Both the position numbers and the translations under genes were made by a program. A DNA stretch of 63,743 nucleotides, the filler included, from Atractiella rhizophila (lineage: Eukaryota), in assembly GCA_021432655.1 (NCBI GenBank). It is 3 parts of 3 records of this genome, joined end to end, with 100 filler letters (N's around TTAATTAATTAA, not from the genome) between each part and the next. Parts side by side here need not be neighbours in the genome. Positions count along the whole stretch, not along the records: positions 58,414 to 63,743 come from MU271799.1; 2 more parts are not named here. One strand, given 5' to 3'. This document shows, piece by piece, positions 1-63,743 of the stretch (position 1 is the first letter of the stretch; every line of letters starts with the position of its first letter). The notes under the pieces were generated by a model that did no database searches, had not been told where the DNA came from, and was given only the letters and a program-made list of their open reading frames with translations.

Positions 1-675
1 TAATTTTCACCAAAAGTCCCATTATTCTGTCCAATATCACTGAAAGGGTGATGAAAGAGTGTCTGAAACGGCGTCCCATCTGACGGGTCAGTCTAGGCGA
101 AGGACAGAAGTACAAGCTGGCTCGAGAAGAGTCGCATTACTTCCCTCCATCCATAACTGCTAAATGAAGACACTGTTTAGTGAGTCCAAACACGCAGGGA
201 TCAACCAGTAACTTTAGTAGAAACAAAGCATAGCGACACAACATTCCTTTTAATTCCACTGACCCTCAAAACATGATGCTTTGGAACAGTGAAAGAAGGA
301 AATGTTGTCTGCTCGCTAGTCTGCTCTGGCAAGAGCAGGAAGGAGAATTCATGGTCCCCCCACCGACCCATAGCAATTAGTGGAGGTACTGTCACTGCCT
401 CAGGTACGGACTCTCCTTTGTCATACGGAGAAAAGGCAGTATGCAGCTGCTGTCCATTTTTGAGCGAAGAAAAGCTCCCAGACCTTTCGTCTTCGCAACG
501 CGAAGGAAGACGAACCTATTGCTATAATGCCTCCGTAAAGCACTCCAATATATCCCCTTAATGCCGTTAGACCAATAATCTTTGCGTTGCTTTATCCCTC
601 ACTGTCTACTGCTTCCTCTTGTAGTTCTGTTGATGACTCATACTTTCTCCAAAAAAGTTTCCTCTTCCAGCAACA

Positions 676-2611
676 ATGTCGAAGCTTCCGCTACGTTCTC
701 TGCTGCACCAGTGCAGGAACCAAAGCACGACCTCCATCTTCTCCAAATCCCCACTCCAAGCCGGCGCACCGTTTGCACGCCTGCCGACCTCAGCGTCACC
801 AACACCAACAGCGAGCTCAACTTCTACCTTGCAGGTCGACGAAAAGGGGACGAGTGAGAGCGCGAAGCAAAGGAAGGAGTGGCCGGAATGGACCAAGCAT
901 GGAGCGTTGGAACCGCTGTGGGGGGATGGGAGGAAGAAGGACCTGACGGACCTTAGGGAGGGGTTTCGGAGGAGGTTGAAGGAGGTGACAACTGGTCAGT
1001 CAGCTGATATTTGGTTGGTGATGGATGCACGATTTTACGAAGAGGATATTGCTCTCTTGTTTCACGCGAAGCGACGTGGACTCTTGTCAAGAGCAAAGAG
1101 GAACTTTATATCCATAGTCAGCCTCATGCGACGTATATGCTTCATGCTCTCTCTCTCAATACCAAGGCGTCACCAACATGAAGTTCTGTCCGTCACACCT
1201 ACACCTTATGCATTCGCATGCGATCCTTTGCTCTGGCATTTGTGTGCAAATTTATAGTTCTGGACAACATGCGTTTATTTGTGCTTTGCAAAGTGCAGAG
1301 TACACATATATTTATTCAGCGTAGTGGACTTTGAAAGAATTTTTCAGGGGCTAAAAGATGTCAAACCCTGCGCTTTGGCAGCAGAGAGAAAGGGCCAATT
1401 TTTGTATCAAAGATGTATCCTACTGCTGGATGGCCCAGTGAAGCACCTCCCATGACGGCTTTATGCTACTCTCTAGATTGCGTAGAGTAGTAGTTGCGGC
1501 CACTCAAAATACTTGTACCGCAATGTTGAGACGCCTTCTACGGCTAAAACATGCACGCCTTTTTGCTGTCCATGTCAAACTGAATTATAATCATTAACCG
1601 CATCACTAACGTTCTCTCTTGTGGAACCACAATTATAATCATTAACCGCATCACTAACGTTCTCTCTTGTGGAACCACAGGCACACCTCACGCGAACAAA
1701 GACATCTTCAACACCATCCTCTCCTCCACTTCCACCGAGCCTTCCCTCCGCTCGCCTCAAGCCCTGCACTACGCGTCTCTCCTTCTAAACAACTCATACA
1801 TGCTGTCATCACTGGTCTGTCCCTTCAGCTTTCCCCTTTTCTGACACTAACCGAAATCATACATAGTCTTCAACCCCTTCCCCATTTCCCTCCCGCTCCG
1901 ACAACCCCACACCGCTCGCAAATTGCATCTACGATTCCTTTCGTACATATGAAGGCTTGAAAACCTACTTTTCCTCCGCCGCGATGGGCGTAGAGGGAGA
2001 AGGCTTCCTCTGGCTCGTACTCCAGGAATCGAAGGAGAAATCCCTGAATGCGGAGAAGAGCATCAACGCCGGTGTCGTCCTCACGGCTGGAACGGGGACG
2101 ATGCTTGTTCAGGGAGGTGAGAAGAGGGGAGCGTGGAATGGCGTTTGGGGAGTTGAGGACGCGAAAAATCTTCCTCCGTTGAATGTGCGCCATCCCATTC
2201 ACCTTTCTCGTTGATGAGTTAAGTGAGGACACTGATGATTTCCTTCTTGGTTGATCTTAACGTGTACAGAAGTCAAGGTCGTCCTCTCCACTGGTATGTT
2301 CACTCCAAAACTTTGAAAACACGACTGTGAACTAATCCTGGCGGGCACAGGATCGTGTTGGGCGGTTCACCGTGAGCTCGCAGGAACCATGGACGGCCGT
2401 CCACCCTCTGTTCTGCCTTTCGCTGTACGAACATTGCTGGCTGAAAGACTATGGCATATTGGGAAAGAAAGAGTATGTGGAGAACTTTTGGAAGGTTTTA
2501 GATTGGGATAAGCTCGAGGAGAGATTCGAGAGGATCTTAGAAGCGGAGAGAGAGAAGACCGAGCAGAAGAGAGCGGCGAGGAGGGAGAGAAGCTTGTTTT
2601 CGAGAGCGTAG
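676..2611 (+). CDS. Mitochondrial small-subunit ribosomal protein with Fe/Mn-SOD fold (Mrp1/Rsm26, mS43/mS42-like), multi-exon
   Basis: N-terminus resembles a mitochondrial presequence (MSKLPLRSLLHQCR). Spliced segments include ALHYASLLLNNSYMLSSL, LKTYFSSAAMGVEGEGFLWLV and HPLFCLSLYEHCWLKDYGILGKKEYVENFWKVLDW, a SOD C-terminal domain without the DxWEHAY metal ligands. Intron 1 is 994-1680. Confidence 0.8.
1583..1678 (+). repeat. Perfect 48-bp tandem duplication at the 3' end of intron 1
   Basis: aattataatcattaaccgcatcactaacgttctctcttgtggaaccac occurs at 1583-1630 and 1631-1678, followed by AG at 1679-1680. Confidence 0.95.
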
Positions 2612-3016
2612 AGGCGCGTGTTACGCGATACTTAGGTATGCAGTAATTTACTCAAAAGTACATCATACAATCCAGATCATTCGCGTTTCGCATTCCGCTG
2701 CACTGTGGATGAGAAGTGAAACGTCAGGAGGATACTGTAGAGAACAACAATTTCAGTGGGAATTTCAGCAATACTCCAAAACCTGTGAGGAACATTGTAC
2801 CGCAATGCAGCCTGTCCGTCAGGAGTCTCGAAGTCGTTATGGGTTTCTTCAAGGGGATGATCGTCTGTGTGTACCTCCTTTCACAATTACCTCCTTTCAC
2901 ACTGTCGTTACCGAACTGGTAATTCTACTCTTGTAAATATATAACAGCTGCGCGACATGCATCATTCATGATATCTTCAAGGGGTACCCTTGTTTCCATC
3001 CTGCAATTCCTCTCTC

Positions 3017-3595
3017 TTAATTAGAATGTGACCTCAACACGGTCGTTCCTCCGGGGGCGATATCGAAGGTGGACGACTCTTGGCTATTCACCTGAAGTCG
3101 TGGAGGACTAATCTTCTTTGGTCGTTCAGCACGCGTCCTCTTCTTTCGCGGTTCCTCAATCCAACTAGCATTTTGACGAAGGAGGTTTTTCTGAATGACT
3201 TTATAGGCAAGGATGCAGCCTTCTCTCGTCATCGGATCCTGTGGCACTTGAAAGCAGTAGACGTCTTTTTCATCCACCAATTTTTCCGTGACAACGCGCT
3301 GACAATCTTGCGCCATCCGAGCAGACAGAAGTCCAGCAGGCTCTCGGACTCTTTGATCTTTCAGCCAAGCACGCAATGGTTTACTCTACCAAGAAAATCA
3401 ACCCAGGCACGTGATTGTACGAGTTTCCAGTCCACTTACCCAAAGATGGCTTCCATTCAACGCGCTCACGGCATATTCAGCATCCGTGGCACGAACAAAT
3501 GTGACCACACATGTTTGGAGCGGCTGCACTGTGCGCTCCCAATACTGCTTCTTGACTGCCCTTTCATAGATAAATCTTCGACAGAGTTCTCGTCT
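3017..3595 (-). CDS. Possible RRM-containing protein, 3' part only (5' part unclear, runs toward the gap)
   Basis: Splicing across a GTAAGT..TAG intron gives TCVVTFVRATDAEYAVSALNGSHLW|SKPLRAWLK, which resembles the beta3-alpha2-beta4 end of an RRM. Confidence 0.35.
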
Positions 3596-3787
3596 GCGGC
3601 GTCTTGGTTAAAACTCTACCATGTCAACTCTGGGGTATCTTGACTGTACGGACCCACTCGGAAAGCCTGGGAAAGTACGTCCGAGACTGCTTAAACCTCG
3701 TCGTGCCATCGGCACAAGCTTTTGTAAGGGTACTGCCGCTTTCCTCTGAAGCTTTAGCGGAACGCTGCATGTAAGCTTTAGATGCTA

Positions 3788-3812
3788 NNNNNNNNNNNNN
3801 NNNNNNNNNNNN
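3788..3812. other. Assembly gap, 25 N
   Basis: N run seen directly. Confidence 1.
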
Positions 3813-3904
3813 ATGTCCCAAGAGGCTTATGTTACTGTGTTTTCCATGCTTGGATGAGGAAAAGGAGGCGGACGTTACGCATAGGGTAGTGAAGGCGGGT
3901 AAGG

Positions 3905-4429
3905 AGTTGAGGACGTTATAGGCGAGGTTGAGGAGAGACAGGAAGAGGGAGAAGCGAAGGGGAGAAGTGGCGAAGGTCATAAAAACAAAACTCAGGGAAG
4001 AGCTAGAGCTAGAGAAGAGGTCGCAACCAGTAAACTTAACGATGATAACTTTCCCATCCTGACCACCCTCCGTAAACCAACTCTTATTCTCCTCCTACCA
4101 CCGCCTCTAACTCTACCTCCTCCGAGTAGGGGAACAACTCCACCGTTGTAACGACAGTAAGGTTAGAGTTGTACATGTGTTCCGTTGTATCTACTAAGTG
4201 CTTGGAACGTAGGTGACGAGGAAGTTGAGGTCGCGGAAAGCTACACGGCGGACGTGTGGTGGCTGCTTTCACCCACTAACATCGTTGATGGTTAGTTAGT
4301 TAGTTGCTAACGAAGACATTTGATCTCCTCTCCTCATACTGTATCTACATCTTTTGACGTCTCTGTGTGGAAAACCCACTCTTTGACCTGTCGAGCGCGG
4401 AGGGTAACGCCTCCCTCCTCGCCACCGTA
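3905..4429. CDS. Small 3-exon gene readable only by reversing the + strand without complementing; Mrx7-like N-terminus
   Basis: The reverse read from 4429 gives MPPLLPPQWEARAVQFLTQK|LLQSPTFVGGVQAAHRKALELKEQWMQ|AMLPPQQGDEPPPSQSPPPSSSYSQ..., with GTGTGT..TAG and GTTCGT..CAG introns. The Mrx7 resemblance is from memory of the LLxSPxFxxxVxxxHxK motif. Confidence 0.7.
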
Positions 4430-4751
4430 GGAAGGAAGAGGAACGTTTAGGGACGCTGAGGACTAGTGGATATAGTGGATATAGCTAACCATGGAGTTGC
4501 GGGAGAGTAGGCGTATTCATACTAGCTTGAACAACCTACAACCAACGAACGACGACGAACGGTCGACGAAGGGCGTCTGGCTCAGTTAATACCAACCCAA
4601 CTTTTTGCTGCTGCGTCCGCACCTGGAACTGCCGGGTTAGAGTGAGGAAGGTATAGCTATATTGACTCAATATGTAAGGAAGTTATAGGAGGTTCATTCG
4701 TCGGACGCGATATCAGATTTTTCATCTTGACTCAAAGCAACGGAACGGTCG

Positions 4752-5058
4752 TACGCTGCGCCAGGGGGTTCGAGGGAGTTGGAGCAGGGATTGCCGGGAG
4801 AGTGGGCGTTCGGGTTCAAGTGCGAGGGGTCCTTGGGTGTCTCGCACCTTTCGCAGATAGAAGGTCTGCAGGCAGAAGAGGGAGAAAGAAGGGGAAAGGA
4901 CAAGATTACATTCCCAAGTCTAGGCAGGGGGGTCCTCCAGTCACCCAAGAGTCCAGCACACAGTCGCGGAGGGATGCAACTCTAGCCAGCTCCTAAACCA
5001 CAGCCCTAACCCTTACCTCCCTTCCCGCTCAACCTCATCACTGCCCTCAGTCATAACT
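4752..5058. CDS. Small 2-exon hypothetical protein readable only on the un-reversed complement
   Basis: The complement read left to right gives MRRGPPSSLNLVPNGPLTRKPKFTLPRNPQSVESVYLPD|IRPPRRSVGSQVVCQRLPTLRSVEDLVSGLGMEGRASWSSDGSQY*, with a GTCCGT..CTAAT..CAG intron. Confidence 0.65.
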
Positions 5059-8000
5059 CGAATCGTGACGAATTTCTTGCCACCTCCTTACCCTCTCCCT
5101 TCCTCCTACCCACACAGGCTAGGAAAACGACCACTCAAGCACTTTCACCCTCCTACACCACGACACCACACGATCTGCAACAACTAGTTACGATAGTATG
5201 TTCAGCAAGAAAGCGCTAAAAGGTAGCGATATTGCGTGCCGCTAAGTACGTACTCCTTCTCTTCATAGCTTCGCGCGTAGACTGCAGGAAATCTGTCATT
5301 AGTAGTCAGCACCTACCTTTCGTCATCGCTTTCGGAAGAAACTCCGAATAGGAGTTAGATGAGTTTTGACGGTAGCTGTCTATCATGCCCTATCTCCTCT
5401 ACTAAGTCTTAACACAGTCAAGATACACCGAATAAAGGGCAGTACCTGTTAGAGGTATATTCGAGCACTGGTTTCTTTTTCTTTTACCCTAGAGTTTCGT
5501 ATCTTTTATGTGCTATTCTCACGGCAACTCGTCAGCTAGGGGGACACCAACAGAGTAGGAGCAAGTCCCTTATACTTGTGCTGACGGGGCTTGCACGAAA
5601 GGTAAAGTTTCTTCAGATTATTTTCTCTACTGCTAGCTGAAACGCACTGGAGGGTTATCGTTTGCTTACCTCCGGTTCGTCGCACATTGGGTAGTGTAGC
5701 CGGTCTAAGTTGTCAAAGAAGGTTGTTTTGACCTCCTTCTTTTGTTACCTTGGTAGTTCCCTATCACCTACATTAGACGAACAAGGAAGGATGCAATCTT
5801 GCTTTGCCAATAAGTCACACTTTTGTTTAGACAAAAATTTTCCATGAGCGTCGTTATTGAAAGGACGAATTGCGGAGGGCTTAAAAGCAGGTAGGTTAGG
5901 GAGGTAATAGCTTCCCTACAACCAATTTTTTTTTCCTGTGTAAGATAACACGTTATGGATTCCAGAACAGTCGCGGTAATCTTACGGGGTTTGCTACTGT
6001 TGTTTCCTCCGGAAAGCTAAAGTCACTGTTTGCTAAGGCATGAAACAACGCAAGCCCTTCTTCGCACAGTTTTGCCTTAAGTTAATATTTGGTGTAACGA
6101 GGGAACCCGACTTTCTTTCCTTCGGTCTTTGTTCACTGTAGCACCTAGTGGGTTTATTAGTGTTAAGGCATGACCGTTGATTTTCACGGAATGACAGAGA
6201 GCTGAATATTACTTTCCATCGTCAACAGTTTTCTTCTCTGTATATCACTAGGAAAAGGTGGGTGGCTTTGGCTAGCTAGCTAGTCGTACATACATGGAGA
6301 GGGAGGGAGAAACCTGGAACTGTGTAAAACCCATGAGTGTAGCGAACAGTTAACGAGACTCCGTAAGAGAACTCGATAAGACTTCATAAAATTCGGTCGT
6401 AAAAGTCATTACTTCTCCTAGCCCCCCTGTCCCAACAACCTGTCGAGAGCTTCTCCTAGTATGGTGCCGTAGAAAGGGATGTCGGTTTCTCCACTCTCTT
6501 ATCCTCCTTGTAGTATCTCGCCCTGATCACTAGGAAAACCTAAGACTCCTTTCCCCTCCCTTTCCCTTTCGCCAAACAGACTTCTCCAGGAGTCATCATC
6601 TTAAAAGGCCCGCCTATCGTGTGGAGGGAACTTCCTTGTTGCTGTAAATAAAGTGTTTGGTGGTTCCGCCTAAATAATGACGAGGAATTCCAGACAGGGA
6701 GTTGCGGGGAGTGTATTTTTATGGTTCTTTTTGTTTGGATCCAGCGTCGGAGAAGGAGTGGAGACGGCATCCGTAAGAAAAGCTTGCTTCGGCGATGATA
6801 AGATCACGCTTAAGATAACGAGGTCTCTCTACACAGGAGAGATCGAGCAGAAGTTTCTGGTGGATGAACTTGTTAAACCATTACTTTCTTTTTTTCGAAA
6901 ATCTGTCGCGTTTCAGTATTCAAAGCCCGAGCTTCTCATCAGGTTTGGACGAAATCGATCAGCTGTGGTTATCAGTGGATGGTTAAAAAGAAGCGAATGT
7001 CGCATTGCCTATGTGTTCAGGCGGCATGAATAAAGAAAGAGAAGCATCAAAGAGTGTTGGACGCAGAATGGTGGCGCGTCTACAGCCGCCCCTTCACTCT
7101 GTATAGTGACATGCCTGGTGGAAGGGTTGGATTTCGTGTTCAACATGGAAGCGAATATCATCCTGTCTATGATCCGTACCTTTATACCCTGTTACCGGAA
7201 CCCCTCAGCTGAATGGCCAACTATGATCACGATTGAGTTCTCTTCTCAATCTTTGTGCGTTGCGAGGCCCATCAGTCTTTTCCTTTCCTCGGATCTTCAC
7301 CCTCACATACCATAATAGCATTCGGTTGACTTTTGACAATTTTACCCGTGAAGCACTTCGAACGATGGCTGCGTACAATTCTATTACGACTTTTTGAAAT
7401 CAGTGACATTTTTAAAGAAGAGATTACTGCGTTGAAGGAAAGGCATCAAAGCGAATGCCAGCAGGATATGCAGATTTCAAGAACGTCAGTTTGTTCAGTC
7501 GTTAAATATCGTGATAACGACCGGTTCCGTCAAGTTCCCTGCTCGGCTGAGCCGACTTAAAGTGCGCATGCGCCGTGACGGAGTTCAGCATTAAATAATT
7601 GGAGATGTTGAGGAGATAATGTTCAATAATTCGGCCGTTCGCGCTTGCATGGCTTCTGGCTTACAAAAGGATCATCCTACCCTGACAATGGGAATCCAGT
7701 TTCACGCCTATGCTCTTCCCTTGTGGGTTGCAGTGACTCTTTGCAAATTCTTGTTCAGTGGACAATGGAACGATGTGTTCGTCGTGCTCATCGTGCTCGA
7801 GTCCGCCGAGTTGAGGAATTCTTGTTGTTTACGAGGAAGCGAGCTTGGCGGAACGCCTCCTCTGACGAATCTCTTCTCGGTGGATATCCGCCGAGCAGAA
7901 AGGATCCCGTCAATAATGCTAATACCTGTTCTCGATTTCGAGAACATTTTCGTGACCTGAGTTGGCACACAGAGTTCTAAAATATCTACAAACCTTTTCA

Positions 8001-8377
8001 GATCTCAGCTCAAGTGCGATAATTCAATTGTTCATTTACACAAAATTTGCTTTCCTCTGGCAACCACGCGTGAAAAGACGATGAGAGTGCCAGATCCCGA
8101 TTTTCATTACCAATGATTTGAACCCGTCGTCCTTCGGAGTGCCCTGATCCGCGCATCGCGAACGCAAAGGCGCGTTGAAGCGACGGGGTCAAAAGCTTGT
8201 AACTGTTCCAGCCTTCTTACGGACGCTCACCTCCGCCTGCTATTCCCTGGCCTGGCCTACATAACCTGCCATGCTAGCGACAGCCTTAGGACGTCTCAAC
8301 TCAACAACTTACACTACAACCGAAGCCACCACCGAAACTTGATATTTGCATAGTAGAGGAAAAGGGCTGATTGAAAA

Positions 8378-9870
8378 ATGGCTGATCAAGCCACTATTCA
8401 TAATGTTGTCGATCGTGTCGCCGCTCCACTGCTCGTGGGCAGCTATGTCGCTGCTGGATTTTGGAGTGTACAAATGGTCCTCACGTATCAGTGGTGGGTC
8501 AGCCATTGGCGATCTGACCATTGGTTGATCAAGATAGCATTACTTGCTGTACGTCCTGCTCTGATGTCTGGTTGGAGCGAACATTGATACCGCATGAGGA
8601 TAGCTGGGTATTAACAACACGCTGCAAATAATCGCTGAGACTGCCAGTGTCTACGACTATACGATTACGCATTGGGTAAGTTGCTCGGCATCGCTGCAAA
8701 TCTTCCGTTGTATGAACAGTTGGGCCATTTAGAGCGACCTGGCATACCTTGCAAACCAAGTTCGTACCCTTCCCAAGATATTTTTATTCAGTAGATTAAT
8801 GAATCCGCTGAAACAGCCATGGCACATCATTGTCTTCGAGATCACTCTTGGATTCTCTGCCTTCATCGTCCAGTCGTTTCTCATAACGAGGTACTGGCGG
8901 CTCACTCGAAATTGGTTCGTCGCTGGTGCCTTAGCATGTTTCTCGCTTGGCTCTGTAAGCTGCCCTCCCTTTCCGTCTGGCATACACAGTGATCTGATTA
9001 ACCTTCCCAGTTGGGTGCTGGTTTGGCTACTGGGATCGGAATTACTATCTTTAAGGAATTTGACCAACGATCACATCTGACGACCGTCATCACGGTCTAC
9101 TTGACAGGAGAAGCAATAACCGGTGCGTTCCCTGTTTTGAATTTATAGATATCTCCCCTGATCCATTCCGCCGCAGATTTACTTATCTCTCTGGCTCTCA
9201 TCTTTCATCTTTTAGGATACAGAAAACGCACCTCCTTCGAGGAGACGCGAGGGTGCGTCCTTTACTCCACGTAGAGCATTTATTCATCGTATTGCGTAGG
9301 CTCCTGCAGCGGCTCATATTTGCTGCTTTTGAAACGGGATTCATAACATCAGCATGGGCAATGGCGACGTTAGCCGCCTTCCTGGCACGAAAGGACACCA
9401 ATGTTCGTCAAGCTCCATCCGTAGCATTCAAACTGATCAGTGCATACCAGTACGCGCCTGGCATCGCATACCCTCTAGGTGCCGGATGTAAGTCTTCCCA
9501 AACGTTAGCTTGCCTGCCATTTGAGACTCACGACGAATATGCAGACGGACTCGTACTGCTCGTCAATCTCCTCATATCCTCCATCAAAGGACCAAATACC
9601 ATGACTGTCAGTTCCGGTTCACGCTCCCACAAATACAGGGGAACTCGCACAGCTGGGCAATCAGAGAACTTCACAGAGGTTCGGATCGAGACCGAAGTCC
9701 AAGTGGAGCGCGAGATCGTGCGTCACTTCTCCCCTTCCTCTTTGCGTTTGCCTGGTCTGACTTGTTGCATCGATGCATAGGAGATTGGACCGACACAGAT
9801 CGCGCTCACGAGAATGGAAGCTCCATTTCCGAATGATGCCAAGGATCAGGACCAAAAGGACATGGTCTGA
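8378..9870 (+). CDS. DUF6534-family multi-pass membrane protein, multi-exon
   Basis: Contains APLLVGSYVAAGF, SAFIVQSFLITRYWRLTRNWFV, LLQRLIFAAFETGFITSAWAMATLAAFL and GIAYPLG, the typical basidiomycete DUF6534 pattern. Stop TGA at 9868-9870. Confidence 0.7.
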
Positions 9871-10230
9871 ACTTTTCAGCATTTTCAGCGTTTCTCTCGT
9901 CTTGAAAGCCTGTTGACTGTCGCTGTGGAAAGTGTCATGTTATTATACCCCGGTTGTATTGGTAGGACTCCTGTGGCGTTTAAGGATGTTTGTGTAGAAT
10001 ATACCGTCAAAATTTTGATCGTGTCAGAACGCTCATTTTGCAATTCAACTAGAATCAGTATCATCGTGAACCTCGCCTGGGATGGCGGTTACAACACTCT
10101 ACATAAAATACAACTAGAGCTGAAACAAGAAACAGAGAAAACGACAAAAGACGAAGCAGACAATAATCTCGAAAGAGACTCTCATCCTTTCTCAAGACGA
10201 TCACAACAGTTCAGGACGGACAACCGAGTC

Positions 10231-11895
10231 CTACTCCGCCTTCTCCCTCTTTTTCAAGACGATCCTCACGGCCCCTCCCTCTCCCTTAAACTCCCACGGC
10301 GTCCCAAAATTCCTCCCTACCCAATCCGGCCATACACCCACACCATCCATCCCTTCCCCATACTCGCCCTTTCCCCTCCACTCGACATCATATCCAGTCA
10401 CCAAATTCTTCAAGAAAGCCTCCGTAGCGATCCACCTCGCCAGCTTCTCTCCGGGACAAACATGAGTACCCGTTCCGAACTGGAAGAACCTCCCCTCTCG
10501 TATCCACCTCTCCCACGACGGTCGACCGTTCTCGTCTTTCTCTAAAAACCGGGTAGGGTCATACCTCTCTGGGTCAGTGTGGGAGGAGTCATCGTGTGCG
10601 TTCAGGAGGGGGGCTGCGCAGACGAGGCTTCCCGGACGGAGGAGGTGGTGGTGGATTCTTACTGTTTTGGAAGGGTTTGTGAGACGCATGGAGGTTAGGA
10701 AGGAGTAGAGACGGCCGGTTTCGCGGAAGGCGGCTTCGCGGTACTCTTGGGACGAGCGAAGTTTGGAGTGGTCGGCGTGAAGAAGGGTCCAGCAGATTGT
10801 GGGCGTGAGGTTGGCCACGAAGGCGAGGACTGTGACGAGGAAGAGACCGGCGAACGATTTCTTGGACTCTTTGGATGAGGTGGTCTTGCATAGGAAGTAG
10901 AGGAAATCTGTCCTCTCCTCTCCATCTCCATCTGTGTCCTTCTCCTCGTCCTTCTCAGAGCGCTTATCATCCTCGTTCTTACGCTCCAAACCGCGATAAA
11001 TTTCGTCGACCTCTCTATCAAGAACTTCTTGAAGAGCATCCACAGACTTGTTGAGCTTCCTCCCGCCTTCGAAGCGGTTCCAGAGGAAGAAGGGGACGAA
11101 ACGGATCCGTACGTCGAGCGGTCCTGACTCAAAGTTCTCGACGCAGGACAGGATCAGGGGGAGGTGTGCGTCTGTGAAGGTGCGCCCGAAAAGGACGTAG
11201 AAGGAGAGGATGTGGACGAGACGACCGGTGGATTCTGTATAGAATAAAGCGTTAGTTTTGCGTAAATGAACAGGAGGTTAGAGGGAGAAGAGAATAGTGA
11301 CGATAAAGAACGAGACTGACCAAAAAGTTCTACACCCTGAGGTACGGTGGCCCACCTTTCAAAGAATCCAGGACAGAGGTGATCAATGGAGCTGGCATAT
11401 CCTTCCAACCTTCCCGGTCCAAGCAAAGATGAGCGCATAGCTTTGAAAGCCGTCTTGAACCAATCATCTGGGGTATCAACAACTATCAATCCAACGCAAT
11501 CATGATGAGCGCTACAGCAAGGTATACACAAAATGAAGAAGAGAAAAAGAACCTTTTTGGATTTTAGGACCCATGATGACTGGCACATAATTGAAGAAGC
11601 TCGCCTCGTCCTCCTTAGCCTTCAACAGGGCTTCCTGTGCTTGTCTGCCCGTGAAGAAGGTGAACTTGAAGATGAAGAGGTCGAGGGTGAAGCAGTCGCC
11701 GTACTGCTCTCTGCTTTGGCGGAGAAAGGAGATGGGGTCTGTGGAGTAGTGTGCGAGTGCTTCCTTGCGCTTGCTGAAGGAGTTACCCCCGACGGTGGGG
11801 ATTGTTGGGGAGGGAGACTGGAGGAAGAGACGGAGACGGCGGAAGAAGTAGACGAGTGGGAAAGCTATCAGGAGCAGTAATAGCAGGAGTAACAT
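10231..11895 (-). CDS. Cytochrome P450 (CYP7/CYP51-clan-like), multi-exon
   Basis: N-terminal TM anchor, K-helix ExxR (ETGR), YDPTRF, and heme motif FGTGTHVCPG. Confidence 0.9.
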
Positions 11896-12073
11896 GATTG
11901 CGGTGAGAAGCTGGTCGTTGGCAGAGGGAAAAGAGAAACATGGCCATTGTTGTTACTTGTTGAATGCATAACAATGAGATCTCGTTTATACCTCCGAACT
12001 TTGAATTAACATTACCATTGTCATTATCTTCAGGACGATCGATAATATTACCAGAGATATTAGATATTACAGG

Positions 12074-14091
12074 ATGTTCATTATACTCATAGGACCACCC
12101 GCCTCAGGCAAATCCACTCTCCTGCGCCACCTCCAATCCACCCACTCATTCACCCATCTCTCCCTCGCCAATATCTCCACCACTCTCCATCATGATCCTA
12201 CCACTCAGGCTGCCTTCGAGTTCCCAACACTCACAGACATGCTAAACCACGCCACCGCCAACTGGACTCAGCGATTCATCACCAGGGACGTGAACACGGT
12301 CGAGGCGCTCGAAGAGTTCACCAAGCGACCTTTCGTCCTCGTAGTTGCCGTCGACGCGCCTATCCTCCTCCGTTTCGCGCGTCATTCGTCCGTCCTCTTT
12401 CTGTTGCTCTTCATCGATCAAATTTGAGCTCTGACGCTCAGATCTCAGGAAGAACCATCCGGATACTACGTTACACGACTTCATAGAGAAAGACGACGCG
12501 TATTCCTACCATCCGTATCCCCTTCTTCCATCAGAGCAATCAAAACCGCCCCGGGACGCCTTAAAATCCCTCCTAGCCTACACAAACCTCTCGATAAAAA
12601 AAAAAAAAAAAAAAAAAAACCCTCGCCAATATCTCCACCACTCTCCATCATGATCCTACCACTCAGGCTGCCTTCGAGTTCCCAACACTCACAGACATGC
12701 TAAACCACGCCACTGCCAACTGGACTCAGCGATTCATCACCAGGGACGTGAACACGGTCGAGGCGCTCGAAGAGTTCACCAAGCGAACTTTCGTCCTCGT
12801 AGTTGCCGTCGACGCGCCTATCCTCCTCCGTTTCGCGCGTCATTCGTCCGTCCTCTCTCTTTTACTCTCCATCGATCAAAATTTGAGCTCTGACGCTCGG
12901 ATCGCAGAAAGAACCATCCGGATACTACGCTACACGACTTCATAGAGAAGGACGACGTGTATTCCTACCATCCGTATCCCCTTCTTCCATCAGAGCAATC
13001 AAAACCGCCCCGGGACGCCTTAACATCCCTCCTAGCCTACACAAACCTCTCGATCCAAAACGCCCACTCCTCGTTACATGACCTGTGCGCATCAGTGGAC
13101 GCCTTAGACCCGCCGTTGGTGGATGAGAGCAGGCTGAGGCCTAGTTGGGATTCGTATTTTATGCTCTTGGCTGAATTGGCAAGTCGGAGGTCGAATTGTA
13201 TGAAGAGGCGGTACGTCTTCGTCCTTTCTCTTCCTTTTCTTCTTCTCTCTTTTATTTTTGGCGCGAGGATGGACATTTGGATTGTTTGGTCTGCTTCATT
13301 CTTCCTATCGATTTATTTTATCGCCATTCCTTCACTTCATGGCTCCAGCATCAACATTGCTTGGAGGCTCCTTTCATCTTTTCACTTTCCATCAATCCTG
13401 GGCATTGCTTCGTGGAAAGTGGTGTTTTCCCGACTTCATTCATCTTCATTCAATCTCTTCACTTGCCGTCACTCAGGTACTGACGTTTCATGGCCTCGAT
13501 ATGACCATGGATAGTGTCGGCGCGGTTCTCGTCCGCGACAAACGAGTGATGAGTACAGGGTACAACGGTACGCCGCGTGGGATGAAAAACTGCAACGAAG
13601 GTTCGTCTCCTCCCTGCCATCCCCCCTCAAGAACTTATCCAGCGAGGACGGATCAACTAAACCGATAACGATGACAGGTGGCTGTCCGCGTTGCAACCTC
13701 TCTTCTCGTTCTGGCGTTGCCCTCGACGAGTGCCTGTGCTTGCATGCGGAGGAGAACGCTCTTTTAGAGGCGGGAAGGGAGAGGACAGAGGGCGGGATCG
13801 TTTATTGTAATACGTTCGTCTCCCTTTCCTCCTACCGAACTTCTTGCCCCGTATTGTAATCAAGGGCACTAACTCACTTAATGCTCAATCCTATGCTTGT
13901 CTTCGCTACCGATGGATGGATTTGGGTCGACGTACAGATGCCCTTGCCTCCGATGTTCCGTCAAGCTCGCGCAGGTTGGGATTAGAGAGGTGGTGTATTC
14001 GAAGAGTTATAGTATGGATGTGGACGCGAAGAGGATATTGGAAGAGGCGGGGGTGAAGTTGAGGCAGATGGGAGTTGTGGATACTGTCTGA
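12074..14091 (+). CDS. DCD1: dCMP deaminase with N-terminal P-loop-like domain; assembly contains a duplicated internal segment
   Basis: Contains GPPASGKS, RPSWDSYFMLLAELASRRSNCMKR, VGAVLVRDKRVMSTGYNGTPRG, CLHAEENAL and PCLRCSVKLAQVGIREVVY. Confidence 0.92.
12162..13054 (+). repeat. Tandem near-identical duplication (12162-12595 / 12620-13054) joined by 24 A
   Basis: Two copies differing by scattered SNPs; poly-A at 12596-12619. Confidence 0.95.
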
Positions 14092-15154
14092 CCCTTCCGT
14101 TTTGCACATGTAACATATATGTGGATGAATGATGGGTGGAGAACGTTCGTATTTCATCAAATATCATTAAACTGAAGATATGAACGTAACGCAATGATGA
14201 AACTAGACGATCTATCTTTCTTTAATAAGAGAGGAGTTATAACTTGCATTCCTTACATCTCCATACCAGTCCATCCCCACAATTATTCGACTGATCCATT
14301 AACGATTCGAGCTCCTGCCCACCGCGAAGGTGACAGCGATGACGACACCGAGGAAGACGATGGCACCTGGCAGGATGAGATCCTTAGGCACGCCAAAGAC
14401 CTGTTCGCCATCCACGACAAAAAAAAAAAAAAAAAAAAAAAAATGTGCTTGCATGCGGAGGAGAACGCTCTTTTGGAGGCGGGAAGGGAGAGGACGGAGG
14501 GCGGGATTGTTTATTGTAATACGTTCGTCTCCCTTCCTTCTTACCGCTCTTCTTGCCTCGTATTGTAATCAAGGGTGCTAACTCTCTTAACGCTCAATCC
14601 TATGCTTGTCTTCGCTACCAATGGATGGATTTGGGTCAACGACGTGCAGATGTCCTTGCCTCCGATGTTCAGTCAAGCTAGCACAGGTTGGGGTTAGAGA
14701 GGTGGTGTATTCGAAGAGTTATAGTATGGATGTGGACGCGAAGAGGATATTGGAAGAGGCGGGAGTGAAGTTGAGGCAGATGGGAGTTGTGGACACTGTC
14801 TGAACTGAGCCATCCTCTTGCACATTTGCACATGATGCCTTTTGTGTAAGATGGATGGATGATGGGTGGAGAACCTTCGTATTTCATCAAATATCATTAA
14901 ACTGAAGATATGAACGTAACGCAATGATGAAACTAGACGATCTATCTTTGTTTAATAAGAGAGGAGTTATAACTTGCATTCCTTACATCTCCATACCAGC
15001 CCCAGTCCATCCCTACAATTATTCGACTGATCCATTAACGATTCGAGCTCCTGCCCACCGCGAAGGTGACAGCGATGACGACGCCGAGGAAGACGATGGC
15101 ACCTGGAAGGATGAGATCCTTAGGTACGCCAAAGACCTGTTCGCCATCCACGAC
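13735..15154 (+). repeat. Tandem near-identical duplication (13735-14418 / 14444-15154) joined by 25 A; repeats the 3' ends of DCD1 and of the CBS gene
   Basis: Second DCD1 C-terminus at 14444-14803; extra CBS-gene tail at 14299-14418; poly-A at 14419-14443. Confidence 0.95.
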
Positions 15155-18100
15155 CTTTGCGCTGGGCGGATCCGCAAGGACGGTTTCGAGGGTGGCTTTC
15201 CTCTGATTCTGACTCTTTGTGGCCTCTCCCACATTTCCCCATCCCTTCCCACCCTTCAGATGGAGCACGACCCTGTCCTTCCCCTGCTTCCTGACCACCT
15301 TCACCGCGTCCCCAACATCCTGATCACCCGTCATGACCACCAAATCTCCGTCGTCGTCCAAGTAGCAGAGGTGAAAGTCGGAGGGGTCTCTTTCATCTTC
15401 TCCCTCTGCGGGAGGGGAGGAGAAGAAGTCGTCGGAGAGCAATTTGCCGGCGACAATGTCACGGAGGTTCTCGTAGTTGTCGTACCTCGCAGAGAAACGG
15501 TGGGTAGAGCCTCCGGGTCCAGAGAACTTGAACAGATACGTTCCATCATCCTGTGTCGGCACAGGCCCGGCCGCACCAATCATCCGACTTCCCAACATCG
15601 ATTCGTCGTGCGCTCCTCCTCCCACCAAAGAGGCGCTGTCACCAGGAGCGAGTTCGCTGATGGGCGAGTTCTGCACTTCCGACCTCAACAGCCTCTCGCG
15701 CGCTGGCGTCGTTGGGACTTCGGGCAGATGATCGGAGACGACGGATTCGCTGTCTTCCCCTCCATGCTGACTGCCACCGAAGGAAGCGAAGAACTTGGAC
15801 CACACAGGCCCTCCTTGCTCGCTTCCTGATCCGTCGCCACCGATCGAGTTGATTTGCTCCAATGTCGCATATGTGAGCTTTAGGACATCGACTATGCCGA
15901 CGAGGGCTCCGGTGTCGTCCAAGACAGGGAGGTTGAGGTAGTGACCGTCTAATGCCCTTTAGCAGGGAACGAGAGAGGGAAGGGGGAAAGACGAACCATG
16001 CATCTTCCTCAACGCTTGTTGGATTGAGAGGGACGGCTGAGCCGTGTCTGGATGGGGAGTCATAACACGGACGACGGAGCAAGTCCTGGCGTCCAAACCG
16101 GCGGCGATAACTCTAAGTACTACATCCTTGCTAGTAAAAATACCAGCGAGCTTCCTGCCCTCCTGCTCCATCACACAAACAGCCGTCGTATGATGTTCCT
16201 TCATCAATCTCGCCGCTTCTCTAACCGTGGTCTTCACGCCAACGGTGGCAGGTCCAGTACGGGCATCGAGAATGGATCCGAGGTCTGGGAAAGACATCTT
16301 CTCCCGTAACGCTTCGACATAGGACATCAAGGAAGCATTGGCTTGAGATGGCGCGCCGAATTCGGTCTGAACGCCTTCGAGGGCGGTATACAGCTTCTGG
16401 GACGAGTTTGCGGCGCGTTCGAGCTTCTCTAACGACTCGTGGAACACCTTTGTGATATCGAGCAGACCAACGACGTCGCCTTCTTCGTTGCAAACGGGCT
16501 GTCATGTTCTCAATCATGTTGTAAGCTCGGGGAGGAGGAGCAGCTTACCAGGTGCCGGAAGCCACGAGTTACCATCGTCTGGAGGGCTTCTGTGGCTGAA
16601 GTCGTGTCCCGGGTGACCATTGGGTTCCGCGTCATGATGGTAGACACTGGCGTATTTCGCGGATCAAGTCCCTCTCCGACAACCTGTCCGTCAATACGTT
16701 AGCACAGCGAACAGACACAACTGGGAACAGACACAACGTCGAGGCGGTAAAGCGAGGCCACAACGCGTTCAGGACAAATGACGGGCACAATGCAGAATGT
16801 TTTAACAAGCACTGACCTTCCCTTTGGAGGTTTTCCTTCAGTTGTTAGAAGACCCATCTGACACTCTCTGCGAGAGTTTCAGCCTGTGCCTGTGAGAGCA
16901 TCGAGAGTGCAACAAATGGAGGAACTGATGACGCATCACACTTAAAGCAACACTTAGAATTGCTGGATGAGACACCACGAAAGACAAAAGGGCATCTAGC
17001 TGTCTTCAAGGTTGGCTGCCGCTACTGTGTTATGAACCGCAAGCTCATAGTGAAAAGGCGGTGAAAAGACTGAATGAAAAGAATATTTTGAATAGAGAGA
17101 AGGAAGTCGTCCAGGCTGGACGGAATTGACAATGGCAGCTCGCGCTTCCAAGAACAATAGACCCCGACGGTGTCTGCCTCCAGGAGAATGATAGATAGCA
17201 CACTTCAAACTTCAAAAATATCAAGGCCAACGAAAGCAGAGGGTGTCGAGGGCCTTCGGCTTCTTCCTTTCATGGATAAATGTCTATTGCAGCCTGTTAA
17301 ATTAGAAAGATTTGCTCCTCATTTATTTTTTTCACGAGTTCTCAGACTTTGAATACTCCAATAGAGCTGCATGGGGGGATGGAATAGAAACGAGTGCCCA
17401 GCTAGGTCACGTCATGACTGTCCTCCATCTTCGTCTGCTCTGTTTCTTTCACAGGCAAAAACGAGTCCTGTTTCTCAACTGCGACCAATAGTTTGACGGG
17501 TCAATAAAAAAAAAAACGAGTTACCATCGTCTGGAGGGCTTCTGTGGCTGAAGTCGTGTCCCGGGTGACCATTGGGTTCCGCGTCATGATGGTAGACACT
17601 GGCGTATTTCGTGGATCAAGTCCCTCTCCGACAACCTGTCCATCAATACGTTAGCACGGCGAACAGACACAACTGGGAACAGACACAACGTCGAGGCGGT
17701 AAAGCGAGGCCACAACGCGTTCAGGACAAATGACGGGCACCATGCGGAATGTTTCAACAAGCGCTGATCTTCCCTTTGGAGGATTTTCTTCAGTTGTTAG
17801 AAGACCCATCTGACACTCTCTGCGAGAGTTTCAGCCTGTGCCTGTGAGAGCATCGAGAGAGCAAACAAATCGAGGAGCTGATGACGCATCACACTTAAAG
17901 TAACACTTGGAATCGCTGGATGATAACCATGAGATACAAAAGGGCATTCATTATAGCTGTCGTCAAGGTTGCTGCAGCTACTGGTCATGAACGCCAAGGT
18001 CATAGTGAAAGGCGGTGGAAAGACTGAATGAAACGAATATTTTGAATGGAGAGAAGGAAGTCGTCCAGGCTGGACAGAATTGACAATGGTAGCTCGCGCT

Positions 18101-19372
18101 ACCAGGGAACAATAGACCCCGATGACATCTGCATTGGGACGTCGTCTAGTGGAGCTGCTCTACGGCCCTCAGGAGAACGACGGATAGCACACCTCCTAAT
18201 TCAAACAAATCTAGACAACGAAAGCACAGGGTGTCGTGGGCCTTCTACTTCTTGGGCACATTGCAGCGGCTCCAACCTCTCCACATCTATGCATTCCCCA
18301 ACGCAGACGAGGGTACCAAGGCGTCTTCCACACAAGGGAGGATGTTGGCGTTGTCAGGTACAGAATACAATGGCGTCTCCATTGCGGCGTGTCAAATTAA
18401 AACAGATTTGCTCCACCTTTATTCTTTTTTCAAGAAGAATTGAAGTTCGTTCAAATGAGAAAAAAAGGAAAGAACAGACTTTGAATATTCCAAATGGAGC
18501 AACGGTTTGAGAGATGCAGAGATGGAATAGAAAGGAGCGCCGAGTTAAGGCACGTCATGACTTCAGCTGTGCTGCAGCGTTACAGCTGTCCTCTGTCTTC
18601 ATCTGCTCTGCTTCTTTCACAGGCAAAAAAACTAGTTTGTTTCTCTACTGCGACCAATAGTTTGACGGGTCAATCTTTCTTAAAGTGGCCAATTTTCAAC
18701 CTCCCAAGGCAAACATTCTCGCCATAAATGGATGAATGCATCACCCCACGCCCTTTAGAAGAAAGACTCACGCGAAACGCCAAATCCTTAGCCGTAAAGA
18801 TACCACACAAATGTTCCTCCTCATCCACGACCAACACACAATCCGTCCTCTTCGCCGCACACAGCTGGCTCGCATCCGACACCATCAGCGTATCGGGGAC
18901 CGTCAGCGCCGGCAACGGTTTCAGCGCAGACACCGTCCCCGCGACGGGGCGCTCTCGACGGCGAGCCCCCCCGCCGCCGCGACGGGAGGACTGGGGGATC
19001 TGGGAGGGGTGGCCCGGCCGTTTCTTCGCCAGGTCCGCCTGTATCCTGTTCCGTATCGCCTGTCCACCCACCACCAACCGCTCGACGTCAGCCACTGCAC
19101 TCGCACCAACCCTCTCCTCTCATTGGATCCTCCGACCCAACCAGACGCGCGAAAAAAGCGCTAGAAGGGACGTGGAGGGGGGAAATGCGCACCTCGTCCT
19201 TTTTCGACTGTCGGGCCCTCGACGGGTCGCCTAGGCTGCCGGGTGGCGCATTGGACGGGGGATGGGAGGGCGAGAAGGAGCCGACGCCGCTGTCTGAGCC
19301 GTAGAAGGTGGACGTGCGGTTGGCTGCGTTCCTGTTGACGGGCTGCGGCCGGGTGTGGGAGAGCGACGACAT
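15035..19372 (-). CDS. CBS-domain (two pairs) + PB1 + C-terminal TM protein (Mug70-like)
   Basis: Contains CAAKRTDCVLVVDEEEHLCGIFTAKDLAFR, AARLMKEHHTTAVCVME..GIFTSKDVVLRVIAAG, the PB1 segment YLFKFSGPGGSTHRF..LCYLDDDGDLVVMTGDQDV, and a C-terminal hydrophobic anchor. Confidence 0.9.
16565..18674 (+). repeat. Tandem duplication (16565-17505 / 17517-18674) of one CBS exon plus a long intron, joined by 11 A
   Basis: The exon copies are nearly identical. The intron copies differ by many substitutions and indels (941 vs 1158 bp overall). Confidence 0.9.
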
Positions 19373-20974
19373 CTGGCTTGCTGGGCGAGGGAGACGCGGA
19401 GTCGATGGGAAGTACCTCGTCTGCTGTTTTGTTTCGTTAGGGATGGATGGAGGAAGTCGGAACACCTTTCACAGCGCGTGCCAGGTGTGGTTGCACAGGT
19501 CTGACGCGCGTGGGAACTCGAGGATTGTCACGCTCTACTCTCCGGCGGGACAATAACAACACGGGCTTTCGTGCGGAACGAGCAAGGGTTACAAAAGCCA
19601 GGGGGGGTTCGGACGGAAGACTCTGACGATCAAAGCGCTGGGGAGTGACTTCAGGAGTGCAAATATCCCCAAGGGTAAGAGTAGGAAGGGGCGAATTTGA
19701 AACGGAACCGTACGTCTTTCCTCTAAGAAGAAGTGAGTGGATGAATGAGCTCTCTTCTTTTCGCATTTGATGATGGGGCGATATATTGATGCTCGAGATT
19801 ATGTATTCGAGAGAGGATGTTAGAGATGTCGTTGAGGACATCACACAGTGTGTCAGCCATCGCAACCATGAGCAGATAAAGCAAGCGAACAGTCGCCGTG
19901 CGTTCTTCACACGCTCTGATTCCTACCTCTTCTGCTTTTGCATACCCACTTTGGGTCATGTACTTCCACAGTACAGCTGGCTCATCACATTTAATCCACA
20001 AGAGAAACTACATCTCGCTTTGTTGCATGACATCACCCCGCCGCTCTCGACCATCCTGTACACTACCGTGCCCTGCCCGAGCTGAATCAAATGATTCTGC
20101 TCCACTAACACATAGCATGCACTTCAGGCAATTGAGGAGTCTCCTCCTTTCATCCCGCATCTTTTGTAATCAGCTGTGCAAGTCATCGATTCTATGTCTG
20201 TAAGGCTGTTTTTTTGCAGACGAGAGCTGGTTTAGTGATGTCCTGTGGCATTCGCAGGATATGGCCAACGTGCTACGTTAAATCTTTCTGCGACTAGTTC
20301 TACCATCGGCCAAAGGGTAATTCGGCTTGAAAGATTCTTTGAGCCTGTTACTTCCCGCTCAAGGTAGACGAAACAGCATAAACGGTCCGCGAGTGGCCTG
20401 CTTCCTTCGTACCTTCCTTCTTTACTGTAAGAGTGCAATGAAAGTGTTCAGTTTAACGAGGAAAGTTCTCATCGTGATCTTCCTCTCTAGAGGGAACGGG
20501 GATGGACAGGTCGGCATGGCCGGACCAAGCTGTTCTTCTGCATGTGGCCTTTATGTGCAGCATAGCTTTGATTTACACTTCAGTTTAATGTACACAACCC
20601 TTTTGATTGTTTGACTGATGGTCGCCTTTCTGACAGAACCTCGCTTTCATCTGTGCATTTGACTAATTAGATTGCAGAGGTAGCATTGTAGGGAGCTAGA
20701 TTCCTTGATAACGGCGGTAATGGTGTTCGTTTATTGTTCTTTTGAACAGAAATCTATTATTTGTCTGGATCTCAGGATTTCAATAGATTTCCGTCCTTGA
20801 ACGTGAAGATACCCACTCATATGAACAGTGAACAAGGGCATTAAACATGCGGCTCACGACTACACTTCGCACACGAGATTGAATACATCTTTAAAGACCA
20901 GCTGTGTTCCTGTACGAGAACGTCCAATGACTTGGCTTTTAGATCACTTCGAGTGAAACACTTTACACCCCACT

Positions 20975-23900
20975 ATGGACAATGTTACCCCGACCTCTTT
21001 TCTTCCTCCTCCTCATACCTCTCCTCTTCCCTCAGCCGAGATGCCACCAGCCGTAGCCCCTGGATCCCCTGCACCACGTTCGATGTCTGAGTCTCGGCTC
21101 AGGAAACCATCATCCCAACTCTTCTCATGGTCGAGGCTCACAGGCCAAACTAGTTCCCCGACGCTTCCTCAAAGTCCTAATTCACAACGGCCATCAGTTA
21201 GTCCGCAACCACGTCCACACCCAATGTCCCCTCAAACGCGTCCACTGTCGATGGCGCCGCCACCTCACCCTCCGCCAACAATGCCGCCTTCAACTACAAC
21301 CACTGAACAACAACGAGATGAAGAGCGCCGTCGCTTGTCCATGGAAAAGGCCGCTCGACAAGCTGAACAGGATCTGGAGGAGGCGATTCGACGAAGCAAA
21401 TTGGACGCAGAGGCGGAGAGGGACTATGAGCTGATTTTGCACCAGTCGAAGGAGCAGTTTGAAGCGGACGAAGCGTTGAAGAGGAGCGAAGCTGAGGCCG
21501 AGAAACGTTACGAGGCTATCCTGCGTCAGTCGAAGGAACAGTTTGAGGCGGAACAGGCCTCGATGAGGAGAGAGGCGGAGGCGGAGGAGGCGGTTCTGAT
21601 GCAGGCGTTGCAGTTGAGTGCGGAGGAGATGCAGGAATATCAGGCGAATTCGAGGGTTCAAAAGAATAGGGATCGAGAGAGGGAAGAGATGGAGTTGGCG
21701 ATGGCATTGAGTACATATTCTATTCCTGTGCTGATGACGAACTCACACGAATATCGTAGGCATGCAGGAGAATTATGCGAGACGAATGGCAACAGTTAGA
21801 CGACCGCCTCAGACGAATGGAGCGAGCACCAGTGCATTGAGAATCACCAACCACGATCCCCAGCCTTCAACTTCGCGAGCTCAGACCCGCCGTCGTCCGA
21901 GTCGACAGCCGCGACCAGCTTCGGTTGTTGGTTCGGATATTGAAGAGGGAAACGAACCCCCTCCTCCTCCTTATTCCGAGTACGAGGAACCCTCAGGACA
22001 ACAAAGCCAGTTGGTCCAGAGTCCCGTCGACGTTTCCTCAACATACCAAAGTTTCGCGATACCCACATCCGAGCCTGAACCCCAGCTTGAAGAGGAGGAA
22101 ACCCCGAGACCAGTTCCTCCTCAACCGCTGACGGAAATACCAACAGCTTTCGGCCCACCAGAAGAGCAACCAACGTTTTTTACCTCCGCGCCCATCACGC
22201 ATCGGCGCACGACATCTTCTTATCGCTCAGCCCACGACCTCGTTAGGCAAAGTCTGGATAACCTGCAAGCAAACCCCCCACATCGCCCGTCGATGCCTCC
22301 CTCGACAAGTGTAGGGCACCCTCACCCGTCCACAATCGCCACGTCGAAAGGTGAAGGATCAGAAGCAGATGAGGACGTGAATTCCTTTTCAATCAGACGT
22401 CGCCCCCCAGCAGCAACCCAAACGCCTGATCTTGTGACCCCTCCTCGACGCCAGCCTATTGCAACCATGTATGACAGAGTTTCACCAGCACACACAATAC
22501 CGCCAGCGATGCAACGCCCTGTGATGACTATGTATGAGACTTCGCCCAACAACATTCCCACAGCTCTTGTGGCCGAGCCAGTCCATTCTTCATCCACTCA
22601 AATGTCCTCTTTGTCCTCTCTCTCCAAGCGCATCCCTCCGAAGCCACCCAGTCGGAAGTCCAAACCGTCCCTTGGACCGCCCCCTCCCATTCCACCGAAA
22701 CACAAAAAGCCTCCCAGCAGACCGCTTCCTATGGACCCCGAGACGGAACAGGAGGCTACAATTCCAGAGGCTAGCCCAGAGATACCCCCGAAGATCGAGC
22801 ACGACGCAGAGCCTGATCCATTTGGTGATGAGATGGAGGTGGACAGAGGGAGTTTGTTGGTACACACTGGTAGCAAAGGGAAAGGGAGAGAGTCTGATCT
22901 GGATGTCGATGCGTCCTCGTTAGGCCATGGGGATAGTAGGTCGCCGAGAGAACAGGGTGATATTCAGGAGTCTTCGCGGGCATCAAGCTCAGAACTCTTG
23001 CAACCCGTTCATGACGCTGATTCGCCCAGAACATCGCTCGAAACAACACGAAGGTCACGCAGTTCTCTCTCGATAACACCTTCGAGCCGAGCTTCTCTCA
23101 TTCCAGACCTGGTCGTTTCCCCATCCAAACCGACCACTACTCTTCCCCCTATCGTAACTTCCGATATTTCCCCTCCATCTCGACACTCTCTAGTTGTGCT
23201 CTCTCCTGCTGATGCACCTGTTGCGGGAGAAGAGATACTACGAGGCGTCAGATTTGGCTATTCTGGCAAAGACGAGGGGGAGGGCCAATTCGACGGGAGA
23301 GGGAGTCTACCTAGTGTTGTTCCCTTGTCATTTCTGGAGAAGAACACGGATTCATTCTGCATTGAATCACGTAGCTGGTCCGTCATTTTACGATACTTGA
23401 TGTGGTATGGGAACACGAGGATCGAACCCACTCCGCACGATATCGCGTTCGTCGAGTCGGAGGATCCCCTGCGCGTTCAGATCCGTGTGATTTTCTGGAG
23501 GACGGTCAGGGGAACAACTAGGGTGCGCATTCGAATCTCCCTCCTTCCAGTTGCTGGACTGTCTCCTCCAAACTCGCAACCGCTCCAACCTCTTCCTCAC
23601 TCTCCACGCATCCTCCAATCGTTCTATCCGTCCTCCTCCTCTTCCTCCCCCCTCCCGATCCATGTTATAATTCCAAATACCGAACCACTCCCCCTCAATG
23701 CTGGCGAGCTTGCACAGAAACTGTTCATGATTGGACGTGTTGCCAGATTGACTTGCTCTGGCAGTTCGAGAAACCATTCTACGAACGGAAAGGTGCTGAA
23801 GGAGTTGGCTACTGGAATGGAAATTGTGCGAAAGGAAAATCAGGAGCCGGAAGGAGATGGACATGAACCCGGGTTGTTCGACAGGTTGCGAAAAAGAGTG

Positions 23901-24047
23901 AAGGGCAAAGAGAAGAATAAAGAAGAACCCAGACCGTTGGCAGAGCAAGCAGCGCTAATTACGCCTTTTGATGTCGATGCCTATGAAGAACCGAAGGATA
24001 GGGAGGACAATAGGAGGATATCTCAGGATTGGGAAGTTGTAGGTTAG
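20975..24047 (+). CDS. Pro/Ser-rich protein with UIM-like helices and a PPxY motif (~1000 aa, one intron ~21711-21759)
   Basis: Contains EQDLEEAIRRSK, EEAVLMQALQLSAEE, EEMELAMALS and PPPPPY, in two long ORFs linked by a GT-AG intron. Confidence 0.75.
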
Positions 24048-24371
24048 GCTCTCATTACCTTGGCTTGGAACAGCATGAACGTTTGTACTCTTACGACAGT
24101 AATCCGTCTACAAACTTGATTTAGTGTATGAGCAGACCTTTGTGTGTATCATTATGTGACCTTGAAAATGTTGATATCTTATATTTTCGTTGACCCCAGT
24201 CTTCCGCGATTTGTTGCACACTGCTTTGCAGAGGTGAACGAAGCAAGAGGACAAAGTTATCACACTGTTACGACGAAAAGAAGGAAGCACAAACGGTCCA
24301 GAAAAGAACATAATGATAATAAAACACAGGTTTCACAGAAGCTCTTTGCTTCTTCAACTCCAACGATTAAA

Positions 24372-26770
24372 TCAACGGACAATAGCTATTCCCAAAGTCT
24401 CTCTTTTTTGGTGATACGTCGCTTCTTCAGGTGTGAGCGGGAACGAGTCCATCTTCACTTTGGTTTGTCTTTCTCTCCTTTCCTGTTCTTCCTCCACAGG
24501 GATGACATTAACGATGACAGGGACCGACTCCATCTTTGTCGTCGTTCGTAGGGTCGAGTTTCGCTTATTCGACGCTGTGGCCATTCCAGATCCTCTCCTG
24601 CTACCCCTTCCCGAGAACGCCGTAGCTATCGGAACACGTCCACTCCCACGACTCCCGCTGCTTCTGCTACTGTGCGCACTCGATTTACTCGACTTGCTAC
24701 TGGCCAAGCTCGCGCTTCGTTTAGGTGACGCGCCATCGCCCAGATTTATACTGATAAACTTGTCTTGAGTCGGCGTCGTCTGGCCCGCTTCTTCCTCGCT
24801 AATATCCTCTTCTCGACCACCCCTTGTTATATTCCCATTGCTAGCGCTCGATCCAGGTGGAGGAGGGAAGTAGATGGGTTTGTTCAACAACGTGCGATAA
24901 GGATTGTACACTTGCTCCGGAGACGCCACAAAAGCCTCAGCATACGTGGGTCCTTCTTCCCGTGCGAGTTCGGTAAAGATATTACTTCCACCGGATGAGA
25001 ATTTGGAGGAGATTTGCGAGGGGTTAGCACGATGGCGGCTTATGAAAGGGACCTGAGGTTTTGCGTTTGGAGGAGGCGTGAGAGGAGCTTGAAGGGCTTG
25101 GAAGGATTGAACACGATGTCCAGCTCGCTGTATCACCACTGCTTGACGAGCCGAACTAACGTTCGAAGTGGTGGGAGTGGTCATCGTGCTGTCTGAAGCC
25201 GAAGTGATCGAACCGAGAGAAAGGGGACGAGAAGAGTCGTCCATGACTATGAACGATGCGTGGGTACGCTCGGCAAAGGCGTGGAAGGCTCGTCCATAGT
25301 TTTACTGAACGGGCCTTTGAAGCTCTTAAGACTTCCTGTCCGCAGTCTCACCCTCTGCCCCTTCGACACCTTCCTCACCACACTGGTCGCGTCGCTCTCC
25401 ATAGCTGACTGTCGACTATCCACCAAGTGCAGTTCGTTCAACGTCCTCGGTGTGTCTGGTGGGGAGGAGAAGCGAAGAAAGTTCCCATTGGTTGCGCTCT
25501 TCGGGACCTGAAGTGTCTCTCGGGCATCAGGGGCGGGGGTATCGCTGAGGTATTGCCAGGATCCGGTACGGTCCGTGCGAACGCTGTACCGCACTGGGCT
25601 ACGGAGGGTCGCTGATAATCCTCCCCAAGATGTAACACGTCCGACTCCCTGGAATTGGATCTGTGGCACCCTCGCCGCCCCAGCTAGGGTTGTTTGGACG
25701 AATGATGCTGGCGTCGATGGACGGGCCAGATGGATGCTGACCGGCGTGAGCTTCTCCTCCATGGCTTCAAGGTCTGCAGGATCACGCTGAGGTTTATTCC
25801 TGCTCGCTCTCCTTAGCACAACAAGATCATAAGTTAGCATGGTACGAGACATACCGCCGAATGGACCCAAAGCAAAACGCAAAGTAAGCAACAAGAAACA
25901 GACTCTTTCTGGTGTAAATCAGCGCCTTAGAAGGGTCTATGTAACCCGTTCCAGCATGTACTGATGCGACCAAACAAGCTAGGGCGACGATAGCCAAATC
26001 GGTCTTCTCACTCTTCTGCTTCCATCCCACCTTCGCACACAGGACGAGCAGGATAGCCAAGTCTCCAATAGCTACCGCTAGCAGGCCTCTGGTCGTCCTC
26101 ACGAACACCCTGGAATCCGACACAGATCGGAAGCCAACGAAAATGTTTCCTGTATTTGAGGCAATGTAAACGACCAGAGAAATGTTGATGATGCATAGGA
26201 TAGAGATGACGAGAAGGGAGAGGGAGAGAATCGTAAGAATCGTTAAACGGACAAGGCGAGAAGAGATGGCGAGTAGTCGACGGCAGATGAGGGTTACGTA
26301 GAGTAGGAAGAGGATGAGGGAGGACATGGCGAGGGAGCCGTCAATTCGGTCGAGGAGGTAGAAAGAGCCGAACATGCTGGAGTTAAACCGACCAGCTAGT
26401 ACCATCCCAGCATATCTTAACATCCATCACAGTTCTCACAACGCCGAGCGAGTGCACATACCGGAATCGATGCCGTTTGCTACAAGTTGCAGCACCCCAG
26501 CAGCAGGTAAAAACCATTCAAAGCTCTTCCTAAATCCAAGCCTCCGAATCAACACTAAAGTTGTCACGAGACCTCCAAACGCTTGGAGAGTGACGATGGA
26601 TAGCAGGACGGCAAGAGTCGTCCTGTCAAGTCCATTACATCCGACGTCGAAGAAAACTACACGACGCAGCCATACCATCCTCAACAAGCCATTCCCATCC
26701 TCACTTCATGACTAAGAAAAGAGATCACATACCCGAAGTGCAAAAAGGCCTCGACATCTGCCACAGACAT
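24372..26770 (-). CDS. Hypothetical multi-pass membrane protein with long Ser-rich cytoplasmic tail; apparent 1-nt frameshift near 25262
   Basis: Several hydrophobic helices in ORFs 26436-26687 and 25827-26423, followed by low-complexity ORFs 25247-25894 and 24372-25244. Confidence 0.6.
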
Positions 26771-27226
26771 TGGTTGGGCTTGGGAGATGGGACGTTGGAG
26801 TGGGTGCGAAGGAGCGAATGTAAAGAGTGGACCAGCCGGGGACCAGCCTGTTGAAGTGAAAGTCGAAGAAATGAGCCTGAAATGAGCCTCAAGTGATGCC
26901 CTCAATTGAACAGGACCGTCCTGCTTCGTCGTCGTGAGGATCTGAATCCATCGTTTCAACTTTAGTCACGTGTTCATTAAATCTTAATTTAATCCCAAAG
27001 TTATTCTTCAACCAACTCCGCTTTATAGTGAGTTCACGCGTCCCACCTTTGGTTCATCTGCCTCGCAGTATGTGGCTGCAAACAGCATGTAATATAGGTA
27101 ACAGAGATACAATGCAAATGCGGATGGCAACAAGATTAACGCGGGAGCCACTTCCCCCGCAAGAAAGAAACCAACCCAACAAACCCTTACAATAACTTCA
27201 ATGCTTAGGCGCTCATGCCAGCAAGC

Positions 27227-29190
27227 TTAAGCTTTCTCTGCTTTCTCATCGGTCCTCAAATCCTCCACCTCCTGCTTCCCATTCCTATCCACCTTTTGCG
27301 CCGCCCTACGGGGCTTTCGAATGCTGAAGTGATGACGGATGCTCCGACCTTTGAGCTGGAGGAATGGCACACTGCGAAGATTGTCAGTACCACGTGCGAC
27401 GAGCATGCAGAGGCAGTAGACGCACATCAAGAAAAACAAGCCAGCTACGACGGCAGCCTCAACTCCATACGTTTGCACCGCGCCTGGGAGACTAACTCAG
27501 CAACAGGTAGTTCAGAGAGCTAAAACGAACCATTCTTCTCAGCCCACTGTGTCTGAAAGTAGGGAACAGAGAATCCTCCCATCGTTCTCCAGAAGTTGAT
27601 CATTGCGCTGACCTCTGCACCGTGACGATCACGTGAGCAAGTTGACAGGAAGATAAAAAAGACCCACCGCCGTTGTAGTCTGGAAAAGCATTGTTGAGAT
27701 AGGCATAAATACAGACTGTAGAAATCATGATAGACGATTCTGCTACCTGATAACAAAACCGATTAATAAAGCAGTGGAATAGCATTGGAAATGCACTCAC
27801 TATCCAACCAACGACAAGTCCTCCGACGTTGAGTTTGTATTCGAAGCATTCTACTCACTTCTCAGAAAGGCTCCTCCCAATAGGACAATTTAACGCACCT
27901 CCTATCGTAATGAACCCGCCGATAAACAATGGAAGAGCGAAATAAAGTGTCCAGAGCCTACAATCGCTCGAAAAGTCAGAATGTCAGTTTCAAAGGTGGG
28001 GCTGTACTTGCCTCATTTCAGCCTCAAACACGCCATGATTCCGCTTGATCTGATAGTTGGCAATAAAGTCGTTCAGGTAGTGTCCCAAAATCTCTCCTAC
28101 TATCACACCGACGACAGGAGAGAAGTAGGTGCCAGCAATTTGATCCCCGGTCAGACCGTAGCCAGCGGCTGCGCAAGCAAAATTTTCAGAAGAGCAAGAT
28201 GTAAACAAGAAGAGAACAAACGGGGAGGAGGGAGAAGGAACACCACTTGGGTGACATTGACTCCGATACCTGAAGGTGGAGTTCTATCACGTGACTATTT
28301 AAATAAATAATAGGTACGAACCGAACCCGAATACTAGAGGCACAAACCGTCAGCCTATATTCACAATGATTCCAAAGGGGATCTTACCAGCCAGGATGTA
28401 AATGCTCGGTAGGAGAGCTTGCGGACGCCAAAACACGTTTATGACATCAAATATCACGTGTCCCCAAGAAGGTCGATACTGAGACATCTTAACTCCAGTG
28501 ATACCCAACAGGTCTTCAATTCTCCTTCTCAGACCAGTCGTGGTCGGGCGAGGGATGGGGTGGACGTGTCGATCGAACATGCTGTGTTGCTTCAGCTTAA
28601 GAATGGAAGAATGAAAGAAACCTACGTCTCTCGCGCTTGAAAGGTTATGAGAAAAAGGATAAGTCCGTCGAAGATGCATCCTACACCATCTTCAGGCAAA
28701 CCAATTGAGCTATCCTCACACTCGAACACATGGAAGCACTCACAGACCCATCTCCAGCCAGTCCTGTCAACCATGAAACCAAGCAGTGATGGGCCTATGA
28801 AAGGCGAAATAATGAACCCCACTGCGCACAAACTCAGCACTCAAACTTCGCAAGCCTCCAGAAACGGAACGCACTATTCCATAGGTTGATCTTTCTTGCT
28901 TGTTCATGAAAAGGGAACATGTCGCAGATGCTAATAAAGCATTAAGCGTAAGATAGACATCGATAAAGACGCTCTCACGCATATAGCCCTGTCACCTTTG
29001 CAAATGTGTCAATGCTGGTCAATTAAGAAGTATTCAACATACCTGTGGAGCGGTCTGGAATGAAGCTTGTAGAATCCTGCAAGCTGCGAAGGTCTTAAGA
29101 TTGGGAGCAACCGTACAGCCGATGGTGAAGCTAGCATTTGTTCAACGGAGGGTTGCAGGCGTACAACGATGTGACATACCCTAATCCAAA
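27227..29190 (-). CDS. MFS transporter (DHA1-like), 5'-truncated by the gap
   Basis: Contains SPFIGPSLLGFMVDRTGWRWV, ARETY, SPVVGVIVGEILGH..HGVFEAEMR, and EVSAMINFWRTMGGFSVPYFQTQW. Confidence 0.85.
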
Positions 29191-29290
29191 NNNNNNNNNN
29201 NNNNNNNNNNNNNNNNNNNNNNNNNNNNNNNNNNTTAATTAATTAANNNNNNNNNNNNNNNNNNNNNNNNNNNNNNNNNNNNNNNNNNNN
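29191..29290. other. Scaffold join: 44 N + TTAATTAATTAA + 44 N
   Basis: A six-frame-stop spacer sits at 29235-29246 and genes on both sides are truncated. Confidence 0.97.
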
Positions 29291-30066
29291 CTCTGTGGCG
29301 ACAGGTGTTTTCGAGCACTATGCTGAGCAAATAGCAGCAGCGGTTCCCGCAGCCAGACTCGTTACATCTGCAGAAAGGAAAGAGAAGGAGAAGGAAGAAG
29401 AGGCGCCGTACACCACTCTCCAAATCGACCATCCAACCTTCCTCTCCCTCTCCGAACCCCGACGGCGGACTCCTCGTTCTGTATCCCTCTCCCTCTCCAA
29501 ATCCACCTCCACCTCCACAACCCATTCCTCCTCCTCCTCCTCCTCCGATTCCACAGCACCGTCTTCCCTCCCATCCGCCTCGTCCTCTCCAACACCCCTC
29601 CTCACCATACACCTCCTTTCTCCCCGAGCCTCAAAACCATACCTAGCTCAAATCACACGTTCCCTCCTCTCTCGCTCACCTCCTCTAGATTGGAGCGACA
29701 TAGACATTCGAACCATCGATGCGGAGTGGAAGCTGCCCGAACCGGACTTGTTGGTCGTATTGGGAGGAGAGAGTTGTACACTGAGAGGCTTCCCAGCGTG
29801 GGGCTTGAGGTTATCCGAAATCTTGTAAGCCTTCCTTCCGCAACCTTGCCTACGTTCCCATCTCCATCCGTATGCACATCCTGTGTTTTGTGTTTTACGC
29901 GCAAACCTGGTCTAAAAGCTAAAGGGACATATGCTGATGACTACCTTGCGTGCGGAATGGGATGGGATGGAATAGCCATGCGAAACGACAGCAGGAGTTG
30001 GATGTGGCGACGGTGAAGCAGGCCATGGCTGGATTCTTACGTTCGGAGCAGAGGGTGGGGAAGTAA
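29291..30066 (+). CDS. NUS1: Dehydrodolichyl diphosphate synthase complex subunit Nus1, 5'-truncated
   Basis: Contains LPEPDLLVVLGG..LRGFPAWGLRLSEI and ends in EQRVGK* (RxG motif). Confidence 0.85.
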
Positions 30067-30616
30067 ATCCTTCCTATCATTCGGCCTGTGGTGTGGCAGG
30101 GCCTCTGGGCAGAAGCAGGACATGCTCAGCAGCGACTCTACTAGTAATGGACATCATCATTTTGAACTAATAGATTTAGGAATGTTTCCCTGTAATCAAA
30201 ACGCATTCTGAGGCCTTCAACGAAACTCCATTGACTGCAGGAGGTGACGGATAACTTGAACTTTTGGAGAAAGGAAGATCATCTAGGGTAGAGTGTTGTG
30301 CTGTTACCTTTACCGAAGAAGCAACGATTGGAATTTGGAATGGGCAACAGCTTGACTTGAGGCGGGAAGTCGGAGCTTTTGATTTGTCGCTCTAAAACAC
30401 CTAGCGTGCCAGCTCGTCCTCGAGAAGTCCTCCTCCTCTTACTGTCATCCCAGCTGGTCAGCTTCTTTGGCCTGACATTGACCATTCACTGTCTCCTCTC
30501 CTGCCAGACCTTGATCCCGAAGTTGTGACCGTCGCTTCAAGGTACGTTCCGTGTACGCGGCGAACGACTTCTTTAGCCTCCAGCGTTGAACGTAATGTCG
30601 CACATAGTAATACGGC

Positions 30617-31716
30617 ATGGCTCCCTCTGATTTCTCTTCCAGGCCAAATGTAATGCTCTCTATATCCTGATGATTCTCGCAACTGAGTGTTGCTGCATTG
30701 TGGTAGGGAAATATCGTCATCCTCTTCGATGTGGACGAGACGCTCACGAAAGCCAGGCGGCTGGTAAAACCTGAGATGTTACAAGCATTAAAAGATTTGA
30801 GGCAGAAGTATGTCATCGGCTTCGTCGGAGGGAGTAATTTGGTAAAGCAGAAAGAGCAGTTGGGGGATAACGGTGCGTTCTCCTCGTAGTGCATAAAGGG
30901 AACAGGATAGGATTTGATTGTGGTCGATAAACGTTTTGTGCAGTCCTTGAGTTGTTCGATTACTGCTTTGCGGAAAATGGACTCGTTGCGTACAAGCTTG
31001 GAGAAGAATTAGCTTCCCAATCCTTCATCAAATGGTTGGGAGAAGAGAAGTATGCAAAGATGGCGAGATTCATCCTTCGTTGGCTATCGGAGCGCACGGA
31101 CATCCCAATTGTGCGGTGCGCCAATCCTTCACCCTACTTTCGTCATTGGTATTGATGGAGAGAAATGGGAGCAGAGGAACTTTCATCGAGTTCCGAAACG
31201 GGATGATCAACGTCTCTCCCATTGGCAGGAACGCGAGCAACGAGGAGTGAGCGGCGTTCGAACAGTTCGATCTGGTCTGTTCCTTTCCTGACACCGTTGG
31301 GATGAACTGATGGCGATGATCGGGATGGATGGTCATATAGAAAGCAGGAGTGAGAAAAGCTTTGATCGCAGCTCTGCAGAAAGAGTTTCCCGACTATGGA
31401 TTAACATATGCGATTGGCGGGCAAATCAGCTTCGATGTCTTCCCTACTGGTTTGTCTTCACAACTCCCACCTATTTCTCCACCTGCTTTCCCCAACTGCT
31501 CTTCCGTTGCTCATTGTGGAATACGCTGTAGGATGGGATAAAACTTACTGCCTCAGGCACCTTGAAAAGGAAAATTTCAAGGAGATCCATTTCTTTGGTG
31601 ATAAGACTTTCAACGGCGGGAACGACTATGAGATCTACGAAGACGAAAGGACGATTGGACATGCTGTCTTGAACCCAGACGACACCTTAGCACAACTGAA
31701 GAAGGATTGGCTTTGA
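30617..31716 (+). CDS. SEC53: Phosphomannomutase (HAD family) with an in-frame TGA at 31248-31250
   Basis: Contains [67 protein letters not shown] and [16 protein letters not shown]. Confidence 0.95.
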
Positions 31717-31964
31717 TGAGAATATTTTTTTCTGGAATGCCTTACACTGTTTTGTCCGGCGCTTACGTTGAAATTCATGCTTGGATTCCTGATTGTGGAA
31801 ATCGTGATATGTCAAGGATCAGGACGGGCTGATAGGTTCACTCCAAAGAATATCCTTGCAAGCATCCATCTTCGCAAGGGTCCAACGCGCGCGTAGGAAA
31901 TGACCGCCTTGCGGTCCTATTGATATTCAGAGTCTCTCCGATTCCCAAAACTGTATTCCTTCGA

Positions 31965-32911
31965 TTATGCGAATCCCCAGTACTACAGTTCAGGCCGTCA
32001 GTCATTAATCATCCATACGATCCAGTAGGACATACCTTGGCTGCGTATTTGACGGTCTTCAACTCTCCTTCGGTAGTGCAGGAGCTAGGCGGTTGCCCAA
32101 GAGCAGTATCGACGCGGAAGACGGTCTTAGCGAGCTATAATCACAATAGCAAATCAATTACTTCAACAATTCTAGATTTGAAGAAGATTGACAAACTCAC
32201 GTTTCCAGAGACACCATTCAGTTGGAGGAACGCAACATCTTCCGCATCTTTTGCGGCCACTGATCCCTTCTTCTGAGCAGTTACGAACGCATCTGCCTTC
32301 CTTTGGCTCTTGGTGAAGTCGAATTGAGGGGCGATGGCTCCAGATGGGTCAGGGTAGTTGACGAAGTAATGAGTACCCTTCACCACGAATCTGCGTTAGA
32401 ATCCTTTTCTTGCACGAGTAATGAGGGAATGGCTCACGAGGACCAGAGTGGACTTGATGGACCCAATGATGCCAGAAACCCTGGAGACATCCGAAGTGGA
32501 AAATCCGGGGACTGATGGGGGAGCTCGTCGGTGTTTCCTGCCTGGAGAAGGAAGGGGAAGCTTGACAGCTAGATCCTGGACGTAGGGAAAGATGGGCGTG
32601 TTGTACAAGCAGCTGATGTCGAAGAGTGTGGCTAAAGCGCCGGCAGAAACGTAGGCGCCGTTGGTGCAGGTGTAGTTCCTACCCACAAGACAAAATAGTC
32701 ACAGACTGAAGGGAGACAAGAATTAGACCACGTACTGCGTTCCAACTCCAAGGCCGATAAATACTGGTGCTTGTCCAGTAGGAAGAACAAGCTGAGTCTG
32801 ATTCTTCGGCAGGGTAAGGACAGCCTTCGAGACCGGGCAAGCTGCTGTGCTGGCGAAGGAAAGGGAGAAGAGGGAAGAAGCGAGAAGGGCGAGACTGAAA
32901 ACGAATTGCAT
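31965..32911 (-). CDS. Secreted DUF3455-family protein
   Basis: Signal peptide; GLGVGTQ|NYTC..AGALATLFDISCL; GTHYF; VFRVDTALGQPPSSC; ends VKYAAK|YWGFA*. Confidence 0.8.
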
Positions 32912-33915
32912 CTTGTGCTTATCAAATCAAAATTCAAGTGAACAGGGAGCGATAGAGTAAAGGCTTTGCTTGCAAAGGATAACAACTTGCGTAAAAGATT
33001 GAACGTAAGTGTGCTGTGTTTGAAAGAAGGCGCGAAAAGAAGGACTGATTCGATGGAGCGTTCGAAGAAGTTGGCTTGCCAAAAGATGAGAACTTGAAGG
33101 GCAGCCATGTTCAAGAACTCCTGCTTTTAAGTGCAAACCGGAATCTTTCGTCTCGTCCGTCTGTCCGCAAGTCCTGTGCTGATCGGTTTCATATCAACGC
33201 CCACTCTTGTCCTCAAATTTCCATCTCCTTTACGTTCAAGCACAACAGAGACGAAGGTTAGCGCACTAGCAAGGTCGTTGAAGATTCGAACGTTCGACTT
33301 CCGAGCTTTTGCCGCCTCTCATTTTCCGAGGAGACGCCAACACACACCAAGCACTGGTACTTCTGTTTGTACCTGGTCTAAGGAAAATGGAAATTTCGAA
33401 TCACAATGAAAACTCGGCTTCCTCCAGTTTCCTTCAAGCAATTCAAGGAACCAGCCAGAACAGGTCAAAATGAAGCGTCATTAAGGTCGGTACCGGAGCT
33501 CGGTTGTCTGAGGAAGAGGATTGCAAGCTTCGTTCTGTAACTGGTCCGGAAAATCAAAATACTGTTATCAAAGCATCATCGGAGCTATGTAACAGCGGAT
33601 CTCAACGGATGCGAGTTGCAAGCCGAGCGTTGCAACGCAGGGGGAAGGGGAAGTGATGACAGTCAAGAAGGCGACGTGTCATAGTCTTCTGCCGAAGTCT
33701 CTCCACCATCACGTATGTTGGACCAAGAACACCAGTCCTGGCATGTCGTGGGGGCATACATCACGGATAAGCAAGAGTCTCAGGAAGTCGAAAGTGCTTG
33801 TTCGTTAGTTGTCGGTTTCGGTTGAGTTGAGTTTGAAAAGACCAAACACTAAGCTCACGGACTTTAGTTCAGTCTTTGATCCAACGCGACGTTGTGACGA
33901 AGCGCGAATATTGAC

Positions 33916-34971
33916 ATGTCTTCGTTAGATAAACTAGAGAAAGAGGCTGGAGATGTTGCGCAAGAGGTGACAGAGGGGAAGATTGAGTGTGTTGCTTCCC
34001 TTTTCTCCGAAAAGAAGTAGCACTTGACAGTCACCATAATCTTGGACACCAGCACGAAAGACACGAAACTTCGCTACCTCGCTTTTTTCGCGCGTATCAG
34101 ACCAATCGTTCAACCTGCAGCAAGATATTTTGCATACACCGTAAGTTTCTTCCACTACTCAACGTTTTCTTGATGTGTGACGTCTTGGCTAGTCGGATGT
34201 CGGGGAAGCTTTCCGACCAGTTGTGAAGCCTGCTGTTGTCACTGGTGCCTATGGTATCTCCTGGCTCTACGTGCTGGGAGACGTTGCATACGAAGGCTAG
34301 TCTCATTATCTATTTTTAATATTCTCAGCTTGATGTGCATTACAGGCTACAAAGCCCACCGCTCGCTTCGGCCACCAATCCACCACCTCCCCTCCTCCCA
34401 TGGCTCGCTCCCCATCTCCATCCCCATCCTAAAGGACAAGTCTGACTCTCAGTTCCTCACAAGTGGGGAGAAGAACACTTTCATTGGACTCAGAGTGGCA
34501 GAAAGAGCAGTCTTTCAGGCGACTGCCTCCATGCTGTTCCCTGCTCTTACTATCCATTCGTGCGTGCCCTTTTCCTGCTCTTTTATATTTCTGAGCTCCG
34601 ACGAACACGCGTTGTAACATTGATATCGCGCTGTATGGGTTTAGGGTCGTCAAGTACTCCGCTAAAGCTCTCAAGCGGTCCAATGTTCAGTCTGCCTTCT
34701 TGAAAGCGTGGGGACCAACGTCTCTGGGGCTTCTCACGATCCCTGCGCTCCCCTTCATCTTCGAGTTTGCTCTCTCTTCACCACCTTGATTACCGCTGAT
34801 GACAAAATGATTTTCAATAGTGAACCCGTGGAGAAAGTGGTCTCTACCAGCTTCGGTAAGATTGAAGAGATGGTGTTGCATGAGGAAGTGAGGAGAAGAT
34901 TGGAGCACCATTTGAAGGTTCAAGATATTAAGGAGAAAGAGAAAGAGCTAAAGAAGAAGGAGGAGTTGTAA
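33916..34971 (+). CDS. MTFP1: Mitochondrial fission process protein 1 (MTP18)
   Basis: Contains RYFAYT|SDVGEAFRPVV..AYGISWLYVLGDV, ERAVFQATASMLFPALTIHS, and WGPTSLGLLTIPALPFIF..EPVE. Confidence 0.88.
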
Positions 34972-36110
34972 CATGTGAGTTTGACATAGATTCAATGCCT
35001 GGACCCAAAACACTTCTTGAAAGTTCTGTAGATATTTCCCACGGATATCAATACTTTAGTTCCTCTCCTTGCCCGCGACTTGCCCCACTTCCGCTTCCTT
35101 TCTTTCAATTCAAATACCATGATGTATACTGTCTTCTCCAAATGGACATGAAGCAGGCCAAGGAGGCTCGAAACCGAAATTGCCAGCATCGGCAACCCCA
35201 CGGCGAATGTGGAAGGCATTTTGTTCAAGTCCCTAGCGAATCAACATCCCCTCTGCGGATCAAAGTAACAAAATAACCTCTCATACCTCGCACATTTCAT
35301 TGAAAAGAGCCTCTCAAGCGCTTGTGTGAACACTTCAACTTCAGATCGAACTACGTCATAGATAAGTACGGAACATCCAGGGAACATCTACCACTGATTT
35401 TGATCACTACAACAATTCACTCGCGCCGAATCACGAGAGCTGTTGAAACTGTCAAACAACCAAATTGCACTCCCTAATACTCGTGCACATGGTTGAAGAA
35501 CAGACCCAACAACCCAAGTCCCCTGTAAGGCAAGCGGCAAGGGCTGAGGCGATCAATGGAAAGGGGGCAGATGAAAAGAAAAAAGATGGAGCTGCTCGAC
35601 TCTTACAGAGGGTTTACAGGTGAGTCCGTCATGTATTCTGGCTCTAATTGGGCGGTGTGAGAGCCTGCAGTTGTATTATTGGATCTAGGATATTATTGGA
35701 AGAAGAAAGGTCTGGGCTACTTTTACTGCCTTATTACATGCTTTCCCTCAAGGGCGTAGTTCATTTTGTGTAAACGCTTCATCCAAATCCAATAAAGCAT
35801 TTATTCATCTCGATTCGCACGAAATGCTGCGAAAGCATGAGGACTTTAGAGACGTGACCAGACTGTTGCATATCTGAGTCGTCTCTTCGAGCTTTCAAAA
35901 CCAATCGGGAGGAGATGAGTGTTTTGTCATTGATATCTATCACTGCCATTCTGTAGATTGAGTAACCCGAAAGAATGAATCCCAATTCACTTTCGCAAAA
36001 GCGCCGTATGCTATTTTTAGGCCACTGAACGAGGCAAAAAGAAACGGGCTCGCCCCTACCACCGTTCACGCTTCAGTTTTCAATCTAATCATATTTCTCG
36101 CTTTCAAGTG

Positions 36111-38529
36111 ATGATGGGTCACACAAACTCAACAGCACAAGCTTGTGTCGAGCAGGGTTGCCAGCTATTAGCTTTGAATATCTGACAACTCTCTGAATCC
36201 AGTGTATGTTGTCCTTGACGTGTTGAGCTGCATACCAGCACTAGAATGTGCTGCTATAATTGAATCAGCAACCTTCAGTCCTGTTGTCTTTGCTCATCCA
36301 AATTCCAGGGGATATGCAGAACGCCGCTCCCTTGATGGCTTAAATCTACGGAGGCCACAACCTTCAGGGACCATTATACGCCGAAGGAAGAGAAGGTACG
36401 ATGAAGGGAGAGCTGAGTTTGAGAGGGGAACGAAGCATGAGCAGAGGTGGGGAGATGCCATAACGGGTTCGCTTCCATTAGTCCCTGCGCCCAAGAGTTC
36501 GATGTCGCTAACCACACAAACCTATAGCTGGCAAGTTGGAACAGCAGTCTCATGATGCTGAAACCGCTGACGGAAAGAACGATCCAGCTTCTAGGTATGC
36601 AAACGTTCGACCAATTGCGAGTGATTTTTGAAGGCCAACGACCAGGTGGAAACGCGGGGGTTTCTACGCCCAAAGAATTGCAGAAGGACATGTAGACCTG
36701 GAACATCCGGATGATCACGAAGAGAATGGGTTGAGCAAGGATATGGAACCTCAATATTGGCTCGAGATTGTAGATATGAAACATCGATATGGCGCCAATC
36801 TCAAGTGAGTCTCCCCCTCTCAGTCCTTTTGTCTTTTTGAAACTGAATAAACCTCAGGCACTATCATGACTATGTGATTTTCCCGTCGCTGCGTTGACTC
36901 TTGAGCTGAAGGTTATCACAGTGGAACAATAAATCCGATACCACTGAGAACTTCTTTTACGTGCGGCAATTAAGGCATACTTTCATCCATTGTTGACCGC
37001 CAAATTAGTGGTTAGATCACGGTGGTGGAAAGGATTTGGATCTTCCTCAATGTCCTCGGGAACGATTGGAGAAAGAACAACTTGTCTACCTCAATGCGGA
37101 GCAGCGGCGGAACTATCTCGTTCTTGTGAATGAAGAAGGTGTGGCCTGTTTTCTACACTCCATCGTCGTCATGGTCTAAACTGGCATGGACAGGGCTCTT
37201 GGTCTGGGCACGAAATGGTGAAAGGGTAAACACCAGTCGACAGTACGAAAATCTACCAGAGGGGAAAGGGATTGGTAAGTTTTGTTGCATCCCCTGATGC
37301 ATCTGGTTGACTCAGTTACAACCGTAGCTCCGAAAAAGAAGAACGAATCTCAGTTCCCGGAACACGGTAACGTACTCGATGTGCTGTCTAGATCAAAGTC
37401 ACCAAAGTCGAAGACGGCGCGCATGGCTAATGCTCTGAACTTGAAGCGGCGAGCTAGTTCTTCTGAGTCAAGCTCTGACTATTCTAGCGGTGGTATGAAG
37501 AGTCTTCTCAACGAAAAAATCTGACAGCTTAACCTACATTCAGGGGAGTACGGTCCTGGGGAGAGAGAACATAACGTAGGCCATTACGATAGCCATAAGG
37601 AAGGCGAGGGGAAAGTTGGCAGAGCGACTTATTGGGTCTCTCCAAGAGTAGGATTTCAGTCTAGGCTAACAAGATAACGCTAAAGAGCTATCAGGCGGTT
37701 ATGGACATGTTGCTACGGAAGACGCTACGGGGAAACATGTATGTCTGTTTTCTCCCTCCCCCTCGAGCTGACCTAGCACTCCAGGTGGATTTTCGTGGCT
37801 GATTTGGTACTAAACCTCTTTTTTCTCACGAGAGTTGGGGTAATGAACCACTTAGGACTATAACCTCTACATCGGCCTGAAAGAGACCGGAACGTTCCAA
37901 CATTCTTCCTTCTTATTTGGTTCTCGGGTACGCGCCGCAGGATTGTGTCGAGTACGAAACGGTACGTGGTTCCATCCTCATTATTTGTTTGATGCTGAAG
38001 CGATGTGATAGGTCAACTCAAGTCTTTATCACCTCTTTCAGGCCATTATCGAGCTGGAACCGCTCACTTCAAACAAATTTGCAGTCATCTCGAAAAACAG
38101 GGGGTAGACATGAGAGCGTATGTTTACTTCCTTAGGTGCGCGCTCAGTGCTGAAGGCGCCGCCAGGGTAAACATCTCAAAAAGCTTAATGATCATCGGTG
38201 GGATCGAGAAATATGCCGCTTTGAAGAAGAAGAAACAAAAAGCCTCCACGGCGGTGCAGCACAAGGTTTTGCAGAAACCCACCAAGAAGGAGGTCGAACA
38301 AGAAGAAGAGAAGAAGCATGGCAAGCACATCGAAGCAATGGCAAAGAAGCTCGAGGGGGTGCATACTGGCGCCAACGGTGAACCGCCGAAGAAGCAGGAG
38401 CTGGTCAATGGGAAGGACGAGAATAACCCCAAGGGTGGACAGGACGTGCCTTATGCTGACGTTCCGAAGGAGCAACTTACGCAGGAGGAGGTGGGTCTTC
38501 CAACTCTTTTGCGCAAGTACCTGGACTGA
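36111..38529 (+). CDS. IQ-motif / IQM-family calmodulin-binding-like protein, many short exons (start approximate)
   Basis: Contains QYWLEIVDMKHRYGANLK, ENFFY|WLDHGGGKDLDLPQCPRERLEKEQLVYL, LYIGLKETGTFQHSSFL and LSPLSGHYR. Confidence 0.85.
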
Positions 38530-38820
38530 AGTAGAATCTAGCGCAACACGAAAGCAGCGGCCATTGTTGCCAACGTCGTCCAAAGGAGCGGACCAGAAGG
38601 CGAAACACACTAGACTTTGGATCTTATCATATCTGTAAACGTTGTCCTCTAAGTTATTTGCCAATAATTGTTGAATCTAAAATGTTCATTGCTTGACTGT
38701 TTCTTATGCGAACTAACTTGTGGACTTATTGTACCTATCTACTCAGATTTCGTGACGACTCAGAGTGTACTGGGTACAAGCAACATGCTGAATGTTATCA
38801 ATGGAGTGTTAATTAGTACC

Positions 38821-41395
38821 CTATTTCAAATACACTTTCAACTTTCTCAATTTCTCCATGCCCTCCCTAAGCGTCTGTAAATCCTTGCCGAAAGATAGTC
38901 GAACAAAGTGTTCCCCGATCCCCCAATGCGCTTCTGAGTGGAAGGCGCTCACAGGGATGGACACCACGCCGGCGGTTTGTGTGATGAAGAAGGACGTGCG
39001 GTAATCGGCAGCAAAGCCTTTGACCTGTATATATTCGTGTGTGCATGAGCAATGAAGACGTAATAGGGGGAGAGGGACTGACGATTGGATCCGCTTCGAA
39101 TGAATCTGGGATGTTCAGTTTGCTGTTTCCACACTTCAATATCTACATCTTTGGGCTAAACTGGACGAGGGAAAAGACAGACTCGGTGCAAACGAGGACG
39201 AAGTATCCTCCTGCCATTACAAATGCAAGCCTTGATCAACACACGGTATCCTTTATACGAAAGAAGGGTGCATATTACCTTGTGGAATGGTATATGGCAG
39301 CTACGACGCATGATAAGTTCCCAAGCAAATATAAAGTTAATGGAAGGGGATACGCACTCCCAACTCGTCCAAGCCTTCCTTCACCACCTGCAACCTCTCC
39401 GCGTACTCGGCTCGTTGACGATCGAAGAATCCATTCTTCATCCCGATCTCGAGTCCGACAGCCATGGCTTCTTGACATGGCGACTACGTTTCAATTTTCA
39501 GTCGTTTATCTCCAAATTAGGACAGGCTAGGGAAAGAAGAAAGAAGACACACGTTACAACAAAAGACTATGCGCGTCCTACATGTCTTACTGTTCAGTCG
39601 CCACTTTGACAGATGTTAGAAGTTCTCACGTTGCTGTAATATCATCCAAACAGACATATCAATTCACTAGCCATCCACTGATTCAGATAGAGGAGAGGAC
39701 GGTACGCACCAGAAAGGAGAGGTTGTATCAAGTACTCCGGCCCAAAACACCACCCGATTCTCCATCCCGTCGCAGCGAATGTCTTGCCCTATGATCCCAT
39801 TCCCAAAATCAATCACCGAACCACAAATATGTTAGCGTCAACATCAATCGCGCTCGAGCTCGCATTGCTGGTATTTGGGAGTCAAAGAAAGGAAACATAC
39901 CCCGCTCCCAACGGTCACCGTCCTCTTCCACAAATCGTCGACCGCAGCTATGCGTGTGAACTTTTCGCCTGATCATCGAACGCGAATGGGGATCCATGAG
40001 CGGTATGTTAGGGGAAGTGGACGGAAGGAGTGACGGACCGTTAAGGGCTAAACAGTCGTACTGCTCGTATTAGATCGATGGTTGTTTGATATCAACGAGG
40101 AGAAGTGATACGCACGACCTCGTCGCTTAGGATCAAGAGGTTGAATTCCTCCGCTACCTTCCCGATTTCCCTCAGTTCCTCTTCACTGAATATCTTCCCC
40201 ACCCTACATCAACGTTGAAGCAAATCCGAAATGTCAATCCAATCAAATGTCAGTGCGTCCTTTCCCTTCAACAAGCGGAGAGAGAAGAGGAGGGAGGGAG
40301 ACGAACGGATTGTGCGGATTGTTGAGTATGATAGCTTTTGTTCGACCCGTGATCGCAGCTCGGAATTCATCCATGTCTATCTTCCATTCGCTCGCCGGAA
40401 TCGTCATTGACGAGCATCGTGGAGGTGGATGGAGAGGAACGAAGATTGGTGTTCCTCCATTATATTTCACATTTGCGATGTACTTCAAAATAAATAAAGG
40501 ATCAGACGTAGTGTCGGTTTTTATGATGTGGAATAGGAGTATGGGAGGTGGAAGGGAGGAGACATACTTGGTCGAAGAAGGGCTCGAAGAGGATGACTTC
40601 GTCCCCTTTGTTCAAAAAGGCAGTAAAGAAAGCATGTATGCCTTCATCCGCTCCTACAATCCATACATCCGATCATGAACCAAAACCTTAAGAAAGGAGG
40701 AGGGGACACGAACCGGCCGTGACCACGATCTCAGATGCTGGGTCCAGCTTTCTCCCCAGCGACGACGATAAAGTGGGAGACAGATACTCCGACAGTGCAT
40801 TCCTCAACCTCAAGCGACCACGGGGATGGCTGTGTAGACCGTATCATCAGCCCAGTGAATGAATGTCGTCTGGAGAAGAGGAGAGGAGGGGACGACGGAA
40901 CCTGTAGTGATTAGTGTCCACCTGCTTTATCGCGTCCTCGAGAGCGGAGCGTAGGAAAGACGCTGGTGTCATGTCAGGATGCGGAAGAAGAGTGTAGAAA
41001 GGAGCTGACGCGGGAGCCAGTTCATGACTGCATATTTGGCGCATGTCAGCGCTGGAAATGCGATCGTGATAGAAAGTCAGTTACATCCTTGTCCGAGATT
41101 CACTGTATCCTTTACACCACCGATTGACATGTCAAACAGGTGGAATGCTTGGGAAAAGAAGAAAAAGCTCACGGAGGGAATGTACCCTGACGCGGGAGAC
41201 ATGATCGTCCATACTTTGAAGTAACCATTTGAAGTTAGATCGCATGCTCAGATGCAGAGAAATAAGATGGGACGCCCTACCACTGCGCACATGAATCAGC
41301 GAGCTCGACAGGTGTAATGGAACTCACTCGAGCTTTGTGATGTCGTCCTTCACGCGCTCCGAGAAGGAGAAGGGGAACGATGTATCCTCCGCCAT
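38821..41395 (-). CDS. Class I/II PLP aminotransferase, kynurenine aminotransferase (Bna3)-like, paralogue A; very intron-rich with micro-exons
   Basis: Contains NLGQGFMNW, EPFFDQY, ILNNPHNP, LILSDEVYDCL, TVGSG|GKTFAATGWRIGW (PLP Lys) and GVVSIPVSAF..VRLSFGK. Stop at 38821. Confidence 0.9.
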
Positions 41396-41658
41396 TTACA
41401 ATCTATATCGCTCGGGATCAGCAGAACAACGCGCAAATCTGACCAGAAATACTTGTGAGTATCACGACTAAGATAAAAGGACCACGGGGAGATGGTGTCG
41501 GCTAACTGTGTTGTCGGTGCATCCCGACTCGAATCATCAGCCCAACTGCAACGCAATTAAAAGCAGCGTCGATCTCCTTCGCTGCCATATTCATAGCTCC
41601 AGCAGCTGCTCCACAACATCCATCCAACTGTTTGCCTAAAGAAGTACCCTGAACGCGG

Positions 41659-44600
41659 ATGGCATCGATCCAGGATCACCTCGACGAGCTGCTCTACACC
41701 GACCAATTCGTCCTTTCCACTGCGACGACGCGGTTCCACTCCGCCCTCGCAGCCATCCGATCGTCAGGTGCTCCTCCGTCTACTTTGCCTGTAAATGACG
41801 ATCAGTGCGTTGTTGTGTACAGCGCATATGAAGCTGATTATTTTGCAGGGAAGAGGAAGACATTGATGAGGAGGAGGAAGAGGTGCTAGAGCTGCTTAAG
41901 AGTTGGAGAGACGGATCATTGAAAGTAATGGATGGACCTGACCCGCGCACGATCGATCTTAGCAAGGGAGGGGACGTTGGCGAGGCAGGAACGGATGGAA
42001 TTGCTTCCTCTGCCACTGCGGCCACAGGTGGTTCAGCAGAAGATGTATTGGGATGGCTAAAATCGTGCGTCTGCTCCTATCACTGCACTCTTCGTCTCTT
42101 ACCTTTGTTGACCCAAGTAAAATAGCTTTCTAACACCTCCACAAGCAACATACACCTTCTCTCTCCTCCAGAATCCAGCGATGACAGACGACCAATGTTC
42201 CGCGCACATCTTCGAGGACGTCTTCTCCTCCTCCTACTCCCAACTCGACCAAATCGCGCGCATCCTCTCCCGTCGCGCCGAAGTCCTCTCCACCACCCCG
42301 CCTGCAACCCATGCCCTCCGTGGCGTTCGCGAAGAAACCACACCGTCAGCAGCACAACCCAACCGGGGTCCTCCGCCTCTCGCCGGTAGTCAACGCGCAA
42401 TGAAAGACGCGCGAAAAGCAGAACGCCAACGGCGCCTCGACGCCGAGGGTGAGGGTGGTGTCAGCTCCTCCTATGATTATGAGTCGGGTCTGAGTTTGGA
42501 GGAGATGGAGCGCCGACGGCGCGAGCAGTTGGAGGCGAATGCGGCGAGAGGCTTGTTTATGTCGGAGCGGGCGCCGTTGGTGGAGGAGGAGAGGTATCCG
42601 AACGTTTATACGGCTGCTGTGGAGGGATTTGTGGGGGGGAAGACGTTGAGCTTTTTGGGGTCGAGGTATGCTTTGCCTTTGGGGACCCAAAGGGTCGAAC
42701 ATGAGGTTTGTCTTCCTTCTATCTTAGAGATTGTGTATTGACGGAGTTCGGTGGGAATAGAATTATGAAGAGATCACGATCCCAGCGGCGAAGAGACAAC
42801 CGCCGCGGTTGAAAGGAGAGAGGACGATTGGGATCGATGAGTTCCCACGAGAATTCAGAGGCTGTTTTCCCGTTCGTCCTCCACCTCCATTCCCCAATTC
42901 CTCTCAACAGCATGCACCTGGCTGATTGTGGATGCTGGGGGTTGAGACAGGGCTACACCTCCCTCAACCGACTCCAATCCCTCGTCTTCCCCCTCGCCTT
43001 CTCCAGCTCGACCAACCTCCTCGTCTGCGCTCCGACGGGGGCGGGAAAGACGGATGTTGCGCTCCTCACCATTTTGAGGGCGATACAACAACATGGGGAA
43101 CCGTATGTCGACCATGGAGGGTTCGCGAGGCTGAAGAAGAGGGATTGGAAGATTGTTTATGTGGCGCCGATGAAGGCTCTCGCTGGAGAGGTGGTCGCGA
43201 AGATGAAGAAGAGGTTGGGTGGGTTGGGGGTCAAGGTTAGGGAATTGACTGGTGAGTCCGTCGCACCGCCTTTGCCACTTCCTACCTCCCGATGGCAACG
43301 AGAGTATGGAATTGAATTTGGACGTTGGATGTGGATAGGTGATATGCAAATGACCCGTCAGGAGATCGCGGAGACGCAGATGATCGTCACCACACCTGAA
43401 AAGTGGGACGTGGTGACGAGAAAACCGTCGTTTGCGACGCATGTCGGTGGTGGAGGAGGGAGGGAGGAGGAGATCGTGATGCAGGTCAAGCTGCTGATCA
43501 TCGACGAGGTCCATCTCTTGAATGAAGACCGGGGAGCGGTCATTGAGACGATTGTAGCGAGGACCCTGAGATTGGTTCGTCTCCATCTCTGTATTTATTG
43601 TTGTGTGGATGAAGAAGTTGAGAGGTGGATCGAATAGGTCGAGACGACTCAAAGCTTGATTCGCATCGTCGGTCTTAGTGCTACGCTGCCAAATTACGTC
43701 GACGTAGCTGACTTCCTCAGGTATGTAGGGCCGCATAAAATAAGTTGGACAACATGATTTAACATGTTACTGTTGGTGTGCATAGGGTTAATCGATACGA
43801 AGGTCTGTTTTACTTCGACAGTTCCTTCCGCCCCGTACCTCTCGAGCAGCACTTCATCGGCGTGAAGGGAAAGAATGGGTCGCAGATTATGCACAACAAC
43901 ATGGACGAAGCAACTTTCGAACAAGTACATCTCCCCTCCACTTTCCGTCTTTCCGTTACACAAATCGAATGATGATGATTCACGTGCATAGGTCTCGCGA
44001 TTGATCAAGGCAGGTCACCAAGTCATGGTCTTTGTTCACGCCCGCAAAGAAACGGTGAAGACAGCGCAAACGCTGCGCGAGAAGGCACTGCAAGAAGAAG
44101 GCATGCTCGATCTCTTGATGCCGGACGAACATCCGAAGTATGGGCTGTTTAAGAAGGAGGCGAGTGCGAGCAGGAACAAAGAGCTGAAGGAGTTGATGGC
44201 GATGGGGTTTGGGATCCATCATGCGGGTATGTTGAGGAGCGATAGGAATTTGAGCGAAAGAATGTTTGAACAAGGGATCACCAAAGTGAGACCATTTCTC
44301 ATACCCTAACGTGGGTTGATCGTGTGTGGGGTACAGGTGCTTTGTTGTACTTCTACATTGGCTTGGGGTGTCAACTTGCCTGCATATGCTGTGGTTATCA
44401 AGGGAACGCAGATCTACGACAGTTCAAAAGGTATTATTACCTGGAAGCAAGTAATACATCTCTGACGCCCTTTAACTGAAGGTTCAAATGTCGACCTGTC
44501 CATCCTCGACGTACTTCAGATCTTTGGACGAGCTGGCAAGAACATTTATCGCACCTCACTATTATGCTGATCGAGTTGCATAGGGAGACCGCAGTACGAA

Positions 44601-47600
44601 TCTCAGGGTGTCGGTTACATTTGCACCTCGCAGGACAAGCTGGACCATTACGTTACCGCGGTGACACAACAAATTCCAATCGAATCAAAGTACGTTATTT
44701 GTCCCAGTGCTTTAACCATTACCTCATGTACGAGTTGAAAGGTTCGTGGCCGGCATGGTCGATGCTCTCAACGCCGAAATCTCGCTCGGTAACGTCAACT
44801 CGGTTGACGAAGGTGTGCGTTGGATCGGATACACTTACCTATTCGTGAGAATGAGAAAGAACCCGATGGTCTATGGGATGACCATGGACGACGTCGCCGA
44901 CGATCCGTATCTAGGCAGCAAACGTCTTGATCTTATCACGGCGGCCGCGAAAAAGTTAGCAGAGGCCCAGATGATTATTTACGACCAAGATCTTGGGACC
45001 CTGACGGCGACAGAAATTGGGAGAATCGCTTCCAGATACTATATTCGACACGCCAGCATCGAGATCTTCAATGGCTCTTTTAAGGCCAATCTTTCAGAAG
45101 CAGACATGCTCTCTGTTCTCAGCTCGAGCGTGGAATTCAAACAGATCGTAACCAGAGAAGCAGAAGTGCCCGATCTCAAAAGGTTGCTGAAAGATTGCCC
45201 TTGCCAAGTAAAGGTGCGCCAGTTAGCATCTTGGTTCGTTGTAGAAGGAACTGAGTTCAATACAGGGCGGCACGGATACTTCCGAGGGAAAGATCAATAT
45301 CCTTTTACAATCTTACATCTCTAAGGTGTACCTCGAAGACTTTGCCCTGGTTTCCGATACCAACTACGTCGCGCAAAACGCTGGGAGAATCGCCCGTGCT
45401 TTGTTAGACATAGCGATTCATCGGAAATGGGGAGTTGCAACTCTAGTTTGCGCATCGATGAGCAAGGCAATCGAAAGTAATCCAATTCCATCTTTCAAAG
45501 CGATGAAGCTGAATTTTTGCCAGAACGAATGTGGCCATTCGATCACCCGCTACTCCAATGCGACCTTTCGCAAGAACTCCTCTACAACATCCAACAATGG
45601 GCTGACGAGTTGACAGTAGAAGAAATAGCGGAGCACTCGCCGGCAGACTTTGGAAAGCTGATCCATTTAAATGAGCGGCTCGGAGGCATCGCTGTACAGG
45701 CTGCCAAGAGGTTCCCAAAGCTCAATATCTCTGTCGACATCCGTCCATTGGCAGGAGACGTTCTTCAGCTTCGATTCGACCTGCGAAAGGCTTTCGATTG
45801 GTCAGAAAAGATACACCGGAACATAGAAGGCTTCTGGCTTTGGGTAGAGGATGCCGACGCAAACATCTTACGGCTACATCACATTCTGCTTCGACAGCAG
45901 ACTTCCAATATTCAACAGGAATTCAATCTCTTCTTTGATTCCACGCCTTCGTCCATCACAATTAGACTTGTTTCAGATCGCTGGATTGGAAACGAGCAAG
46001 AGCAAATAGTCCCGCTCGACAACATCAAGATGCCACCGATTGCACCGCCGCCTGAGGATCTCCTCGACCTCCCGCTTCTTCCCATCGATGCACTTAAGCA
46101 TAATCGGCTTAAAACGCATTATTCCAAGGACATGTTATCCTTCAATCCCATACAGACCCAAGTTTTTCATACCATTTATAATACGAAAGCAAATACCCTC
46201 GTCGCAAGCCCAGAGAAAAAGACTTGGCTCCTGTTTGTGGAGCTGGCGATATGGTGAGAACGGCTATAGTCCGCTGCGTGCCACTGACTATTTTTGCGGT
46301 AGTCGCCAACTCGCTTTCAATCCGCAGGCTCGAATTCTGGTCTTTGGGAGTCGGAAGCCGGTAGCAAGGACGTTATTTACGCGTCTACAAGAACTTCTCA
46401 GCCCATCAAACATCCTTGTGCGCTTGATCGCTCAGTCTTCCGATCTATCTTCTGCATTGCCATCTGGAGTCCACGTCTGCATACCGTCAACATTCTACCG
46501 CGCCATTTCAAAGAAAATAGTGACATCGGAAACGTTCGATTTAATCATTTCCACAGACCTTCAAACGCTTCACACAGCATACGAACTTTCCATTGCCCAT
46601 CTGCGGAGACACCATCCTTTCGCTCGTTTTGTTGGCTTCTCTGCACCATTGGCGGACCCCTCCGACCTTGCGCGATTCTTAGGTTGCAAACCAGTCAATA
46701 CCTTCTCTTTTCACGCCAACGTCTCGTCCGAACCTATCACCACTAGCTTCGTCACTCACTCCCAACAGCATTCTACCGGTCTCCTCCGGTCCATGATTAA
46801 ACCCGTCTACCTTCACATTCGTCAGCCTACAGCACCATCCTGCCTTTGTTTCGTTCCCTCCGTCAACCAGACAAAGATACTCCTGAGGGAAATGGCTACT
46901 CTTTGCGCCTCCGATATCGAACAAGGACCATTGTACAAGATATCCCCCCAGGAGATGTCTGGTATGGCGGAGTATGTGACAGACTCTGACCTTTCCGAAA
47001 GTTTACGCCAGGGGATTGGGGTTCTTCATAACGGTCTGCAAACCTACGAGCGCCGCCTGGTCCTGGAGCTCTTCCAATCCGGTGTCATCCGTGTTTTGTT
47101 TCTTTCAAAAGACGATGCTTGGAATCTGCCGAATATCAGTGCAGATAAAGTCATGTTGCTCGGAGCTCAGTTTTGGGTCGAAGATGTTGGATCAGGCCGA
47201 CGACTGCTCGACTACTCCCTCCCTGATCTCTTACACCTGCAATCCTTCGCTCGCAGTCCAATGAGGTCCGAATTCATTGTGTTCTGTCAATCGGAGCAGG
47301 CAGAGATTTACTCACGCTTCCTGCTCGAAGGCCTACCACTGGAATCTGAAATGGAGCTGAAAGGTGTATTCATGGACGACATCCTTAGACACTTAGATTC
47401 GGGGATGCTCAATGCTCAAGACGTGTTGGATTACGTTTCATGGACCTTCATTGCGCTTCGGTTGCCACGTAACCCTTCTTACTACTTTCCTCATAACGAC
47501 GAGTTTGGGAAAGACAAGACGGATGAGTGGTTGCTCGCACGCTTCGTGGATAACATCATCAACGAGCTGCGACAGGTAGGACTCGTGCGAGTCACTTCGA

Positions 47601-47995
47601 CATCTTCAACGTCTGTTCCTACACTCCAACTGACAGTGTTTGGACGTGCAATGCTCTCGCGGAACACTTCCTTTGACGACGTGAAAAAGCTTCGCTTCTC
47701 GCCTCCGGCCGAACTCTTATCTGCCCTTCCAGAATCCCATGAGACAGCTTTCGATCCTGTCCACTTGCCCAATTTGAAGAAACTGTACCAACGTTTGTCT
47801 CGGTCTTTCAAAGACCTAATCTCCATCCCAGAAGGACAAGGGGACGAAGGATTTGCGAAGGTTGAGCGGCCGATTCTCCTCTTATCCTACGCATCGGCAG
47901 GGCGAATTCCAAACGTCGAAAGACTCGAGGAGCTACAGAGCGAGCTCTTAATCCAGTGCCTTGAGCGGATGTTGAGAAAAGTGCCTTTTGTTTGA
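41659..47995 (+). CDS. SLH1: Ski2-like helicase Slh1/Rqt2 (ASCC3/Mug81) with Sec63 domain; second helicase cassette degenerate
   Basis: Contains [75 protein letters not shown] and QIFGRAGRPQ, followed by a Sec63 region. Confidence 0.92.
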
Positions 47996-48071
47996 CCCAC
48001 TCTCTCGAGAAAAAAGGGGTTGTGTCATAAAAGTTTGCTTCCCTGATCCATAATTTAGCTGCAATGCAATG

Positions 48072-50184
48072 CTATACGATGTACTGTTTCAACACCTGCA
48101 ACCTTTCGCCCGCTTCCCGCAGAGTCTTCAGATCCTTACAGAACGCGAAACGGAGATACTTCTCTCCAATGCTCCAATGGGACCTTGGATCCATCCAACC
48201 GTCAGTTCAGTTTATGTGGATTGTAGCGAAGGTTGAATAAAGGAGGGACGCACTTATCGAAGAAAGCGGAGACGGGGATGCTGACAACCTTTGCTGTCTC
48301 CTGCTCGTCCACCACGCTCAGTATGCCCCGCAGCTGGAGAAAAGAGCGACGAAGGACTCACGGAGACAAACCACGCGGCTTTGAAATCGTGCGCGAACGG
48401 CGCGAGCTGTTTCGTCCACCCACTGTCAGCATGTTTCCTCCGCTTCGGGCGGAAGGGGGAGGTTTGGGAGTTGGGAGAGGACGAACCATGTCGGGGACGA
48501 CAAAGTCGTCCGGAATCTTGAGCCGTCTACCTCGCAACGAGCATCAATCAGTCCTCAATATGTAGCGCTACCGGAACCAAAAGAACGCACTCAACATTAA
48601 CGAGAACGAAATAACTCCCTTCAGGCACAGTATACGGTAGCCCAAGCTTATCCAGAGCCTCACGCAACACCTCCAACCTCTCCTCATACTCCTTCCGTTG
48701 CTGATCCCAGAAACCCCTTCCGGACGCCTCCTCCAATGCTCCAGCCACCGCTTCCTGGAGGGGAGAGTTGGTGACGAACACTATCCTTGTGGATGCTGCG
48801 AGGGTCGGTCGGATGAGGTGGGAGGGCCCAACGGCCCAGCCGACGCGCCAGCCGGTGGAGGAGAAGGATTTGCCCTGTTTTCTTCTTCTTTAGCGCGGTA
48901 TAAGGAGAAAAAGGAGGAGGGAGGGAGACGAACTGCGGATCCGATGGTGATTGTACGGTCCCAGAAGTTCTTGAGAGCTGCTATTCGGACGTGTTGAGAT
49001 CCGTTCAGGGCGAGACAGTCGTACTATTTCATCGTGCATCGACATTGATGGCCTGTTCACTGAAAAGGAAGTTTGTTGGAGACTTACAACTTCGTCACTC
49101 ATGATCAATAGGTTGTGCTCTTCTGCAATGTCTCCAATTTGAATCAATTCTTCCTCCGTAAACACCTTTCCTATCCTTCAACCATCAACCATCAACCATA
49201 ACAAGTCATCACTTCCTCTCTCGCAATGAAAGAACACTAATAACTCACGGGTTATGAGGTGTATTCAAGAAACTATCCGCAACCAATCAAAGGAGGGATC
49301 AGAGCGTGCCACTCAGTCGAATAAAAAGAGAAAGTACGCACATGAACTTTGTTTTCGGGGTGATGGCCCTCCTCAGTTCGTCGGGGTCAATCTTCCACTC
49401 TCTGGAGGAGACTGTTTCTTTGCTAGCATTTGGCGGAGGGTGGAGGGGGACGAAGACGGGGACGCCTGTTTTTTTTTGGTTGGTCAATATTGCGAATTTT
49501 TGGATGGAGGAAAGAAAGGAGGGAGGAAGACCTTGGTTGAATGTCGTGTTGCAGATGTACTGTTTTCTACCTTGTCAGCGTTCTTTCATAGAGTTGGAAG
49601 AGAGGTATGGACCTGATCGACTGTGGGCATGTTTCGTTAGATGGCTCGAGAGGAGGAAGAGAGGGAGGAACGGACAGTATGGTTCAAACATTATCACTTC
49701 GTCTCCCGGCTGGAGGAATGCGCCTATCCATCAAACGGACCAAATGCAATCAGTTTCCTTTCAAATACGATGAAACAAGCGAGCAAAGGAGCAGTATCGC
49801 ACATTCGACAGCATAAATGCCATTATTAGCTCCAGCAGTAACGAGGATCTCCTTCGTCTCGTCCAACCTCCTCCCAAAGCTCTCGCTCAAATACTCCGCC
49901 AAAGCCTTCCTCAACCGAATCCTTCCCATAGGATGCGAATAATGGTTAGCCTCCACGACCTCTAGGGCCTCTTTCGCTTTCTCGCGGACGAAAGGCGGAG
50001 GGAGCCAGTTCATGAATCCCTGTCCAAGGTTGAGGGAGTCTTTGGGGACGTATCCCGAGGCTGGGGAGAAGATGGACCAGACGTCGAGCTGCGAGACTTC
50101 GCGTTCGATGCGCGAGCTGATGGGGAACTTGAAGGGGTGCGCTGCCACGCCGTTTGCGTTCGCTTTGGCGGTGGAAGAGGACAT
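48072..50184 (-). CDS. Kynurenine aminotransferase (Bna3)-like PLP aminotransferase, paralogue B
   Basis: Contains LDVWSIFSP..NLGQGFMNW, NHYSHPMGRIRLR, LVTAGAN, LIMSDEV, GKSFSSTGWRVGW, TNSPLQEA and RFAFCKD. Confidence 0.9.
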
Positions 50185-50570
50185 CCTGACGATAACGAGC
50201 TTCTGTTTGAGGCTTGTGGGCGGAGGAGTGCGGTGGATGCTGGAGGGGACAGCCTGAGAGGCATGTGGAGGGCGATGCGACGACCTTTTATGTGTGGATG
50301 ACTGAGAAGAGGTTTAGGCAGAGATATAGCAACACGCGATTTTGGCTGCCGATAACGCGACTTGAAGGATATTTCAAAAAAAAACCACGTGACTAATTTT
50401 CGTACGCATAGCGGGAACACGGGATGGCCGTCCGGGCGACACGAATTTTGGGAACTGAAAGTGAACAACCAACTTCTTCTTCCACGCCACGCCACAAGCT
50501 ATATACCTCAGTCATTCGATCAGTACTGTAAATACTTAACACTAAAAGGCCAACAGCAGAATAGGGAAGG

Positions 50571-53500
50571 ATGCGGTTCCCGCCCTCGCTCATCTTCTAC
50601 CTCTTTTTCTCCACCCTCCACACCTTCCACGCCCACCGCTCCGCCTCCCGCTTCTCCTACCGCGTGCTCACCCTCCTCCCTACCCTCCACTACGCCATAC
50701 TCACCGCACTCGCCCTCCCCATCTTGTTGTGGAAGCTGTGGAAGGGACGGAGGTGGAGTGAGTGGAAGGTTCCCTTGTTGGTTGGTGTGATTAGTGCCGC
50801 GATGAGACATGCGGAATTGGTCACTGGGGTCGAGGAAGTGGAAATTGGGTTGATTGTGGCTTTACGGGTGAGTTCAGTTTCTCTCCAGTTCGCACACCAA
50901 AGAAGGAGGGAGGGAGAGAGATTTTCTTCATTCGTTCTTTCAGCTTTAGTCTCCTGTATTCCTCTCATCGCTTCAGCCTTTCCATATGTCTACGTGTCAG
51001 GTACTGCACCTTTGCTGCTCCCTGCGCGGAGTTGTCGTTGCTGAGCACTCCGAGAATCCGCCAGTCCGCATCCACTCTATATTCTGTGTTGGCGCACATG
51101 AATGTGAACAAACAACATGCAATGTGCTGTCATGGGAACTCGTCCTGGACCAGTTTTCCCACCTCCTTCGATTCGGAGGGGAAGCAATGGCTGATGAGAA
51201 ACTCTTGCCCGAGTTTCTTAGACGAGCGAACTTGAGAACGGTCACTACTATTAGACTGGCCTCAACCGCTTGTTTCTTCTGCGCCAATATATAACCTTGC
51301 TAAATGAGGATTTGTTCCGTGGAGAGAAATGGAAGCCACTCGAACAGTTCGTGGCTGATTATGTCCCTGCTGTGTTCATCCAAATCCAATGGAGCATCCA
51401 TGGTTTCAATGTTTACGCCTGAGGCGAGGTTATGAGGCCCAGTCGGCCCCTTCTGGTTCTGGAGGATCGTCGGTGGATCGTTTGAAAGAGTAGAGTACGA
51501 CGAGTGAAGGATCATAATTTCACTAAGGAGAACTCGTTGATATTTGAAGAGAGGCAATCTAGCGTTTTTTGAGACAGTTAGCTTTGGTATCCTTCACTTG
51601 ATTTTGTTTTCGTTAGTAACATGTGTCGATCATCAAGTTGTCCAGAGACCTTTTCATTCCTTGTCTTCCCTGTCCAAGACTTGCGGCTGCATGCGTTGTG
51701 TCAAAAGTATCAGTTAGTGGATTACTTTTCTTTCCGTGGCAGCGATTTGTGTTCGCAGAGTGGATGTATTGGCTTTGACACGAAAGACTGCATCTCGGAA
51801 AGATGGCCCTTTGTAGCTGTCCGAAGAGAAAGTGATGGTTACCTGTGGCGAGTCCTATCCTCACGGTTGGACCGATGTGCAACAAGGTCGGGAAGGTGAA
51901 GGCGAATTTATCCATCCGAAGGAGTGGAGCAAAACAGATATCGTCTTTGTCCTCCGAATGATAGAGTGGCTTCATGGCACGACGCAACAACGTTCCGGAT
52001 TCAAGATACATGTTGACCTTGTCGAGGCTTAGTGGCCCCTCGTCTGTTCCCTTGGGTCTGACTCAGCTTCAAGCTTTTCATTCAGAAGTGATCAGTCCAT
52101 TGACTACTTGAACACTGTCAAGGAGTCAGATCCTATGGGAACATCGCTGCATTAATGTCTGATGGACGTCTCTCTGTTTCAAAATTTCATGTGACTGGCC
52201 TATCCTTTCTTTTCTTATTTCAACAGTTTACTGAGTTTAGCAGACGTGGAACCTTCATACGAGTTAGGTCATCCATTTAGGACCTAGTTTTTCACACAAA
52301 CTTGGGTTTGAACCGTTTTATTTGCTATTACAATTCGGAATCCTAGTCGGAGTACATCGAAGGCTGGTGCGCTTTCTGCCATTCAATGGTCGAGGCGCAC
52401 AGACATAGTTCTTTCAGCCCAAGCACCAGTCTGAAAGATCGCCAGTCTGTCACAGCCACAAACGGCGCAATTTCACTTTGGTAAAATGGCGACCGACTTT
52501 CAATAGAATCATTAATAACTGTGTTTGCTGAAGCCTTTTCGAACATTCGTTCTTTCGGATAGCGCATTGATTGATTTCCGAACCATCGGCGCCATTTGAT
52601 CACTTATTTGTTGGCATTGACCTGCCAAAATGAAGGGCGTAGAAATGCATGATTTCAGAGTTTGTTAACGGTCTGTTTAGGTACTTATATTCCCGCCTTT
52701 ATTCCAATACCTCAACACTCGCTTGTCCTCCAGCCAACCTTCCCTCTCACAAATCCGCCTACAAGCCATCGTCTCCCTTCTTTTCTCTATTACAACAGTT
52801 TATCTTGGCTCGTCAGCAGGTAGCCCCTCAGGATTCCTCCGATGGCTCGTCTTTGGCACCCTTGGGGAGTTTGCGATAATGATGCTCGAGAGAGAATGGG
52901 TACGCAACGGCGGATCCTTCCAAGTTTCAAACGGACAAAACGGCGGCAAAAGTTGGTGGGAGCTCCTGGCCAAATCCGCACCAGCTTCTTTGGCAGTATC
53001 CGCCCTCCTCACATACCCTTACACGGAGCGGAGTTCGCCTCTCGATCCCGATTACCGATTCCTCACCACTGGCGGCGCGTATTATTACAACAATTGGTGG
53101 TTCGCAGGCGTCGCTTCCGCTTATGGAATCACAGCTTTCTTTGACACTATATCTTTCTTTTACCTCCTGTCTACCCCGTCTGTCTCCCTATCCGCGGATG
53201 GAATGTTCAATTTCCTCTCCGTTGGAGGACTCTTCAAAATGGTCATTCAGCTTGCTCTGGACCAACAAATCGTGGGAAGGTTGGGATGGATGGGAGGCGG
53301 ACGGACGATGGGGAAGGGTAGAGGGAATACGGAGGTGTGGTGCTTTGTCGTCGTCTTCGCTTTTCTTGCGGTGTGGGCGACGTCGAATGGATGGATTTGG
53401 AAGGAGGGAGATGGAGGCTCGAATGCTTGGAGCCCACAGGAAGAGATGAAGTCTATACCGATGCATAGCAAGAACCCATCGAACGATTTCGGGCCAGGAA

Positions 53501-54995
53501 GCGGAAATGAGAGGCCGTCAACACCTTCATCTCCTTCAGCACATTTCACTTCCAGTCCAGCCTTCAATCAGGCTGTCAGGTATCTTAGACTTTCGCTTTT
53601 GCCTTTGGGGCTCTTTCTATTATTGTTACTACAACCCTCACAACCTGATGAGCCGCGGACTGTGGACATAGTGGTACGTTGGTCAGCCTCTCTCCATTTT
53701 CGGATTCTGAAGCGATACATTAGATGTCTTACTTTGACGAGCCAATACATGGGCTCTTAATTTCTGTACAAACGTTCTATTCCAGTCGAGCTTTCACAGA
53801 TCGGAAGCCTCGGCTCATAATTTATGTCAAGAATGACGAATTAGCTAAATCTGAGGAGCGGTTAAGGAACTTTAAGGAGGAGACTGGGGCCAACCACGTT
53901 GTCACTGGATTGGCGAATTGGGGCAGAGAAAGTGGGGTTCGTTGTCCCTTGACCTTTTCCTAGCGTTTCTCCCTCGTTGCCCTAGGACGTGATTTGTTTG
54001 GCTGATGCGTGACGTAGACCTATTTACGACACATTATAATCAATTACAATACGACAAGAGAAAGTGTCGAGGGACATCGACGGTGTGATGGAATCTGTGC
54101 GCAACCTCCTTTTCTGGTTCCCTTTCGGCCGCTTAACTTTGGATGCACAGCGTGTCCACTAGGTTTAGCGACACATACGCTCTTGTATTGTTCCTTGTAT
54201 TCGTTCAGCTTCGATTGGTGACCCTTCCCTAGCATTCAACCTCACTTGAGTTGGGAGCGCCTAGCGGTCACTAGATACGAGCTTCTTGGTCAGTTTGCTT
54301 TGTTTTTGTATTTCGCTAGCTCGCTCTAAGCCTAGAGCGCTAATGCAACAGAGGACCACACCGGCTTTATGACGGGAACTGTGTGGCTGCGAAGCGATTG
54401 TGGAAAGGATGGAAGGGGAAACGGGGAGTTCCCTAGAATGGCTCAGATCTACACAATGTTCCGGGAAGAGGTGCGCGATACTGGGGTTCGGCACTAGTTC
54501 CTGTAGAGACTGAAATCTTGCTCAGCCTTGTCCTCCGACGAATCAGCTGGCAACTTATTCGGGACAGTTCTTCGCCAGTCGGCGGAGGATCCGAGAGAAC
54601 AAATGGAGTGCCTATAAAGAGCTGGATGACCTACTGGAGGTAGGTGAACTTGCTGAATTAGAACCCCGCTGACACCTTTTGCAGGCTCCAGCAGGCCACC
54701 CGATATATCAAGAAGGTGACTGGTGGAAGTATCACGGGGAGCCAGGGCCAACAAATCCGTACTTGGTGCTATTCTTTTCTCTTTTAGGGAACTCGTTGCT
54801 TACGTTTTGTTTGTTATTTAAGGGACACGCGGTGGAGCGCAGGCAAGTCTTCCGCGACCTAGAGATGCATCCTAACCTGCTTCCAGTTGGCCCACGATCT
54901 TCAATTGTATTGACCCGACTATGGCGGAGCGCTGTTTCGATAGCGACTGGATTGCCCGTAGAAGAGACTGTCAATGCTATGATGTGGATCCATAA
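50571..54995 (+). CDS. Multi-TM N-terminal region joined to a DUF3431-like C-terminal domain; includes a 1.68-kb intron (51001-52680)
   Basis: Phase-0 splicing 50867|50950-51000|52681 keeps the frame. The C-terminal region has VDIVV, RLIIYVKN, NWGRESG|TYLRHII, LATHTL, GQFFASRRRI and GHAVERS|WPTIFNC..CQCYD. Confidence 0.65.
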
Positions 54996-56849
54996 TCACC
55001 AAGTGGACACCCGAATCGAATACCTGCATTCGCTAGCGGTGGGTCCGCTCCCCATGTTGATTTCCACGTCAAATCAAGGCGTCATCTAATATCGTCATCT
55101 CTTTGCCACGCTATGACCCTAGCCTCACTCTGGCAATTGGTAGTCTTCCAACTCTCTCAGTTTCTGGCTGTTAATGATGCAATTGGCGCGCTCGGGTGGG
55201 ACTTGATCGATCTAGCCCCTTTGGTTGCGCCACATCCAAAAAGAGTCAATAGATGAATGCAAACAAAATGAAATTGCCGAGTTGACGGTCATTTTTACGG
55301 TTTGACGAAAGCTTGAACAACTTGTCTTCCGCATCCCTAGGTTTGAACACTTTGGTCAAATCTTCTTTGCAGCGGATTTGGGGCCAGTTCCACGTCGTGG
55401 AATGAGAATGACACCCAGATAACCTTGCGCTTGAGCCTACAGTCTGTCACCGGAGCGCTGGGAGTGACAGGTTTGGGAACATTTCCATTTCCCTCTGGCT
55501 TCGACTCCATAAAAGGAGCTCAGTGTCAACTTCGCATCAGGGGCTGCTCATTTCAAATCTTCATCTTGTATCTTCATTTTGCAGGGAGTTTCAGTGTCAT
55601 CAGTCTTTGGTAAACATGAATGCAACAGAGGAAGTATACGTGTGGAGGAAGGCATCAAGCAAGCTTTACTCCCTGGCAGATTTTAACATCCTTCACGGGT
55701 CTAGCTCTCCTGAAGAGATTGTAGTGATTGGTCAGTACGTCACTCTACTCCTGCAGCTGCGAATGACCATTCTTCAGTTTTCCCAGCAGGTTTGTGAGCT
55801 GCACAAAGCACTACTACTAACACAACGTCCCCGTTAGCTTCGTATCAAAGGGTATTAGACATGAACGGAGTAGAGTACTTTCCTTCTTCGAGCGATGGAC
55901 TGGTGTGGCTTCGAGGTGAGTAATTGGGTTATTTACTTTCAATCCATCCGATTGCCTTTGCCCTTGCGCGCCCCTATTTCCGGTCTCCGGTAATGGCTGA
56001 ATTAACCAGATCTTTTGTGCTTTTAGGTCAATCGTGGGTTTTCCAACTTCCCAAGAACCACGCGAACTTAATCTGATGAACATCGGTGAAGTTGTGTATG
56101 CCAAAATTTCGACATTCAAAACAAATGTGATTACCTCCTCTACCTCCTGCCTTTTTGTTATTGATGAGGGTGAATGCTTTAGACAAGCGTCCTGCTGTCA
56201 TCAGAAAACATTTTATTTCTTGCAGACTCAGGGCGCAACTCGTCGGTGAGAACGACCCCATCAAAACGTGCTGCTTGTTGTGGGACAGTATGTGATTCCG
56301 GCTGCTTCAAGCATTCAAAATTCATCATTCAGTGCTTAAGCACTCAAGAACGCTTTCCTTTCCATTTCTGCTCTGGTTACCTTCCTCCGTCCCCATTTCT
56401 TTTCTCAGTTCTGCATACGTGCCCACGGAAGTATCGTGCCCTCACAAATGTCATTATCCATTCTTCTGCTTGTATCACCATCTTCTCTGGGTTACCTTGG
56501 AAGCGTCAATCGTGGACGTGGACTGATCAGATCCTTTGAAGTCCTTCGCGGCCCGCTTCAGGAGCTGAACTTGAAATAGCCACCAACTCCTATCTGGATA
56601 TTTAAGTATTTGAGTATTTGCTCTTGCAGACCACTTCAGTCGGTCAGGATGGAGCACCCCTGTTCTGAGAATGATGCACTAGCTGCGCCGTTTCTCCAGC
56701 TTTGATTACAACCTGCCAGACTTTTGGATGACCTGCATTTCAGTAGAGCTTCATGCTGCTGACTAACTGCGTGAAAATCACAACCTCGTTTTTGCCATAA
56801 GTCTCAGGATCAAGGTCAGGAGCTGCCAATGAACCTCGGTGGAAACAGA

Positions 56850-57692
56850 TCAAGCTCTCTCCCACTTGCTCTCAATTTCCATGACAGACACGGGGTTTCC
56901 CGCCTGTCCCCCTTTGGTGAACCTCCGCCCTCTCGTCCGAGATGTGAATGGCCCCTTACCTTCTCATCGTAATCCGTCCAGTCCCCTTCGTCCTCCTCAA
57001 TCTCAAATTCGAACTTTGTACCACTCTCATTGCCCTCGCAGAGCCAGGTTCCCTATCCAATCAGATTGTTTCTTAGCATTCCTCTGGAGAAGAGACAACG
57101 AACCTTTGGAACGAAACTCGTGAACTCGCATCCTCTACATTCTACAACAAGGAGGGGAGAGAACTTTTGGCCTTCGGAGGATTCGAAAGAATAACTGGCA
57201 GTTGGAGGAAGAGAAGAATCGAAGGCTGGCAGGCGCCATCAAGAACCATTCAGGCGTGCTGATCTGAATTGGAGATAGAGCAGAACGCACTAGCAGACGA
57301 CTCGCGTTTGCAGAAGCCACACTTCCAAACAAAGTTGGCCGTTCCTCTGGATCCTGTCAAAGGACGCTCTTCCTGGTTGACGCATCATCAGTAGTTTTCC
57401 AGGAAAAGAGTGAAATACGAACATTCCTCGCGATCGCTATCGGTTTTGGGTGAGGTTCATGGCAAGAATTACATGTTACCTATCTCAGCATGTAGACGAT
57501 ATCAGATGTAAGGATAAAACGTTACGAAACAACATACACCAAAGAACCACGTAAAAGATTCGGGTTCCTTTGGCCGCAAGGAAGTGACGTTTTCGAGAGT
57601 TGCTTTAATTAGGAGTTTGAGTTTCTGATCACAAATCACAATCAGAGTCGCTTCCAAGGTTCCAGTGGCCGTCAGAAAACACCTACAACCAT
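56850..57692 (-). CDS. CZIB: CXXC-motif zinc-binding protein (DUF866/UPF0587)
   Basis: MV|KLKLLIKATLENVTSLRP, GSRGTANFVWKCGFCKRESSA, ECRGCEF and DWTDYDEK|..PVSVMEIESKW. Confidence 0.88.
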
Positions 57693-57781
57693 TCTGATGA
57701 TTGATTGGTTGCTGGACAAACGTCACGTGATCGATCAAAGTTGTTTTCGACGTAGTTTGAGACTACCCTAGAGTATTGCCT

Positions 57782-57830
57782 GTTACGTAACGAAGCGGTC
57801 GGAAATACTTCCGCTCAAACTGCCACGTAG
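57782..57830. promoter_or_regulatory. Candidate bZIP/UPR elements in the divergent CZIB-GRP94 promoter
   Basis: Palindrome GTTACGTAAC at 57782-57791 and GCCACGTA at 57822-57829, about 110 bp upstream of an ER chaperone ATG. Confidence 0.35.
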
Positions 57831-57936
57831 CATCTCCAAAACTTTAAGACTGGCAACACGCCCTCAGTCTTCCCCATCTTCAAAGATACCAGCATCAAAG
57901 TGCCTTTAGAGGACGTCAGTACTTGTCTAAACAGGC

Positions 57937-58313
57937 ATGAAGATGCAGCTGCCTCAGCTCCTTCTCCGCCTGCTTCCCCTCCTGCCACTCGCTTTCTCTC
58001 AAGTTCAGGTTCCCCTTGAGGCTCAAGGGTTGTCAGTCGAGCAAGCTGAAGCTATTCGGGATGCAGGTGAAAGTGTGCAATTCGAGGTTCGTGCGCTTGT
58101 CCCCAATAGTAAAATTCAACTGAGACAGTTTGTGGCATAGTCGGACATCTCACGTCTCATGCGAGTTGTCGTCTCCCATTTGTACCACGACAGAGATGTC
58201 TTCCTCCGAGAACTAGTCTCAAACGCAGGAGACGCTTTAGAGAAGTTGAGAGTGGTGTCCTTGACCGAACCGAAGGTTATGGACGGCGCTGGAGAGCTTA
58301 ATGTTACGATTAG
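57937..58313 (+). CDS. GRP94: ER Hsp90 (GRP94/endoplasmin), N-terminal part, truncated by the gap
   Basis: Signal peptide followed by FE|SDISRLMRVVVSHLYHDRDVFLRELVSNAGDALEKLR, the Hsp90 signature. Confidence 0.85.
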
Positions 58314-58413
58314 NNNNNNNNNNNNNNNNNNNNNNNNNNNNNNNNNNNNNNNNNNNNTTAATTAATTAANNNNNNNNNNNNNNNNNNNNNNNNNNNNNNN
58401 NNNNNNNNNNNNN
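58314..58413. other. Scaffold join: 44 N + TTAATTAATTAA + 44 N
   Basis: Spacer at 58358-58369; same layout as the join at 29191. Confidence 0.97.
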
Positions 58414-58442
58414 ATGGGTTTCATAAAGCACAAGGTGACATG

Positions 58443-59322
58443 TTAATCAAAGAAATCGTCGTCTTCGGGGAGGTTGAGCTCCCGTGCGTCGACTTCTTTG
58501 TTGTCCTTGCGGTTGTCATCAGTATCTGAAGTGTTCTTCTTCTTGAGGTCCAGATTCTGCTCCGGTTCCTTACTCATATTGCCTTTCTTCATCTCATCCT
58601 GGACCCAAGCTCGCACCCAAGTCCTAACCTGGTCCGAATCCTTGCATTTGATCGGTGGCGGGTGTTGGAGGACTTCGGGCAGCGGAGAAGGATGTGGTAC
58701 GTAGATGCTTGAAGGGAAGAGAGAGACATATTTTCGCTCAGATGGATAGTTCTGCCATAAAAACCTTTTAGCCTTACACTGACGTAGAGGCAGAAGAGGA
58801 ATACCGTACTAGGACGTAGTTGAGGTCGATGCGAAGACGAAGTAGCTCTTCCTCGCCCTTTGTGTGCTTTATCTTGCGGATGAGTTTCTGCCGCTCTATT
58901 TAATGTCATCAGCACCAGTACCCTGGCGATCTTTGGAATTCCTGTACCAAAAAATCTAACACCTGGATATGATGTCAGATCGTCATTCAAGTTCCAGCAA
59001 AAATGGCCTGCGACGGGTTTAGGGTTGCGAACCTTTATACACATCGTCATTCTTCTCTGCAGTTTTGGCGGTCTGCGCTGCAGCAAGTTCGGCCTCCAAT
59101 GCTTTTAAATTTGCTTCATGCTGAGTCTTAGCCTGTGAGTCTCCTTCCTGGACAATGCAACGTTAGCATTGACAGACACAAAATGGAACAGAGACATGCC
59201 TTTGCAAGCAGACGCTTCGCTTGTCGAATGTTGGCTTTCAGGCGAGAAATGGACGGTTTCGTTCGCTTATTTGGCAATTCGGCATCCTGTGAGCTCTGTT
59301 CTTCTCCCCTTTTCCTCTTCAT
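58443..59322 (-). CDS. EFG1: rRNA-processing protein Efg1
   Basis: Contains SISRLKANIRQAKRLLAK, VRFF|ERQKLIRKIK, LRIDLNYV, KYVSLFP and the acidic end EDDDFFD*. Confidence 0.8.
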
Positions 59323-59787
59323 GGCTCCTCGTCACCTGGCAGTGGACTTTAGTCACTCCACAACAAAGGGAGCAAAAAGTTAGCGAACTGTGGATCGAAG
59401 GCCCGCTTTCCAATAGATTGGCACCGCAAACTGCCAACATCGACGACGGCTCTCGCCCCAGAATCAGCGGGAGTCCTCTTAGCTGTGTGTTGTTCGAACA
59501 GATTATATCAATCTAGGCGTTATTTCGCCTAACTTCGTTCTTTGGATTTTATAACTTATCACGCTCGATACCCTCGACTCTTTCTTTCTGCTTGTTCTCT
59601 CGGCTGGTCAACTTCCACCGTGTATCAGCGCTTCGGCTTCCTTCTCGCTGTTGATCCTACTTCGACTCTCTTGTTACTTCGTTTACACGTCTATTCCGAA
59701 TCGCTATCGAAACAAACTCTGCGAACTCCCTCGTAGCTGCACCTCGTGACCACACCTTCTGTCTCAGTGTCTCAGTAGAGCATCACA

Positions 59788-62276
59788 ATGGCGGCCATCC
59801 CAGGCGACCCAGAGGTGACTTGTAACCCAAGGACGCTCTTCAGCACCTCTACAACCCTCATCCAGACCACAACCACCATCTTCGGGCTTGAGTTCCCTAC
59901 CGTGAGTGGTTCCTTGCCCGGTCAGAATGGGTCATGATTTCGTTTCGCTCGCTTAGGTTATCACCTCTACCATCCGTGTTCCCACTTCTACCGTCTTCCA
60001 GACCTGTGAGTGCTCTCCTGACTGCTTTGAGGGTTCGTGGCTAACTGGAGGAATCAAGGTCCTCTCACGACTTCTTCAACCTCTTCAACCTCAACCACAA
60101 CTGGTACCACGACCACAACGGGTACTACGACTTCCACTTCCTCCACTACGGTGAGCTCTTCTTCGAGTTTTCGTCCCTCTTCCCCACTGTGCCCGGCAAG
60201 GAAGTTGGCTGGCTCCACTGGGGGGTGTATTTTCTTTTTCGTGATTCTTTGTCGGCTTTCTTTGTTCTCGTGCTTGTGCACCATGCGGTGAATGGTCCCC
60301 CGCTTCAACGTCTTGGAATCACATCATTGTGTTAGCATAATGTTGAGACATGCGCCAGAAGGATGTCTCAGCATCACGCTTGAAAGGGCAATTCTGCGCT
60401 GGTTGCTGGAAATTTCTTGATTTCAACAAAAGCAGGCGGTCTTTCGCATGCTTCCGTGGCCCATCAATAATAGCCGCATTTCCGGACCGTGTCCCTTTCA
60501 NNNNNNNNNNNNNNNNNNNNNNNNNNNNNNNNNNNNNNNNNNNNNNNNNNNNNNNNNNNNNNNNNNNNNNNNNNNNNNNNNNNNNNNNNNNNNNNNNNNN
60601 NNNNNNNNNNNNNNNNNNNNNNNNNNNNNNNNNNNNNNNNNNNNNNNNNNNNNNNTCCGTGACTGTGGTGTGACCCTCGCAGTAGGAGACTTCAGGGGGA
60701 GGCGACTGGGCTTGGAGAGCACAACGGACTACTAGGTACAGCGCCAGGAGGGTAGGAGCGCAAAGGCAAGGGCAAGGGCAAAGATAACCCTAGGGAGTGA
60801 GGACCCCCTCCTCCGTCACCAACTAGGTCTGCAAGGGATAACCCTGACCATCCGACAACTCACCTTCGCGCTTGTAGTGGGACTACCTTTCAGGACGCTA
60901 CTTTTAGTCCTTTCAGCTTTAACAAGCCGACGACAGGTAGCAAGCTGTGCCAGCCAGGTCCAACGTAACAGCTTCTGGCGCGGCCGACAGCCAGGGAAAC
61001 GAACAGTGGAAGTACCTTCCAGACCGGGGAGACTGCAACAACTAGTGACATTAGCGCTCCACGAGGTCCTTGGCCCTGCCCCTGTCCTCCGCCTCGCAAA
61101 GGGGCGGCAACAGGAACTGGAACTGACCGTCAACTAACTCGTCCAGCTTCCCGCCGGCCTACAACAGGACCCCACCAGGAGGAGGTGGTCGGCTGCGTAT
61201 CTTTTTCAGTAGGACGACTAATACAGGCGGTCGTATTCCTTATGGAAGCGGACTTATAGGAGGCCCACAGGAAGGTCGCCCTTCGCCTCCTCACAGTACC
61301 CCTCTCGGAACTACCGATACTCTCCTTAATAACATCATCTTTCGCCCCAAGCCACCTCGTCCAACTATTGCTCCTAGCATCAATGGCACCCTTACCCTCG
61401 AGCCAGGCGACGGTGGCATCTTCAGCAGAAGCAGAACGCGGTTTTGCAGGAGACCTCTTCCAGATGGACCAGGCTCCTTAACTTGACCGCGTCCAACCGC
61501 AACCGAGTACAAGCCACCGTACAACACGCTCCCCATCATTAGGAGGACTACGGAGCTTAAGGACGCCAAGACGTCGCTCAAAACGCTGGAGGAGAATAAG
61601 CGGCGTATTCGAGGTCGGTAGGGAGGTCGTTCTCGTCGTGGACACCGACGGGGTCTCGGTTTGGGTGAGACTAGGGGAGGCGGGTTGGGTCCTCCAGGTA
61701 GTAAAGGTCTCAGCTTAGCCAAACCTCGTCGTGGTACTAGTTGTCGCTTTTACAACCTGAGGGCGGACATGAAGAGGTCATAAAGCAGTAGGGAGAGAGA
61801 ACTGAAGAATGAGTAGTTGGTAGAGTTATAGTTAGGGTTGTGGTCTTAAGGCTAGTGCGGCGGTCGCTGGGGGTGCGGCTAGAAACGCGGTCATCTTTTT
61901 ACTTGAAGGCAGTAAGAAGGGAACCAATGACAATAATCCTTATGGTTCCCACCAGCAACACCTCCTACTGCACTTTCACCACCTCCACTGCCAACAGCGT
62001 CCTCCTCCTCATTACCACCAACACCTCCTACATCACCAACACGAGCTTCAACAGCAACAACTTCAGCTTGAGATAGAGTAGGGGTAAGACAGTCTTAGAG
62101 GAGGCTAGCTACGCGTGCCGATTTTCAATCTAGGAATGAGGAATTACGACGGTTCTTCAGCGGTGGGAGGGAGTATGAGGGGACCATTGAGGATCACTAA
62201 TCAGTTGTCGGAGGAGCCTTACGATGGGATTGCGAGCGAGGATGGTGGCGTTCCTCCTTCTTATCGAACAAACTGA
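59788..62276 (+). CDS. Ser/Thr-rich single-pass membrane protein (Mid2/Wsc-like architecture); its middle lies in the reversed block
   Basis: Thr-rich exons at 59788-60150. The reversed block gives a STSTTTTSS stalk, the TM GAKIGVGVAGGVIGILVLGLILRWL and a Gly/Pro tail. The normal-orientation end reads GPLRITNQLSEEPYDG..VPPSYRTN*. Confidence 0.75.
60501..60655. other. Assembly gap, 155 N
   Basis: N run seen directly. Confidence 1.
60656..62114. other. Block written in reversed (non-complemented) orientation
   Basis: The plain reverse read contains a CTGAC..TAG acceptor followed by about 470 codons (two 1-nt homopolymer slips) that fit the flanking gene. Confidence 0.95.
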
Positions 62277-63243
62277 CGTTGTTGTTATTCGTCTATTCCT
62301 CAATCAAGTTGACTTGCTCTTGAAGGTGTAATACATCGGTAGTACATGATGATGGGATATGTTCGTTTTTACTAAAAAAGCAAACGTCGCTTCAGCTTTG
62401 CGCAGGCACGGTTATTCCAGGTGTTCCCAGGTAACGGTACTGGGTCCACGTTTTCAGTGAAAACGGATGAGCGGATGACGAAGAAGGTTCATCCGATTCC
62501 AGCATTTCATACTCTTCCATCAGAGATTTCATCGATGATGCAGGTGTATTTGTCAGGTTAGAAAGGCGGAAGGAGGAAAAAGTCGGAATGGACAGGCGGC
62601 GAGCAGCGTGCAGCCACAGAAAGGTGGCTGGATGAAATAATAGGCACCATTTCAGACGCATGCTGCTTTCAACGCTCCACCGGTCCTGCATCCGAGAGCT
62701 GTTCTGGGCTCTGTTGGTCCGAGGCTTGTCGCTGCATGCTTCGGTTGAACGGAATGTGTGCTGTTGCTTGTGGCTGTCGGAGATCCTCACATTGAGTGTG
62801 TCGCTTGAGGGCAGTGAGTGGGCTGGATGATTGATTGAGTTCGATGGCCCTTTGTGATGCCCTGAGCAGGGATACCGAAGGGATGACCTGGGGATAACAA
62901 AGATGCAACAAAGATACGATCAATGATGGATATCGATGGATATTGACAACAATGTGACAACAATTGAGGCAACGAACAAAGCGAGGAAGAAAGCTCGCCC
63001 AATGGCCCGAAAGAGCGGAAAACGGATAAATTGGACAATTGATAAGAAAAAAGAAAGTTCAAGGTTAAACTCGGAGGCCAGACGTCCGGAAAGCAACGAG
63101 GTTCGAAAAACACATGAAAGCCGGAGGAACGACAAACGACGTGGGGGCAGGACATTTATAAAAGACCGACGCTCCTATCCTTCGCACTCCTTCCATCACC
63201 AGCCAGCCATCAGCAGAGGCAGCTACAGCGTATATCGTTCAGA

Positions 63244-63743
63244 ATGCCTTGTGTAGCCCCAAAGACTCAGTCCAGGCAGACCGCCACCGTCCCTGATCCA
63301 TTCTATGGTCATAAGGGCAAGTTTTTTATGCTTCCATTCTTCCTTCTTCTTTTCCCAATGTTGACTTCTTTCTTCCAGACATCGCTCTACTATCAGAGTT
63401 CGTCATCAACCAACTCTTCTCATCACCAGGGACGCCATCATCAGCTTTTTCCTCATCCGCCTCTTTCTCTTCGATGGCTTCACCGACCAAGGGTCGTTCA
63501 GGAGCTTCAACTCCCCTCCGGTCTTCGCGACCAGTGCCACGTCTAGGTGAATTCATCGTACGTCTTTCGCTGCTCATCTTTCCTGACGCGAGGCACGCAT
63601 GTTGACGCGAATTTGACGCACAGGCCTACTCGTTGTATCGCACGCGGTTAGCAGAGCCGATACTCTTCTCCGCCCTTCTCCTGCTACGGCGTTTGAAAAC
63701 CCTTTATCCGACGGCCCGCGGCACCCCCACTTCGCCCCATCGC
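63244..63743 (+). CDS. Pcl/Pho80-type cyclin-like protein, 3'-truncated by the window end
   Basis: DPFYGHK|DIALLSEFVINQLF..PRLGEFI|AYSLYRTRLAEPILFSALLLLRRLKTLYPTARG..HR; the first intron is GC-AG. Confidence 0.8.

Follow-up and report, generated by a model that had tools for sequence, protein, structure and literature searches.

The window examined here, a stretch of 63,743 nucleotides from Atractiella rhizophila, contains near its right end a gene whose middle is written backwards. Three short exons stand in ordinary orientation on the + strand, and the intron that follows them runs into a gap of N's. Beginning at the first base after this gap, 1471 nt have their base order reversed without being complemented, and their true reading runs from 62126 down to 60656; ordinary sequence then resumes at 62127 and holds the end of the last exon. 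Exons and edges are placed by contigs of four public runs of the organism, aligned to positions 58500-63743 at a likeness of at least 85%. Two of these, X1 and X2, are DNA runs from one sample and may hold the assembly's own source reads, which makes them independent of the assembler and not of the sample; the other two, X3 and X6, are runs with spliced, RNA-like contigs. The parts of the locus are as follows.

59788..59901, + strand: exon 1, 38 codons from the ATG at 59788; GT..AG joint 59901>59957 in X3 and X6
59957..60005, + strand: exon 2; joints 59901>59957 and 60005>60059 in X3 and X6
60059..60150, + strand: exon 3, Thr/Ser-rich; joint 60150>62127 in X6, and a loose contig end behind 60150 in X3
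60151..60500, + strand: 5' part of intron 3, left of the N gap
60501..60655, no strand: N gap of 155 letters, standing for a true missing stretch of about 249 nt
60656..62126, no strand: mirror-written block, recognized from reading frames, public contigs, two 30-letter ends and k-mer polarity
60656..62071, read 62071>60656, no strand: main part of exon 4, mirror-written, 1416 nt, its extent given by the length of an X6 contig
62072..62126, no strand: 3' end of intron 3, mirror-written; an X3 spliced contig enters the exon at 62071
62127..62276, + strand: end of exon 4, the last 49 codons and the stop TGA at 62274-62276, present in contigs of X1, X2, X3 and X6

The first sign of the reversal is an open frame that appears in no ordinary reading. 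Read backwards and uncomplemented, positions 60656-62114 contain 2, 13 and 19 stops in their three frames, and one stop-free run, the longest of this reading, spans 426 codons. The ordinary frames of the block stay open for at most 133 codons on the + strand and at most 152 on the reverse complement. For comparison, 244 control windows of 1471 nt each were drawn from 6701-58300, and in their two mirror readings the longest stop-free run never exceeded 197 codons (median 116). The original prediction that a coding block lies here in reversed, uncomplemented form thus agrees with a frame of 426 codons set against ceilings of 152 in the normal readings and 197 in the controls. The particulars that it quoted are likewise all present in the backward reading: a Ser/Thr-rich run, a membrane helix, a Gly/Pro-rich tail ending in ...SVVSVP, a CTGAC branch point and a ...GATAG acceptor. 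One might object that long open frames can arise in GC-rich DNA, and mirror frame 1 does remain open up to about 135 codons past the stretch in which a second frame change is placed (see below); however, 426 codons against at most 197 in 244 controls leaves chance with vanishingly little to recommend it. The same holds for an ordinary inversion, in which the block would be the reverse complement of the true sequence: the reverse-complement frames are open for no more than 152 codons, and the ends of the public contigs fit the reversed reading and not the reverse complement.

These contigs are the most direct evidence. No contig of any of the four runs (X1, X2, X3 and X6) matches positions 60600-61999 as written at a likeness of at least 85%. 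Zero depth of this kind counts as evidence only jointly with a contig that bridges the region, and one such contig exists: record 15 of X2, a DNA contig of 6621 nt, covers 59405-60500 and 62127-63743 and has 1720 other letters between them, where the window holds 1626 positions. In all four runs the match to the window resumes at 62127. In X1 and X3, the 30 letters that precede 62127 are exactly the window letters 60685>60656, and a spliced contig of X3 continues behind 60150 with exactly the 30 letters of 62071>62042. Both of these ends fit the reversed reading only, and neither the + strand, the reverse complement nor the complement. A contig of 1644 nt from the RNA-like run X6 spans the interval from 60150 to 62127 with 1416 letters, which is the length of 62071>60656. 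Of the block's 1471 letters, 60 are thus supported letter for letter, by two 30-letter contig ends, and the remainder is supported by lengths, open frame and polarity. Word sampling gives a similar picture. The share of sampled words of 60656-63743 found in X1 and X2, the best DNA runs, is 0.49, and 0.52 would be expected if only 62127-63743 existed as written; the runs X4, X5 and X7-X24 contain small shares of the sampled words and stood outside the contig alignment.

In the DNA and RNA of the organism, then, the string is un-mirrored, and at 60656-62126 the true sequence is found on neither strand of the record. We are left in very little doubt that the block is genuine genomic DNA of Atractiella rhizophila that was stored last base first, and that an assembly-software fault, not biology, is responsible. 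That an artefact is involved had been proposed from the outset, and both the bridging X2 contig with its other letters between 60500 and 62127 and the lack of a match to the block as deposited in all four runs speak for it. The position of the block next to the 155 N at 60501-60655 had also been pointed out. The contrary view, that DNA with a truly mirrored base order is present in the cell as written, has nothing in its favor beyond the presence of the block in the record. No recombination or replication step is known to reverse base order without complementing; moreover, the X2 DNA contig joins 60500 to 62127 through other letters, and contig ends and spliced RNA contigs carry the string un-mirrored. 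We consider the likelihood of such DNA negligible.

Un-mirroring the block restores one ordinary expressed gene made of three short exons, an intron that bears the gap and one long exon. The claim that the block supplies the missing middle of the gene starting at 59788 is supported by the joints in X3 and X6, by the reversed 30-letter end and by the 1416-letter match in length to X6. Exon 3 finishes at a codon edge and is followed by the donor GTGAGC. At the other end of the intron, mirror-written, lie the CTGAC branch point at about 62094>62090 and the ...GATAG acceptor, whose AG ends at 62072. Subtracting the 1471-nt block from the 1720 letters of the X2 contig puts the true missing stretch at about 249 nt, not 155; the start of this sequence is absent from the window. 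Intron 3 accordingly measures about 654 nt, with 350 written normally, about 249 missing and 55 mirrored. The coding sequence (exons 1-3, 62071>60656 and 62127-62273) amounts to 1818 nt or 606 codons. Its last junction differs from the one first proposed. The right edge of the block had been set at 62114, 12 nt short of the actual 62126: contigs match the window from 62127 on, and what precedes that position in them is 60656-60685 reversed. The GTGCC shared by the two sides, through which the join had been thought to pass, is a coincidence, the true junction being a plain abutment of 60656 with 62127. The mirror reading closes with a complete codon at ...SVVSVP, and NLGMRNYDG continues in frame from 62127. 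The residues IF that had been placed before NLGMRNYDG do not belong to the protein; SVVSVP directly precedes it, and positions 62115-62126 are mirrored intron end.

Within the un-mirrored exon 4, the reading frame changes twice. The exon opens in phase 0, in a Ser/Thr-rich frame that meets a stop after 87 codons. Frame +1, which includes the membrane helix, is open for 424 codons; at exon position 864, phase 0 becomes open once more and stays so as far as the end of the exon. Two homopolymer runs are the places of interest.

61896..61900, no strand: T5 run, site of the first frame change, between the Ser/Thr-rich part and the helix
61170..61173, no strand: C4 run, probable site of the second frame change, from stop maps, composition and a weak codon-usage signal

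The stop maps confine the second change to 61207-60799. Codon usage, a weak guide with 15 training ORFs and 5089 codons, puts it roughly at exon positions 960-1020, and the C4 run at 61170-61173 is probably where it lies. Our preferred explanation, in which we have reasonable though not complete confidence, is that the two changes compensate each other and are base-calling errors at the homopolymer runs. Two homopolymer indels had been part of the original prediction as well, and the T5 and C4 runs make them plausible. It could also be that the frame changes are real; the locus would then be a pseudogene that is transcribed, or its product would be short and end 87 codons into exon 4. In agreement with this, the 1416 letters of the X6 RNA contig equal the deposited part of the exon with no net difference in length, and no homologue fixes the frame, searches with the normal exons having come back empty. 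However, one +1 and one -1 error would likewise leave the net length unchanged, and both sites fall at homopolymer runs. The nearby record is error-prone as well, with single-base indels at 60222, 60297 and 60411 relative to X1, X2 and X3. Differences between the window and X1 and X2 lie at 60196, 60222 (+C), 60297 (-1) and 60411 (+G), and X3 shows the first three of these differences too (60196, 60222 and 60297); the left gap edge of the record, 60151-60500, is of poor quality. Finally, a frame of 424 codons and a clean helix that follows straight after a Ser/Thr-rich stalk argue for one continuous protein. Real frame changes are in our opinion unlikely, although they retain some weight, and base-calling errors are assumed in what follows.

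Under that assumption, the product would have about 606 amino acids, with an N-terminal side of 149 residues (56% Ser+Thr), one membrane helix and a tail of 434 residues. The tail is rich in Gly, Pro, Arg, Gln and Asn, and is long, disordered and of low complexity.

61825..61890, read 61890>61825, no strand: single membrane helix, by Kyte-Doolittle hydropathy

The helix peaks at 2.6 in the Kyte-Doolittle mean over 19 residues and is the sole stretch above 1.6. This build would suit a fungal surface or sensor protein whose stalk is glycosylated and whose tail lies in the cytoplasm. Proteins of the Mid2, Wsc and Skg6 type have the same arrangement, a Ser/Thr-rich N-terminal side and one helix with basic residues ahead of a long tail of low complexity. 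Unlike them, the present product has no evident N-terminal signal peptide: its first 40 residues contain no hydrophobic stretch and reach a maximum 10-residue hydropathy of 1.12, and the surface-protein reading therefore fits less well. A second difference is that the normally written exons lack matches to Pfam or to homologues. The three normally written exon pieces hit no Pfam family. A word-index homology search with exon 1 (59782-59901) returned no match, nor did one with 62115-62273 against longer proteins, a query that included 4 residues of mirrored intron. For the 49 C-terminal residues (62127-62273), a phmmer search of 1.84 billion representatives yielded no match at E values up to 0.001. 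ARAGORN found no tRNA in either reading of the window.

Support that does not depend on genes comes from the polarity of short words. A Markov model was trained on k-mers of the window itself, taken from both strands, and the likelihood of each piece as written was compared with that of the same piece reversed. When 500-nt windows are scored with leave-one-out training, the mean polarity is +7.5 (sd 6.3), and outside two stretches it never falls below -3.8. One of the two is the block: its five windows between 60751 and 61751 are all negative, with scores of -4.5 to -14.0. Two-fold testing gives -37 and -35 for the block as a whole and +33 (sd 13) and +30 (sd 8) for length-matched controls, with z values of -5.3 and -8.2; the flanks of the block are normal. 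The polarity of the block thus flips sign at about equal size, as expected of reversed DNA. The polarity change point near its right edge falls at 62111-62120, so that the method recovers the edge at 62126 to within 6 to 15 nt.

The other stretch of negative polarity lies near the left end of the window, directly to the right of a gap of 25 N at 3788-3812.

3813..6550, no strand: probable second mirror-written block, from k-mer polarity; right edge uncertain by about 150 nt

Polarity is negative here in 11 of 11 windows of 500 nt between 3751 and 6251. Scores of -62 and -65 are obtained for the stretch and of +64 and +55 for controls (z of -7.1 and -11.5), and the polarity change point of the stretch is at 6549-6557. 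Mirror and complement-only translations of 3813-6700 extend to 105 and 112 codons at the longest and reveal no convincing long gene. Comparison of the whole window reversed with the window itself by BLASTN gave no match at all, and hence no internal copy by which the second stretch could be confirmed. Judged by k-mer statistics, its sole basis, the sequence from 3813 to about 6550 is probably mirror-written too.

The placement of the two stretches bears on the origin of the fault. The window holds N runs at 3788-3812 (25), at 29191-29234, 29247-29290, 58314-58357 and 58370-58413 (44 each) and at 60501-60655 (155). The four runs of 44 belong to two linker joins, 29191-29290 and 58314-58413, each of them 100 nt long with stops in six frames and composed of 44 N, TTAATTAATTAA and another 44 N. 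The runs of 25 N and 155 N are the only true scaffold gaps in the window. To the right of each of them lies a stretch of reversed polarity, and no window of negative polarity lies beside either of the linker joins. The 155 N and the 1471-nt block together make 1626, near the true 1720, and this closeness fits a gap whose size had been estimated and which was then filled in part. We lean towards a partial gap-closing step as the one responsible. One could envision that a leftward extension carried the contig starting at 62127 into the gap, and that the added bases were written in the order of their discovery, or were complemented without being reversed; either slip would give the pattern observed. 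The reversed bases would then have been placed before the contig, and the 155 N kept for the rest that was left unfilled. The original prediction had named a long-read gap-filling error as by far the likeliest cause. Its gap-closing part is suggested by the position of the block, and nothing speaks in favor of the involvement of long reads.

The mirroring might instead have arisen in later handling of the record, as pieces were strung together with linkers or copied, given that the window was processed after assembly and carries two linker joins of 100 nt. We hold this to be quite improbable, since each of the two reversed stretches is immediately preceded by a true N gap and neither lies beside a linker, and since the N count plus the block (1626) approximates 1720 as a partly filled, size-estimated gap would. 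If partial gap closing was indeed at work, the fault may have been systematic, with every leftward gap extension in this assembly mirrored, a proposition for which we see a little more to say than against it. Should it hold, many partly closed gaps, and perhaps those of other genomes from the same pipeline, would carry kilobase blocks that cannot be read. Genes would be hidden and false ORFs seeded in public databases, and a k-mer polarity score would find all such blocks.

The fault invites analogies with two better-known phenomena. Misoriented (reverse-complemented) contigs and gap fills also stem from a software orientation fault beside a scaffold gap, break a gene model and form a block that is missing from the reads in the form given. 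In a misoriented contig, however, the DNA of the other strand is still true, and its genes are found by a six-frame or both-strand search; in the block described here neither strand is true, and normal searches do not see it. Mirror repeats, the homopurine/homopyrimidine tracts that form H-DNA, similarly stand in relation to their own reverse without complementing. They are short local symmetries with both arms in the genome. The block, in contrast, is 1.5 kb of unique coding sequence of which the record has the mirrored form only, and the reversed window has no match to the window as written. A literature search found no published description of a reversed-but-not-complemented assembly fault, a result that does not by itself show that there is none.

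Since neither strand is true, the usual checks fail to see a mirrored block. In the present case the gene is cut in the record to a stump of three exons, and the open frames that the block does offer, the longest of 152 codons, are spurious. A record with apparently two mirrored blocks, each to the right of an N gap, is probably in need of systematic repair, and a forward-versus-reversed k-mer score could be used to screen whole assemblies. The fault is of consequence for quality control, in this assembly and probably in others produced the same way. For the biology of Atractiella rhizophila the finding means little: the reversal conceals an ordinary gene that is expressed and encodes a single-pass membrane protein rich in Ser and Thr.

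The k-mer polarity score, which compares the likelihood of a stretch as written with that of the same stretch reversed under a Markov model of the window and is negative for reversed-like sequence, is reversed over a second region (-62 and -65, against +64 and +55 for the controls):

3813-~6550, reversed-polarity stretch; its left end is the base directly after the 25-N gap (3788-3812)

By its k-mer statistics, this is probably another mirror-written block, that is, one stored last base first without complementing. None of the readings of 3813-~6550 contained a long open frame. On the other side of the gap, the rise in polarity score ends about 200 nt before the 25 N, with a cumulative maximum at 3542-3605; the intervening stretch, 3540-3787, may be noise or a small mirrored piece, and is too short for the two to be separated.

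The left side of the 155-N gap, 60190-60500, is a stretch of poor quality. Set against this organism's public contigs, the window shows four differences there:

60196, G>C
60222, +C
60297, -1
60411, +G

In the contig comparison over 60190-60500, the RNA-like run X3 agrees with the DNA runs X1 and X2 at 60196, 60222 and 60297. Perhaps this stretch, too, is gap fill.

The Ser/Thr-rich membrane protein gene is flanked by other transcribed sequence, recognized by joints in RNA-like contigs:

58748/58751>58810, 58896>59031 and 59146>59199, upstream, in X3 and a second RNA-like run, X6
63315>63378 and 63557>63624, downstream, GT..AG, in X3

The upstream joints belong to a neighbouring transcript within 58748-59323; at 58896>59031, the X3 and X6 contigs carry 12 other letters in between. 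On the + strand, the skipped segments lack GT..AG ends, so the likely source of this transcript is either a gene on the minus strand or a divergent allele. The downstream gene, starting at ~63245, is strongly expressed, contig depth at the 63315-63624 joints being very high (~1700 in X3).

Both 100-nt spacers are six-frame-stop linkers:

29191-29290, 44 N + TTAATTAATTAA + 44 N
58314-58413, the same

The window therefore consists of three or more separate pieces:

1-29190
29291-58313
58414-end

Gene models must stop at the linkers, with no reading across them.
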